This document shows, one piece after another, positions 1-64,000 of a stretch of 64,000 bases of DNA; within the stretch, counting starts at the first letter, position 1, and each line of letters begins with the position of its first letter. Under the pieces are notes generated by a model. The model had not been told where the DNA came from. It saw only the letters and a list, made by a program, of their open reading frames with translations, and did no database searches. This stretch comes from a bacterium (lineage in GTDB: Bacteria > UBA8248), in the NCBI GenBank assembly GCA_965219955.1, contig OZ244799.1, positions 3,520,001 through 3,584,000 of the forward strand, in the 5' to 3' direction. The position numbers and the translations under genes were made by a program.

Positions 1-21
1 CGCGCTCCGCGGGAGAGCGCG

Positions 22-3632
<3,611 letters not shown>

Positions 3633-3660
3633 GGGTTATCCTCAGGCACTGACTCTAATA

Positions 3661-3860
3661 GAACCTTATATAACATCTAAAGAGCAGTAGCAGTAGGGGC
3701 GGGAAAATTGTGAACAACCGCAGAAGGCGCTGAAAAAGAAGTTCTTGCATGGCCGGAGGGGTGTGGAATTGTTTGTGGGTAAAGGTGAAGGACCGGGTGT
3801 TTTTTCGTCGAGCGCGCCCAGTACAGGGGTTTCAACATGGTTATTCACAACTCTTTCCAC
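3661..3860. promoter_or_regulatory. oriC downstream part: AT-rich segment, DnaA-trios, GC spacer and DnaA boxes
   Basis: GAG-CAG-TAG-CAG-TAG trios 3682-3696, GGGCGGG 3697-3703, DnaA box TGTGAACAA 3709-3717, further boxes TGTGGGTAA ~3775 and TTATTCACA 3841-3849; immediately downstream of dnaA. Confidence 0.8.
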
Positions 3861-3867
3861 GGGTGTT

Positions 3868-5262
3868 TCAGGAAAGGTCTATTTTTTGTTCGAGTGTCTG
3901 GATGGTGCCGGATAGTGTTTGATCCGTCTTGAGAAGGCCCTCGATCTTTTGGGTGGAGTGGATAACCGTGGAGTGGTCTTTTCCGCCGAATCGCCGGCCG
4001 ATATCGGTTGTCGAGGCGCTGGTGAGTTTTCTTGCGAGGTACATGGCGATCTGGCGGGGGACGGCGAATGAGCGCGAGCGGTTTTTCGATTTCAGGTCGC
4101 TGACCCGTACCTGGAAGTGCTCGGCGACGATTTTCTGGATGTTGTCGACAGAAGAGTTGCGGGCGGGGTCGCGGATGATGCTGCGCAGAACCTCTTGCGC
4201 AACCGGCAGGTCGATCTCGATGCTGTGTAAAGAGGCGTGTATGCTGAGTCTTATAAGGCACCCTTCGAGCTCCCGGACGTTGGAGCGAACCTTCTCGGCA
4301 ACGTAGTGGGCGACCTCCCTGTCGAGAAAGTGGCCTTGCTCGGCGGCCTTTTTTTGCAGGATGGCCACCTTGGTCTCGAAATCCGGCGCGCCGATGTCCG
4401 CTATCATTCCTGACGAGAAGCGAGACCTGAGCCGGTCTTCCAGCCCCGGCGTGTCCTTTGGCATTTTGTCAGACGTGATGACGATCTGTTTTTCGTCCCG
4501 TTGCAGGGCCTCGAAAGTGAAGAAGAATTCCTCCCGGGTGCGATCCTTTCCGGCGAGGAACTGGATGTCGTCTATCATCAGGATGTCGACTTTCCTGTAT
4601 TTGTTTCTGATGGCGGCCATCTGATCCTGTCTGATCGCGGCGATGACTTCGTTTGTGAAGCTCTCCGAAGAAGTGTAAAAGACGCGCGCCCTCGGGTACT
4701 GATCGAGAATGCGGTGGCCGATGGCATGCATCAGGTGGGTCTTCCCGAGCCCCACGCCGCCGTAGATGAAAAGCGGAGCGTGGGTGACCCCCACGCCGTC
4801 CGCCAGGCGAAGGCTGCAGGCGTGGGCGAATTGATTCGAGTGGCCTACCACGAAGTTCTCGAAGCGGTACTTGGGATTGAGGAAGGCCGGCCTCTCCGGA
4901 TGGGGCTGGGCCTTCTCCTGAAGCGGCGGCAACCTCTCCGGGGAAACCGTTTCGGCAGACGAAAAAGAGGCGTTCGCCCCGTTTTCTGATGACAAATCGC
5001 TCGCCGACAGGCTGAGCATGACATTCGGCCCGCCCTCTTGTTTGAGAATTTCGGTGATGATTCCCCAGTAACGCGAGCGCAAAGTGTTCGCCGTGAACGG
5101 GTCGGGCGCCTGGATAGCGAGAGAGGACTCGCTTGAGCCGAGCTCTTCGATGCCCGCGAACCAGCGGGTAAACGTCTGGGGGGAGACTTCCTGCTTGATT
5201 TTTTCCGCGCATCGCTGCCAGAGGGTTGTCATTCGGGGATCCGATTCCGCATTATTCGCCAC
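3868..5262 (-). CDS. dnaA: Chromosomal replication initiator DnaA
   Basis: LNPKYRFENFVVG, GGVGLGKTHLMHAIG, DDIQFL, RLRSRF, NVRELEG, domain IV FGGKDHSTVIHS; GTG start. Confidence 0.98.
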   Translation of the reverse strand: MANNAESDPRMTTLWQRCAEKIKQEVSPQTFTRWFAGIEELGSSESSLAIQAPDPFTANTLRSRYWGIITEILKQEGGPNVMLSLSASDLSSENGANASFSSAETVSPERLPPLQEKAQPHPERPAFLNPKYRFENFVVGHSNQFAHACSLRLADGVGVTHAPLFIYGGVGLGKTHLMHAIGHRILDQYPRARVFYTSSESFTNEVIAAIRQDQMAAIRNKYRKVDILMIDDIQFLAGKDRTREEFFFTFEALQRDEKQIVITSDKMPKDTPGLEDRLRSRFSSGMIADIGAPDFETKVAILQKKAAEQGHFLDREVAHYVAEKVRSNVRELEGCLIRLSIHASLHSIEIDLPVAQEVLRSIIRDPARNSSVDNIQKIVAEHFQVRVSDLKSKNRSRSFAVPRQIAMYLARKLTSASTTDIGRRFGGKDHSTVIHSTQKIEGLLKTDQTLSGTIQTLEQKIDLS

Positions 5263-5273
5263 GCAACGGCGAG

Positions 5274-5355
5274 TTATCCACAGGGCGCTTCAAAAACTGA
5301 CCTAGAGAAGGCATTTTTCCACAAAAGCGCGGGCATGACAAGAAAATTTTCCACA
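5274..5355. promoter_or_regulatory. DnaA box cluster upstream of dnaA (oriC upstream part / autoregulation)
   Basis: TTATCCACA 5274-5282 (perfect), TTTTCCACA 5315-5323 and 5347-5355. Confidence 0.85.
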
Positions 5356-5480
5356 AAACGAGCCAAAAATTTCCGTTTTTCGTTTTTGTGAACGAAAACG
5401 CGCATCCTGACGGAAAATGACATAGGACGCTCTGCCCGCCCGGGCCTGATGGGCCGAGGCGCATCCCCGGCAAGAGGTTC

Positions 5481-5509
5481 TTGACAATCCGGGTTTTCGT
5501 GGCTACTTT
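5481..5509 (+). promoter_or_regulatory. sigma70-type promoter for the rpmH operon
   Basis: TTGACA (5481-5486), 17-nt spacer, TACTTT (5504-5509), 85 nt upstream of rpmH. Confidence 0.65.
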
Positions 5510-5593
5510 ACGCTCGGCTTCCTGGGAAGCTCCCCTTCATGATGAAATGGCGGGTTGAACGATCGGCCCTGGGGCCGGCAGGTGGAGTATTTA

Positions 5594-5734
5594 GTGAAAC
5601 GAACTTATCAGCCGAACAGAAGAAAACGAGTGAAGACGCACGGGTTTCGCCGCCGGATGAAGACCACCGGCGGGCGTGCGATTATAAGGCGCCGCCGGTC
5701 CAAGGGCCGCAAGCGAATCGGTGTTTCTGCCTAG
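5594..5734 (+). CDS. rpmH: 50S ribosomal protein L34 (not in ORF track)
   Basis: Manual translation from GTG: [46 protein letters not shown]; GGAG RBS upstream; canonical position. Confidence 0.97.
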
Positions 5735-5745
5735 AGGGCGCGGAA

Positions 5746-6093
5746 ATGGACGAGAGCTTCCCGCCGGAGTGCCGCATCCGCAAGGGGAGTGAGTTCGCCG
5801 TTGTTCTCAGAAAGGGACGCAGGAGCGCGTGCCCGTATTTCTCGCTGCATATCCTGCCTGTCCCTTCGCGGAACCGTGCGAGACTCGGCATCATCGCGTC
5901 GCGCCGGGTGGGCGGCGCCGTTCAGAGGAATCGCGCCAAGCGGCTTCTCCGCGAGGCGTTTCGGCGCCTCGGCTCTCAACTCCCTGCGGGGGTGGACCTT
6001 GTGGCCGTGGCGAGGAACCCGATCGCCAGGGCGAGGTTAGAGGATGTTGAAAGGGCGTTCCGCAACGCTTTCCACGGGAAAACACGTTCCTGA
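5746..6093 (+). CDS. rnpA: Ribonuclease P protein component
   Basis: [41 protein letters not shown] (RNR motif); start moved to ATG 5746 after the rpmH stop. Confidence 0.93.
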
Positions 6094-6331
6094 AAAAGAG
6101 ATAGGCCCAGTCTCCCGGATTGTCCGCGTTCTGGCGATGGTTCTGATTCGGGGATATCAGCTCATCCTGTCTCCCGTGATGCCGGGCAGTTGTCGGTTTT
6201 CACCCTCTTGTTCTCATTACGCGCTCGAGGCGTTTCGACGCCATGCGCCCGTACGGGCTTTCTGGCTCACCGTGCGCCGCATCGGGCGTTGCCATCCATT
6301 TCATCCCGGGGGAAACGATCCGGTTCCCTGA
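6044..6331 (+). CDS. yidD: Membrane protein insertion efficiency factor YidD
   Basis: [43 protein letters not shown]; true start probably downstream of 6044. Confidence 0.92.
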
Positions 6332-6357
6332 GGGATCCGGCGGAGGCGCTTTACACC

Positions 6358-8001
6358 ATGGAAAGAAACGCGATTCTCGCCGCCGTCTTGTCGATGGCGA
6401 TACTCATCGGCTGGCAATACCTCGTCGTGAAGCCGATGGAAGACGAGCAGGTCCAGAAACAGGAGGCGGCCAAGGCGCGCGCGGCGGCCCGGAACAAGGA
6501 ACGAGGGAGCGCCGCGAGCACGCCGCTCAAAGCGCCCGCATCCGTTGCCGGCCAGCCTGCCGCGCCCGCCGCTCCTTCCGCGCCCACGGAGGCCGCCCCG
6601 GGGCAACGCATCCGGGTGGACGTGGGCGACGCGGTGTATGAGCTGACCAACCGGGGCGCCGGCTTTTTGTCCGCGCGCCTTCTGAAATACAAGCAGGGCA
6701 AACAGAACTTCGTCCAACTCGTGCCCGGCGGCCGCCCGGACGTGCGGCCCCTTTTCTTCTGGGGCGGCAAGACCGCGCAGCGGCTCAACGAGGCCTCTTA
6801 CCAGGTCGAGGGCGGCGACCTCTCGCTCTCGAAGGCCAATCCCGAGGGAACGCTTCGTTTCGTCTACCGCGGCGCCGACGGCCTCTCGGCGGAGAAGACG
6901 CTTACCTTCCGCCACAACGAATTCAACATCCGTACGAGGATTCGCGTCACCCGTCCCTCCGGGGTCGAGGCGATGGGAGTCGTCTGGGGCCCGCGCGTCG
7001 GCGGCAGCGACGGCAACACCTACGGCGGCGTCATCGAGGGTCCCATGAGCTTCGTGGGCGAGGAGCTCGAATACGACTATCCCGAACAGGCGAAGCCCGT
7101 CACCCACGGCGAGAGCCTCAAGTGGACGTCACTCCAGTCGAAGCACTTCATCGCGGCGCTCATCCCCCGGGGCGGAGCGGGCGGAGCGGAGATACGCCTG
7201 CTCTCCCAGACGGACGACTTAAGCGAATACGCCGCCATCGTGCCCTTCGCGCGGGGAAAGGACGTCGATGCGGCCTTCGACGTCTACGTGGGGCCCAAGG
7301 CGGTGGAGCATCTCGAAAAGCTCAAGGTCAGCCTCGAGGATTCCCTGGACTACGGGATGTTCTCCTTCATCGCGAAGCCGCTCATGTCCATACTGCGCTT
7401 CTTCCACGCGTTCGTGGGCAACTGGGGCGTGGCCATCATCCTGCTGACCATCGTGGTCAAGATCATCTTCTACCCCCTCACCCACGTCAGCATGCGCAAC
7501 ATGAAGGAGATGCAGAAACTCCAGCCGCGCATCACGCAGCTGCGCGAGATATATAAAGACGACAAGAACAGGCTGAACGAGCAGACCATGGCCCTGTACA
7601 AGGAACACAAGGTCAATCCGATGATGGGCTGTCTGCCCATGCTGATCCAGATCCCCGTCTTCTTCGGGCTGTACGAGGCGCTCCTGGTGTCGATAGAGTT
7701 GCGCAACGCGCCCTTCTTCGGCTGGGTGCAGGACCTCTCGGTGCAGGACCCCTACCACGTGTATACGATACTCATGGGCGCGTCGATGTTCCTGCAGCAG
7801 AAGATGACGCCCACCGCGGGCGACCCCACCCAGGCGAAGATGATGATGTTCATGCCCATCGTCTTCACGGGCATGTTCATCTTCTATCCCGTGCCCGTCG
7901 GGCTGGTGATCTACTGGCTCGTGAACAACCTGCTCTCCATCGCGCAGCAGTTCTACGTGAACCGCTCCGTTCAGCCGCCCAAGCTGGCCGAGGAGAATTG
8001 A
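6358..8001 (+). CDS. yidC: Membrane protein insertase YidC
   Basis: N-terminal TM, periplasmic domain, GNWGVAIILLTI, KVNPMMGCLPMLIQIPVF, GLVIYWLVNN; start ATG 6358. Confidence 0.96.
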   Translation: MERNAILAAVLSMAILIGWQYLVVKPMEDEQVQKQEAAKARAAARNKERGSAASTPLKAPASVAGQPAAPAAPSAPTEAAPGQRIRVDVGDAVYELTNRGAGFLSARLLKYKQGKQNFVQLVPGGRPDVRPLFFWGGKTAQRLNEASYQVEGGDLSLSKANPEGTLRFVYRGADGLSAEKTLTFRHNEFNIRTRIRVTRPSGVEAMGVVWGPRVGGSDGNTYGGVIEGPMSFVGEELEYDYPEQAKPVTHGESLKWTSLQSKHFIAALIPRGGAGGAEIRLLSQTDDLSEYAAIVPFARGKDVDAAFDVYVGPKAVEHLEKLKVSLEDSLDYGMFSFIAKPLMSILRFFHAFVGNWGVAIILLTIVVKIIFYPLTHVSMRNMKEMQKLQPRITQLREIYKDDKNRLNEQTMALYKEHKVNPMMGCLPMLIQIPVFFGLYEALLVSIELRNAPFFGWVQDLSVQDPYHVYTILMGASMFLQQKMTPTAGDPTQAKMMMFMPIVFTGMFIFYPVPVGLVIYWLVNNLLSIAQQFYVNRSVQPPKLAEEN

Positions 8002-8086
8002 CGCGGAAAATGCTTTTGCGACCCCTTGAAGAGATTCGGCCGGCTTCCGCGGCGCACCGCCACACGAAAGCCCGGGAGACGAAAGA

Positions 8087-9178
8087 ATGAATTTCAGCGG
8101 CGACGGCTGGGGCGACGACGGGGTGGAAGGCCCGGGCTTTCATTACTTCCCCCCCGGCGAGAATCCCGACCTGACGCCTTTCGCGGAGATGTCGGGCCGC
8201 GCGCTCAGGCGCGTCATCGAGCGGATGGACCTGGAAATTCTCGCCCTGGCGCTTCACGATGCCGACGCGCGGGTGGTCGAGCGGGTGCTCAGAAACGTCT
8301 CTTCCAGGAACGCCGCCCACATGCGCGAGGAAATCGAGCGCTCGGGCGCAGAGCAGAGCGAGCGGAGCATCGAGGCGCGGCAGATGCTGATGCAGACCGC
8401 CTACGCCATGAAAAACCACGGCGACATCACCTTCGACGGCCCCGCCGACGACGCCATTCCCCCGCTGGATCGGGCGCTCGAAGAAGGGCTCGCCGCGTTT
8501 CACTCCTCGGACGCCAGGGCCGAACACGCCGTTTCGCTCATCGTCGTTCTGGCCTCTCGGGCGGAGGGGCACGGGCTGCTCTCCCTGGAGCCGGCTCTCG
8601 AGAGGAGCCCGGACGGGATTTTCTCCACCGGCCTCCGGATGCTGGTGGATCAGGCGCCCTGGAACGAGGTCGAAACGATTCTCGCCCGGCAAATCGAGTC
8701 CTCCCTCGGCGCGATGGTCAGGAACAATGAGATAGCCATCGAGGGCGCGCTGGCGATCCTCGAGGGCGTGAGCGAGGATCGCGCGCGAGCGAGGCTCGTC
8801 GCCTTCCTGCCCGAGGGCCAGGCGGATTACGAGCGCCTGCCCGGCGTCCGGTTCTCTCCCTCGACACAGTCGGCGGTCGACATCATCAGCCTGTGCGTCG
8901 AACTCGCGGGCCTGGCGTCGCGCGATGAGGGCGGCGCGATTGCGGAGCGCCTCGAGTGGATTCAGGAACCCCTTCTCAAGACGGGGCTCAAGTGGGCGAT
9001 CGAGGGCGCCTCGATACAGGACGTCGAAAGGCTCCTCAGCCGCAAGGGGCAGACGCGCCTCGACAGGGAGCGTAGAAAGCTCGAGTGTCTGGCGGAGGGA
9101 TTGATGCTCATCAGGGAGGGGCATCCGGTGGACTTCATCCGCGAGGCGCTCGGCGGCTATCTCGAGGACGAGGCTTGA
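8087..9178 (+). CDS. Soluble fusion protein: FliG C-terminal domain plus two MotA-like cytoplasmic domains
   Basis: aa ~30-116 resemble FliG_C (LRRVIERMDLEILALALHDADARVVERVLRNVSSRNAAHMREEIE); aa ~145-242 and ~262-360 resemble the MotA cytoplasmic loop joined to the MotA C-terminal tail (GLLSLE..GLRMLVD..IAIEGALAILEG..LVAFLP); no hydrophobic helix. Confidence 0.75.
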   Translation: MNFSGDGWGDDGVEGPGFHYFPPGENPDLTPFAEMSGRALRRVIERMDLEILALALHDADARVVERVLRNVSSRNAAHMREEIERSGAEQSERSIEARQMLMQTAYAMKNHGDITFDGPADDAIPPLDRALEEGLAAFHSSDARAEHAVSLIVVLASRAEGHGLLSLEPALERSPDGIFSTGLRMLVDQAPWNEVETILARQIESSLGAMVRNNEIAIEGALAILEGVSEDRARARLVAFLPEGQADYERLPGVRFSPSTQSAVDIISLCVELAGLASRDEGGAIAERLEWIQEPLLKTGLKWAIEGASIQDVERLLSRKGQTRLDRERRKLECLAEGLMLIREGHPVDFIREALGGYLEDEA

Positions 9179-9771
9179 GCGGGGCGGCCTCACGGACACG
9201 GTGGTCGCTTCCCGTCCGCAACCGCCACCTCCTGCTCACCCGGGGAAGGCGACGGGCCATGCCGCCCGTCAAGACGCTGCGCGCTTTGGGCCTCAAGCGC
9301 GGCATGAGCTTCCTGGACTTCGGCTGCGGCCCCGGGTATTTCTCGATACCCGCCTGCGGGGTCGTGGGAAAATACGGTCGCGTGCTCGCCTGCGACATAT
9401 CACCCGTGATGATCAGAGAGTTAAAAACGTCAGCCAAAGATCGCGGCTACGCCAACCTGACGGCGAAGCGAAACCAGGGTTCCCGAATTCCGTTTCCGGA
9501 CGCAAGCGCGGATTTCGCCCTCATCGCGTTCGTGGTTCATGCGCTGGCGGACGCCCAGGCCCTGCTCGCCGAATCGCGGCGCGTGATGAAGGAGGGCGCC
9601 GTCATCACGCTGATCGACTGGCACAGGAAGCCCATGGACATGGGGCCGCCCCTGGAGGCCCGCTTTCAGCCAGGGGAACTCGTTGGGGAGTTGCGCGAGG
9701 CGGGTTTCAAGAGAGCCCGTTGGCGGGACTTCGACGGCAACACCTATTTCGCCTTCGCGGAGGCCCGCTAG
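9175..9771 (+). CDS. Class I SAM-dependent methyltransferase
   Basis: LDFGCGPG motif I, IPFPDASADF, ESRRVMKEG; probable TTG start overlapping the upstream TGA (TTGA); alternative ATG 9259. Confidence 0.85.
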   Translation: MSGAASRTRWSLPVRNRHLLLTRGRRRAMPPVKTLRALGLKRGMSFLDFGCGPGYFSIPACGVVGKYGRVLACDISPVMIRELKTSAKDRGYANLTAKRNQGSRIPFPDASADFALIAFVVHALADAQALLAESRRVMKEGAVITLIDWHRKPMDMGPPLEARFQPGELVGELREAGFKRARWRDFDGNTYFAFAEAR

Positions 9772-9774
9772 CGG

Positions 9775-9803
9775 CTGTCAATGCGGGGGCGATACGCTAT
9801 AAT
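9775..9803 (+). promoter_or_regulatory. Putative sigma70 promoter for the SDR pair
   Basis: CTGTCA, 17 nt, TATAAT. Confidence 0.4.
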
Positions 9804-9958
9804 CCGCCCTTCATCGACGGCCCACGCGCTGGAGAGCGGAGCCTTGTGGCTGGTTCCGGCGCCATTTACGGTTTCCCTGCTCGCCTGTGAGGGTTTCTGG
9901 AGGATTCGCGCGTCCGGGCGGGAGCCATAGTCGGAGGCGGGTTTCGGACGGGAGGGAG

Positions 9959-10732
9959 ATGGCGGAAGAGATGGAAGGAAAAACCTCGATTCAAGGGCAT
10001 GTGGCGCTCGTGACGGCGGGCGCGGTGGGCATCGGCGAGGGAATCGCCGAGCGCCTGGCGTTTGAAGGCGCGCGCGTCGTGCTGCTCGATCTCGACGAGG
10101 CGCAGGGCGAGGCGACCGCGCGGCGGGTATGCGATGGGGGCGGCGAGGCCCGCTTCATCAATACCGACGTCACCTCGGCGAGCGAGATTAAAGCGGCCGT
10201 CGCCGAGGCGCTGAGCGAATGGGCGCGCATCGACATTCTGGTGAACTGCGCGGGCGGCTTCGTGGAGAATCCGCCCATCGAAGATCTGGATGAGGCGCAG
10301 TGGCGCCGGGTCGTGGACTTGAACTTGAAGAGCGCCCATTTGTGCGCGCGCGAAGTAATGCCCGTGATGAAGAAAAGGGGCTATGGCCGCATCGTGAACA
10401 TCTCCTCCCAGTCGGGCCGCGACTCCGTTATCGAGACCGGCCTCGCCTACAGCGCGGCCAAGGCGGGCCTGTTCGGCTTCTGCAGGCGGCTGGCGGTAGA
10501 GGTGGCGCCCCACGGAATCACGGTGAACACGGTGGCTCCGGGCGTCGTGGTTACCCCGAGGACGGCCGTGGTCCACAAGGACAGAATGCCCGAGATCATC
10601 GCCAAAATACCGGTGGGCCGCGTGGCGGACGCCGCGGACATCGCGGATGTCGTGTGGTATCTCGCCAGGCCCGAGGCGCGCTACGTCACGGGCGTGACGC
10701 TCGACGTCAACGGCGGCAGGTACGTCCACTAG
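9959..10732 (+). CDS. SDR family oxidoreductase (FabG-like)
   Basis: TAGAVGIG, NCAG, YSAAK, VTGVTLDVNGG; ATG 9959 after GGAGGGAG. Confidence 0.92.
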   Translation: MAEEMEGKTSIQGHVALVTAGAVGIGEGIAERLAFEGARVVLLDLDEAQGEATARRVCDGGGEARFINTDVTSASEIKAAVAEALSEWARIDILVNCAGGFVENPPIEDLDEAQWRRVVDLNLKSAHLCAREVMPVMKKRGYGRIVNISSQSGRDSVIETGLAYSAAKAGLFGFCRRLAVEVAPHGITVNTVAPGVVVTPRTAVVHKDRMPEIIAKIPVGRVADAADIADVVWYLARPEARYVTGVTLDVNGGRYVH

Positions 10733-10745
10733 AAGGGGCTTACGC

Positions 10746-11504
10746 GTGCACGAGCGATCATCGATAAGGGATCACGTCGCCATCGTCACCGGCGCGACCG
10801 ACGGCATCGGCCTGGCGACGGCGATACGTTTCGCGGATGAGGGCGCGAAGGTGGCCATCATGGGGCGCGACCCCGAGCGGGGCTCGGCGGCCCTGGCCCA
10901 GGTGAGCCTGCACGGCGACGCCATTTTCGTCCAGGGCGACGCCGCCCGGAAAGAAGACGTCGACCTCCTTTTCGCCCGGGCGCTCGGCACCTGGGGCCGC
11001 CTGGACATACTGGTGAACTGCGCGGGCGGGTTCGTGGAAGTCTCGGATATCGAAGGACTCGACGAGGCGGAGTGGGAGAAAATCGTGGACTGGAACCTCA
11101 CGAGCTGCTTCCTCGCCACGCGGGCGGCGGCGGCTCCGATGAAAGAGCTCGGCTATGGCCGCATCGTGAACGTCTCCTCCATCTCCGCGCGCGACGCCCT
11201 GGCGAACGTCTCGCTGGTCTACAGCGCCGCCAAATCCGCGATGCAGGGCTTCACGAGGAGGCTCGCGGTGGAACTCGCCCCCCACGGCGTCACGGTGAAC
11301 GCCGTGGCCCCGGGCGTGACGCTCACCAAGCGCTTTCGTCTCATCCACCAGGAGCGCGTGCCGGAGATTGTGGCGAACCTGCCCGTGGGATTCGGCGGGG
11401 AGCCCGAGGATATCGCCGACGCGATATGGTATTTCTCCACTCCGGGGTCGGGCTACGTCACGGGCGCGACCATCGACGTGAACGGCGGTCAATACGTGAA
11501 CTAG
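10746..11504 (+). CDS. SDR family oxidoreductase, paralog of the upstream gene
   Basis: TGATDGIG, NCAGGFVE, YSAAK, VTGATIDVNGG. Confidence 0.92.
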   Translation: MHERSSIRDHVAIVTGATDGIGLATAIRFADEGAKVAIMGRDPERGSAALAQVSLHGDAIFVQGDAARKEDVDLLFARALGTWGRLDILVNCAGGFVEVSDIEGLDEAEWEKIVDWNLTSCFLATRAAAAPMKELGYGRIVNVSSISARDALANVSLVYSAAKSAMQGFTRRLAVELAPHGVTVNAVAPGVTLTKRFRLIHQERVPEIVANLPVGFGGEPEDIADAIWYFSTPGSGYVTGATIDVNGGQYVN

Positions 11505-11623
11505 CGGGCTTTGAGAAATTTCAGCCGGCGCGCCGCGAAGCCGCCGAAAGCGCGTGGATTCATGGTATCATCTCCGGCAGCGAAAAATTTTCAAGCCGTC
11601 TAGACACCAGAGGAGCCAAGCAA

Positions 11624-12022
11624 ATGCGACGCCCCATGCTCGTGATCGCCCTGTTGTTGCTCGCCGCCGCCCTGGTCCTCCCGCAGGCCGCGCTCGCCGT
11701 GGAAGGATGGAAGCCTTATGACGCCAAGGCGTTCGCCCAGGCCCAAAAGGACGGAAAGACGATTTTCGTGGTCGTCCACACCGAGTGGTGAGGGACGTGC
11801 AGGCAGCAGGTGCCGCTGCTTCAGTCCCTGGTTAAAGAGAAGAAGTTCGCAAGCGCCGCCGCGTTCGCGGTGGACTACGACGCACAGCGCGATTTCCTGA
11901 AGACGCACGGCGTTCGCTGGCAGTCGACGATCGTCGTCTTCAAGGGCGCGCAGGAGAAGGGCCGCTCGACGGGCGACGTGGACATAGCGAGCATCCGAAG
12001 CCTCATGGAGCGCGCGCTGTAG
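11624..12022 (+). CDS. Exported thioredoxin-family selenoprotein (UGA read as Sec)
   Basis: Signal peptide MRRPMLVIALLLLAAALVLPQAALA; HTEW-TGA(11789-11791)-GTC active site; the same frame continues through QSTIVVFKG..EKGR to TAG 12022; AGGAG RBS. Confidence 0.85.
11792..11828 (+). promoter_or_regulatory. Bacterial SECIS-like hairpin
   Basis: GGGAC..GTCCC basal stem, TGcAGGCAGC/GCTGCTTCA upper stem, G-containing apical loop, starting at the base after UGA. Confidence 0.7.
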
Positions 12023-12073
12023 CACGAGCGATTCCGGCGAATGAGGGCCTGGCTTCCGCGGGCCTTCGCGTTT

Positions 12074-13129
12074 CTACCCGAGCGGCGAGACGGCCACCTC
12101 GCCGTCCCTGACGGAAATGTCCGTTCCATAGGAAGCGGAGAATGTCCGCATCATGTCCACGATCGCGCGGCCCTCTCCGCGCTTCGGCGAGAGGAGTCTG
12201 GGCGCGCCGCCCACGCCGCAGCGGCAGGGGATCAGGTACAGGTCGCCCAGCCCCTCCTCGTCCAGGCGCCCGCCCAGCAGAAACGTCTGAAGCGTCGCCT
12301 CGGTGAAAAACGGTTCCACCTCGTCGAAGATCAGGTTCCCGGTGCAGTGGACGATGGGCCGGCCCTTGTAGAACTCGATGGCGGAGAGCACGTGCTGGTG
12401 TCCGCCGAAGACGGCGCACGCGCCCGCGTCGATCGCCGCGTGCCCGATCTCCCTTTGATGCTCATGCACCTCGTGGCGCATGCTCGCTCCCCAGTGCTGG
12501 TAGACGAAGACGAGGTCGACCTCGGCCTTGAGCCGGGCGATCTCTTCTTTCATCCGCGCGAGGTCCTCCGCCACCGCCCAGGAGTGGATGACGGGTTCGG
12601 AGGCCGGGTATTCGTCCAGGTTTCTGAGCGGCGTGTAGGACGTCCTGACGCGCAGGGGGTTCACGCCGGGCTCATCCGCGTCGGCCGCGTGGCCCTGCGG
12701 CAGCACGGACGAGTAGGCGAGCAGGCCGATCCTCAGCCCGCCACGCTCGAGCACGACGGGTGCGCTCGCGTCTTCCAGGTCCATTCCCGCGCCCGTGAAG
12801 GGGATCCTCGCGCGGCGCAGCGTCAACATGGTTTCTTCGAGAGAGGGGACCCCGAAGTCGAGCAGGTGGTTGTTCGCGATTCCCACCGCGTCGAAGCCGG
12901 CATCCACGAGTCCCGCCACCAGAGAGGGGTGTCCCCGGTGCTTGGTCGCCTTTCCCTTCATGAGTTCGCCGCGCGTCGACAGCGCGTTCTCGAGGTTCGC
13001 GAAAGAAAAATCGGCGCCGCGAATGAGTTTCCCCGGTTGGCCGAACATTCCCTTGGGCGATGCCCTGTCGGGCGCGATGTCGCCGCCCGTGAGAAAGGAA
13101 GCGGTTTTTTGCGGATTCTTTTTATTCAT
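12074..13129 (-). CDS. CapA/PgsA-family metallophosphatase
   Basis: GDI, ANLENALS, IANNHLLDFG, HWG, GGHQHV, GNLIF; start ATG 13129. Confidence 0.88.
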   Translation of the reverse strand: MNKKNPQKTASFLTGGDIAPDRASPKGMFGQPGKLIRGADFSFANLENALSTRGELMKGKATKHRGHPSLVAGLVDAGFDAVGIANNHLLDFGVPSLEETMLTLRRARIPFTGAGMDLEDASAPVVLERGGLRIGLLAYSSVLPQGHAADADEPGVNPLRVRTSYTPLRNLDEYPASEPVIHSWAVAEDLARMKEEIARLKAEVDLVFVYQHWGASMRHEVHEHQREIGHAAIDAGACAVFGGHQHVLSAIEFYKGRPIVHCTGNLIFDEVEPFFTEATLQTFLLGGRLDEEGLGDLYLIPCRCGVGGAPRLLSPKRGEGRAIVDMMRTFSASYGTDISVRDGEVAVSPLG

Positions 13130-14180
13130 GGACGAGTCCTTTGTGAAAATGAGGCGCGGACGGGAAGACACCCTCCCCGAAACAGACACCCCTTAGTTCA
13201 TCGGCGGCTTGCTCCGGAGCCACCTCGTTGATGTGCGCGCCAAGGCCGGTTTCGAGGGCAGCATGCGGCGTGAGGCGCGGAAAGAGTTCGATGTGCCAGC
13301 GGTGCGCCGCGGGGGTTCCCTCCGGGCCCTTCGCCGCCAGCAGGAAAGAGAGATTGTATGGCGGATCATGGAGAAGCTCCTGGTAGCGCCTCAAACTTCG
13401 CGCCAGGGCGGCTCCCACGGCGGCTATGGCTTCGGGCGCGCTCTCGGTGAAGGAGGCTTCCGTCGGCCAGGGGCAGATATAGACGAGGTAGGGAAAGCGC
13501 GACGCCCACGGACAGAAGACGACGGCTCCCTCTTCCCCGGCTTCCACGATTCTTTCTTCCTGCCCGCGCTCCGCCTCGATCAGGTGATCCAGGATTGCGG
13601 CTTTCCGCTCTCCGTAGAAGGCGGTCTCTTTTTCCAGCTTCTTCTCGATGCCGCTCGTTCCGACCGGGAGGCCGAGGATCTGGAAATGCGAGTGAAGGAT
13701 GGACGCGCCCGCCTGCGCGCCGTGGTTCTTGAAGGCATAGAGGCGGTGGACACCGGGGGCTCCGGCGAGCGCCCGCGCCCTCTCCTGCAGGAGGGCGAGA
13801 ATGTCGCCCGCATGCGATTCGCCCAAATCGGCCAGGCCCTTCGTGTGATGAGGCGAATCGATGAGCACCTCGTGGCGCCCCCCGCCCCGCAGGGATGAAA
13901 AGACGCCCCCTCCCCCGTACGCGGGTTCTCCGCTGCCGACAGCGGGGAACTTGTTCGCCACGCAGCGCGCGCGCCAGCCGGGCGCGTTCTCCCCGCCCTC
14001 TTCCCTGAGGGCGGCGACCTCGGGCGGCGTCGCGCTCTCGTTGCCCGGACAGAAGGGACAGGCCGGGTCGTCCTGCGAGGGCGTGGCGTTCGCATAATGC
14101 GCAGGATGTGGCCGCGCGCGCCTGCCCGGCGCGATGAGCGTCCATTCGCCGCGATGGGGGTCGTATCTCGACTCGGGCAT
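13122..14180 (-). CDS. galT: Galactose-1-phosphate uridylyltransferase (GalT/HIT family)
   Basis: RYDPHRGEWTLIAPGRRARP, CPFCPGNE, NKFPA, GRHEVLI, FKNHGAQAGASILHSHFQ. Confidence 0.85.
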   Translation of the reverse strand: MPESRYDPHRGEWTLIAPGRRARPHPAHYANATPSQDDPACPFCPGNESATPPEVAALREEGGENAPGWRARCVANKFPAVGSGEPAYGGGGVFSSLRGGGRHEVLIDSPHHTKGLADLGESHAGDILALLQERARALAGAPGVHRLYAFKNHGAQAGASILHSHFQILGLPVGTSGIEKKLEKETAFYGERKAAILDHLIEAERGQEERIVEAGEEGAVVFCPWASRFPYLVYICPWPTEASFTESAPEAIAAVGAALARSLRRYQELLHDPPYNLSFLLAAKGPEGTPAAHRWHIELFPRLTPHAALETGLGAHINEVAPEQAADELRGVCFGEGVFPSAPHFHKGLVHE

Positions 14181-14562
14181 GAGCGCCTCGCTTTTTTCTG
14201 GATAAGAATACTCAAACAATGTTAGCATGACCGGTATATTTTGAAAGAAAAAACGAGTCCTGGCGGAATAAAGGCGAAAATTTTTCGGGGCGATTTTGAT
14301 TTTTGCCCTCTGCGCGCCTCTCTTTGGAGAAGAACTTGCTCGCTCATGTACCGGGAGGATGCCGGTTTGCGTTTTCCCGGCGGCCCGCTTAGACTTTTGG
14401 GCGACTCGAAAATCAGGCCCGGCGGCGCGAGGGTCGCCGGAAGTTCAGTCCGCAAGCGAACCAGCCGGGGCCTTGGGAGAGGGGTTGGACCCTCTCTTGC
14501 GCGAAGGCCCCGCTCTTTTCTTCGAATCGACCGGCACACACAACGAGAACAGGGGGGCAGCC

Positions 14563-15600
14563 ATGAAATCCAGAATTCTTCTTATCTTCGTTTTGACCAT
14601 CACAATAGGAGCGGCGGCGCTCGTATCCCTTCCGAGCCGGGCGGACGCCGCCTGCAGCGTCCGCATCGGCGACCTGAACTGGGACAGCGCCAACTTTCAC
14701 GATCAGGTGACCGCCTTCATCCTGGAGCACGGCTACGGCTGCCGGGTGCGGCTCATCTACGGCGGCACGCTGCCGATCATGACGGCCCACTACGAGGGCA
14801 AGAACGACATTGTCATGGAGCTCTGGTACGACAACGTGAAGGCGCAGTACGACCCCGCCATGAAGAGCGGCAAGGTCAAGCAGGTGGGGGTCAACACGCC
14901 CGACAGCATACAGGGCTGGTTCATCCCGCGCTTCGTCCAGAAGGCGAACCCGGGACTCAAGTCGGTCTTCGACCTGCCGAAGTACAAGCATCTCTTCAAG
15001 GACCCCGAAGAGCCCTCCAAGGGACGGTTCGTGAACTGCATTCCCGGCTGGTCGTGCGAGGTCATCAACACGGTGAAGCTGCGCGCCTACGGGCTGGAAA
15101 AACACTTCACCAATTTCCGGCCGGGTTCGGGCGGAGCGCTCGCGGCGGCCATCAAGGGCGCGTATCTCAAGAAAAAACCCGTGCTCGCCTATTACTGGGC
15201 GCCGACGCCGCTCCTGGGACAGCTCGACCTCGTACAGCTCGAAGAACCTGCGTGGAACGAGGCCGACTGGAACGTGGTGGTGAAGCACATGGACGCGCTC
15301 AAGAAGGGCGGAATGGAGGCCCTGGGGAATCCCAAGAAGGCGACCGCCTACCGGACGGCGGAACTGCCGAAGTCGGTCACCACGAAGTTCGCGGCCAAGC
15401 ATCCGAAGATCGTCGCCTTCATCGAGAAATACACGCTTCCATCCAAAGAAGTCTCGAAGATGCTGGCCTATCTCGAGAGCAAGGCCGGCGGCGACGCCAA
15501 GGCCACCGCGATCCATTTCCTGAAGACCAACAAGGTCTGGAAGAAGTGGGTTCCGGCCGATGTGGCGAAAAAGGTCGAGGCGGCGCTCAAATCGGCTTAA
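14563..15600 (+). CDS. proX: Glycine betaine/proline/histidine-type ABC transporter substrate-binding protein
   Basis: Signal peptide, LNWDS, ELW, CIPGWSC, YYWAPT; exact substrate uncertain. Confidence 0.85.
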   Translation: MKSRILLIFVLTITIGAAALVSLPSRADAACSVRIGDLNWDSANFHDQVTAFILEHGYGCRVRLIYGGTLPIMTAHYEGKNDIVMELWYDNVKAQYDPAMKSGKVKQVGVNTPDSIQGWFIPRFVQKANPGLKSVFDLPKYKHLFKDPEEPSKGRFVNCIPGWSCEVINTVKLRAYGLEKHFTNFRPGSGGALAAAIKGAYLKKKPVLAYYWAPTPLLGQLDLVQLEEPAWNEADWNVVVKHMDALKKGGMEALGNPKKATAYRTAELPKSVTTKFAAKHPKIVAFIEKYTLPSKEVSKMLAYLESKAGGDAKATAIHFLKTNKVWKKWVPADVAKKVEAALKSA

Positions 15601-15661
15601 GTTGCGCCCGCGCGATGCTTTTGTCTCGTGAAGAAGCGACTGGCCCCGGGGAGGTCCGCCG

Positions 15662-16570
15662 ATGATGAAGTTTTTCCGCGGACTGTTCCCCGAGTGGGCG
15701 GTCGAATGGCCCAAGGGGCTGAACCTGCCGCTCAACAAGTGGACCAACGACTTCGTGGAGTGGCTGGTCTCCGAATACGGGGTCATCTTCGAGACCACCT
15801 CGGACGGGATTCTTGTGGTGCTGGTGGGTCTCGAGCGGTTCCTGCGCGACCTTCCCTGGCTCGTCGTTTTCGCGGGTGTCATCGCGCTCACCTACTTCTC
15901 CAGCGGGCGCAAATGGGGACTGACCGCGCTCGTGGCCGCCAGCATGTTCTTCATCGGCCTCACCGATCCCAGGCTGTGGGATTTGTCGATGATGACCCTT
16001 TCGGTGATGCTGGTATCCACCATCATCTGCATCGGCCTGGGCGTTCCGATCGGCATCGCGATATCGAGAAACGACCGGATGCGCGACATGGTGCTGCCCG
16101 CGCTCGACCTCATGCAGACCATGCCGAGCTTCGTGTATCTCATTCCGGCGATCATGCTCTTCGGCCTCGGCGCGGTGCCGGCCGTCTTCGCCACGGTGAT
16201 CTACGCCATCCCGCCGGTGGTCCGCCTGACGGACTTAGGCATACGCCTGGTGGACGAGGACCTCGTCGAGGCTTCCGACGCCATGGGCGCGAGCAAGAGG
16301 CAGAAGCTCCTTCGCGTGCAGATACCCATGGCGCTGCCCAACATCATGCAGGGAGTCAACCAGACCACGATGATGGCGCTCGCGATGGTGGTGATCGCCT
16401 CGATGATCGGAACCCGGGGGCTCGGCACCGAGGTGCTCATCGGCCTCCAGCAGCTGAACGTCGGACGCGCGCTCGAGGCCGGCGTGGCCATCGTGCTGCT
16501 CGCCATCGTCATGGACCGCGTCACCCAGGCCTACGGCGGGCGGTTCATCCGCGCGAGCGGGAGGGGCTGA
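15662..16570 (+). CDS. proW: ProW-type ABC permease
   Basis: LDLMQTMPSFVYLIP, EAA-like loop, GVNQTTMMALAMVVIASMIG. Confidence 0.92.
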   Translation: MMKFFRGLFPEWAVEWPKGLNLPLNKWTNDFVEWLVSEYGVIFETTSDGILVVLVGLERFLRDLPWLVVFAGVIALTYFSSGRKWGLTALVAASMFFIGLTDPRLWDLSMMTLSVMLVSTIICIGLGVPIGIAISRNDRMRDMVLPALDLMQTMPSFVYLIPAIMLFGLGAVPAVFATVIYAIPPVVRLTDLGIRLVDEDLVEASDAMGASKRQKLLRVQIPMALPNIMQGVNQTTMMALAMVVIASMIGTRGLGTEVLIGLQQLNVGRALEAGVAIVLLAIVMDRVTQAYGGRFIRASGRG

Positions 16571-16574
16571 ACCG

Positions 16575-17603
16575 ATGGCGCTGATCGAGATACGAAACGT
16601 CTACAAGATATTCGGTGCGGGACGCCCGCTGGACGCCGCGCTCGAACTGGCCCGCGCGGGCGTCGAGAAGAACGACGTGCTGGTCGAGACCGGCAGCACG
16701 CTTGGCCTCAAGGACGTGAGCCTCTCCGTCGATCGCGGCGAGATATTCGTGGTCATGGGCCTTTCGGGTTCGGGAAAGTCGACCCTGATCCGCCACATCA
16801 ACCGGCTGATCGACCCGACGACGGGCCGGATTCTCGTCGACGGGAAAGACGTTCTCGAACTCTCGCCGGAGGAATTGCTCGCGTTCCGCCGCGGCGCCGT
16901 GAGCATGGTCTTTCAGCGGTTCGCGCTCTTTCCGCACATGACGGTCATGGAGAACGTGGGCTACGGCCTGGAAGTCCAGGGGATGGAGCTCGTCCAGCGC
17001 CGCCGGCGCGCGATGCGCTGGATTGAGGACGTGGGCCTCATCGGCTACGAGAGCGCCTATCCGGCCCAACTCTCGGGCGGCATGCAGCAGCGGGTGGGCC
17101 TGGCGCGCGCCCTGTGCACGGACCCCGAGATTCTGCTCATGGACGAGCCATTCAGCGCCCTGGATCCGCTGATCCGCAAGCAGATGCAGGAACACCTCAT
17201 CGCGCTCCAGCGCGACCTCAAAAAGACCATCGTGTTCATCACCCACGATCTCGACGAGGCGCTCAAGCTGGGCGATCACGTCGCGATCCTCAAAGACGGC
17301 GTGGTCGACCAGGTAGGCGAGCCCGAGGAGATTCTGCTCAACCCGGCCACCGACTACGTGCGCGAGTTCGTGCGCGACGTGAAGCGGGGCCGCGTGGTGA
17401 CGGCGGGTTCGATCATGACGCCGCCCGGCGGCGACGCGACCGGGCCGACCGTCTCGCGCGATACCGTGCTTCAGGACATGCTGCCCAAGTGCATCGGGAG
17501 CGATGCCCCGCTGCGCGTGGTGGACGCGGCGGGCGCCGTCGTGGGCGCCGTCTCCCGGAAAACCCTCCTGCGCGGACTGGCGGATCGCCCCGGGAAAAAG
17601 TAG
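16575..17603 (+). CDS. proV: ProV-type ABC ATPase with CBS-like tail
   Basis: GLSGSGKS, LSGGMQQRVGLARAL, MDEPFSALDPLIR. Confidence 0.93.
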   Translation: MALIEIRNVYKIFGAGRPLDAALELARAGVEKNDVLVETGSTLGLKDVSLSVDRGEIFVVMGLSGSGKSTLIRHINRLIDPTTGRILVDGKDVLELSPEELLAFRRGAVSMVFQRFALFPHMTVMENVGYGLEVQGMELVQRRRRAMRWIEDVGLIGYESAYPAQLSGGMQQRVGLARALCTDPEILLMDEPFSALDPLIRKQMQEHLIALQRDLKKTIVFITHDLDEALKLGDHVAILKDGVVDQVGEPEEILLNPATDYVREFVRDVKRGRVVTAGSIMTPPGGDATGPTVSRDTVLQDMLPKCIGSDAPLRVVDAAGAVVGAVSRKTLLRGLADRPGKK

Positions 17604-17736
17604 AGGGGACGCCGCCCTCGGCTTGAAAAGCACCCCCCTTGAAAGGGAAACTTCATAAAGGCAACCCCCCCTGCCCCCTTGTCAGGGGGGCAAGAAAAAC
17701 CCCTCTCTTTGCTTGGGATTGACCTTCGCCTTTGTT

Positions 17737-17907
17737 CGTCATTCCGGCGAAAGCCGGAAGCCATTTTCGCCTTTGCCTATTCGCTTCCTCGTTCGGACGT
17801 CTTTACTCGGAGGCGAGGAGGATCGGAATCGAACACAAAAACGAAAGGAGAATCCTCTGGATTCCGCTTTCCCTCTCTCCCTGGTCGGAAATGATACCGG
17901 AATGACG
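17737..17907. repeat. Palindromic repeat family A (CGTCATTCCGGC...GGAATGACG)
   Basis: Terminal inverted arms; internal core is the reverse complement of that in the copies at 30104 and 37805. Confidence 0.85.
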
Positions 17908-17921
17908 AGCAAAGCCGCACC

Positions 17922-18091
17922 GCCTCGTCCTGAGTAGCGGCCCCTCGACTTCGCTCGGGACAGGCTCCGCCGTTCCCCGACACCCTCATCCTGAGTAGGC
18001 GCATAAGCGCCGTATCGAAGGATGCCCTCTTGCCACGGCGCAAACCCCTCGCCCTTCGATACGCCGCCTCCGGCGGCTACTCAGGGTGAGG
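17922..18091. repeat. Palindromic repeat family B (CTCATCCTGAGTAG...CTACTCAGG.TGAG)
   Basis: Closely similar copies at 23678-23843 and 28790-28900. Confidence 0.85.
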
Positions 18092-18274
18092 AAAGGGGGT
18101 TGGCGGTTTCCAGTGGACGCATACGGGACTTTTTCGACAACCCCGTACTTGTGACCCACCCCCATGCGCCAATGCCCGCCTGGCCTTGCAATAAAGCCGC
18201 AAATCCGCTTCATTACGGGCGGACGCTGCGCGGGATCGGGCGCGCATCCTCGAGAGACGGAGACGATAAGGCGG

Positions 18275-19699
18275 ATGAGGGATTTTGAGAGGGAGACCAT
18301 CGTCGCGCTGTCCACGCCGCCCGGGCGCGGGGCCATCGCTATCGTCCGCCTGAGCGGGGCGAAATCGCTCCCCATCCTCGAGGCAATCTTCACGCCCAGA
18401 AAAAAGAGGAGCGCGTTTCCGAGGGGGCGGCCCGTCTTGGGGCGCTTTGTGGATGAGGGAGGGGCGTTCGACGAGGGGCTCGCGCTCTATCATCAGGCGC
18501 CCGATTCCGTTACCGGCGAGGACGTGGTCGAGATGCACTGCCACGGCGGGCCGGCGGTCGTGGGGACCATCCTGCGCCTCGCCCGGGAGATGGGCGCCAG
18601 GCCGGCTGTTGAGGGCGAATTCACCCGGCGCGCCTTCCTGGAGGGGAAGATCGACCTGCTCCAGGCCGAAGCCGTGGCCGACCTCGTGACCGCGCAGACC
18701 GAAAAGGCGGCGCGCGCCGCGCTCAATCACCTGGAAGGACGCCTCTCCGGGGCCCTGGAAGGCGTTTGGGAGAAAATCGTGGAGGCGGGCGCGCACATCG
18801 AGGCGGCGATTGATTTCCCCGACGAGTTCGAGCCGGGGGCAGGCCCCTCGGTTTCCGGCGCTCCGATGGGAAGCGCCGAACTCGCCGATTTGTTCGCGGA
18901 AACGGAAGCCGCGCTCGGGAGGCTCATCGAGAGCTACCGCTCCGGCAGGATCCTGAGAGAGGGCGCGCGCGCCGCCATCCTCGGCAGGCCCAACGCGGGG
19001 AAATCCACGCTTCTGAACGCGCTCCTGGGGGCGGATCGCGCGATCACGAGCGAGATTCCGGGCACCACGCGCGACACGGTGGAGGAAGTCTGCGACTTCG
19101 GCGGCGCGCCGGTGCGGCTCATCGACACGGCGGGCCTGCGCGATACGGGCGACCCGGTGGAACTCGAAGGAACCGAGCGCGCCCGCAAGGCGGCTGGAGA
19201 AGCCGACTTGAGCCTGATGGTCGTGGACCTGACGGGAGGCGACGCCGAAATGACCTGGGCGGCAGGAGAGGCGGGCGGGTTGGATTGCGATAACTTTTTT
19301 GTTATCAACAAGATAGATAAGTGCTCCCTCAAAGAGCAGGAGCGCGCCCGCGCGGTTTTGGGTGAGCTTGCGCCCGGGGCCGGCGAGCCGCTCTTCATCT
19401 CGGCGCTCACGGGCGAGGGAATCCCCGAGTTGCGCGAGGAGGTGGCGCGTGTTTTGATGGATGAAGACGGGCTTTCGGGCGCGGAGTCGGTTCTCACGCG
19501 GGAGCGCCACCACGGCCAGATCGCGAAATGCCTCGAAGCCGTGCGAAGCGCCAGAGCGGGCGCCGAGGGCGAGCTTTCCCCCGAACTGGTGGCGGTTCAC
19601 CTGAACGAGGCGCAGACCGCGCTCGCGGAACTCTTGGGCAGGGACTACGGAGAAGCGCTTCTGGACAGAATTTTCTCCACGTTCTGCATCGGAAAATGA
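18275..19699 (+). CDS. mnmE: tRNA modification GTPase MnmE
   Basis: ETIVALSTPPGRGAIAIVRLSG, GRPNAGKS, GTTRD, DTAG, NKID, C-terminal FCIGK. Confidence 0.97.
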   Translation: MRDFERETIVALSTPPGRGAIAIVRLSGAKSLPILEAIFTPRKKRSAFPRGRPVLGRFVDEGGAFDEGLALYHQAPDSVTGEDVVEMHCHGGPAVVGTILRLAREMGARPAVEGEFTRRAFLEGKIDLLQAEAVADLVTAQTEKAARAALNHLEGRLSGALEGVWEKIVEAGAHIEAAIDFPDEFEPGAGPSVSGAPMGSAELADLFAETEAALGRLIESYRSGRILREGARAAILGRPNAGKSTLLNALLGADRAITSEIPGTTRDTVEEVCDFGGAPVRLIDTAGLRDTGDPVELEGTERARKAAGEADLSLMVVDLTGGDAEMTWAAGEAGGLDCDNFFVINKIDKCSLKEQERARAVLGELAPGAGEPLFISALTGEGIPELREEVARVLMDEDGLSGAESVLTRERHHGQIAKCLEAVRSARAGAEGELSPELVAVHLNEAQTALAELLGRDYGEALLDRIFSTFCIGK

Positions 19700-19789
19700 T
19701 AATAATATAATATCGGCGCAGAATGACGATAAATTTAGATATATAATAGATAACATTCTGTGATTTTGTGAATTTCTGGAGGTTTTCCG

Positions 19790-21724
19790 TTGGCTGTTTC
19801 GTATGAGGTCATCGTCGTGGGCGGCGGGCACGCCGGATGCGAGGCGGCCCTGGCCGCGGCGCGCATGGGCGCCAGGACCATGATGCTCACGATGAACCTG
19901 GACACCGTGGGCCTCATGTCGTGCAACCCGGCCATCGGCGGGCTGGCGAAGGGCGTCCTGGTGCGCGAGGTGGACGCCCTGGGCGGCGAGATGGCCCGCG
20001 CCATCGACGCCACGGGGATCCAGTTCCGGATGCTCAACACGAAAAAAGGCCCCGCCGTACAGGCCCTGCGCGCCCAGGCGGACAAGCAGCGCTACCGCGC
20101 GTATATGAAAAACGCGGTCGAAAGCCAGGCGGGACTCGACCTCAAGCAGGGAATGGTGCAAAGGCTTCTCGTCAAGAACGGGGCGATAGCGGGCCTTCAG
20201 GATCATTTCGGCGAAACCTGGGAGGCCAAGGCCGTCGTGCTGACGCCGGGCACCTTCACGCGCGGTCTCTTGCACTACGGCGACAGGAAGGTCGAGGGCG
20301 GGCGCGCGGGCGAGGGCTCGGCGAACGAACTCACGCGGCAACTCGTCTCGTTCGGCTTCGCCATCGGGCGCATGAAGACGGGGACGCCGCCCCGGCTGGA
20401 CGCGAAAACCATTGATTTTCAAGTACTTGACGTACAGCCCGGCGACGACCCGCCCCTGCCGTTCTCATACCGCACACAGGCCATCGAACAGGAACAGATG
20501 CCGTGCTGGATCACCTACACGAACCCCGGGACGCACGAGGTGATCAGGGAGAACATCGAGCGCGCGCCGATGTACAACGGCCAGATCGACGCGATCGGCG
20601 TGCGGTACTGCCCGAGCATCGAGGACAAGATCATGCGCTTCGAGGGCAAACAGGAGCACCAGATATTCCTGGAGCCCGAAGGACGCGAGACTTGCGAGAT
20701 CTATGTGAACGGGCTTTCCACGAGCCTTCCGGTGGACGTGCAAATCCGTATGTTGAGAACAATCAAAGGCTTGGAGAGAGCCGAGATGATGCGTCCGGGC
20801 TACGCCGTCGAGTACGACCACGTGGAGCCGACCGAGCTGAGACCGAGCCTGATGACGAAGAAGATGCCGGGGCTCTTCCATGCCGGCCAGATCAACGGGA
20901 CGACCGGCTACGAGGAAGCCGCCGCCCAGGGGATCATGGCGGGAATCAACGCCACCCGCTACCTGCGCGGCGAGGAACCCGTCGTTTTAAGCCGGGAAGA
21001 GGCCTATATCGGCGTTCTCATCGACGATCTCATCACCAAGGGGACGGCCGAGCCCTACCGGATGTTCACCAGCCGGGCGGAGCACAGGCTCCTGCTCCGC
21101 CACGACAACGCGGATTTCAGGCTCATGGAGCTCGGCCACAGGGTCGGTTCGCTGGACGAGGCCACCTGGCGCGCCTTCGAGAAGAAGGCGAAACAGGCGG
21201 AAGAGGCGATTCGCTACCTCGAAGCCACGACCGTGAACCCCAAGCCGGACGTGCGAAGCGCCATGGAGGCGGCGGGCTCCAGGCCGCTCAAGAAGCCGTC
21301 CGCACTTGCCGATATCCTGAGGCGCCCCGAAGCGGGGCCTGAGCTGGCGATTCGGGTCGATTCCGTCGATAAAGGCCGTTTTCAGGAGATTTGGGAAGGC
21401 CTGGGCCGAGAAGCGCGGCGATACGTTCTGGCGGAGGTGAAATACAAGGAGTATTTCGAGCGGGAATACCAGCAGGTCCATCACCTGAGGATGGCCGACC
21501 GCGTGAAGATACCCGAGAGCATCTCCTATTCGGAAGTCGGCCACCTGACGGCGGAGGTGCGCCAAAGACTCGAGCAGATACGCCCCAAAACCCTCGGGCA
21601 GGCCAGCCGCATCTCGGGCGTGACGCCCGCCGCCGTCGCCGTGCTGGAGGTCTACATCCGCAAGCAGAGCGGAAATGCGCGGGAGGAGACCGCCCCTACG
21701 AAACCATCGCCTCTCTTGTGTTAG
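19790..21724 (+). CDS. mnmG: tRNA uridine 5-carboxymethylaminomethyl modification enzyme MnmG (GidA)
   Basis: [45 protein letters not shown]; TTG start. Confidence 0.98.
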
Positions 21725-23459
21725 CCCGGATATTTCACCGACAAATGGCATGGGGCCTCTGAATGTCGGATAATGTGAGTTGTCTCAATAACTTACACCC
21801 GTCCGACAGAGAGGCCCCATGGATACGCATTGTACACCGGAACAACTTCACTTTCACCCCCACGGAAGACGCGAGGTCATCGCCCGATTCGACGGCGGAC
21901 GGATCACGTCGGACGCCGGCGGGGTGCTGCTTCGCGAGACGGATCTCCGCCTGGGTCTGATGGCTCGTCTGGCGCGGTGTTTTCGTGATTGCCGCAAGCC
22001 CGGCAGCGTGGAGCACCCGGTGCGCTCGCTGGCGGCGCAGCGGGTGTACGCGCTGGCGCTGGGCTACGAGGACCTGAACGACCACGAGGATTTGCGCCGC
22101 GACAGGTTGCTGGCGCTGCTGGTGGGCAAGCGGGACCTGACGGGAGCCGGGCGGGTTCGCCTTCGGGACCGCGGCTCTCCGCTGGCCGCATCGAGTACGC
22201 TGAACCGCCTGGAGTTGGGCGGCGCCGAGGCGGCGACGGATCGCTACAAGCGCATCGCTGCGGACTTCGAGGCGATGGACCGCCTGCTGGTGGACGTGTT
22301 CATGGAGTCTTACGCCGAACCGCCCGAAGAGATATGGCTGGACCTCGACGCCACGGACGACCCCCTGCACGGTCGCCAGGAGGGGCGCTTCTTCCACGGC
22401 TATTACGGCCGCTACTGTTATCTGCCGCTCTACGTCTTCTGCGGCGCGCATCTGCTGTGCGCGCGGCTGCGCCGCTCGAACGTCGACGCCTCGGCCGGCA
22501 GCGAGGAGGAGTTGGCGCGGATCGTGGCGCAGGTCCGCAGGCGCTGGCCGCGTACGCGGGTCGTGGTTCGCGGCGACTCGGGTTTTTGCCGCGAGCCGTT
22601 GATGCGCTGGTGCGAGGAGAACGGCGTCGGCTACGTGTTCGGCATGGCGCGCAACGCGCGGCTGGTGCGGGCGATTGGCCGGGACCTCTACCGGGCCGAG
22701 GTCGTCTGTCGCCGCACGGGTGAGCCGGCGCGCCGGTATCGCGACTTCCGCTATCGAACGCGCAAGAGCTGGTCCAGAACCCGCCGGGTGGTGGGCAAGG
22801 CGCAATACCTGCCCAGGGGGGCGAACCCGCGGTTCGTGGTCACCAATCTCCGCCCCCGGCGGGCCGGCGCCAGACGCCTCTACGAAGAACTCTACTGCGC
22901 CCGGGGAGAGATGGAGAACCGCATCAAGGAACAGCAACTCGGCCTGTTCGCCGACCGCACCAGCAGCGCCACCATGAGGGCCAATCAGTTGCGGCTCTAC
23001 TTCGCCTCCTTCGCCTACGTCCTGATGCACGGACTCCGGCGCCTGGGGCTGGCGGGCACGACATGCGCCAGGGCCCAGTGCGCAACGATCCGGCTGAAAC
23101 TGCTCAAGATCGGCGCCCGCGTGAGGGTCAGCGTGCGCAAGGTCCGGCTGTCTATCTCCGAGGCCTGGCCCCATGCGGCGCTCTTCGAAAAGGTAGTGAA
23201 CAACCTGCGTACGCACCCGCCCTGGCCGACGGCGGGGGAGAGTGACTGAGCGTAGAATCGGAGCGACATAGGTTGCCGCAGCGGGAAACCTGCGCCTGCG
23301 CGTCGGCCGGCACTCCCCGAAAGCCTTCGAAATCGACGAAAAAGCGCCGCTCGGGCGCCGTGCGTCATCGTATCGCGCCGACGAAGAAGGCCGCCTCCCG
23401 AATCAAGCCGTCCACGACTTCAAATCAGGCCGTTCCAAAGCCTCGGTGAAATATCCGGG
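21725..23459 (+). mobile_element. Complete IS1380-family insertion sequence
   Basis: Perfect 17-bp TIR CCCGGATATTTCACCGA (21725-21741 / 23443-23459); TTAG direct repeat on both sides (21721-21724, 23460-23463). Confidence 0.95.
21819..23249 (+). CDS. IS1380-family DDE transposase
   Basis: [55 protein letters not shown]. Confidence 0.95.
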   Translation: MDTHCTPEQLHFHPHGRREVIARFDGGRITSDAGGVLLRETDLRLGLMARLARCFRDCRKPGSVEHPVRSLAAQRVYALALGYEDLNDHEDLRRDRLLALLVGKRDLTGAGRVRLRDRGSPLAASSTLNRLELGGAEAATDRYKRIAADFEAMDRLLVDVFMESYAEPPEEIWLDLDATDDPLHGRQEGRFFHGYYGRYCYLPLYVFCGAHLLCARLRRSNVDASAGSEEELARIVAQVRRRWPRTRVVVRGDSGFCREPLMRWCEENGVGYVFGMARNARLVRAIGRDLYRAEVVCRRTGEPARRYRDFRYRTRKSWSRTRRVVGKAQYLPRGANPRFVVTNLRPRRAGARRLYEELYCARGEMENRIKEQQLGLFADRTSSATMRANQLRLYFASFAYVLMHGLRRLGLAGTTCARAQCATIRLKLLKIGARVRVSVRKVRLSISEAWPHAALFEKVVNNLRTHPPWPTAGESD

Positions 23460-23562
23460 TTAGAGACAGCCCCGAAATGGAACAGTCTTAACACATCAAA
23501 ACCGCCGAAATTTCTCGGAATACAACCCCTGCCATTCGATTCACACGGTTCCCCCCTCCCAT

Positions 23563-23578
23563 TGTTCCACGTGGAACG
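23563..23578. promoter_or_regulatory. parS site 1
   Basis: TGTTCCACGTGGAACG matches the parS consensus TGTTNCACGTGAAACA family. Confidence 0.85.
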
Positions 23579-23677
23579 CTTTTTGGGTTTTATGGCGAAC
23601 CGGAATTGCGTTTCAATGACGTGGGCCTGTTGAAAACCCCTCGCCAGGTTTTCTCTAAAATCCCGCCCTCCCGTCTC

Positions 23678-23843
23678 CCTCATCCTGAGCAGCGGCCCCT
23701 CGACTTCGCTCGGGACAAGTTCCGCCCCACCTTCTTCATCCTGAGTAGCCGCCGAAGGCGGCGTATCGAAGGATGCCTTCTCGCTCGCGGCGAGGCGCCT
23801 CCCATCCTTCGATACGGCGCTTTCGCGCCTACTCAGGATGAGG
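23678..23843. repeat. Palindromic repeat family B, inside degenerate TGTTGAAAA...TTTTCAACA brackets (23623-23939)
   Basis: Near-identical to 28790-28900 and 17922-18091. Confidence 0.85.
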
Positions 23844-24049
23844 TTTTGTTGTAGCGTACGCCGCGCGATCCGTCATACGTCCGATCTCGAAGCCGATTTT
23901 TTTAACAGCCCCTTGTCAGGGGAGCTTTTCAACAACCCCTGCAATCTGGTGTATTTCCAAACAAGCCTGCAGGGACAGGTCACGACCTTGGACCGTTCAC
24001 AAGAACGGCCCACTACCAAAGAGCACTCCTCCCATCGCTGATTCCCCGT

Positions 24050-24065
24050 TGTTCCACGTGGAACA
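24050..24065. promoter_or_regulatory. parS site 2
   Basis: Perfect palindrome TGTTCCACGTGGAACA upstream of parA. Confidence 0.92.
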
Positions 24066-24093
24066 TTCTCTCCCCCGAATTTGCCGGAAATTT

Positions 24094-24109
24094 TGTTCCA
24101 CGTGAAACA
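24094..24109. promoter_or_regulatory. parS site 3
   Basis: TGTTCCACGTGAAACA. Confidence 0.92.
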
Positions 24110-24186
24110 ATCGGTTGTATTTTCAGGTACGCTGTGAGAATCTTTGCCCATCGCAAGCTTTTTTCACCCGCCCTGAAGCAGAATAT

Positions 24187-25028
<842 letters not shown>

Positions 25029-25032
<4 letters not shown>

Positions 25033-25955
25033 CGACCATGAGAAAGAAAGGACTCGGACGGGGTCTGGACGCCCTCCTGGCCTCCCATGATGCGCAAGAG
25101 CCCGCGCCGTCGGTGCTGGACCCTCCTGGAGGCGCCGCCGAAGACGCGGGAATTCTGATGCGGCTTTCTCCCGCCCGCCTCGCCCCCGGCGTTCACCAGC
25201 CGCGCGTCGATTTCGACGAGGAGGACCTGGCCGAACTGTCTGAATCCGTGAAGCGCCACGGGGTGATCCAGCCCCTTCTGGTTCGGCGCGGCGCGGGCGG
25301 GGGGTATGAGATCGTGGCCGGGGAGCGGCGCTGGCGCGCCGCGCGCCTGGCGGAAGTCGACGAGGTCCCCGCCATCCTGGTCGATGCGGGCGGAGACGAG
25401 GCTCTGGAGCTCGCCATCGTCGAGAACGTGCAGCGCGCGGACCTCAATCCCATGGAAGAGGCGGCCGCGTACGCGAGCATGATGGAGCGCCTGGGCCTCA
25501 CGCAGGAAGAGACAGCCTCCCGCGTGGGCAAGGATCGCTCCACCGTCGCGAACTACGTCCGCCTGCTCAATCTGCCCGTCACGGTTCAGGAGAGCGTCGC
25601 CGCCGGACTCCTCTCCATGGGGCACGCCAGAGCGCTCTTGTCCTTGCGCACGGACGAGGAGATGGCGAGCCACGCCGCCGCCGCCGTCGAGAAGAGGCTC
25701 TCCGTGCGCCAGCTCGAGGCGCGCGTGAGAAAAACGCTTGAGGGGAAGAGCGAGGCGAAGGAAACCTTCCGCCAGCCCGTTCCGCAGAACGGGCCCTCGG
25801 GGCCGCAGGCGCTTTATCTCAGGGAAGCGGCGGAGCGTCTCAGAAGCGCGCTGGGAACGAAAGTCGCGATATCGGGAGACGAGGAGAACGGGAAGATAGA
25901 AATAGAGTATTATACGAGGGAAACGCTCGAGGGGTTGCTGCAGCGGCTTTGTTAG
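25029..25955 (+). CDS. parB: Chromosome partitioning protein ParB/Spo0J
   Basis: GLGRGLDALL, IVAGERRWRAA, ENVQRADLNPMEEA, HTH GKDRSTVANYVRLL. Confidence 0.96.
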
Positions 25956-25994
25956 CTCTGGTATTTCTATCGGGATTCATGCGAGGATCGATGA

Positions 25995-26405
25995 ATGGCG
26001 AAAAACTACGAGAAGAGCATTCGCGCCTTCCTGGGAGAGGGCACCGAGTTCAAGGGCGTCATCACCTTCGAGGGGACCGTGCGCGTCGACGGCGTCCTCG
26101 AGGGAGAGGTCATCACGGATGACACCTTCATCATCGGCACGGCGGCGAAGGTGAAAGCCGACGTCAAGGCCGGCGTCGTCATCGTCATGGGCCGGATGGA
26201 GGGCAAGATAGAGACGAAGGAAAAATGCGAGGTGAGGGTCGGCTCCCACGTGAGCGGCGAGATTTTCACGCCGAGCATATACATCGAAGAGGGCGCCGTG
26301 TTCGAGGGGACCTGCCACATGACGGGCGACGGCAGAGGCTCGATTACGAGCGCCGAGGAAGCGGAGGAGAACTCAGGGGAGGGGGAGGCTCCCGATACGG
26401 ACTGA
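25995..26405 (+). CDS. Bactofilin (polymer-forming cytoskeletal protein)
   Basis: LGEGTEFKGVITFEGTVRVDG..IEEGAVFEGTCHM beta-helical repeats; directly after parB. Confidence 0.9.
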   Translation: MAKNYEKSIRAFLGEGTEFKGVITFEGTVRVDGVLEGEVITDDTFIIGTAAKVKADVKAGVVIVMGRMEGKIETKEKCEVRVGSHVSGEIFTPSIYIEEGAVFEGTCHMTGDGRGSITSAEEAEENSGEGEAPDTD

Positions 26406-26442
26406 AAGCGGGCGCTTCAGGACGACTGGCAAAAGGCGGCTG

Positions 26443-26715
26443 GTGATGGAAAACGGTCGATCGGCTCTGGGCATATTCGCCGGGTTTGTTTTCTGGCTCG
26501 GCATCGCCTACTATTTTTATCAGCGCGATTTTACGGGAGCGCTCTGGTTCGTCGCGGCCTTCGGGCTGATATACGGCGTCTATCGCTTGATCGCCCACCT
26601 TCTGGCCTCGAACCCGAAGCCTCGCCACATGCAGGATGAGGATGTCGACCCGCCGCCCCGCTCGGATCTGCCCGAGTATGATTTCGAGGATGCGAAGCCG
26701 AAAGATTTCGAATGA
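26443..26715 (+). CDS. Small membrane protein (two TM helices, acidic tail)
   Basis: Two hydrophobic segments; co-oriented in the parAB-bactofilin run. Confidence 0.65.
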   Translation: MMENGRSALGIFAGFVFWLGIAYYFYQRDFTGALWFVAAFGLIYGVYRLIAHLLASNPKPRHMQDEDVDPPPRSDLPEYDFEDAKPKDFE

Positions 26716-26767
26716 TGTGGTTCGGGAATCGGATATCTGCATCCGGGTGGATCAAGCAGTGCGGTTC

Positions 26768-26884
26768 GTAGGGGCGGGCCTCCGTGCCCGCCCTGAATTT
26801 TGTCTGGTTCATTCGACGATTACATATTCATGCCGTAGGGACGGATACAGATAAAGCCGGGCGGGCACGGAGGCCCGCCCCTAC
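26768..26884. repeat. GTAG-type REP doublet
   Basis: GTAGGGGCGGGCCTCCGTGCCCGCCC and its exact inverted copy ending CCCCTAC. Confidence 0.9.
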
Positions 26885-26959
26885 GAAATACGCAATGATT
26901 GTCTTTTCGTTTGGAATTGCCCTTGCCCTGTCCGCCCCCGCGCAAAGATTAAGGCCCAA

Positions 26960-27334
26960 ATGTCCCAGTTCGTCATATACGCCCACAGCGGCGAGCCCGA
27001 GCGCATCCACCAGATAGCCACCCTCGCGGCGAGCGCCGCCGCGAACGGGGAAGAGGTGCACGTGATCCTCTTCTTCGGCGCGCTCAAACGGTTCGTGGAC
27101 GACGATTTGGACGCCGCGCTTCCGGCGGGAGAGGGCGTGCGCGGAGCGCATTCGGCGGAAGAACTCATCGAGTCCGCCAGAAGGCTCGGCAAGCTCAGAG
27201 TCTACGCCTGCGCCGCGCAGCCCAAGCTCCTGGGCCTGGCGCCCGAGGAGGTGGCGGACGTCGTGGACGAGATAATCAGCCTCCCTGAGTTCATGCGGAA
27301 AACGAAAGGGGCGGAGACCAAGCTCTTCATCTGA
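26960..27334 (+). CDS. DsrE/DsrF-like peroxiredoxin-family protein
   Basis: LAASAAANGEEVHVILFFGALK, RVYACAA, C-terminal KLFI. Confidence 0.7.
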   Translation: MSQFVIYAHSGEPERIHQIATLAASAAANGEEVHVILFFGALKRFVDDDLDAALPAGEGVRGAHSAEELIESARRLGKLRVYACAAQPKLLGLAPEEVADVVDEIISLPEFMRKTKGAETKLFI

Positions 27335-27463
27335 GCCGGTTTTCCCGCGCCGGTTTTCTTATATCCCTGATAATGTGCTAGACAAGGATGAGCGCGCGGC
27401 GTTTCAGCGCAGCGGCGCACAGGACGTATTGAATTTCTTATTCGATCTCGACAGGAAGGCGAT

Positions 27464-28324
27464 ATGAAATTTCTGACGGCGGCCGCCCAGATAGGCCCCA
27501 GGCTTGGGAATCTCGACGCGAACCGCGAGTTGCTGGCGGATGAGGTAAAAAAGGCCGAGGCGGAAGGCGTCGACCTCCTCGTTTTCCCTGAACTCTCGCT
27601 GACGGGCTATTTCCTGAAGGACATGGTTCCCGAGGTGGCCATCCGGCGCAATACCGCGCCAATGAAGGAAATCGCAGGCTTAAGCAAGAACCTCTCCCTG
27701 GTGGTGGGCTTCGTGGAGGAGTCCGGCAGGCACGGGTTTTTCAATTCCGCGGCCTATTTCGAAAACGGCGAGCTTCTCCACGTGCACCGCAAGGTGTACC
27801 TGCCGACGTACGGTCTCTTCGATGAGAACCGCTACGTGGGCCGGGGAGACAAGGTGCGCGCCTTCGACACCCGCTTCGGCCGCGCGGCCATCCTCATCTG
27901 CGAGGACGCCTGGCACCCGAGCCTGGCGGGGGTCGCTTCGCTCGACGGAGCGGATCTGCTCATCGTTCCCTCGGCGAGCCCCGCGCGCGGCGTCAGCAAG
28001 GCGAACGGCGAGGGCGGCCTCGCGATACAGCGCGTCTGGCAGTCCCTCACGAGAACCTACGCCGCGGCCTACAACCAGCACGTCGTCTTCAGCAACCGGG
28101 TGGGATACGAGGACGGCATCAACTTCTGGGGCGGTTCGGAAATCCTCGCTCCCAGCGGTGAGCCGCTCGCCCAGGCGGAGCGCGCCGACGAGCAGTTGCT
28201 CGTCACGGAAGTCGACACGGCGAACGTGCGGCGCGCGCGCATCGCATCCCCCACGCTCCGGGATGAGGACTTGCACCTCACCCTGCGCGAACTCCGCCGC
28301 ATCCAGCGCTCGCGCGAGGCGTAA
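27464..28324 (+). CDS. Carbon-nitrogen hydrolase (nitrilase superfamily), likely stand-alone glutaminase partner of NadE
   Basis: FPELSLTGY, HRKVYLPTYGLFDENRY, ICEDAWH (E-K-C triad). Confidence 0.88.
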   Translation: MKFLTAAAQIGPRLGNLDANRELLADEVKKAEAEGVDLLVFPELSLTGYFLKDMVPEVAIRRNTAPMKEIAGLSKNLSLVVGFVEESGRHGFFNSAAYFENGELLHVHRKVYLPTYGLFDENRYVGRGDKVRAFDTRFGRAAILICEDAWHPSLAGVASLDGADLLIVPSASPARGVSKANGEGGLAIQRVWQSLTRTYAAAYNQHVVFSNRVGYEDGINFWGGSEILAPSGEPLAQAERADEQLLVTEVDTANVRRARIASPTLRDEDLHLTLRELRRIQRSREA

Positions 28325-28351
28325 AACCCGAGCGAGGAGCGAGGGTTTCCT

Positions 28352-28413
28352 GTAGGGGCGGACCCATGTGTTCGCCCGATTAGAATCGGGAGGACACGCA
28401 GGTCCTCCCCTAC
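28352..28413. repeat. GTAG-type REP doublet
   Basis: GTAGGGGCGGACCC...GGTCCTCCCCTAC. Confidence 0.75.
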
Positions 28414-28500
28414 GGGTGGTCTCGTCCGAGGTCCGGAGCAGATGCGCTTCTCATCCGCCTGGATTCCACAAACCCTTCCTGCTTGAGGGTTGACCACCGC

Positions 28501-28688
28501 CGTCATTCCGGCAATCATTTCCGACCAAGGCGGGAGGGAATGCGGAATCCATTTTTACGCCCTTTGCCTTTCGTCCGGGTTCCCGCGCATCGGCGGGGAA
28601 TGAAACGCCGTCGCGTCTTCACCCGCATCCGCAAATGGATTCCGGGCAATCCCTCCCTCCTTGGTCGGCATTGATTGCCGGAATGACG
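28501..28688. repeat. Palindromic repeat family A variant
   Basis: CGTCATTCCGGCAATCA...TGATTGCCGGAATGACG long inverted arms. Confidence 0.85.
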
Positions 28689-28732
28689 AACAAAACCACA
28701 CCAAAAGAGGGGTTTGCGCCTACGGTTCAAGG

Positions 28733-28760
28733 GTAGGGGCGGTTCGCGAACCGCCCCTAC
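28733..28760. repeat. GTAG-type REP (perfect palindrome)
   Basis: GTAGGGGCGGTTCGCGAACCGCCCCTAC. Confidence 0.85.
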
Positions 28761-28761
28761 G

Positions 28762-28987
28762 GGGTCTGTTGAAAAAGTCCTCACATCTTCCTCATCCTGA
28801 GTAGCCGCCGAAGGCGGCGTATCGAAGGATGCCTTCTTGCACGACGGGAGACGCCTCCCATCCTTCGATACGGCGCTGGCGCGCCTACTCAGGATGAGGT
28901 TTTGTGGCCGCCTGCGCGGTAGGAAGGAGTATCGCCGAGTAATCCCCAATACCGCCTGCTCCAGAGTCAGGCTTTTTCAACAACCCC
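28762..28987. mobile_element. MITE-like element carrying a family B repeat pair
   Basis: Ends GGGTCTGTTGAAAAA / TTTTTCAACAACCCC; CTACG duplicated at 28757-28761 and 28988-28992. Confidence 0.7.
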
Positions 28988-29049
28988 CTACGGGAACATT
29001 GCGGATCGGGATGAAAGGACGACCAGACCCTCCCTGGCCGTTTTCGCCT

Positions 29050-29077
29050 GTAGGGACAGGTCGCGACCTGTCCCTAC
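29050..29077. repeat. GTAG-type REP (perfect palindrome)
   Basis: GTAGGGACAGGTCGCGACCTGTCCCTAC. Confidence 0.85.
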
Positions 29078-29132
29078 GAAACCGATTTCCCTCCCCGGTT
29101 GGGAAACCCTTCATCTCCTCTCGGCACTGATC

Positions 29133-29912
29133 TCACGCGTCGCGCCATTCGGTCCTGGAGGGCAGTGCGCCGCCCCGGAAGTTGAACAGTACGGCGGGGG
29201 CGTCGCTCGCGTTGTGAACGGTGTGCCAGGCCCCGCCGGGGGTGTGCACCAGATCGCCTTGTGTAGCTTCTATCGTCTCATCCTCGATGATGAAGTTCAT
29301 GCGTCCTTCCAGCACGAGCGTCGCCTCGTCCATCGCGTTCAGGTGCCTGTGGACGTGCGGCTTCCCGCCCGGAGGGAACGAGACGATCTGGCATTCGAGG
29401 TATTCGGTGGCGATGGCGCGCGAGAGACCTTTCTCTTTGACGGAGCCTGCGTCGAACGGCCCCGTAAGCGAATCGACGTCGCCCCTGATGTAGGGAACGG
29501 GAGGCGCAAGGGGGTTTCGCACCGATTCCGGATCGGGACTGGGGGGCGGGTCGCCTTCCGGCAAAAGGAAGCCCGAGGGCATTTTGCCGCCCCTGAAGTT
29601 GAACTCTATCAGTTCGTCTTCGCCTGTGTTCTTCATGTTGTGCATCGAACCGCGCGGGTTCAGGAGAACGTCGCCCTTCGCGACTTCGAAGGTCTGCCCG
29701 TTGTTGAGGATGAGTCCGCGCCCGTTGTAGATGAGGTAGCCCTCGTCCATCTCCTCGTGATGCGCGTGATAGGGGGGATAGGCGCCCGGCGGAAGGACGA
29801 TGACGCGCACTTCCAGGTTCGGCGTGTCGATGAGGATGGGCGAGCCTTTGCGCATCGCCTCCTCCTGGTCGTAGACCCATTTCAAGTCTTCGATGTTTCC
29901 CACGTATGGCAT
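29133..29912 (-). CDS. Bicupin protein (two cupin domains)
   Basis: Duplicated motifs HAHHEEMDE..PRGSMHN..FNFRGG and HRHLNAMDE..PGGAWHT..FNFRGG. Confidence 0.88.
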   Translation of the reverse strand: MPYVGNIEDLKWVYDQEEAMRKGSPILIDTPNLEVRVIVLPPGAYPPYHAHHEEMDEGYLIYNGRGLILNNGQTFEVAKGDVLLNPRGSMHNMKNTGEDELIEFNFRGGKMPSGFLLPEGDPPPSPDPESVRNPLAPPVPYIRGDVDSLTGPFDAGSVKEKGLSRAIATEYLECQIVSFPPGGKPHVHRHLNAMDEATLVLEGRMNFIIEDETIEATQGDLVHTPGGAWHTVHNASDAPAVLFNFRGGALPSRTEWRDA

Positions 29913-30103
29913 AAGGACTCCATGGAATCGGTGGATGGATGAGAGAAAGGTATCCCCAGGCCTCGGGCGCAGTCAATGGTTCTGGCCGTTGCGCGACTGC
30001 GGACATTGCCTTTGAAGAACTTTGCCGACCGACGAGAGAGAAGAAAGCCATTCCCCCTTGAGGACTGCTGAAAAAGGCACCCTTGGTCGGAATTGACCAC
30101 CGC

Positions 30104-30311
30104 CGTCATTCCGGCGGAAGCCGGAATCCATTTTGACTTTTTATCGGGCGGGGCGGCCACGATTTGTTGTTGGCCGGCGTCCGGATGCGGAATCCGGAGA
30201 ATTCGCCTTTCGTGTTCGATTCCGCTCTTCCCCGTCCGAGAGTAGAGACGTCCGAGCGAGGAGGCGAAAAGGCAAAGGCGAAAATGGATTCCAGCTTTCG
30301 CCGGAACGACG
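30104..30311. repeat. Palindromic repeat family A, inside degenerate TG.TGAAAAA...TTTTTGAACA brackets (30061-30377)
   Basis: ~200 bp collinear with the 37805-38018 copy, including flank. Confidence 0.88.
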
Positions 30312-30507
30312 GCCAAAACCCGAAATCGGGCGGAGGCGCAAGCGTCACTACCTCCTCGGGGGTTTTTGAACAGCCCCGTGAGCGGTGGATGGGGAAAGGG
30401 CATCCCCCCGCCTCGCGGGCGGCCAATGGCTCCCGGCCGTTGCGCGGCGGGCGGGCGGGAGGCATGATAGGGGCGGAACTTCATGAAACCCTCCTCGAAT
30501 TGGAGAC

Positions 30508-31365
30508 TTGGCCTTGCTGGACGAAGGACTCATCGAAGGCGCGATGGCGGAACTCGAACTCGACGGCGAACTCGCCGCCGGCCTGCTGGCGGGCTTCATT
30601 CGCGATGAGGTCTCGAAAGTCGGCGTCAGGAAACTCGTCCTTGGCCTTTCGGGCGGGATCGACAGCGCGCTCTCCGCTTTCCTGGCCGCGCGCGCCATGG
30701 GGCCCGAGAACGTGACGGGCGTCATCATGCCCTACCGCCTCTCGAATCCCCAGAGCGAGGCGGACGCGCGCGCCGTGGCCGAGAAGAGCAACATCCAAAT
30801 CCGCGTGGTGGACATCTCCCCCCAGGTGGACGCGTATTACGAGCGCTTCCCGGACGCGGACAACCTCCGCCGGGGCAACAAGATGGCGCGCGAGCGGATG
30901 ACGATTCTCTATGATCACTCGGCCTTCCTCGGCGCGCTGGTGGTGGGCACGAGCAACAAGACGGAACTCCTGCTCGGCTACGGGACGCTCTTCGGCGACA
31001 TGGCGAGCGCGGTGAACCCCATCGGCGACCTGTTCAAGACGCAGGTGCGCCAGCTCTCGCGCCACGTCGGCGTGCCCGCGCAGGTGGTGGAGAAGGCCCC
31101 GAGCGCGGACTTGTGGGTGGGCCAGACCGACGAGCAGGAACTCGGCTACACCTACGAGGTGGCCGACGCCGTCCTCTACCGGATGATCGACTGCCGCTAC
31201 ACGCGCGAGGAGCTGCTCGGCGAGGGCTTCCCGCCCGAGCTCGTGGACGGCATCCAGCGGCTGGTGCAGCGCAGCCAGTACAAGCGGCGCCTGCCGCTCA
31301 TCGCCAAGCTCAGCCAGCGGACGATAGACCGAGACTTCCGCTACGCCCGCGACTGGGGGCTGTAA
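30508..31365 (+). CDS. nadE: NAD+ synthetase (single-domain NadE)
   Basis: [33 protein letters not shown]; start uncertain (TTG 30508 or ATG 30544). Confidence 0.94.
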
Positions 31366-31504
31366 GTCCGACGACGCTTGAAGTCTTTTCTCACCTGTGG
31401 CAGTATAATCACCCGAACGTCGATTACTCCTGCTTTATCTCAAACATGCGGCTCAAGACGCGTGGTTTTTTTGAACTCTAGGACTGCAACGACAGGGGGG
31501 CGAA

Positions 31505-31963
31505 ATGGCAGCGCTAAAAGAAGGAGCGAAAGCCCCCGCCTTCGCCTTGAGGGATGAGAACGGCAAGGTGCACCGGCTCTCGAAATACAAGGGCCAGAAG
31601 GTCGTGCTGTACTTCTACCCGAAGGACAACACGCCCGGATGCACGGCGGAGGCGCGGGACTTCAACAAGCAACTGCAGAAGATACACAAGAAGAACGCGA
31701 CCGTAATCGGCGTCAGCCCGGACAACGAGGTCAGCCACAAGAAGTTCTCCGAGCAACTGGAGCTCGACTTCACCCTGCTGGCGGACCCCGACGGACTCAT
31801 CTCGTCCAAATACGGGGCGTACGGCGAGAAGACGCTGTTCGGCGAGAAGTTCAACGGCATCTTCCGAACCACCTACATCATCGACGAGACGGGCGTCATT
31901 GAGAAGGTGTTCAAGGACGTCAAGGTGGCCGGCCATACGAAGGACGTGCTGAAAGCCCTTTAG
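31505..31963 (+). CDS. bcp: Bacterioferritin comigratory protein (BCP/PrxQ peroxiredoxin, 1-Cys)
   Basis: YFYPKDNTPGCTAEARDF, GVSPD, RTTYIID. Confidence 0.93.
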   Translation: MAALKEGAKAPAFALRDENGKVHRLSKYKGQKVVLYFYPKDNTPGCTAEARDFNKQLQKIHKKNATVIGVSPDNEVSHKKFSEQLELDFTLLADPDGLISSKYGAYGEKTLFGEKFNGIFRTTYIIDETGVIEKVFKDVKVAGHTKDVLKAL

Positions 31964-31982
31964 ACGAGCTTTTCAAATCCTT

Positions 31983-32022
31983 ATCGCCTCGCTCCTCCGG
32001 GGAGCGGGGCGATTTTTTTTTT
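31983..32022 (+). terminator. Rho-independent terminator after bcp
   Basis: ATCGCCTCGCTCC/GGAGCGGGGCGAT stem followed by a T run. Confidence 0.8.
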
Positions 32023-32418
32023 GGGGGACCTAAAATCACGGGTCTAATTTTATTCTGCAAATGATCAAGCCGCTTGTTGCCACCAGCATTTTCAACCCCA
32101 AAACCATAATACATATTATTAAATCAGATTTTTCAAGCCGTTCCCGGCAATGGTAAAACCCATTTATCTTGTTGATATTAAACGAGATATCTATTTTTGA
32201 TGAAATTCGACTTCCCCGATCCGTGATCAAGCCGAAAGCAGGTTCGTTGCAACGCCTGCGTATCCCGGGGGGTTCCTGTCGATCGCCGATGGGGTGGACG
32301 CGCTCGCCCGGCGACTTCACATCCGGGCGAGGCGACGTCGTTTACGTCGTCGGCGCATGGTCCACACTCCTACAACACCGCTACCCAACGGATCCGGCAT
32401 GGAATCGTTCGGCGGCGG

Positions 32419-32847
32419 TCAGGCTTCGAGCGACTGCTTTCGGGCCACGAATTCTTCTATCGTTCCGCCTTTGGCGGGGCCGTCGAAAAAGATGTTGGGA
32501 CTTTCGAACGTCGACAGAATCAACGCGCCGTTGGGCGCTGTCGCGACATGGCGGCTGCCGGCCGGCCGCCAGACATATTGTCCCGGCCCGCAGACGCCTT
32601 CATGGTCCTCGAGTGAGCCCTCAAGGACATAGCTCTGTTCCAGTCCGGTATGCTCGTGATCGGGAATCGTGGCGCCCGGCTCCATCTTCGCCAGCATGGT
32701 CAGGACCCCACCGTTCTCGTCCTGCAGCAGAACCTTGACCGAGACGCCCTCGAGCGGCGACGGCCGCCATTCCAGGGAGTCGACGTCGACATAGCGCGAC
32801 GAGAGCTTGTCGATGCCGTCATGGGCATCGGTGTTCGGTGTTTGCAT
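32419..32847 (-). CDS. ChrR-like cupin domain protein
   Basis: GVSVKVL, IPDHEHTGLEQSYVLEGSL, WRPAGSRH; ATG 32847 after GGAGG. Confidence 0.85.
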   Translation of the reverse strand: MQTPNTDAHDGIDKLSSRYVDVDSLEWRPSPLEGVSVKVLLQDENGGVLTMLAKMEPGATIPDHEHTGLEQSYVLEGSLEDHEGVCGPGQYVWRPAGSRHVATAPNGALILSTFESPNIFFDGPAKGGTIEEFVARKQSLEA

Positions 32848-33389
32848 GACCTTTCCTCCCAAATGGTCCCGCCGATATCGAAGATATCGGCAGCGGAATA
32901 TGTCCACGAACGCCATGTGGCGGTTGAAGCATTTACGGGCCGGAACCCTTGAAACGACCTGGGGACCCGTCCATTTCTATCCCTTACACTCTTTCACTTT
33001 GCTGAACCCGCATTTATTCGTGTTCCGCGTCAAGCAGTTTATCCTTCCAGGTAAAAATCGCGGGCTCATCAAAAAGTGGGTACCCTCTCTAATTCATCTC
33101 CTATAATGAACGCATCCATCAAAAAATCAAGAAGGGACCGTCAAGTGCCGGAATGATTCTTGATGCGAGTTTCCTGACCCTTGGAATGAGCCTCGGCTCT
33201 GCCATATGGGCTGAATTGAAGAAAAGGGGGCGGCACATCCCTCTGGAATTGGGTTGCGGACAATCTGTTATTCAGCGAGGAGGAGATGCGCCACCCATGG
33301 GCAACGATCCGGTTTTTCTTTTCCGGGCCGGTCTTTCGTGACGCGTACAGCGACTTGGCACGCGAGGGTACACACCGGACCGGTAGCAC

Positions 33390-33476
33390 GGCGGTGAGAA
33401 TGCTCACCCTGGCGTCCTCGGGCGCGACCATGCCGCCGTCGAGCCAGACCTGGAATCGCTCCGAATCCTTGCTCAT
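33390..33476 (-). pseudogene. N-terminal remnant of a class IV (IlvE-like) aminotransferase
   Basis: AAGGAG RBS, MSKDSERFQVWLDGGMVAPEDARVSILT resembles the IlvE start; similarity is lost after ~29 aa as composition changes. Confidence 0.65.
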
Positions 33477-33501
33477 GCTCCTTCCGTCTCTCTCGGCCCT
33501 G

Positions 33502-35604
33502 TCATGCGGGCCCCCCGCTGCCGCCGCTCCCTGCGTCGTGCGGGGCCGACGCGACCGTGAGGTTCAGGTTGCCCTGCTCGTCGCTGCGGGCGACCTGTCC
33601 GGGCAGCACGACGGTCGTCGAGTCCATCTGCTCGAGGATCGCGGGGCCTTCGAGATCGGCGCCCCGGGGGAGGCCCTCCCGGGCGTAGATCGGACAGTCG
33701 ACGAATCCGCCGAGCTCCGCGAAATGCACCCGGCGCCTCCCTCGCTCCGCCGCGCGCAGGCCGCCGCCCGTCCCGGCGGCGCCCGCGACCGGGGGCGCCG
33801 TCACCCGGGCGAGGGCGGTGACGCGAAAGGTGACCAGCTGAACCGGCGCGTCCGGCGCGTAGCCGTATACTCTTTCGTGCTCGCGCCGGAAAGCGTCGAC
33901 CAGCGCCGGGAGGTCGCCGTCGGCGAATTCCCGCTCCTGAACCGCCACCGTGATCTCGTGGCTCTGTCCGACGTAGCGCATGTCGATGGCGCGTTGCACC
34001 GTGCGCTCGCCGGGCTCCACCCCCTCCCGGTCGAACCATTCGAGCGCCCGCTGTCCGACCTCCGTGAAGGTGGCGTTGATGCCGGCGGCGCCGGTTCCCT
34101 CGAGATCGGCGATCCGCGTCAGGCTGAAATCCGAGCGCACGTCGGCGACGAGGAGCCCGAGCGCGCACAGGAGACCCGGTCCGGGCGGCACCAGGACCCG
34201 GGTCATGCCCAGCTCGCGGGCGAGCGCGGAGGCGAGGAGAGGCCCCGCCCCCCCGAACGCCACCAGGGTGAAGCGCCGCGGATCGAAACCCTTCTCCACC
34301 GAGATCACGCGTATCGCCTGAACCAGGTTCTCGTTGAGGATGGTGAGCACCGCTTCGGCCGCCTCCTCGACCCCGAGCCCCATCGGGGCCGCCACCTCCT
34401 CGGCGATTGCGCGGCGCGCGAGGTCGGGGCGGAGGCTCATGCGGCCGCCCAGCAGGGATTCGCCGGAAAGGCGGCCGAGCACGACGTTGGCGTCGGTCAC
34501 GGTGGGCTCGGTTCCCCCGAGGCCGTAGCAGGCGGGGCCGGGCGCGGCGCCGGCGCTCCGGGGGCCCACGTGCACGAAGCCGCCCGCGTCCACGCGCGCG
34601 ATGCTGCCCCCTCCGGCTCCCACCGAATGCACGTCGACCATCGGAAAGCGGATGGGATGCCCCCGCACCTCCCGCTCCTTTGCGACGAGCGGCCGGTTGC
34701 CTTCGATGAGGCAGACGTCGGTGCTCGTTCCCCCGACGTCGAAGGTGATGACGTCCGGACACCCGGCCCTTCCGGCGAGAAAGCCCGCGCCGGTGACTCC
34801 CGCCGCCGGCCCCGACATGATGCAGCGGCCCGCCATCGCGCCCGCATCCCGAAGCGAGGCGACGCCGCCGTGGGACTGGAGGATCTTCGGGGCCACGATG
34901 CCCAGGGCGCGGGACCGTTCCCCGAGGCGATCGAGATAGCGGCTCACGACCGGGCCCAGCGACGCGTTCAGCACGGTGGTCGTGGTCCTCTCGTACTCGC
35001 GGAACTCGGCCACGACTTCGTGGGATGCGCAGGTGAACGCACCGGGGAGGCGCTCGCGCACCGCGGCCGCGACGGCGGCCTCGTGGGCCGGATTGTGGTA
35101 GCTGTGCAGGAAGCAGACGGCCACCGCCTCCACGCCTTCGCGGCGGAAGTCCTCGAGGATTCCATCGAGCGCTTCGGGGTCCGGCGGCACGTCGGAAGGC
35201 CCGAGGAGGTAGGTGCGCTCCTCGATCTCGCGCCGGAGGCGGCGCGCGACGAGGGGCGGGGGTTTCGGCATCCGGATGTCGTAGTTGTGGGGTTGGCGCT
35301 GGCGGCGGATCTCCAGGATGTCGCGAAACCCTTCCGTGGTGATGAGGCCCGTGACCGCCGTGTCCCCCGTGATGAGCGCGTTGGTGGCGACCGTCGTTCC
35401 GTGGCCGAAGTAGCGGACGTCCCCGGCGCCGGCGGCTGCACGGTCCAACAGCTCCGGAATGCCGGCCGCAATCGCCCGGGAGGGGTCGTCCGGGGTCGAG
35501 GGCGTCTTCAGAAACCACGTCTTGCCGTCCGAGAGGCGGACGAGCGCGAAGTCGGTGAACGTCCCGCCGACGTCGACGCCGAGGACGCAGCGCTCAGGCG
35601 CCAT
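33502..35604 (-). CDS. Hydantoinase A / 5-oxoprolinase ATP-binding subunit
   Basis: GVDVGGTFTD, HGTTVATNAL, SGPAAGV, DVGGTSTD, GAGGGS, FGGAGPL. Confidence 0.93.
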   Translation of the reverse strand: MAPERCVLGVDVGGTFTDFALVRLSDGKTWFLKTPSTPDDPSRAIAAGIPELLDRAAAGAGDVRYFGHGTTVATNALITGDTAVTGLITTEGFRDILEIRRQRQPHNYDIRMPKPPPLVARRLRREIEERTYLLGPSDVPPDPEALDGILEDFRREGVEAVAVCFLHSYHNPAHEAAVAAAVRERLPGAFTCASHEVVAEFREYERTTTTVLNASLGPVVSRYLDRLGERSRALGIVAPKILQSHGGVASLRDAGAMAGRCIMSGPAAGVTGAGFLAGRAGCPDVITFDVGGTSTDVCLIEGNRPLVAKEREVRGHPIRFPMVDVHSVGAGGGSIARVDAGGFVHVGPRSAGAAPGPACYGLGGTEPTVTDANVVLGRLSGESLLGGRMSLRPDLARRAIAEEVAAPMGLGVEEAAEAVLTILNENLVQAIRVISVEKGFDPRRFTLVAFGGAGPLLASALARELGMTRVLVPPGPGLLCALGLLVADVRSDFSLTRIADLEGTGAAGINATFTEVGQRALEWFDREGVEPGERTVQRAIDMRYVGQSHEITVAVQEREFADGDLPALVDAFRREHERVYGYAPDAPVQLVTFRVTALARVTAPPVAGAAGTGGGLRAAERGRRRVHFAELGGFVDCPIYAREGLPRGADLEGPAILEQMDSTTVVLPGQVARSDEQGNLNLTVASAPHDAGSGGSGGPA

Positions 35605-37339
35605 GGTTCGAATCCTGGCGGGCCTCCCGCAAGGCCGCGGTCCGGGAGGCGTCGACGCTTCCGCGGACGAGCGCGACGCCGTAGCTCCGCTCCGCCGCGG
35701 GTGCGGTCACCTTGCCGGCGGCCACGTCGTCGCGCACCCTCTCCGGATCGCGTTCCCACGGGTCGCCGAAGCCGGCGCCGGACGGGGTGTCGACCCGGAC
35801 CGTCGTTCCCGCGTCCACCTCGAGCTCCGAGAACGAGCCCGGAAGCTTCGTCTCGCGGGTTCCGCCCGGGTCCAGAACGAAGGCGCCGGGACACCCCGAA
35901 CTTCCGCCGAACAGCCCGGACGCGCCTCGGGACTGGCGCAGTCCGCGGCCTGCGAGCCTGGCCCGCTCCGCCCAGATGGTGACGTCGCGGCGCGTCGCGA
36001 GGCCGCCGCGATGCCGTCCGGGGCCTCCCGAGTCGGCGATCAGTTCGTAGCGGCCGACGGTCAGCGGGAACTCCTGCTCCACGGATTCGACGGGCAGGTT
36101 GGCCGCGCCCGAAACGTGGACCCGGATCGCGTCTTTTCCGTCGAGGGCGGAAAGCGCGCCGGACGCTCCCGCGTAGGTCTCGTAGTCGACGAAGTACTCG
36201 TTCCGGCGCGGGTCGACGCCGCTGAAGATGAGCCCGTGGAGCGGACCGCAGCCGGCCATCACCCGGTCCGGCGCCGCGTCGGCGAGCGCGCCCAGCAGCA
36301 GGTCGCCGAGCACGTTGCCGGTCGCGCTCCGATCCCCGACGGCGGCGGGGGGGCGGCAGTTGAGGACGGTGCCTTCCGGCGCGGTGACGCCGATGGCGCG
36401 GAAGTACCCGGAGTTGGGCGGCAGCGCCGGGTCCGTCACCGCCTTGACCGCGTAGTAGACGCCGGACAGGGTGGCCGTGAGCGGCATGTTCCGGGCCCCC
36501 GCGACCTGCCCGTCGGTGCCCGTGAAGTCGAAGTGAATGCGATCGGCGCGAATGGTGATCCTGACCCGGAGGCGAACGACCCCGTCGGCCACGCCGTCGT
36601 TGTCGAGGACTTCTTCGTTCTCGTAGGTTCCGTCCGGCAGCCTCGCGATCTCGGCGCGCGTGCGCGACTCGGCGTAGTCGAGGAGCGCTCTAGCGCCCCG
36701 GTGCACGCTCTCGGCTCCGAAGCGGGCAAAGCACTCCTGCACCCGGCGGACCCCGGTGGCGTTGGTCGCGATCTGGGCCCGCAGATCGCCCTCGCGCTCG
36801 CGCGGGGTGCGCGAGTTGAGGAGCACCAACGCGAGCAGGTCGGTGCACAGCTCCCCCTCGTCCAGCAGCTTGACGGGAGGGATTCGCAGCCCTTCCTGGA
36901 AGATGCTCGTGCAGTCGGCGCTCTCGCTCCCCGCCACCTTGCCGCCGACGTCGGAGTGGTGGGCGATGTTGGCGACGAACGCGACCGGCCGGCCATCGAA
37001 GAAGACGGGGCTTGCGAGCGTCAGGTCCGGCAGGTGCGAGCCGCCTCCCACGTACGGATCGTTCGTGAGGAAGCCGTCGCCGGGGCGAAAGCGGTCGAGG
37101 GGGTAACGCCGGGTGATGTTCTCCACGAGGCCGAGGAGCGAACTCAGGTGAACGGGGGCGATGGCGGTCAGGGCGAGGAGGTTGCCCGCGGTGTCGAAGA
37201 TCGCGACCGAGCAGTCGCGCCTCTCCTTGATGTTCGGGGAATACGCGGTCTTGACGAGGGTGGCCATCATCTCGTCGGCCGCGGCGGCGAAGCGGTGCGC
37301 GATGACCTCGGTGGTGATTCGGTCGCAGCCTGGATCCAT
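35594..37339 (-). CDS. Hydantoinase B / 5-oxoprolinase subunit
   Basis: AYSPNIKERRDCS, NDPYVGGGSHLPD, HHSDVGG, DSGGPGRHRGG, GAGFGDP. Confidence 0.93.
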   Translation of the reverse strand: MDPGCDRITTEVIAHRFAAAADEMMATLVKTAYSPNIKERRDCSVAIFDTAGNLLALTAIAPVHLSSLLGLVENITRRYPLDRFRPGDGFLTNDPYVGGGSHLPDLTLASPVFFDGRPVAFVANIAHHSDVGGKVAGSESADCTSIFQEGLRIPPVKLLDEGELCTDLLALVLLNSRTPREREGDLRAQIATNATGVRRVQECFARFGAESVHRGARALLDYAESRTRAEIARLPDGTYENEEVLDNDGVADGVVRLRVRITIRADRIHFDFTGTDGQVAGARNMPLTATLSGVYYAVKAVTDPALPPNSGYFRAIGVTAPEGTVLNCRPPAAVGDRSATGNVLGDLLLGALADAAPDRVMAGCGPLHGLIFSGVDPRRNEYFVDYETYAGASGALSALDGKDAIRVHVSGAANLPVESVEQEFPLTVGRYELIADSGGPGRHRGGLATRRDVTIWAERARLAGRGLRQSRGASGLFGGSSGCPGAFVLDPGGTRETKLPGSFSELEVDAGTTVRVDTPSGAGFGDPWERDPERVRDDVAAGKVTAPAAERSYGVALVRGSVDASRTAALREARQDSNHGA

Positions 37340-37356
37340 GGGCACTCCCCCGACGA

Positions 37357-37580
37357 GCTGCTGTCAGAAGTCGTGTACGGGCTGAATGGAAAAAGGCGGC
37401 GCATCCTGCTGAAACAGGGCCGTCCAAAGCCCGGTCATTCAGCACACGGGAGATGCTCCACCATGAGAGAAGATACGACGATTCCTTTCCGGAATCCAGC
37501 CCTGCGCGACGAGTCGAGCGAACCGGTGCGCGAGAGCGCGCAGCGAATCATCCGCCGGGCGGTGGAAGCGGAGTCGATGC
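37357..37580 (+). pseudogene. IS256-family remnant (left end plus transposase N-terminus)
   Basis: From ATG 37463: MREDTTIPFRNPALRDESSEPVRESAQRIIRRAVEAE resembles IS256 transposase starts; CTGTCAGAAGTCGTGT at ~37361 resembles an IS256-type end; truncated. Confidence 0.55.
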
Positions 37581-37655
37581 GCGCTCTCCTTCCTTCGGGT
37601 AGCAGCCCGCCCCGCCACCGGGCTGAGGGGTTTTGCTTTTTTGCCCCCCTGACAA

Positions 37656-38079
37656 GGGGTTGTTGAAAAAGTTCTGATGAAAGAGGGATTTATTCTGTAG
37701 GGGTCGTTCACCAGAACGACCCGCGTTCGCTAACGGCCCTTGCCGGAGAACCGGGCGCTTCACGAAGCGCCCCTACGACACCCTTCCGGGGAAACCACAA
37801 CACCCGTCATTCCGGCGAAAGCCGGAATCCATTCTGACTTTTCACCGGGCAGGGCGGCCACGACCTTGTAGTTGCGCGGCGTCCGGATGTGGAACCCAGA
37901 GAATTCGCCTTTCGTTTTGTGTTTGATTCCGGTCCTCCCCGCCCGGGCGTAAAGACGTCCGAACGAGGAGGCGAAAAGGCAAAGGCGAAAATGGATTCCG
38001 GCTTTCGCCGGAATGACGGCAAAAACTCGAAACCGGGCGGAGGCGTCACTTCCTCCTCAAGGGATTTTTCAACAGACCC
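37656..38079. mobile_element. MITE-like element carrying a GTAG-REP doublet (37697-37776) and a family A repeat (37805-38018)
   Basis: Ends GGGGTTGTTGAAAAA / TTTTTCAACAGACCC; GACAA duplicated at 37651-37655 and 38080-38084. Confidence 0.7.
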
Positions 38080-38412
38080 GACAAGGGGGGGTAGGGGGGG
38101 TTGGTTTTCAGGGCGAGAAGGGCATCCCGTCCTCCCTCCCCGGGGTGAATGGAATCCGTGCGGCCGGCAAGGGGCCGCCGAGGCCGCAAAGACGCGCTTC
38201 TACTCCCCGCTCAGGAGAGAGAGGCGAACGTGCTCGACAGGCTGCCGGGGCGCGTTCAGTGCGAAGCGAGGCCGATGGCAGCGACTCCCGGCCGGGTTGG
38301 CTACCCATTTCCCGGAATCCCTGTTAAAAGAGCGGGCGTCTTCACGGGCGGCGCATGGTGGATGCGCAGCCGGAACCAGATGTTCACCGCAAACCACGGG
38401 AGGCGATTCAAA

Positions 38413-38883
38413 ATGGCGATTCGGCCGAAGGAACTACCCGAAACCACGGAGAACTGGGCGGAAGCCGACTTCAAGGGCCACTCGAAGAGCGTCGTGACCC
38501 TCATGCGCGGATACACCCTGGTGATGGACGAGCCCAGGCACCTGGGCGGCTCGGGCGAGGGGCCCTCGCCCATGGACTATCAGGTGACCTCGCTGGCGGG
38601 CTGCACGGCGGTGATGCTCGAGAGGTGCGCCAAGGATGCGAAACTCGAGATCGGCTCCCTCAAGGTGAAATCCACCATCGTCTACAGCCCCAGGGGCATC
38701 GCGGGCCAGGAGGACTATCAATCGCACCCGAGCGAGGCGCACAGCGAGATATGGCTCGAGATCGATGCGACGAAAGAGCAGATAGAGGCGCTCAAGGCGG
38801 AGTATTTCCGCAGATGCCCGGTGTACAACCTGTACAAGGCCGGCGGCTGCGCGGTGCGCGACACCTGGCACGTGATCAGGTAG
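38413..38883 (+). CDS. OsmC/Ohr-family protein
   Basis: MDEPRHLGGSGEGPSPMDY..SLAGC and RRCPVYN two-Cys pattern; ATG 38413 after GGAGG. Confidence 0.88.
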   Translation: MAIRPKELPETTENWAEADFKGHSKSVVTLMRGYTLVMDEPRHLGGSGEGPSPMDYQVTSLAGCTAVMLERCAKDAKLEIGSLKVKSTIVYSPRGIAGQEDYQSHPSEAHSEIWLEIDATKEQIEALKAEYFRRCPVYNLYKAGGCAVRDTWHVIR

Positions 38884-38945
38884 CGCGCGAGGCGCGAGGC
38901 GGCCCCGAGAGTCGGCCCGGAGGAAAGAAAAAAAGCCCCCTGACA

Positions 38946-39206
38946 GGGGCCATTGAAAAACCCTGTTTCGGGGTCGGCGGCATGGAGGTTCACGCGGCGC
39001 AGGCGCGATGGTTTTGTAGGGACAGGCCTCCGTGCCTGTCCTCACGAAGGACAACCCCGAAAGGCAGGACAGGCACGGAGGCCACGGACAGGCGCAGGAG
39101 CCTGTCCGCTACGGGCGAATGCGGTTTTGATCGTCATTCCGACAATCAATGCCGACCGACGAGAGAGAAAAATCACTCCCCCCTCGAGGGGTTTTTCAAC
39201 AACCCC
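38946..39206. repeat. Degenerate MITE-like bracket with a GTAG-REP doublet (39016-39112) and a family A fragment
   Basis: GGGGCCATTGAAAAA...TTTTTCAACAACCCC; no target duplication. Confidence 0.6.
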
Positions 39207-39757
39207 ATTTCGGTCGGGGCAGGCTCTCCTCCACCAGTCGAGTTTCACCTTCGGGCACCGGGGCGCGCTCCGCATTTTCCCGCATCTGCCGTCGTGGCGA
39301 AGGACCGGGAACGCGGTAGGATCACGCCGCGGACCGGCCCGTCGAGCCGGGATGGAATTTCCGTAAAATTAGATAAAATCAGATAAATTCACGGGGTTTT
39401 TCGATAAATAAATGAAGAATTTTTTCATGGGATATGGCGCAGCTCCAGCGCAGCGCAGGGGAATTCTGCCATGGCCCGCGCCTCCCTCGATGACGGCAAA
39501 TGCGCGCAAATGCGGGGGCGAAAATCCCCCTCCCGCAGAAGCATCGCGAGGGCACCACGGCCCCGGCGGCGTGCGCGCAGCGGCAGAGGCGGGGACTCGC
39601 GTGGCGCCGCGCTCCCGCAGGGCGAACGGGGAACGACGGCAAGTATTTGATAAAAAATGACTTATCGTACGGCCCTCGAAGTATGCCGCGGAAGATACCA
39701 AGAAGCCTCGTTTTGTGTTTTGATGGGGCTTTACGCGTCAAGCGCGCAGGAGGTCAT

Positions 39758-40147
39758 ATGGAAAAAAGAGTCGTTCATACCGATAAGGCCGCATCGGGCA
39801 AGGTGCCGCTCTCCCAGGCGGTTCAGGTTGGAGAGTGGCTTCACTGCTCGGGGCAGCTGCCCCTCGACCCCGCAACGGGGGAGTTGGTTCCGGGCGGCGC
39901 CGGTGAGCAGACGCGCCGGATCATCGAGAATCTCAAGGCGGTGTGCGAGGCGGGCGGCACATCGCTCGAAAACGCCGTAAAAGTGACCATTTTCATGGAA
40001 GATCTGGCGGATCTGGGGGAAATGAACGCCGTATTCGAGGAGTACTTCGGGACGGAAGACCCCCCGGCGCGCACGACGTTTCAGGCGGCGAAAATCATCG
40101 CGGGCGCGAAACTCGAAATCGAACTGCTCGCGTTCATCCCCCAATAA
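39758..40147 (+). CDS. RidA/YjgF-family protein
   Basis: SQAV, SGQLPLDPATG, MNAVFEEYF, PPART, LEIE. Confidence 0.92.
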   Translation: MEKRVVHTDKAASGKVPLSQAVQVGEWLHCSGQLPLDPATGELVPGGAGEQTRRIIENLKAVCEAGGTSLENAVKVTIFMEDLADLGEMNAVFEEYFGTEDPPARTTFQAAKIIAGAKLEIELLAFIPQ

Positions 40148-40162
40148 AATTAGGAGAACCTT

Positions 40163-40792
40163 TTGGCCACAAGAGCACCCCTGGTCGGGATACTGATGGG
40201 AAGCGCATCGGATAAACCCGTGATGGAAGAAGCCACGAAGGCGCTGGAAGCCTTCAACATTCCCTCCGAGATGAGAGTATTGTCGGCGCACCGCACGCCC
40301 GACGCCGTGCATGAATACGTCAAATCGGCGCCCGAGCGCGGAATCCGGGTGCTGATCGCCGGCGCGGGCATGTCGGCGCACCTGGCGGGCGTCGTCGGAG
40401 CCGCGACGGATCTGCCCGTGATAGGCGTTCCCATCGACAGTTCCTCCCTTGGCGGCCTCGACTCTCTTCTCTCCACGGTGCAGATGCCCCCCGGCATTCC
40501 CGTGGCGACGATGGGAATCGGCGGCCCCGGCGCCAGGAACGCGGCCCTTCACGCCGCCCGGATCCTCGCCTTGACCGATCCGAAACTGGCGAAGGAATAC
40601 CGGCGTTTCGCGCAACAGCAAACCGAGAAGGTTCTGGCCGCGGACGCCGAACTGCAGAAAGAAATTTCTCCGCCACCCGCCCGAACGCAAAAAGACGGTT
40701 CGAAACAACCACAAAATGACGCCGGAAAAAATTCGGGACAAAAAACAAGATCCAAGCGGAGCCGCGCCAAAAGAACGTACCGGAAAAAATAA
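40163..40792 (+). CDS. purE: N5-CAIR mutase PurE with basic C-terminal extension
   Basis: ILMGSASD, SAHRTP, AGAGMSAHLAGV, VQMPPGIPVATMGI. Confidence 0.96.
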   Translation: MATRAPLVGILMGSASDKPVMEEATKALEAFNIPSEMRVLSAHRTPDAVHEYVKSAPERGIRVLIAGAGMSAHLAGVVGAATDLPVIGVPIDSSSLGGLDSLLSTVQMPPGIPVATMGIGGPGARNAALHAARILALTDPKLAKEYRRFAQQQTEKVLAADAELQKEISPPPARTQKDGSKQPQNDAGKNSGQKTRSKRSRAKRTYRKK

Positions 40793-40795
40793 ACG

Positions 40796-41446
40796 GTGAG
40801 CAAAATCCTCCCGGTGGTTCCTGATTCACCAGAAGAAGAAGTCATTCGACAGGCCTGCGAAGAACTGAGGTCGGGAAACATCGTCGCCTTGCCCACGGAC
40901 ACGATTTACGGGCTGTGCGCCTACGCCCTAGATAAAGAAGCCATCAAGAAACTCTATGAAACCAAGGGGAGAAAAGACGAGAAAGGCGCGCCCGTACTCA
41001 TCGGCTGCCAATCCCAGTTAAATGGGCTGGTCCGCGACATCTCTCCACATGCTTTAAGCCTGATGGATTCTTTATGGCCCTCGGGCCTGACTTTGGTACT
41101 GCCGGCATTTCCAAAACTGTCTCCCTTGCTGGGCGAAGGCGGTTCGTCCGTCGCCGTTCGCATGCCCGCTCAAACGCTCTGCCGCACCCTGGCCATGCGG
41201 GTCGGCCCGTTCGTGGCGACGAGCGCGAACGCATCCGGCGAGCCCCCACTCCAAAGCGCACAGGAAATTCTATCCCGATTTCAAAACGAGGCAGGACTGA
41301 TTCTGGACGGCGGAAGGCTTGAAAACACACGGCCTTCCACCGTCGTGGACGCGAGGGGGGCGAAGCCAGAACTCTTGCGAGAGGGCATGGTTGATTTCGA
41401 TTCAGTGGTCCGCGCATGGAACAAAACTCGAGAACCGACGCACTGA
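40796..41446 (+). CDS. tsaC: L-threonylcarbamoyladenylate synthase (TsaC/YrdC)
   Basis: PTDTIYGL, KGR, WPSGLTLV, TSANASG, PSTVVD. Confidence 0.9.
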   Translation: MSKILPVVPDSPEEEVIRQACEELRSGNIVALPTDTIYGLCAYALDKEAIKKLYETKGRKDEKGAPVLIGCQSQLNGLVRDISPHALSLMDSLWPSGLTLVLPAFPKLSPLLGEGGSSVAVRMPAQTLCRTLAMRVGPFVATSANASGEPPLQSAQEILSRFQNEAGLILDGGRLENTRPSTVVDARGAKPELLREGMVDFDSVVRAWNKTREPTH

Positions 41447-41449
41447 ATT

Positions 41450-41749
41450 TTATTCGGGTTCAGGCATATTCAATACGATCCGGCCCTCTCCTTCGACGAC
41501 ACATTGACAAGCCAGGCGATATTCATCCGGATTCCATCCGTAGGCATCCAGGGTATCTTTTTCGTCTTCCTGTTGCGAAGAGAGAAACTCGGCCCCGGAA
41601 ACCACGACAATCTTACAAGTGGAACAGGCGCAATTGCCGCCGCAATCGCAGGTATGATCAACACCATTTTCCAAATCCGCATCCAGAATGGAATCTCCAA
41701 TCTCGGTCTCATATTCGACATCGAGATTTTCATATCGAATAATGCTCAA
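41450..41749 (-). CDS. 2Fe-2S ferredoxin (adrenodoxin/ISC-type motif)
   Basis: CGGNCACSTC...RLACQC; TTG 41749 after GGAGG. Confidence 0.9.
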   Translation of the reverse strand: MSIIRYENLDVEYETEIGDSILDADLENGVDHTCDCGGNCACSTCKIVVVSGAEFLSSQQEDEKDTLDAYGWNPDEYRLACQCVVEGEGRIVLNMPEPE

Positions 41750-41955
41750 CGACCAACCTCCTGAAGAAATGATGAAAAAAATTTCGAGATCGCACACTCA
41801 CCGGAAATGCCGCGAACTCCCATTCGCCAAACGACAGCGGCAAATTTATTACCCTTTTTCACCCCGTTAAACAAGCGCCTCCGACACTCTTCCTGTTGCA
41901 TTTTGGACGATGCCCGGCGCGGACTAACAGATTCCCAGGAAAAAGGGGGAATTGG

Positions 41956-42687
41956 CTAAACCGTGCCTTTGGGGGGAAGAACCACCATCGATTCCGTCCA
42001 GGCCCTGCGGGACTGAGAGAGCAAGAACTCTATGGCTTCCGCCACCAGCTCAGGAGGAATCATCGCCTCAACATCGAACTCCCCCGGAATGGATTTCCAC
42101 ATGTCCGTCGCGCAGGCCCCGGGCCGGAGGATGGTAAGACGTATACCCTTGGGCCTCAACTCCTCCACCAATGCTCTGGAGAGACCTTCGAGACCGGCTT
42201 TTGCGGCGCAATAAGCCGAGGCTCCCGGAAAACCCGACACCGCGCTAATCGAAGAGATGTTGATGACCTCGCCATTCGCCGCCGCAAGCAAGGGACAAAG
42301 GGCTCGTGTCAGCATGAAAGGGGCTGTGAGACACACAGAGACCGTAGCATTGAACTCATCCACCGAGAGGTTTTCGATATCCTTGAAAACACCCGAACCC
42401 GCATTGTTTATCAGCGTATCCACGCCTTCCAGTCTTTTTTCAGCCATTTCGCTAAGCGCTTCCACCTCGTCGGCATTCGTCACATCGCAACTGTGCGGAA
42501 AAATATGACCCACGTACCCTTTCGAATCAAAAGCCAGTTTCGCCAGGGCATCGGCATCTCTCGAAACGGCAAAAACCTTTGCGCCCGCTTTTGCGAGACG
42601 AAGCGCGCTCACACGGCCTATTCCCCGAGAAGCACCGGTGAGAACGATTCGTCTTTTCTCCAGATTCTTGGGCTCACCGAACGCCAT
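41956..42687 (-). CDS. SDR family oxidoreductase (possible sepiapterin-reductase-like role)
   Basis: TGASRGIG, NNAG, YCAAK; overlaps the PTPS stop. Confidence 0.85.
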   Translation of the reverse strand: MAFGEPKNLEKRRIVLTGASRGIGRVSALRLAKAGAKVFAVSRDADALAKLAFDSKGYVGHIFPHSCDVTNADEVEALSEMAEKRLEGVDTLINNAGSGVFKDIENLSVDEFNATVSVCLTAPFMLTRALCPLLAAANGEVINISSISAVSGFPGASAYCAAKAGLEGLSRALVEELRPKGIRLTILRPGACATDMWKSIPGEFDVEAMIPPELVAEAIEFLLSQSRRAWTESMVVLPPKGTV

Positions 42688-43102
42688 CGGGACTTTCTCC
42701 ATAATAATCCACGAAATTCCGCTCGTTTTCATACAAGCGGACGCGAAATAGAATCTCTGTGTCTATATATTCCGCCAAAGATTCCCAAATCGAAATCGCG
42801 ATGTTCTCCGCCGTGGGGATCCTGTTCTTCATGAATTCCGCCGCATCTTCATTCAAATTCTTGTGATCAAGCGCTTCTACGACTTGTCGCTTCATGACTT
42901 CCTTGAGATCAGCGAGATTATAAGCCATTCCCGTTTCAAGGTTTACGGAACCTCGCAATGTCACTTCAAAAACGTAATTATGCCCATGATAGTGCGGATT
43001 AGCGCATTTTCCGTACATGGCCTCATTTTGCTCATCGCTCCAGTCGGGTCGAAACAAACGATGCGCTGCGGAGAATTCTTCTTGCCTTGTTATTTCAATC
43101 AT
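42674..43102 (-). CDS. 6-pyruvoyl-tetrahydropterin synthase / QueD family
   Basis: FSAAHRL, GKCANPHYHGHNY, LDHKNLN, TAENIA. Confidence 0.92.
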   Translation of the reverse strand: MIEITRQEEFSAAHRLFRPDWSDEQNEAMYGKCANPHYHGHNYVFEVTLRGSVNLETGMAYNLADLKEVMKRQVVEALDHKNLNEDAAEFMKNRIPTAENIAISIWESLAEYIDTEILFRVRLYENERNFVDYYGESPDGVR

Positions 43103-43114
43103 CCACTTTTCATC

Positions 43115-44320
43115 CTACGCTTGAATCGGATCAATCATAGAAACATCCGTTTCTATCATATCGGCATATTTTAAGCCCGTGGCCGTATTAAACGTCACGA
43201 TGCGCTCATCGCGCCCGATATCACCCCGTTTGAGCAAAACCTCCAATGCCGCGATACACGCCCCGCCTTCAGGGCAAATGAGAATCCCCTCGGAAGCACC
43301 CGCTTTTCTTTGCGCCTCGAACATCATCTCGTCTGAAACGGCAATCGCCTTGCCCCCGCTTTCCCGAATCGCCTGCAGGCACAAAAAATCCGCCAGAACC
43401 TTCGGCGCGCGCAAGCCGGATACCATCGTCGTAGGGTTGTCCCATAATGACGAGACGTCGTCGTTGTTCTCATATGCCCGAACGAGAGGTGCGCAGCCCT
43501 CGGCCTGAACGCAAATCATGCGCGGCCTTTTCTCGCCAATCCAGCCCAAAGCCTCAAGCTCTCCGAAGGCGCGCCACATCGCCACCAATCCCGTTCCGCC
43601 ACCGGTTGGATAGAGAATCACGTCCGGAATATCGCCGCCGAATTGTTCGACGAGCTCATAGGCCATCGTTTTTTTACCCTCGGCCCGATACGGCTCCTTG
43701 AACGTAGACAACTCGAACCAGCCTTCCGCCGGTGTTCTTTGCGCCACAATTTCCGCGCAATGGTGGATATAGCCGCGAACAACGGTCACATCTGCTCCCG
43801 CCAGCGCACATTCCACTTTGTGTACGCTCGGCGCTTTTTCCGGGACAAACACAGACGCCTCGATTCCTGCTCGCGAGGCGTAGGCGGCCGCCGCGCCGCC
43901 GGCGTTTCCGGCCGTGGGAATGGCGATCTTTTTCGCTCCCAGATGCCGGGCCATCGTGATGGCTGCGGACAACCCCCTGGACTTGAAACTTCCCGTCGGA
44001 TTCAGGCCTTCATCTTTCACGAACAGGTTCGAAAACCCCAAAACCTTTCCCAGGCGAGGCGCCCGCAACAAGGGAGTCATGCCTTCGCCGAGCGTAACGA
44101 TGGCACCTTCATCGGGAGCCGGAAGCATTTCATGATAGCGCCACATGGAATGAGCGCGACCCGCCATATTCTTGATGTTCAAAGTTCGCACGGCGGCTTC
44201 GGTGTCATACCGCGCCAGCAACGGAGCGCCACAGGGGCTTAGATTCATCAAACCGCCGGGTGCGAATTGTTCTCCGGTTTTTGAACATTCAAGCCCTGCG
44301 AATGCAGAATAAGAATTCAT
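43115..44320 (-). CDS. thrC: Threonine synthase-like PLP enzyme
   Basis: LGEGMTPL, NPTGSFKSRG, AGNAG, EGKKTM, PTGGGTG. Confidence 0.85.
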   Translation of the reverse strand: MNSYSAFAGLECSKTGEQFAPGGLMNLSPCGAPLLARYDTEAAVRTLNIKNMAGRAHSMWRYHEMLPAPDEGAIVTLGEGMTPLLRAPRLGKVLGFSNLFVKDEGLNPTGSFKSRGLSAAITMARHLGAKKIAIPTAGNAGGAAAAYASRAGIEASVFVPEKAPSVHKVECALAGADVTVVRGYIHHCAEIVAQRTPAEGWFELSTFKEPYRAEGKKTMAYELVEQFGGDIPDVILYPTGGGTGLVAMWRAFGELEALGWIGEKRPRMICVQAEGCAPLVRAYENNDDVSSLWDNPTTMVSGLRAPKVLADFLCLQAIRESGGKAIAVSDEMMFEAQRKAGASEGILICPEGGACIAALEVLLKRGDIGRDERIVTFNTATGLKYADMIETDVSMIDPIQA

Positions 44321-44442
44321 CTCGGGACTCTCATATATGAAGTTTTCATTCTCGACATTGTTGCTTCAAAAGCACTTTGGTACCTTTTCATTGATTCTCA
44401 TAACGATATCGTTATCATCGCTGCCCCCGCAAGGAGAAACCA

Positions 44443-45321
44443 ATGGCACGCAGAGTAAAGGCATTGCCAGGCCCGGCAAAAACCCAAGGATTTGTTGAAA
44501 TCGCAGATGGGGTACATATATTCATTGGTGGAGATGGCGGGACGAACTTCGGCCTCGTGCTTACGGACGAAAAACCCGTTATCGTTGATAACGATATCCG
44601 GATACGAAAACCTTTTGTGTCCGGCATGAAAGAAATCATCCGAAAATCACCTGGTCTGGTGCTCAATACCCACCACAATTTCGACCACACCTCCGACAAT
44701 GGTTACTACCATAATCGAGGGGCCGTTTCCGTTGGCCAGGAAAACGTGCGCCTGGAGATGGAACGAGAAGAGAACGAGGACATCTGGGTGAAGCAAATGG
44801 CGGGAAGGCCACAAAAAGTAGAGCACCTGATTGGTAAACTTCACATTGCACCGCCCATGGTAACGTTCGAAGGTGAAATTTCCATCCGCTATGGCGGGCG
44901 GCTGTTCGAGATGGTTCACATTGGTCATTGTCACACCAAAGGAGACACCGTCGTTTGGATGCCGGAGGAAAGAATTCTGTTCACCGGAGATCTGCTCGAT
45001 TATCGAACTCATCCGGTAGCCAGGCTGGGGAATTTCGGCAACTGGATAGATGCGATTCCCAAATTAAAGAAATTTCCCGCCAAATTCCTTATCCCCGGCC
45101 ATGGACCGATTCCTGCTCAACCCGCTTCCAAGGTATGGGATGAATTCAGGGGTTATATGACGAAACTGCGCTCCCGCACCGCCACGGCCCTGAAAAAGCA
45201 CAAAACTCCAGCAAGAGCGGTTCCGAACGTTCACATGGATGAATACCGAAATTGGTTTCGCTCAAACCTCGTTCCGCAAAACGCGACGTTAATGGCGAAG
45301 GAATTAAGCAAAAAAAGGTGA
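44443..45321 (+). CDS. MBL-fold metallo-hydrolase (cyclase-like)
   Basis: THHNFDH, HTKGD, FTGD, PGHG. Confidence 0.88.
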   Translation: MARRVKALPGPAKTQGFVEIADGVHIFIGGDGGTNFGLVLTDEKPVIVDNDIRIRKPFVSGMKEIIRKSPGLVLNTHHNFDHTSDNGYYHNRGAVSVGQENVRLEMEREENEDIWVKQMAGRPQKVEHLIGKLHIAPPMVTFEGEISIRYGGRLFEMVHIGHCHTKGDTVVWMPEERILFTGDLLDYRTHPVARLGNFGNWIDAIPKLKKFPAKFLIPGHGPIPAQPASKVWDEFRGYMTKLRSRTATALKKHKTPARAVPNVHMDEYRNWFRSNLVPQNATLMAKELSKKR

Positions 45322-45326
45322 GAATC

Positions 45327-45968
45327 TCACACCCACTCTGTTGGTGACGCCTCTCCCTGGAAATAACCAGGGGGAACATCCCCCCGCACACGGCGGGCGA
45401 TCAAACGCTTGTCCATCAATGAAAAGCGGCTTTCCACTTCAGCCGATGAAGACCACGGTTCTTCATCCTGAAAACCACCCACCCGAATTTCTCCTTCCAC
45501 GATCAAGACGCCATCCTCTACCCTGGGGGTACTTCTCACTACCCCTGATTTTTCATCCCAAAACTGTACGGCGCCATCGTTTGCGCCGAACGCATAGACC
45601 GCACCTTCTCTCTTCCAGTCTACGGTCGCAAATGGGCCTCCTTTTTCTTCTCTCTTCATCGCCACACTGCTTGTACCCACGATGTATAAATCCCCCCAGA
45701 TGAGAGGGGACGCTATCACCCAGCCTGCCGTGTTCTCCACTCGCCAACGGAAATTGCCGCTTTCGCGATCCACCGCAAAAAAATGGCCCTTTTCCTGGTC
45801 ATTCAGGACGGCGAAAATTCCTTTTTCATCCGCGGCATACAGCGAGGTATGCACACCAAGGCGTTCGAGAAGTTCGTCGGGTGGAATCGTCACGATACCT
45901 GCCTCTCCATCGGTGGTCATCGGTAAAGGTTGCTCACTATCTTTCAGCCGCAGAATACCCGAAGACAC
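45327..45968 (-). CDS. Hypothetical protein with PQQ-like beta-propeller repeats
   Basis: FFAVDRESGNFRW, VYAFGANDGAVQFW, SPL/STP repeats. Confidence 0.6.
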   Translation of the reverse strand: MSSGILRLKDSEQPLPMTTDGEAGIVTIPPDELLERLGVHTSLYAADEKGIFAVLNDQEKGHFFAVDRESGNFRWRVENTAGWVIASPLIWGDLYIVGTSSVAMKREEKGGPFATVDWKREGAVYAFGANDGAVQFWDEKSGVVRSTPRVEDGVLIVEGEIRVGGFQDEEPWSSSAEVESRFSLMDKRLIARRVRGDVPPGYFQGEASPTEWV

Positions 45969-46100
45969 CTTTCACCTCTATCTCGCGAAGTGAGATGGGA
46001 CAACGCGCTGTTCATCAAGGTCGAACGCTATGATTATTTTTGATAAGATTAGCGAAATAATTCGTATTGAAAATAGAGACCATCAATAAGGAGATTTCAC

Positions 46101-46667
46101 ATGGCCGTCGTCACCATTTCACGTCAATACGGGACAGGTGGAATTTTCATTGCGCGCAATCTTGCGGAAAAATTGAATTATGCGTTTCTGGGACGTGATG
46201 AACTCGTCGAAATTTGCGAACAACGAGGTTTAACCCTGGATCTAGAAAAAATAGAAGGCCGCGCGCCAACAATCCTGGAGCGGACTTTCGGTGTGAGGCG
46301 AGACAGCTTGCGAGGCGTTCTATCTGGATGCATGAACGAAGCGGCGGACAAAGGGAACGTGGTTATCGGCGGATGGGGAGGTCAAGTACTTCTCAAGGAT
46401 CGACCCGATGCCCTGCATCTACGAATCGTCGGCAGCCTGGAAGCCCGCATCCGACACTTCATGGAATCATCAGGCGTGACGAGAACGGCCGCGGAAGAAA
46501 CCATCAAGAGATCAGACCGGGATCAGGGATTGTTTTCCCAGTATTTCTTTCATGTGGATTTCGCCGATTCCACTCTTTATCACGGCACATTGAACATCGA
46601 GCAAACATCGGCTGAGGATATGATTTCTATCATCGAATCGATGATGGCAGAAAAAGCGGCTTCCTGA
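46101..46667 (+). CDS. Cytidylate kinase-like family protein
   Basis: VVTISRQYGTGG..LAEKL, VVIGGWGG; AGGAG RBS. Confidence 0.85.
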   Translation: MAVVTISRQYGTGGIFIARNLAEKLNYAFLGRDELVEICEQRGLTLDLEKIEGRAPTILERTFGVRRDSLRGVLSGCMNEAADKGNVVIGGWGGQVLLKDRPDALHLRIVGSLEARIRHFMESSGVTRTAAEETIKRSDRDQGLFSQYFFHVDFADSTLYHGTLNIEQTSAEDMISIIESMMAEKAAS

Positions 46668-46682
46668 ATACTGTCACGAAAA

Positions 46683-47918
46683 TCACCCTTTTCTTCTCTT
46701 TGCTTGAGAAGACGCCGCCGCCACTGCAATAAGCGAAAAAACCTGAACCGCCAGCACGAGAATAAACGCCCAGTAATAGTTTTTCCATAAATCAAAAAAG
46801 TATCCCGCAATCCAAGGCCCGACGGCTGAGGCCAATCCTCCTCCCGTTTGGCTGAAACCCAGGATTCGGCCAAAACTTTTGCCGGCGAAAATGTCCGCCT
46901 TGATCGATACGAAGATCGCACCCCGGGCACCGGCGCCGATCCCATACACCAAAACATAAGCATATCCCATCCAGGAGCGGTGCTCAGATAAATTCATCAA
47001 CAAAAAAACTCCTGACATGGCAACCAGGCTGAGCAGATAAAAAGTTCGGGTGCGTCCAATTCTATCCCCCACCCATCCGCCTAAAATACCTCCCAAGGCC
47101 CTGACTACGGCCAGACCTCCTATCAGAGAGGCGGCTCTCATCGTGCTCATTCCAACATCAACCATGTGCGCGGCCTGATGAACGCCGACCACGCTGAAGC
47201 CAACGCCATTAAAGATCCCGGCCAGAAACAATAGCCAAAAAACCGAATCAGACAGGGCGTCTTTCAAGGTCCGGTTCGAGCCGAGGTCGTCCACTGCTTT
47301 TCTTTCCGTTATGACAGCCCGGCTGGGATGCAAAAAAACATTCAAGGGAACCAATAAAACGAAGATGCCAATCGCCAGCAATACATACGCCGCACGCCAT
47401 CCAAAAGTCGCGATCAGATAGGCGGAAAACGGAACCATGACGATACCGCCGCAGCTCCTTCCCGATAGAGATATCCCCATCGCCACGGAGCGGCGTTGCG
47501 TAAACCATTGGCTAACGATTGTGCTCGTGGGAATGAACCCGAACATGGTGACGCCTAACGCTACGACGCCTCCGTAGAAAAAATACAAGGTGGGCAAGCT
47601 GGAAACCTTTGACATCAAGACAAGGCCGATACCCAGAATCGTGATTCCCGTGGGAATGATCACCCTCGGACCCCAACGATCCACCATCGCCCCGATAAAG
47701 CCTGCGGAAATTGCAAACGTGGCCATGGAAAAAGAAAACGCCAGGGCGGTGTCCGCCCGGGACCACCCAAATTCATTGAGAAAAGCCACGTAAAAAACGG
47801 GAAACGTTCCGACGATGGAACCACCGACAGCCATGGTGAAAAAGGTGAGTCCCACTATCACCCAGCCATAATAACGGCTTGAATTCTCACTCGCCTTCTC
47901 TGAAAAGTGGAATTTCAT
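46683..47918 (-). CDS. MFS transporter
   Basis: ~12 TM segments; YYGWVIV, GAMVDRWGPR, GWVGDRIGR. Confidence 0.9.
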   Translation of the reverse strand: MKFHFSEKASENSSRYYGWVIVGLTFFTMAVGGSIVGTFPVFYVAFLNEFGWSRADTALAFSFSMATFAISAGFIGAMVDRWGPRVIIPTGITILGIGLVLMSKVSSLPTLYFFYGGVVALGVTMFGFIPTSTIVSQWFTQRRSVAMGISLSGRSCGGIVMVPFSAYLIATFGWRAAYVLLAIGIFVLLVPLNVFLHPSRAVITERKAVDDLGSNRTLKDALSDSVFWLLFLAGIFNGVGFSVVGVHQAAHMVDVGMSTMRAASLIGGLAVVRALGGILGGWVGDRIGRTRTFYLLSLVAMSGVFLLMNLSEHRSWMGYAYVLVYGIGAGARGAIFVSIKADIFAGKSFGRILGFSQTGGGLASAVGPWIAGYFFDLWKNYYWAFILVLAVQVFSLIAVAAASSQAKRRKG

Positions 47919-47935
47919 TTAGCCGAATCCGATAC

Positions 47936-47970
47936 AGAAAAAATACAGGCGCCCCACCAAAGAGGCGCCT
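47936..47970 (-). terminator. Possible terminator after dnaN
   Basis: AGGCGCC/GGCGCCT stem followed on the minus strand by GTATTTTTT. Confidence 0.35.
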
Positions 47971-48053
47971 AAGAAATCATGATCCCCCCAACTTTTCTTT
48001 CAGGGGCATACTTGCAGCATCAATTCAACCTTTTGGGCAAACCGAATGGCTGG

Positions 48054-49211
48054 TTAGACACGCATCGGCATTACAACATATGTATAGCCATCCGAATCTT
48101 CGGGAGAGAGTACCCCGGGACTCAGCGAATCCTTTAACTCCATGCTGATCTGCTCTTCGTCCAATATGGAGAGCGCATCAAGACAATACCTGGAATTAAA
48201 CCCGATCGTGATGTCAGTCTGCGCGTTCGATTCTATGACTTCCTCGGCTTCTCCCGCTTCTGAGCCATTCGTCGTCAGTTTCAACTGGCCCGGGGTGAAC
48301 TCAAACTTCACCATGCGCGTTTCGTTCGTAAAAAGAGAAACCCGCCTGAGCGCCTGCGTTAAACTTTCCCGGTTCATCAAAATGGAATGCTCATTATTAT
48401 CTGGAATTACTTGCCTGTATTTCGGAAATTCGCCATCTATCAGGCGGGCCGATAACGCGATATTTTCCATTTGAAAAATGATGTGGTTTGGAGTGAGAGA
48501 GGCGGGCGCTTCTTCCCCTGAAAGAGATAAGCCCTGGCCGCTTGAAACGTGGGTGAGAGAAACGGATACGTCACCCTCGACGCCCTGCAAGAGCTTGACG
48601 AGTTCTCCCAACGCTTTTTTGTGGACAATCACTCCTTCTTCAAGTACCAACCCTTCGCTCGCTCGCTCAATCATCGCCAACCGATGGCCATCCGTAGCGA
48701 CGAGGCGCAGGGTGTCGGCTTCGGTTTCCATGAAAACGCCATTGTACGTATAGCGCGTCTCATCCTGGGATATCGCAAACATCGTCTTTCGAATCATTTC
48801 CGATAAAACCGAAGCAGAAATTGTATGTGTGTCTGACTCCCTCGACTCAGGAAGCGCGGGAAACTCTGCAGGCGGCAACCCCGGAAAACGGAATCTCGAG
48901 CGCTCACAGCGCATTTCAATCCACTGTCCATCTTCTTCCGTGAAACGAACCTCCGACTCAGGAAGTTCCCTGACAATGTCAAACAATTTCCTTGCATTCA
49001 GCGTGACTTTCCCTGCTTTCTCTACTTCAGCCTCGAACATTCCCCGCATGCTGATATCAAGATTCGTACCCAACAAACGGATATTCTTATTGCCTTCGGT
49101 CTCGACAAGCACGTTTTGTAATATTGGCATTGCGCTGCTTCTATTTTCGACGACACCTTGTATCGTCTGCAGGGCCCTGAGTAACGTATCCCTTGAAATG
49201 GCTAACTCCAC
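48054..49211 (-). CDS. dnaN: DNA polymerase III beta sliding clamp
   Basis: MPILQNVL, LVATDGHRLA, RLIDGEFPKY, IGFNSRY, YVVMPMRV; GTG start after AGGAG. Confidence 0.97.
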   Translation of the reverse strand: MELAISRDTLLRALQTIQGVVENRSSAMPILQNVLVETEGNKNIRLLGTNLDISMRGMFEAEVEKAGKVTLNARKLFDIVRELPESEVRFTEEDGQWIEMRCERSRFRFPGLPPAEFPALPESRESDTHTISASVLSEMIRKTMFAISQDETRYTYNGVFMETEADTLRLVATDGHRLAMIERASEGLVLEEGVIVHKKALGELVKLLQGVEGDVSVSLTHVSSGQGLSLSGEEAPASLTPNHIIFQMENIALSARLIDGEFPKYRQVIPDNNEHSILMNRESLTQALRRVSLFTNETRMVKFEFTPGQLKLTTNGSEAGEAEEVIESNAQTDITIGFNSRYCLDALSILDEEQISMELKDSLSPGVLSPEDSDGYTYVVMPMRV

Positions 49212-49582
49212 AATACTGGCTCCTTGTAATGGGACAGGGTTTACGAATCATTGAGCAGCATGAACCCGATATTGGTTTGATGATAACAAATTTCAGGGTC
49301 TCGTGGGCACCCGTTTCATATAAACCAAAGAAAGAGACAGGGCAAGAGGACGGATTTTGAAAACCCATTTACCATTCGGTGAAATTTGATTCCATAAATT
49401 GCGGGCGCAAACCATCATGGCGCTGACGTCGATGCCCGGCAAAAGAAGAAATACCGCGGCCAAAAACACCACAAATCAAGTTGCGAAAGAAAAAAAGCGA
49501 AGGACACAATCCTTGAATCATTGAGTTGAAATGGTAATATGGAAGCCTTGTTAATGCGAAGTATCTTCAACTATTCTGTGTT

Positions 49583-50335
49583 ATGAATAAATCGATCTCC
49601 CAGCGCTCTATATTGCACATCTACGCACATCCGGATGATGAATCCTTTGGAAATCCTGCCACAATCACGCTCTACGCAAACCAGGGTGTGCGAATGGGCC
49701 TGCTTACCTTTACACGTGGAGAAGCAGGTCTGACAAACGGCGTATGCGAGCCTGATGAGTTAGGCGACGTCCGGGAAGCGGAACTGAAAGACGCCTGCCA
49801 TGTGCTTGGCGTGGAAGAAATGACGCTCTGGAACTACCCGGATGGCGAATTGAAATCCATTGACGATTCGGAAATTATACCCCGCATCGAAGTATTCATC
49901 CGGAACTTTTCTCCCGATGTGATCGTGACGTACGGAGAGGACGGCGTTACCGGACATCCTGACCACATCGCCGTCGGCGGCTGGGTCACAAAGGCTTTCT
50001 GTCGACTTGTGAAGGAAAATCCCGGGGCTGCTCCCAAGCGCCTGTACCACCGAATATCGCCTGTGAAAAGGCGCGCCTTGTACAATCGCTCCGATCTCGT
50101 TTATCGAGATGACTACACAACCATTGTCGATGGGAGAAGATTTCCGCATGCGAGATTCAAAGCGCACGCATGCCACCGCTCCCAGAAACAAGTTACGGAT
50201 TACACTCAACCAAAAGTGTTTGAGGCAGGGTTGGTAGATTATTATGCCAGACATTATCCCGCCTGGTGTGGAGGTCCGCTTGAGGCCGATCTGTTCGGGG
50301 ATTCCCACCATGCCGATGAAACCATATTGCCCTGA
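49583..50335 (+). CDS. PIG-L family deacetylase (MshB/BshB-like)
   Basis: AHPDDES, TRGEAG, GHPDH, HRSQ. Confidence 0.9.
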   Translation: MNKSISQRSILHIYAHPDDESFGNPATITLYANQGVRMGLLTFTRGEAGLTNGVCEPDELGDVREAELKDACHVLGVEEMTLWNYPDGELKSIDDSEIIPRIEVFIRNFSPDVIVTYGEDGVTGHPDHIAVGGWVTKAFCRLVKENPGAAPKRLYHRISPVKRRALYNRSDLVYRDDYTTIVDGRRFPHARFKAHACHRSQKQVTDYTQPKVFEAGLVDYYARHYPAWCGGPLEADLFGDSHHADETILP

Positions 50336-50336
50336 A

Positions 50337-50981
50337 TTACACTACTCTTCCATACGCAAGCCGCACATTTTTTACTGAAAGAGACTTGGTCCATTCTGGT
50401 ATGTGAGTGCTCACGACCAAGGTGATCCCAGAGGCGGCCAATTCTTGAATGATTCCGACAATCACTTCGCTGTTTTCTTCGTCTACGTGGGAAATGGGCT
50501 CATCCAGAAGAAGGGTTTCCGCTCCCGCCGCTAACGCCCTGGCAAGCGCCACGCGCTTCTTTTCTCCCCCGGAGAGTTTAGCAGCATCTCGTTGAATGAG
50601 GCCCTCGCATCGCGTTTTAAGGATAGCTTCTTCAGCCTTTTTGTTCGCCTGCGATATATTCATCCCGCGCGCGCGGGGACCATAAGAGACATTCGACAGA
50701 ACATTTCCCCGAAAAAGATATGGCTCCTGGGCGAGGAGGGTAACCAGTCTCCTGTGCTTGAGCCCCGGCTTGCCGAAAATGATGGCCTCATCCTTGTAGT
50801 TGATGATGCCGGTCTCAGGCGTAAGCAGGCCCGCCATCATACGCAACAGCGTTGTTTTTCCGGAACCATTTGCTCCGGTGAGCAAAGTCACCTCGCCGGT
50901 CGAGACGGTCATTCTTTCAATGTCCAGAACCAAATCGGTCTCATACCGAAATTTCACGTTTTCCAGAAAAAACACATCCAT
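50337..50981 (-). CDS. tupC: Tungstate ABC transporter ATPase
   Basis: GANGSGKT, LSGGEKKR, LLDEP; in operon with tupAB. Confidence 0.85.
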   Translation of the reverse strand: MDVFFLENVKFRYETDLVLDIERMTVSTGEVTLLTGANGSGKTTLLRMMAGLLTPETGIINYKDEAIIFGKPGLKHRRLVTLLAQEPYLFRGNVLSNVSYGPRARGMNISQANKKAEEAILKTRCEGLIQRDAAKLSGGEKKRVALARALAAGAETLLLDEPISHVDEENSEVIVGIIQELAASGITLVVSTHIPEWTKSLSVKNVRLAYGRVV

Positions 50982-50982
50982 G

Positions 50983-51669
50983 TCAGGACCTTTGGATATA
51001 GCGGGAAAGAAAATTCGTCACGAAAATGATCGCCAGGAGCACAACGCCCAAGGCAATTCCGAAGCCGAATTCTCCTTTCATGCTTTCAAGCGCTATGGCT
51101 GTAGTCAGCGTTCGTGTATATCCCTCGATATTCCCTCCAAGCATCATGGCGATACCCACTTCCGAGGATACGCGGCCAAACGCCGCCAACACCGCCGCCA
51201 CCATCCCAAAACGGGCTTCGCGCAGCACGGTCCACGCCACAAGGCCATTGGATGCGCCTAGTGTAAGGGCTGTTTCCCGTACTCTGTCATCAACGGATGC
51301 GACGGACGTCATGGAGAATACCGCCACGAGAGGAATCGCCAACACGACCAACCCGATAATGATAGCCGAGGGAGTGAACAACAAGTCGGCGAACCCCAAA
51401 GGTCCTCGTCTGGAGATAAAGCCATATACGAGTAACCCGATGACGACGGTCGGCAATCCAAGCGATGTTTGAAGCACCGTGATGGCGAACCCGCGCCCAT
51501 GAAAGCGTGCCGTCGCCAACAGAAAACCAACAGGCAGGCCAATGAGAGACGCCAGAATCGTAGCCCAAAAACCTACCTTGATAGTCACCCATGCGGCGCG
51601 CATGACTTCCGGGTCTGCTCTAAGCACCCGTATCAATCCATCGGCAAACCCATCAAGCAAATATTCCAA
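50983..51669 (-). CDS. tupB: Tungstate ABC transporter permease
   Basis: GLPTVVIGL, SRRGPLG, FGRVSSEVG..GGNI..TRTLTTAIALE. Confidence 0.9.
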   Translation of the reverse strand: MEYLLDGFADGLIRVLRADPEVMRAAWVTIKVGFWATILASLIGLPVGFLLATARFHGRGFAITVLQTSLGLPTVVIGLLVYGFISRRGPLGFADLLFTPSAIIIGLVVLAIPLVAVFSMTSVASVDDRVRETALTLGASNGLVAWTVLREARFGMVAAVLAAFGRVSSEVGIAMMLGGNIEGYTRTLTTAIALESMKGEFGFGIALGVVLLAIIFVTNFLSRYIQRS

Positions 51670-51694
51670 AACGCTTACCCTCTAAAGAAATTTG

Positions 51695-52522
51695 TCAATA
51701 TGTTCTTTTCGCGTTTGGATAAAAAAGCTGTTTTCCCATGAGTCGAAAATCCCGGATGATTCTTTGTCCCTGAACGGAAGTAAGAAAATCGATATATTTC
51801 ACCGCCAAGCCGAACTTCACATGGGGATGACGCTTTGGATTGACGGCGATCACGCTGTAAGGGTTGTGCAAGGGTTTTCCCCTTGGTCCTTGAATCTTGA
51901 GGGAAATCTTTGCTTTGGCGACCAGGGCGATGTACGTACCCCTGTCTGTAAGCGTGTATCCACTTTTTTCGTCCGCAGCCATCAGCGTTCTGCCCATTCC
52001 CTGACCCAATGCCCGATACCAGGAACCAAACAGGCTAACGCCGGCATCTTTCCAAAGCTGCAATTCCTTTTTGTGTGTTCCAGAATCATCTCCCCTGCTG
52101 AACCAAAGGCTTTTCTGATTTTTTATTCGGAGCATCGCCTCAGATACGTCGATTGTTTTTAACACTCCGGCAGGATCCGATGCCGGGCCCACGATCACAA
52201 AGTCGTTATACATGACGGCTCTTCTGCGGGTACCGTAGCCCCTGGCCACGAACAAATCTTCCGCTTTCCTCGCATGGACGAGCACAACGTCCACATCGCC
52301 ATTTTGCCCCAGGCGCAAAGCCTTCCCCGTTCCTACAGATATGGTGTGCACGAAAACACCATGTCTTTTCTCAAATACCGGATGTAATTTCTTGAGCAAA
52401 CCGGAATTCTCGGTACTCGTCGTAGTAGCAAGTTTCAGGCGATCCAGTGCAGAAGAGTGGGTCCAAAATCCCAAAACCAATAAAAGGGCCAGAAATAACC
52501 GCGAGAGAAAACACCGCGTCAT
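51695..52522 (-). CDS. tupA: Tungstate ABC transporter substrate-binding protein
   Basis: TTTS motif (ATTTSTENSGLL), GTGKAL, SRGDDSGTH; signal peptide from ATG 52522. Confidence 0.92.
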   Translation of the reverse strand: MTRCFLSRLFLALLLVLGFWTHSSALDRLKLATTTSTENSGLLKKLHPVFEKRHGVFVHTISVGTGKALRLGQNGDVDVVLVHARKAEDLFVARGYGTRRRAVMYNDFVIVGPASDPAGVLKTIDVSEAMLRIKNQKSLWFSRGDDSGTHKKELQLWKDAGVSLFGSWYRALGQGMGRTLMAADEKSGYTLTDRGTYIALVAKAKISLKIQGPRGKPLHNPYSVIAVNPKRHPHVKFGLAVKYIDFLTSVQGQRIIRDFRLMGKQLFYPNAKRTY

Positions 52523-52532
52523 TGGAATGTAT

Positions 52533-52856
52533 TTATACTCTTGGTTGTTCTGAAGGTTTGATTGGAGGCGCACAATCCAGGATTTGAAGATTGATTTCAC
52601 GAGAGAGTGCCTCAAGAAGCGTCTTTGTCTCGACTTCATCGTCAACGGTTGAGGTCAACCGTGCCAGAGACATGGGTTCGCCGTGTTCGTTTTTTTCGGC
52701 GCAAGCATGAAACGTCTGGTAGTACCCTAAATCGTCATAACCTTCCAATATCGCTTGCAGGTAATTTTGCCGTGATGTCGGCACACACAACCACCAGATG
52801 AGGGAACCATCGTAAGATTCTGGGCTGAGTCTCTTTGCGTTGCGAACGGAGGTCAT
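52533..52856 (-). CDS. Small hypothetical protein, DUF4911-like
   Basis: VPTSRQNYLQAILEGYDDLG pattern; overlaps the upstream stop (ATGA). Confidence 0.55.
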   Translation of the reverse strand: MTSVRNAKRLSPESYDGSLIWWLCVPTSRQNYLQAILEGYDDLGYYQTFHACAEKNEHGEPMSLARLTSTVDDEVETKTLLEALSREINLQILDCAPPIKPSEQPRV

Positions 52857-53257
52857 TCGCTCATTTGAATTCGACTCGCTGCTTGCCGAATGTACTCTGG
52901 CATTTCTTTCACAAACAAAGATCGGGGCACCACCTTGTCAAAACCGTCTTGCGACGCTGATTTGAGCAATTCCGGCTCGGTATGCTTGCCCCAAGCGATA
53001 GTGTACGCGTCTTTGCTTTTGGGGCTGGCTTTTAGCTTTTTGACGAGCTTGCCCGCTCTTTCACCACCTAGCTTGTGGTGATGCAAATCAGACATGAATA
53101 ATGTGGCGCGATATTTTTTGAGAGCTTCCTCGAATTTCTCCTCTGAATCGATGAACTCCAATCTGACGCGCCGGGATATCCCTGCTTCCCGAATGCCCGC
53201 GGAGAACATCAAGTCAGAGCAAACGACAAAAACCCTTTTGTCCTCTTCTCCCATCAT
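52853..53257 (-). CDS. Degenerate receiver-domain-like protein
   Basis: VFVVCSDLMF, LFMSDLH, IAWGKH..GFDKVVPRS alternating beta/alpha pattern; coupled by 4-nt overlaps. Confidence 0.55.
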   Translation of the reverse strand: MMGEEDKRVFVVCSDLMFSAGIREAGISRRVRLEFIDSEEKFEEALKKYRATLFMSDLHHHKLGGERAGKLVKKLKASPKSKDAYTIAWGKHTEPELLKSASQDGFDKVVPRSLFVKEMPEYIRQAASRIQMSE

Positions 53258-53649
53258 GAGTCGCTTTTCTTCTCATGCAAAAATTCGTTTTTGGGCTCAC
53301 CCAGATAGCCGGGCAGGTAGTCGATGCGTCCCGAAGACAATACTTCAATGTATTTCGCACCCTCTGATCCCACGCCCGTTGCGCTATGGAACACACCGCC
53401 CGGAATGGAGGCAAAATCACCGGGCTCGAGCCATTCCTCGACCCCATCGATGTGCATTTTCAGTTTACCTTCCAGCACGACGATAAACTGATCTTCGGTG
53501 TGGCGATGAATCGTGCTCTCATCGAACAGCGTATCGGGAGCTATTTCGCCGCGCTGCATCGTCAACCCATCCAACGCGGCTGCACGGCGCATGGTTCCCT
53601 TGCGAAGGTTTTGAGTTTTGGGAATATCTTCCCAGCGATGAAAACCCAA
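53254..53649 (-). CDS. Cupin domain protein
   Basis: HRHTEDQFIVVLEG..IPGGVFHSA; TTG 53649 inferred. Confidence 0.8.
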   Translation of the reverse strand: MGFHRWEDIPKTQNLRKGTMRRAAALDGLTMQRGEIAPDTLFDESTIHRHTEDQFIVVLEGKLKMHIDGVEEWLEPGDFASIPGGVFHSATGVGSEGAKYIEVLSSGRIDYLPGYLGEPKNEFLHEKKSDS

Positions 53650-53712
53650 TTTTTTGTCCCTTCTCTGCCAACCCCTTGGACAACTGGTAAGCAACGGGTG
53701 AGGGAAAAGTCG

Positions 53713-55119
53713 TTACACTTCCACTTTCTCGCCCAAAAGATCGATAAGACCATGGATATTATCGAGCGTATCGATTTTATAGAGCATCGCCTCAATCAAG
53801 GCGATCTGATCGCCCTCGTACACCAAACTGGTGCATTCCGTGAATTTCTCATAAAGCTCCTCACGATCCATGGGTCGCTGAGGAGTGCCGCGTGAGATTT
53901 CAGACATTTTTTCGTATACGGTACCGTCTTCAAGCTCTATCGCCACCTTGCCGCGAATGAGCGCGTAACCCTGCGCTTCGATTTCATCGTCCATGAAGGG
54001 ATTCACCTTTTTCATCATTTCTACGACATCGGGGCGCTTTACGACTTCGTCTTTGTATTGAGCGATGCCGGCCGCGCGCTCGAGCAGCAAGATGCCGAAA
54101 CCGAATTGCAGGGAGAATTTCGCCTCCAGCTCGTTCTGCGGTTCCTTGTAGCGGAGTGGCTCCAGTACGCGCGAGGTGGTGCCGAAGCGCAACTCTTTCA
54201 CCTGGTCGGGTTTGATGTCGTTTTCCAAGATCAGATCCCTGGCGGCATCCATAGCGGGGTGCGCAAGGGAACCGCAAGGGTAGGGTTTAATCGACACGCC
54301 CGGGTCCACCGCCGACCAGGCGTTACCGAGTTTCCCGACGATGTAATCTTTATCGCAGCCGCCACCCATAATCTGGAAAAATCCCCACTGCCCATCAAAT
54401 ACCGTGGGGTCCGAAGTGTAGCCACCCGACGCCAGTCTTGCCGCCACGACGCCGTTCTCTGCCGCTCGGCCGCAATGGTAGGGCTTCGTCATCGTTCCAA
54501 AATTCGCACGCAGACCAGCGCTTTCCGAGCAAACGATGCCGTAACACATGCGCAACTGGTGTTCATCCAACCCCATCAACTTCGCCGCGGCGGTCGCCGC
54601 CCCGATGGCGCCGATAGTCCCCGTGGAGTGAAATCCTTTGACGTAATGATCCGGCCGAATCGCCTCCGCCACCTTGCATTCCACTTCGAAGCCCAGCGCA
54701 AATGCAGTGAGCAACTCCTGTCCCGTTGCGCCCAGCGCCTCGGCCAGGGCCAGCGCAGCGGGCATCACCGGACATGTGGGGTGAGTCAACAGGCCATACA
54801 CGCGATCCGGATAGCTGCTCAGCTGCGTATCGTCATAATCCATTGCGTGGCCGGCGATGCCATTGGCCAAAGAAGCGAGATGCGCGGGCACCGTCATTTC
54901 AGTTCCGATGACGCGCGCCTCGGGTTCTCCTCCGATTTCCCTGAGGTAGTTTTGGATGATATGGCCACTTTCTTCCGTGGAACCCGCAACCATCAGGCCG
55001 ATTCCATCCACGAAACATCGGCGCATGATTACTCTTACGTCTTCAGGAATGTCTTCGTACTCCGTATTCAAGACAAATTCGACGACGGCATCTGTGATGA
55101 GAGAATCTGAATCGTTCAT
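53713..55119 (-). CDS. MmgE/PrpD family protein
   Basis: GHAMDYDD, HP, GFHSTG, GTMTKPYHCG, KPYPCG; ATG 55119. Confidence 0.92.
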   Translation of the reverse strand: MNDSDSLITDAVVEFVLNTEYEDIPEDVRVIMRRCFVDGIGLMVAGSTEESGHIIQNYLREIGGEPEARVIGTEMTVPAHLASLANGIAGHAMDYDDTQLSSYPDRVYGLLTHPTCPVMPAALALAEALGATGQELLTAFALGFEVECKVAEAIRPDHYVKGFHSTGTIGAIGAATAAAKLMGLDEHQLRMCYGIVCSESAGLRANFGTMTKPYHCGRAAENGVVAARLASGGYTSDPTVFDGQWGFFQIMGGGCDKDYIVGKLGNAWSAVDPGVSIKPYPCGSLAHPAMDAARDLILENDIKPDQVKELRFGTTSRVLEPLRYKEPQNELEAKFSLQFGFGILLLERAAGIAQYKDEVVKRPDVVEMMKKVNPFMDDEIEAQGYALIRGKVAIELEDGTVYEKMSEISRGTPQRPMDREELYEKFTECTSLVYEGDQIALIEAMLYKIDTLDNIHGLIDLLGEKVEV

Positions 55120-55153
55120 AACCTCACCTTTCTGTAAAATCTTTGACAATCGA

Positions 55154-55348
55154 TCAGTTGTTTTTCTGTTCCACCCCTTTGGACGCAGGATTCTGTGGAA
55201 CAGTTATCAGTTTCATCCGGGGTTTCGGGCAAAAATATCCGGTTAATGATGGAAAAATCGACGCATTCGAGCAGATCCCACTTAGCGCAAAAATGAAAAG
55301 TCCAGACAAAAGCAATGTGCCCAACAGCCAAATCACACCACGGGTCAT
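55154..55348 (-). CDS. Small hypothetical membrane protein
   Basis: 64 aa with an N-terminal hydrophobic helix, GAGGA upstream, co-oriented with the PrpD-like gene. Confidence 0.4.
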   Translation of the reverse strand: MTRGVIWLLGTLLLSGLFIFALSGICSNASIFPSLTGYFCPKPRMKLITVPQNPASKGVEQKNN

Positions 55349-55812
55349 GATGGATTCCTCAAATCATCCCGGCTTCTCAAGCAAAACGACTACAAGTGAA
55401 GGAGGCGCGTTGAACTTTGGCTCATACAAATAAAAAAACTAGTCGTCTCGCTCGGCGACCCGCGATTCGAACTACTGTACAGGGAGACGATTCCGATGCC
55501 CTGCGTCTTCAATGACCCAAAACAGAAATTACAGGTACGAAACCTAACAAAAACTATACTCCCCGGCAAGGAATAATCATCTTTTTCCGTATTTCCATTT
55601 TACTTATTTCCTGAAGACTGGAATAATAAGATGAGAAGGGGGTAGGAGATTCCATGTTCCGAATCATGTATTATTCATCAGGAGTCGAACTGTTGATTTA
55701 ACGAGGTTTATTATTTTTTGCTTCAGCTTGTGATTTTTTGCGCAAGCGAACAACTGGCTGATCTGGTAGAAATGAACGTATCTTGATGACATCCAAATTA
55801 GTGGAGTTTCAA

Positions 55813-56925
55813 ATGATTTTAGATATTGAAGCTGGTGACATCCTTCCTGCAAAAGATGCCATCGCTTTGATGGACCAAGCTGACCTCGGACCTTCCATTG
55901 ATGTTCCTGAAATCCCCGCAAACGCTCATCCCGAGAACATCACGGAAGAGGAAAGAGAATTTCTACAAGGTGAGGTCAGGCGCCTCAAGAAAGAGAGAAA
56001 CGCTCTCATCCTGGCGCATAATTACGTACCGAGAGATATCCAGGACGTATCCGATGTCATCGGCGATTCATTGTTTTTAGCCCAGCAAGGCGCCGCCTCG
56101 GACGCCGACTATCTTGTCGAACCTTCCGTGTTATTCATGAATCAGATTTTAGCTGCGCTCAAGAAACCCCATCAAACCGTTTTGGCCCCCAGCCTCGATG
56201 CACTCTGCTCTTTGGCCGCTCATGCGGATGTCGTTAAAATTCAAGATTGGAAAAAAGCGCACCCGGACGGAATCGTCATCAGTTACGTAAACACATATCT
56301 CGAGGTAAAAGCCGAGAGCGATTACTGTTGCGCGTCCGCCAACGCTGGCAAGGTCACCCTCCACATCTTGGAAAACTCCAGGCCCGAGCAGCCCATTTTA
56401 TTTTTGCCCGACGTCTTTCTGGGTTTCTACGCGGCCAAGCTACTGGAGAGCAAAGGACATTCTCTGGAGCGCCTCCATCTCATGATGGGCGCGTGTCACG
56501 TACATGAAAGGATTCGCCCGCATCACGTCATGGAGCAGCAACAACTACACCCCGAAGCTATCACCGTGGTTCACCCCGAGTGTGGATGCACCAGCGCCTG
56601 TATGCGTCAGGTGAACGACGGCATCGTGCCTGAAGACATGCTCCAGTTCCGGTCCACCCAGGGTATGATCAAGTTGGTGGAGGAAGTCCCGCACTCGGAA
56701 GTCATCGTGGCTACCGAGGTCGGAAACCTCCACCCCATGTCCAAGGCGGTTCCTGACAAAACCCTGATTCCCGCGAGCCGTGAAGCGCTTTGCGCTTACA
56801 TGAAACAAAACACGCTGCAAAACCTGTATGAATGCCTGCGGGATCTGAAACATGAAATTACCGTGGACCCGGAACTGGCTCGGCGCGCGCGAATACCCAT
56901 CGAGCGTATGCTCGAAATCGTATAA
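55813..56925 (+). CDS. nadA: Quinolinate synthase
   Basis: ILAHNY, GDSL, three Fe-S Cys (LCSLA, ACHVH, LCAYMK), YVNT, HPEC; ATG 55813 after GGAG. Confidence 0.93.
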   Translation: MILDIEAGDILPAKDAIALMDQADLGPSIDVPEIPANAHPENITEEEREFLQGEVRRLKKERNALILAHNYVPRDIQDVSDVIGDSLFLAQQGAASDADYLVEPSVLFMNQILAALKKPHQTVLAPSLDALCSLAAHADVVKIQDWKKAHPDGIVISYVNTYLEVKAESDYCCASANAGKVTLHILENSRPEQPILFLPDVFLGFYAAKLLESKGHSLERLHLMMGACHVHERIRPHHVMEQQQLHPEAITVVHPECGCTSACMRQVNDGIVPEDMLQFRSTQGMIKLVEEVPHSEVIVATEVGNLHPMSKAVPDKTLIPASREALCAYMKQNTLQNLYECLRDLKHEITVDPELARRARIPIERMLEIV

Positions 56926-56943
56926 AACCAAACACCGCTAGAT

Positions 56944-57828
56944 ATGGATATCCGCTCTAAAGTCCGCGAATGGCTCCTGGAAGATTTTGGGGGCGCTCCC
57001 CTCCAGTACGATGCCGAAAAAGATCCCTTGTGTGTGGCGGAGTTGCGCACGAAAAGCGATGCCATTCTCGCGGGTTCCCCGTTTATCCTTCCCGTCTTAG
57101 AGGAAACCCAAAACCTTTTGGCTCTCGGGAAAAGCAACCCACCCGAAGTCAAATGGCAAAAAGATGAAAAAGCCAGAATTTCCAAAGGCGAACTTCTGGC
57201 GCACGTTTCCGGTCATACCCAGACCATCCTGAAAGCGGAACGCACCGCTCTCAATCTTATTTCGCATATCTCGGAAATCGCCACGCACACGGCAAGTACA
57301 TTGGCCCGTTTCGGGGACTTCCCCGAAACTCTCAAGGGGATCATCGATACCAGGAAGAATCGGCCAGGCTTGCGCTATTTTGAAAAATACGCGGTTCGCG
57401 CAGGTGGTGGTCAAAATCACCGCTTGGGTTTTTTTGACGGGGAGATGATAAAGGACAACGACATCGTTGCCGCCGGTTCCATCCCCGCCGCCATCGACAG
57501 ACAATTCGGCAGCCGCTACATGACGGAAACTCAAATCGAAGTGCAAAATCTGGCCCAACTGGAAGAAGTCATCGAAGACGGCCGAGTGCACATGATTTTG
57601 CTCGACAACATGAACATAGAAACACTTCAAAAAGCCGTTGCCCACGCCAGGAAAGTCGGGGTCGCTTTCAAAACGCAAAAACCCTATGAGATCGAGGCCT
57701 CCGGCATCGGTGACGGCGGTATCCGAAGCATAGCGGAGACAGGAGTAGACTACATCTCCACGAGTTCGCTCGTCCGCTCCGCCCCCCCGCTTGACTTTCA
57801 CATGAAGATCACAAAAGTGGATTTATGA
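56944..57828 (+). CDS. nadC: Quinolinate phosphoribosyltransferase
   Basis: AERTALN, DTRK, EKYAVRAGGGQNHR, IKDN, LLDNM, EASG, TGVDYIS. Confidence 0.93.
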   Translation: MDIRSKVREWLLEDFGGAPLQYDAEKDPLCVAELRTKSDAILAGSPFILPVLEETQNLLALGKSNPPEVKWQKDEKARISKGELLAHVSGHTQTILKAERTALNLISHISEIATHTASTLARFGDFPETLKGIIDTRKNRPGLRYFEKYAVRAGGGQNHRLGFFDGEMIKDNDIVAAGSIPAAIDRQFGSRYMTETQIEVQNLAQLEEVIEDGRVHMILLDNMNIETLQKAVAHARKVGVAFKTQKPYEIEASGIGDGGIRSIAETGVDYISTSSLVRSAPPLDFHMKITKVDL

Positions 57829-57899
57829 TACTCTTGAGGAACCGTTCTTGATAAGCGCTCAATAGCTTTTTTGTGATTTGCTCTCTTCCGAGGAAAATT

Positions 57900-58424
57900 A
57901 TGTCTTTAGAAGTCGATTCTAAAAGCGTGGATTACTACAAAGCCTCTGATGGGCGCATCATTGCCATTCACATCAAAGGAGATTTCAACGATTATTCTAA
58001 ATTTCCTCCTTATCTGGATACCGATGAAGCGAAAGAACACATCCGGACCGCATACGCCGGCCAGGACATCGAGGCGGAGCGCAACACCAAGGCACATATG
58101 ACGGATGATGACATACCCCTGCAAATCATCGTCTTGAACAGGCCCAAAGGCGCGATCACCAAAGCGCATTTTCACGTGGTGGAAGAGAGGACTACGAATA
58201 CTACGCGGCACCAAATTCTCTTGTGTCAACGCGGGAAAGTTCGGGTCGGCGTATTCACCAAGGAGGGGGAAAATCTAGGCGATGCGATCTTGAATCGCGA
58301 CGATCTCATCCTGATGTACGAAGGGCATGAAGTTGAATTCCTGGAAGATGATTCAAAGGTCATCGAAATCAAGGAAGGACCTTTCCCGGAAACAGACGAG
58401 CGGGACAAAGTCGACTTGAAGTAA
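57900..58424 (+). CDS. Cupin-fold hypothetical protein
   Basis: KAHFH, GHEVEFLED..IEIKEGPF...DK pattern; ATG 57900. Confidence 0.65.
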   Translation: MSLEVDSKSVDYYKASDGRIIAIHIKGDFNDYSKFPPYLDTDEAKEHIRTAYAGQDIEAERNTKAHMTDDDIPLQIIVLNRPKGAITKAHFHVVEERTTNTTRHQILLCQRGKVRVGVFTKEGENLGDAILNRDDLILMYEGHEVEFLEDDSKVIEIKEGPFPETDERDKVDLK

Positions 58425-58467
58425 ACAGATTTGGACACCATTCACCAAGTCAATCCGGAGAGAAACC

Positions 58468-59484
58468 ATGAAATTTTGCACCTTTGAAGTGCGAACACCT
58501 GTTGGCCCGTTCGAGCGTTTGGGCGCCGTTGTATCCGAAGGCGATAACCTCCGATACGTCGACCTCAACTTTGCAGCAGCGGCGGAATTCGAACAGCGTG
58601 GCTCCTCGCGCCCCCAAGCCATGGCGGATGCCCTCATTCCCTCCGATATGCTGGCCATCGCCGCATCGGGCAAAGGCGGCATCGAAGCCGCTGAAGAAGC
58701 GCTCGAATACGCACTCGAGAATGAAGACGCCGCCGGCCCTCGCGGGGAGCAAATCATATATGCGCCGAGCGAAGCCCGGCTGCTCGCTCCCATCAAACAA
58801 CCCCCGCTGATTCGCGGTTTTGCCGGTTTCGAACGCCATCTCAAAAAAACATTCGAGGTGATGAACCTTGAAATTCCCAAAATCTGGTACGAGCGTCCCC
58901 TTGCTTTCAAGGCGAGTTGCGCCCATATGGCCGGGCCCGAGGAGGAAGTCCCCTGGCCCAGCTTTACCGAGAAAATGGATTTCGAACTCGAATTCTGCTG
59001 TGTGATCGGCGTACCGGGGCGGGACATTTCAGAAGAAGATGCGCATGAACACATCTTCGGTTATGCAATACTAAACGACTGGAGCGCCCGGGACGCGCAG
59101 GGGGGCGAAATGGCGATGGGAACCGGGCCATACAAGAGCAAGGACTGGTGCTGGAGCCTTGGTCCCTGGATAGCCACACCCGATGAAGTCGGCGACCCGA
59201 AAAACATTCCCATGGCCGCGAGGGTCAACGGCGAAACGTGGGTGGAAACCACGCCCGGAGAGATGTACTGGACTTTCTCTCAAATCATCGCCTACACCGC
59301 CAGGGACGAGAACCTGGTCACGGGAGATCTGATGGGATCAGGCACCGTCCCCGGAGGATGCGGCATGGAAATGGAGCGCTGGATTCAACCAGGGGATGTC
59401 GTGGAAATTGACATGGGGCCGCTGGGAGTCATGAGAAACAAGGTCGGTCAAAAGCCGGAGCCCAAACCCTACACGTATAAATAA
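58468..59484 (+). CDS. Fumarylacetoacetate hydrolase family protein
   Basis: DFELE, GYAILNDWSARD, KSKD, GPWI, GDLMGSGT. Confidence 0.92.
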   Translation: MKFCTFEVRTPVGPFERLGAVVSEGDNLRYVDLNFAAAAEFEQRGSSRPQAMADALIPSDMLAIAASGKGGIEAAEEALEYALENEDAAGPRGEQIIYAPSEARLLAPIKQPPLIRGFAGFERHLKKTFEVMNLEIPKIWYERPLAFKASCAHMAGPEEEVPWPSFTEKMDFELEFCCVIGVPGRDISEEDAHEHIFGYAILNDWSARDAQGGEMAMGTGPYKSKDWCWSLGPWIATPDEVGDPKNIPMAARVNGETWVETTPGEMYWTFSQIIAYTARDENLVTGDLMGSGTVPGGCGMEMERWIQPGDVVEIDMGPLGVMRNKVGQKPEPKPYTYK

Positions 59485-59486
59485 TC

Positions 59487-61856
59487 TTACGATTTTTTTT
59501 CCTGGTCGCTTGCTTGTGGGTTCATGAGGTGAACGACTCTTTGCGGGAAGGGTATCTCGATGCCCTCCTCTCGAAGGCGGCGTTCAATCTCAAACCTCAA
59601 ATCACTCGCGACCCCCAGACGTCTCATCACGTCCGAAGTAAAACACCGCAGTTCGAAATCCAGACTGCTCGCGCCAAAATCTCGAAATACGACCGATGGA
59701 GCGGGGTCATCGAGCACCCTATCGTTCTTCTCGGCGATATCCAAGAGAATCTCCCGAACCTTTTCCACATCGGAACCATAAGCCACGCCCACTCCGACCT
59801 CCACGCGGCCATACCGATCCCGGTGCGTCAGGTTGGTCACCGAGGTCGAAATAATCTCCGCGTTCGGAATAATCACCGAAGCACGCTGCCACGTTTCCAG
59901 TTCCGTCGCGCGAAACTGTATTCTCTTCACGATGCCTTCATTGCTTCCCACGCAAACCCAATCGCCGACCTTGATGGGCCTTTCCACCAACAGTATCAAT
60001 CCCGAAATAAAGTTGTTCACCACGTTTTGCAGCCCGAAACCGATGCCCACCGAGAGGGCGCTGACAACCAAAGCAAGGTTGGAGAGATCGATTCCCGTCA
60101 CCGAAATGCTCAACAACGCCGCAACGATAACGCCCGCATAACCGAACCCTGCGTTCAGGGAGTGGCGTATGCCTGCAGGTAAATTCGTCTGCTTCAATAC
60201 CCGCTCGGACAACTGCCTTTGCAAAAACCTTGTTCCGGCCATGGCGGCCAAGAAGACGGCAATCGCCAGGAAAATATCGATTATGGAAATGCGGATGCTT
60301 CCCACCTGGAACCCGGACAGGGCTTGCAGCGTCCAGCGAATCAGATCGTCAGGGGGCACTCCCCAGACAGGCGCGATAATGAGGAGTCCGCAAAGGAAAA
60401 CAACAGGATCGACAATGACTCGCCACCAGGAACGGAATTTTTCGAGCATGCGGGAAGGAATGTGGAGCCTGTCTTGTATGGATTCGGATTCAGGCGACCA
60501 TGATACCAGTTCGCGCATGAAGCCACGCAATAGAACAACTACCCACAGCAAAAGGCCAGTCCAAATAAGGCTTGTGAGAAGCCGTTTGCCGAGAGCGCCA
60601 TATCCGACAAACAACGCCGCAATGCCGATTACCGCAAGCACTCTTGCCATGCGACGAATCAATCTCCAGGCCTGTTCACCCTGCTGGATTACGCCTTCCT
60701 GGGCCGCTTCGGCTCGCCAGAGTTTGCCCCGTCCGAGCCTGACGAAAAAACAACCCTCCAGTGCGCCGAACACCGCAGCGTATATGGACATCGCCTCTGC
60801 AGGCCTCACTCCTTCACCTTCAAGATTCGAGAAAAACATGTCGGCCGAAAAAACAGCCGCCAAAGCGAGGATCAAACGATAAGCGCTTTGCGCATTTTCG
60901 GAAGATTGTCCCGTGAACCGCCAATTCGGCTGCTTCGGGGAGAGAAAAGACTTCGCAAACGCAACAACCACATAAAAGAACAACATGGATAAAAGAAAAG
61001 ACGTGAGCGCTTCTTCAAAGAGACCGCTCACGAAAGCGCCTGGCCGAGTCACCCATATATAAAGGGCCGCTAAAACCGCTACCGGCAAAATGCTGTCGCC
61101 AACGCCATCTGCGATGGCGCAGCCAAACCTGCGCGCATACGAGAGCTCTGATAGCCCGTCATCACGACTGAAGACAGCTAAAACGCTCCGCCGTATTCCC
61201 CACCCTAAAACTACACCTAGAATCAAAACCACTATTCCGGGCAAAAACACTGTGGCGCCAACTACTCCGGGAGGTAGACTTGCGAACCAATCCCATGGAG
61301 AACGAACAATACGTCGAACTTCAACCGTAATTTCCGGAACACCCTTTGCGAGCACGCCCGGTGCGATGGGTATCGGCGTACGACGGTAAATCTCTCCCCA
61401 AAGCCGCCCGAATCTCTCTCGGGAGAAGGATTCTTCCAATTCCGCAGCATGAACGATGGCCAAGTCAGCCTCAGCGATGCGCGCTCGGGCAACTGTGACT
61501 TGACGATTGTATCGTTCTCTTCTGGCGGCTATCTCTCTCGCTTCCGGCGGGCCGTCCTTCGCGGGCGGAGGACCAATAGCCTTGAGCAGCTTTTCAGAAT
61601 GTTGGAGTGCTTGCTGGGCTCTTGTTTTGTCATCAAACGCCCGTGAACGGATTTGGCGCACCAGGGACAAATACCCTTGAGTAAGAGTTGGCGTTTTCTC
61701 GTCGCTTTGAAGGTATCTGGTCGCATCTCGTAAAACGATCGCCCAATCATTTGATTCTGTTGTTTCGCTTGAGGCAACATCCGCCGCATATGCCGGAGAT
61801 GAGAGAAAAAGCGAAATCACCAAAATGAAATAAAGACAAATCTTTTTGTGGCTCAT
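59487..61856 (-). CDS. Large mechanosensitive channel, MscS/MscK family
   Basis: Signal peptide, coiled-coil periplasmic part, multiple TMs, ALSVGIGFGLQN, ERPIKVGD, IEIPFPQR. Confidence 0.92.
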   Translation of the reverse strand: MSHKKICLYFILVISLFLSSPAYAADVASSETTESNDWAIVLRDATRYLQSDEKTPTLTQGYLSLVRQIRSRAFDDKTRAQQALQHSEKLLKAIGPPPAKDGPPEAREIAARRERYNRQVTVARARIAEADLAIVHAAELEESFSRERFGRLWGEIYRRTPIPIAPGVLAKGVPEITVEVRRIVRSPWDWFASLPPGVVGATVFLPGIVVLILGVVLGWGIRRSVLAVFSRDDGLSELSYARRFGCAIADGVGDSILPVAVLAALYIWVTRPGAFVSGLFEEALTSFLLSMLFFYVVVAFAKSFLSPKQPNWRFTGQSSENAQSAYRLILALAAVFSADMFFSNLEGEGVRPAEAMSIYAAVFGALEGCFFVRLGRGKLWRAEAAQEGVIQQGEQAWRLIRRMARVLAVIGIAALFVGYGALGKRLLTSLIWTGLLLWVVVLLRGFMRELVSWSPESESIQDRLHIPSRMLEKFRSWWRVIVDPVVFLCGLLIIAPVWGVPPDDLIRWTLQALSGFQVGSIRISIIDIFLAIAVFLAAMAGTRFLQRQLSERVLKQTNLPAGIRHSLNAGFGYAGVIVAALLSISVTGIDLSNLALVVSALSVGIGFGLQNVVNNFISGLILLVERPIKVGDWVCVGSNEGIVKRIQFRATELETWQRASVIIPNAEIISTSVTNLTHRDRYGRVEVGVGVAYGSDVEKVREILLDIAEKNDRVLDDPAPSVVFRDFGASSLDFELRCFTSDVMRRLGVASDLRFEIERRLREEGIEIPFPQRVVHLMNPQASDQEKKS

Positions 61857-62072
61857 GAGTTTCTCGCTTTCAACATCTTTTATGCCGGTCAGTTTCAAGG
61901 TGAAGAATCAATCCAACGTCGGATTGTCTCACCATATATTCATACCTACCACATACATATACTACCGCTTTTCAGCCCTGCGCGAGCGAGGGGTTGCCGT
62001 AACCTCATCGGCGCACCCACCATCGGTTGTCGTTGATCCCGGCATCCCATGCAAACCCCATTTTACTTAACA

Positions 62073-63449
62073 TCAATATCTTGCTTCCGCATGTGAGCCT
62101 ATTCCTCTTCGTCGGCTCCAAACCAAGAACCAAACCAGGAGGCATACACCTCCCATAAAATGACTTATCGTCATCGCGCTCCATACGCCGGCGGCTTCGA
62201 ATCCAAAAGGCAAAGCAGCAAAATACGCGAGCGGGATCTGAAAACCCCACCGGATAAAGGCTTCCACAACCATTGGCGGCTTCGTGTTCGCCGCTCCTTG
62301 GAAAGCACCCGCCAACATTCGCCGGACAGCTTCAAACAAAGTGCCGATCGTGAGTATTCGGACACAAACGACGCCAATGTCGATTCCCTCGTTTTTCATT
62401 CCGAAGATCAAGACAATTTCCCTTGCATAAAAATACAAAAGAAACGTTACGCCACACATCATGACAAACAAGCCGGCCATCGAGAGATAGACGCTTTTCA
62501 GCGCCCGATCCGGCCGGTTGGCGCCTACGTTTTGACCCACCATCGTCCGGACGGCGGACTGAATCCCAAAGCCGGGCAATCGCGAAAACGTCCCAAGCCG
62601 ATTTCCAATCGACCATGCGGCTAGTACTACTGGGCCGAACAAAGCCAGAATCTTGAGTAATATGAGAAGGGCGCCGCGTTCGAGCATGTTTTGCGCGGCT
62701 GCGGGCCATCCCAAAAGAATGATGCGGCGCATGGTTTGCGCATGGGGCTTGAGATGAATCCACCTGATACGGAGGCGAGAACGTCCTGATGTCAATATCC
62801 ACAGAACGACCAAAATTCCTATGATGCGACCTATTCCAATGCCAATGGCGGAACCTGGAAGTCCAAACCCCGCAAACGGCCCCAGACCAAAAATCAGGAG
62901 GGGAATGAACGTGATGGACATGAGCGTCGAAATTCCAAGGCCAATTAAAGATTTTCCTGGTTCGCCTGCCGCTTTCAACTTGTGCGAGACCGTGAAAATA
63001 CCGTCCACGAACGCGATAGTGAGAAAAGATGCCTGTAAATACCCAACGCCCACTCGCATCACATTCGCGTCAGAAGTTAAAAGACCAAGCAGATGCGATG
63101 ATAACATATACCCCAGAATGCTGATGGCAATGTAATAGATGCCTGCAAGCAAAAACGCCTGGCCTGCCGCGTGACTCGCTTGTTCAGGTTCTTTCGCTCC
63201 GATTCTCTGAGCCACCAAAGCACTGCCCGCGATCCTGATGCCGAAGCCGACCGCGCGAAAAAAGAAGATGATCATAAAGCTCAAAGAAACCGCAGCCAGA
63301 TACTCGGAACCTAAACGCCCCACCCAAAAGATTTCGACAAGTATATCGGCGTTCCAGGCTATCGGTTCCAGGCACGAGGGAACAGCCAAGCGAAACAGCC
63401 CAAAGCTGATTGAGCCTTTTGTGTAGTCATAGCGCTTCTCGGGTCTCAT
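62073..63449 (-). CDS. MATE family efflux transporter
   Basis: TKGSI..LFRLAVP, VGRLG, VAQRIGA, VGQNVGA. Confidence 0.9.
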   Translation of the reverse strand: MRPEKRYDYTKGSISFGLFRLAVPSCLEPIAWNADILVEIFWVGRLGSEYLAAVSLSFMIIFFFRAVGFGIRIAGSALVAQRIGAKEPEQASHAAGQAFLLAGIYYIAISILGYMLSSHLLGLLTSDANVMRVGVGYLQASFLTIAFVDGIFTVSHKLKAAGEPGKSLIGLGISTLMSITFIPLLIFGLGPFAGFGLPGSAIGIGIGRIIGILVVLWILTSGRSRLRIRWIHLKPHAQTMRRIILLGWPAAAQNMLERGALLILLKILALFGPVVLAAWSIGNRLGTFSRLPGFGIQSAVRTMVGQNVGANRPDRALKSVYLSMAGLFVMMCGVTFLLYFYAREIVLIFGMKNEGIDIGVVCVRILTIGTLFEAVRRMLAGAFQGAANTKPPMVVEAFIRWGFQIPLAYFAALPFGFEAAGVWSAMTISHFMGGVCLLVWFLVWSRRRGIGSHAEARY

Positions 63450-64000
63450 GAGGAATGAAACTCAAAATCTGACGGTGCAGATGACTTGGCCTTTGTTGCC
63501 ATACTTTCCATACGCCGCCGCCAACCAATCGCAAACCACAAGAACAACGCCAAACCACCGATGAGTTGACTCGCCGCCACTGCCCACCAAATTCCCAGCT
63601 CCTGCAATCCCATCCAATCCGCCAGCATGTAGGCGCCCGGCAACTGTACGACCCAGCGAACGATTGCCTCAACGATCATGGGAGGCCTGGTGGATGACGC
63701 TCCTTCAAATATTCCCGCTACTACACGCCTCGTAGCCTCAAACCCAAGGCCTACACACAAAACTTGCAGGCAAATCACCGCGTGGGGCAAGGCGGCGCCT
63801 TTTATCCCGAAAAAAGTAACGACTTCCTCGCTCCAAACAACGAGACCTGTAATGACGACAACCATGATGGAAACAACCGCCCCTAACGTCACCCAAGCAC
63901 TGCGTATGGCCCTCTCAGGTTTTCTCGCACCGATATTTTGACCCACCATCGTACGAACTGCCCCCTGGAGGGAAAATCCGGGCATTCTTCCCATATTGTT
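63446..64000 (-). CDS. Second MATE transporter, C-terminal part (runs off the window)
   Basis: AVRTMVGQNIGA, PPMIVEAIVRW closely parallel the neighbouring MATE. Confidence 0.85.
   Translation of the reverse strand, partial: NNMGRMPGFSLQGAVRTMVGQNIGARKPERAIRSAWVTLGAVVSIMVVVITGLVVWSEEVVTFFGIKGAALPHAVICLQVLCVGLGFEATRRVVAGIFEGASSTRPPMIVEAIVRWVVQLPGAYMLADWMGLQELGIWWAVAASQLIGGLALFLWFAIGWRRRMESMATKAKSSAPSDFEFHSS

Follow-up and report, generated by a model that had tools for sequence, protein, structure and literature searches.

A thioredoxin-like gene that looks broken in a 64,000-nt stretch of bacterial DNA (the window) is almost certainly intact, its internal stop codon being used for selenocysteine (Sec) in an exported thioredoxin-like redox protein. 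A continuous 132-codon frame runs from 11624 to 12022 on the forward strand and contains a single internal stop, TGA 11789–11791, which on read-through falls within the motif W55-*56-G-T-C59. ORF calling with Table 11 cuts the frame in two, one piece running to 11791 and a 70-amino-acid piece starting from GTG 11810. A sequence-only reading of the window had proposed that the frame is unbroken across this cut and that the TGA stands for the first Cys of a WCxxC motif. Both proposals hold; the column in question is Cys in all 147 full-length, single-domain homologues, which were retained from 178 hits compared (the others dropped out by length or gave no hit). The features of the gene are as follows.

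11610–11615, forward strand: Shine-Dalgarno sequence GAGGAG, 8 nt 5′ of the ATG.
11624–12022, forward strand: gene for the putative 132-residue exported thioredoxin-fold selenoprotein (W-U-G-T-C), ending in TAG, assigned from the frame, PF00085 and the AlphaFold model.
11624–11698, forward strand: predicted Sec-pathway (SPase I) signal peptide, residues 1–25, with a probable cut after A-L-A, from inspection of the sequence.
11789–11791, forward strand: TGA, candidate Sec56 at the attacking position of UxxC, from TGA/Cys alternation in homologues.
11792–11828, forward strand: bacterial SECIS-type stem-loop, with apical loop AGGUGCC at 11808–11814 and invariant G at 11809.
11798–11800, forward strand: resolving Cys59 (TGC), Cys in 18 of 18 TGA forms.
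11924–11926, forward strand: Ser101, replacing the cis-proline of the thioredoxin fold, from alignment with TXNDC5 and Trxlp.

A scan of the strand for promoters and terminators returned nothing informative.

The alternation of codons at position 56 is central to the interpretation. In GTDB genomes, 518 relatives were confirmed, and locus counts are given for the best 80 of these. At the attacking column, TGA occurs in 17 of the 80 loci and TGC or TGT in the other 63, which is the Cys/UGA alternation anticipated from the window alone. The 17 TGA loci are 59–91% identical to the window, always carry TGA at the catalytic column, and show no further stop along the aligned region; five are labelled Nitrospinota or Nitrospinaceae, one Ca. 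Tectomicrobia, and 11 plain "bacterium." The 63 Cys loci are alphaproteobacterial nearly throughout. A GAGGAG-type motif occupies the same upstream place in 15 of the 17 TGA loci (it is one codon off in L014 and different in L019). Shorter database relatives (n = 33, 71–98% identical, two labelled Nitrospinae) comprise 15 N-terminal and 18 C-terminal fragments, and all 15 N-terminal fragments stop exactly at the Trp that precedes the TGA.

The same TGA is found in 17 independent genomes, which excludes sequencing error and with it a misread TGC or TGT. Sequence 3′ of the TGA is under purifying selection (dN/dS of 0.18–0.74 in 17 of 17 pairwise comparisons with the window as reference), and 5′ of it dN is below dS in all 17 pairs. 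Cys59 belongs to neither of the "split" ORFs, being located between them, and does not vary among the 18 TGA forms (window included). In the window, TGA otherwise serves as a terminator: it ends 9 of 20 genes and does not occur internally (8356 codons, 62 TGG codons); a recoded genetic code, in which UGA is Trp or Gly, was discarded on these counts. The conserved TGA, the dN/dS values, the invariant Cys59, and the ordinary use of TGA as a stop together led us to reject a pseudogene, a sequencing error, and a recoded code. In a tree of 105 columns (quick method, SH-aLRT), the 17 TGA rows cluster with a support of 86, and L019 meets the other TGA rows only via an open fork with the Cys row L043; on this topology, Sec in the TGA forms is likely to have a single origin. 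L019 (4775) is the most divergent TGA form (59% identity, W-U-S-T-C, loop AGUU), and its neighborhood differs, with rhodanese-ThiF/MoeB and MFS transporter genes.

Insertion of Sec by SelB at a UGA codon followed by a hairpin is an established bacterial mechanism. The sequence-only reading had pointed to a 37-nt stem-loop beginning at the base after the TGA, and this is what we find: the hairpin at 11792–11828 (GGGAC...GTCCC) folds at −19.4 kcal/mol (z = −2.6), and only 3 of 200 dinucleotide shuffles are as stable. When these 13 codons are recoded synonymously at window codon usage, 1.7% of 300 variants fold equally well (z = −2.0), and the segment ranks second of 106 segments of equal size along the gene. 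The signal is weaker when longer segments of 62–101 nt are folded (z = −0.7 to −1.75). The bSECIS model, as described in PMC13188914, specifies a loop of 3–9 nt, an upper stem of 4–16 bp, a G in the first two loop positions, a spacing of 16–37 nt, and a minimum free energy of −7.5 or below. These published constraints were applied to minimum-energy folds with our own script, not with bSECISearch. The window hairpin, with its 7-nt loop, 7-bp upper stem, G at the second loop position, and 16-nt spacing, agrees with the model in all four respects. The model is loose, since 307 of 1047 TGA triplets (29%) in window positions 1–41000 pass it; only 2 of the 1047 both pass and fold at −19.4 kcal/mol or below.

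The hairpin is retained along with the UGA. The constraints fit 16 of the 18 TGA forms (window included), always with the loop at nt 16, and 16 of the 63 Cys forms among the best 80 of 518, never with the loop at nt 16. Mean fold energy over the 37 nt after the codon is −17.6 kcal/mol for TGA forms versus −8.4 kcal/mol for Cys forms at similar GC content, a contrast that does not represent 18 independent observations because the TGA rows are close kin. A hairpin with its loop at nt 16 can be closed in 18 of 18 TGA forms at −11.6 kcal/mol or below; at −7.5 kcal/mol or below, this is so for 4 of the 63 Cys forms in the same best 80. Within the TGA forms, the loop G is invariant and the next base is G or U, matching the bSECIS model. 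Counted against the hairpin are L010 and L011, in which a competing fold is 4–7 kcal/mol more stable than the SECIS-type fold. Both registers of the hairpin were analyzed for covariation and none was detected, the result being no better than shuffles: 88% of cells are paired, and the 12 distinct sequences show no compensatory pair changes. Nor do the hairpin codons show any reduction in synonymous divergence (0.20 versus 0.21 and 0.22 elsewhere in the gene).

The source lineage very likely possesses the Sec machinery, because UBA8248 and Bin107 are selenoprotein-rich in BSepDB. The closest locus among the best 80 of 518, L004 (91% protein identity and about 85% DNA identity over the region), is classified as p__UBA8248;g__Bin107 (supplement to PMC9531527). 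Three UBA8248 genomes, with 54, 50, and 48 genes, are among the BSepDB top ten by selenoprotein number; entry requires a genome with at least two Sec pathway genes, and the 48-gene genome is named "Nitrospinae bacterium bin107" (PMC13326102). We take the latter to be Bin107 sp002238965. UBA8248 has been proposed as Spongiamicota and reaches its peak abundance in sponge metagenomes (PMC11920076). Within the 64-kb window, none of selA, selB, selC, and selD was found, nor any tRNA, tRNA-Sec included, or Rfam element, and the flanks of the 17 TGA loci contained no tRNA. A Cys-type motif screen of 748 TGA read-through segments in the window gave no convincing further selenoprotein gene. Nor was a convincing one found at the ends of 46 ORFs, including those of the OsmC-like, DsrE-like, and BCP-type peroxiredoxin genes (38149–38883, 26960–27334, and 31505–31963); these three lack an in-frame TGA, and their families have Sec members elsewhere.

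The encoded protein matches PF00085 over residues 35–129 (38.5 bits against a cut-off of 23.5), and its AlphaFold model has a pLDDT of 92–98 per 10-residue block from residue 31 onward, with low values in the signal peptide. At the N terminus are basic residues, a hydrophobic stretch scoring 3.5 (Kyte-Doolittle 9-mer), and A-L-A at 23–25; Cys is absent. A hydrophobic N-terminal extension is present in all 18 TGA forms, as well as in 137 of the 147 single-domain Cys homologues. The resemblance to a Sec signal peptide noted in the sequence-only reading is thereby upheld, and these N-terminal features make export via the Sec pathway highly likely. Two other routes were considered: Tat export is unlikely, the twin Arg being absent in L006, L007, and L009, and a lipoprotein was rejected, as no TGA form (0 of 18) has a Cys in residues 1–55.

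The active site departs from that of classical thioredoxins. Ser101 aligns with the Pro of the TXNDC5 GYPT loop and with the corresponding Ser of Trxlp; this site carries Ser in every one of the 18 TGA forms and in 133 of the 147 Cys homologues, only 1 of which has Pro. Six positions ahead of the attacking residue, 93 of 147 Cys homologues have Asp or Glu but none of the 18 TGA forms does, and this we counted against our interpretation. The classical thioredoxin model TIGR01068 scores 43.7 bits, below its NCBIfam cut-off of 96.8, and unlike TrxA, which is cytoplasmic and has the cis-proline, the protein carries a predicted signal peptide and lacks that proline. The proposal of an exported UxxC thioredoxin is thus retained for the predicted export, the motif, and the fold, but not in the sense of a classical TrxA type. 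The protein is instead a member of an exported thioredoxin subfamily that lacks the cis-proline and is linked to CcdA in its Cys forms; the predicted signal peptide, single thioredoxin domain of about 130 residues, and QST loop by which we informally delimit this Trxlp-like/CcdA-linked subfamily are all present. Exported "thioredoxin family proteins" paired with CcdA in alpha- and betaproteobacteria are 40–50% identical to it, equal in length, and share the signal peptide, the QST loop, and Ser at the cis-proline site; they differ in having Cys for Sec, mostly as CP[VT]C against UGTC here, and an adjacent ccdA. The NCBIfam models TsoB (NF045694), WAxxUGC_long (NF041054), and Trx7/PDZ (NF041199) show weak local similarity around the redox motif (15–22 bits against cut-offs of 300–805) and have different architectures, and the protein belongs to none of them.

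Among single-domain solved structures, Trxlp of Edwardsiella piscicida (PDB 5ZF2, 5ZPV) is the best sequence match. The AlphaFold model superposes on 5zf2 with an rmsd of 0.8 Å over 99 columns at 30% identity; the model was built on the subfamily alignment, so this closeness indicates subfamily and not function. Trxlp is likewise exported, with WCxxC and Ser at the cis-proline site, but it is a Cys enzyme from a fish pathogen, with a reported action on host ASK1. Its secretion is described as independent of T3SS, T6SS, and vesicles, and ASK1 is bound through the WCXXC motif (PMC6636751). Trxlp, the closest relative to have been studied, reduces insulin much more poorly than classical thioredoxins do (PMC6636751), which we counted against our interpretation. 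The crystal contains the reduced dithiol form, and the available portion of the report mentions no bound metal (PMC6636751).

A CcdA-type gene (PF02683) lies within 1.5 kb 3′ of the thioredoxin gene and on the same strand in 60 of the 63 Cys loci among the best 80 of 518. None is present in the window or within 10 kb of any TGA locus (0 of 18 TGA cases), so the electron donor of the TGA forms is an extrapolation. CcdA takes up electrons from cytoplasmic thioredoxin and delivers them to thioredoxin-like proteins of the periplasm (PMC3322552). RefSeq plasmid annotations contain the same thioredoxin and CcdA pair; the plasmid relatives comprise 94 records, all below 60% identity. The fusion search, with two matches among 8000 candidates scored, found one Trx-CcdA fusion, P0213 (368 residues, PF00085 and PF02683), which could be real or a read-through artefact. 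ECF sigma/NrsF, DUF692, and CMD genes recur near Cys homologues. In B. japonicum, Bll1026 and Bll1027 are a periplasmic thioredoxin and a DsbD-beta protein that are induced by H2O2 and have been speculated to feed periplasmic Msr (PMC3420878). We use this pair as an analogue only, not as an established homologue of the present subfamily.

The TGA gene has a different setting. In the window and in 16 of the 17 TGA loci (best 80 of 518), it sits in a conserved region, with dnaA-yidC and short-chain dehydrogenase genes on one side and capA-like, galT-like, and ABC transporter genes on the other, which offers no functional clue. Tandem short-chain dehydrogenase paralogues (9887–11504, forward strand, 70–77% DNA identity in stretches) lie directly 5′ of the thioredoxin gene, and the pair is kept in most TGA loci. 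Directly 3′ of yidC, the window encodes a 363-residue protein with an N-terminal FliG C-terminal domain (8087–9178, forward strand), an unusual place for a FliG-like domain; clustering indicates that the gene is conserved there in 16 loci and the window. At 22–5262, the gene order runs directly from dnaA to recF and gyrB, without an intervening dnaN, and the 16 syntenic loci share this order; dnaN is located at 48054–49211, in a low-GC part of the window. In this part (about 40650–64000), GC is about 0.51 against about 0.63 before it, and GC3 about 0.55 against about 0.85. The change involves no N gap, and the repeats of the first part also end there; two contigs or genomes are possibly joined in the window. 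Those repeats form at least two families of 100–250 nt intergenic elements, MITE- or REP-like, with terminal inverted arms (CGTCATTCCGGC...GCCGGAATGACG), at 17731–18099, 23669–23861, 28501–28917, 30078–30338, 37779–38090, and 39012–39167. A DDE transposase (PF13701), which we take to be IS1380-like, is inserted at 21819–23249 (forward strand) between mnmG and parA, and no rsmG was noticed there.

The explanation we consider probable is that an intact Sec gene encodes an exported periplasmic dithiol reductant, fed by CcdA/DsbD, with a Sec nucleophile and a narrow substrate range. SelB carrying Sec-tRNA(Sec) would bind the hairpin that follows UGA 11789 and Sec would be inserted at residue 56, a step of which we are very confident. 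The product would be exported through the Sec pathway, its 25-residue signal peptide cut, leaving in the periplasm a monomer of about 107 residues with the thioredoxin fold. The Sec56 selenolate would then attack a substrate disulfide or an oxidized cysteine, and Cys59 would resolve the resulting mixed bond. Re-reduction, with electrons from cytoplasmic thioredoxin, would fall to a membrane carrier of the CcdA/DsbD type, whose gene would lie elsewhere in the genomes of this lineage. Judged by analogy with the Cys homologues, this reductive role seems reasonably likely. Since the cis-proline is missing, the protein is probably a narrow-partner reductant serving repair under oxidative or metal stress in the envelope (e.g., feeding a periplasmic Msr or peroxiredoxin) and not a general disulfide reductase.

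Other functions were weighed. It is conceivable, if unlikely, that the gene represents a lineage-specific Sec upgrade of the Trxlp subfamily that lacks the cis-proline, uncoupled from ccdA and exported for host redox signaling or for metal binding or sensing through an unshielded U-x-x-C. We consider it improbable that the main job of the selenoprotein is to bind or sense periplasmic metals (Cu, Hg, etc.) or Fe-S through U-x-x-C, although several features suit such a role. The cis-proline is said to keep metals off CxxC thiols, and it is Ser that occupies this site throughout the TGA forms and in most homologues. His52, beside the motif, is invariant (18 of 18), and the insulin reductase activity of Trxlp is weak. 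Genes for DUF692, DUF2282, and DUF2063, which are linked to copper stress, lie near some Cys homologues. The ccdA linkage of the Cys loci nevertheless points to a redox cycle, and Trxlp crystallized as the reduced dithiol, with no mention of bound metal in the portion of the report available.

A secreted, host-directed thioredoxin mimic, with which a sponge-associated bacterium would damp host redox signaling as Trxlp does, is still harder to credit. Trxlp is the closest relative by sequence (5zpv, 5zf2) and by fold (5zf2), is secreted, and binds ASK1, and UBA8248 is most abundant in sponges. Identity to Trxlp is only 30%, however, compared with the 40–50% shared with alphaproteobacterial homologues, and the structural match reflects subfamily and not function. 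Moreover, the subfamily is widespread beside ccdA in non-pathogenic alphaproteobacteria, and 16 of 17 TGA loci place the gene in a conserved housekeeping region beside dnaA/yidC.

A few bacteria are known to decode UGA as Cys with dedicated tRNAs. An ordinary CxxC protein, made by reading the UGA as Cys or another residue through a SECIS-dependent or leaky route, would be compatible with Sec machinery not having been seen directly; it is very improbable in a lineage listed among the most selenoprotein-rich bacteria, and the TGA stops and TGG for Trp in the window exclude a recoded code. We attach next to no credence to a pseudogene, a split gene (55- and 70-residue products), or a sequencing error: databases do store the halves separately and GTG 11810 could restart translation, but 17 genomes share the TGA with no further stops and a downstream dN/dS below 1, Cys59 is kept although it falls between the pieces, and the restart site lies inside the hairpin loop and is GTT or GCG in 4 of 18 forms.

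We therefore return to the Sec-containing periplasmic reductant and its place among known selenoproteins. Its novelty is modest, because UxxC thioredoxins are a known selenoprotein family. Trx (PF00085, UxxC) appears as an experimentally verified family in Table 1 of PMC13188914, alongside several UxxC proteins that resemble TlpA, Dsb, and redoxins, and the Sargasso Sea survey had earlier tallied Trx among its selenoproteins (PMC1088965). By the rule given in PMC13188914 (same domain, same motif), the gene joins this family. It shares with other bacterial Trx selenoproteins the domain, W-U-x-x-C, one Sec, and a UGA with an adjacent bSECIS; it differs in its predicted signal peptide and in having neither the cis-proline nor an Asp six positions ahead of the motif. 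The tblastn method of BSepDB could well catch this gene already. Our literature search, mostly of papers outside subscription journals, found no description of this gene or of a Sec form of the Trxlp/CcdA-linked subfamily.

Our understanding of Sec insertion is unchanged, and UxxC proteins of the thioredoxin fold are the commonest kind of selenoprotein in selenoprotein-rich bacteria. The finding corrects an annotation error repeated across the lineage, in which the gene is stored as two "hypothetical" fragments. An exported thioredoxin subfamily that is otherwise Cys-only here also gains a Sec member, and the two naturally occurring forms can be compared to ask what advantage selenium confers in the periplasm and in a fold that lacks the cis-proline.
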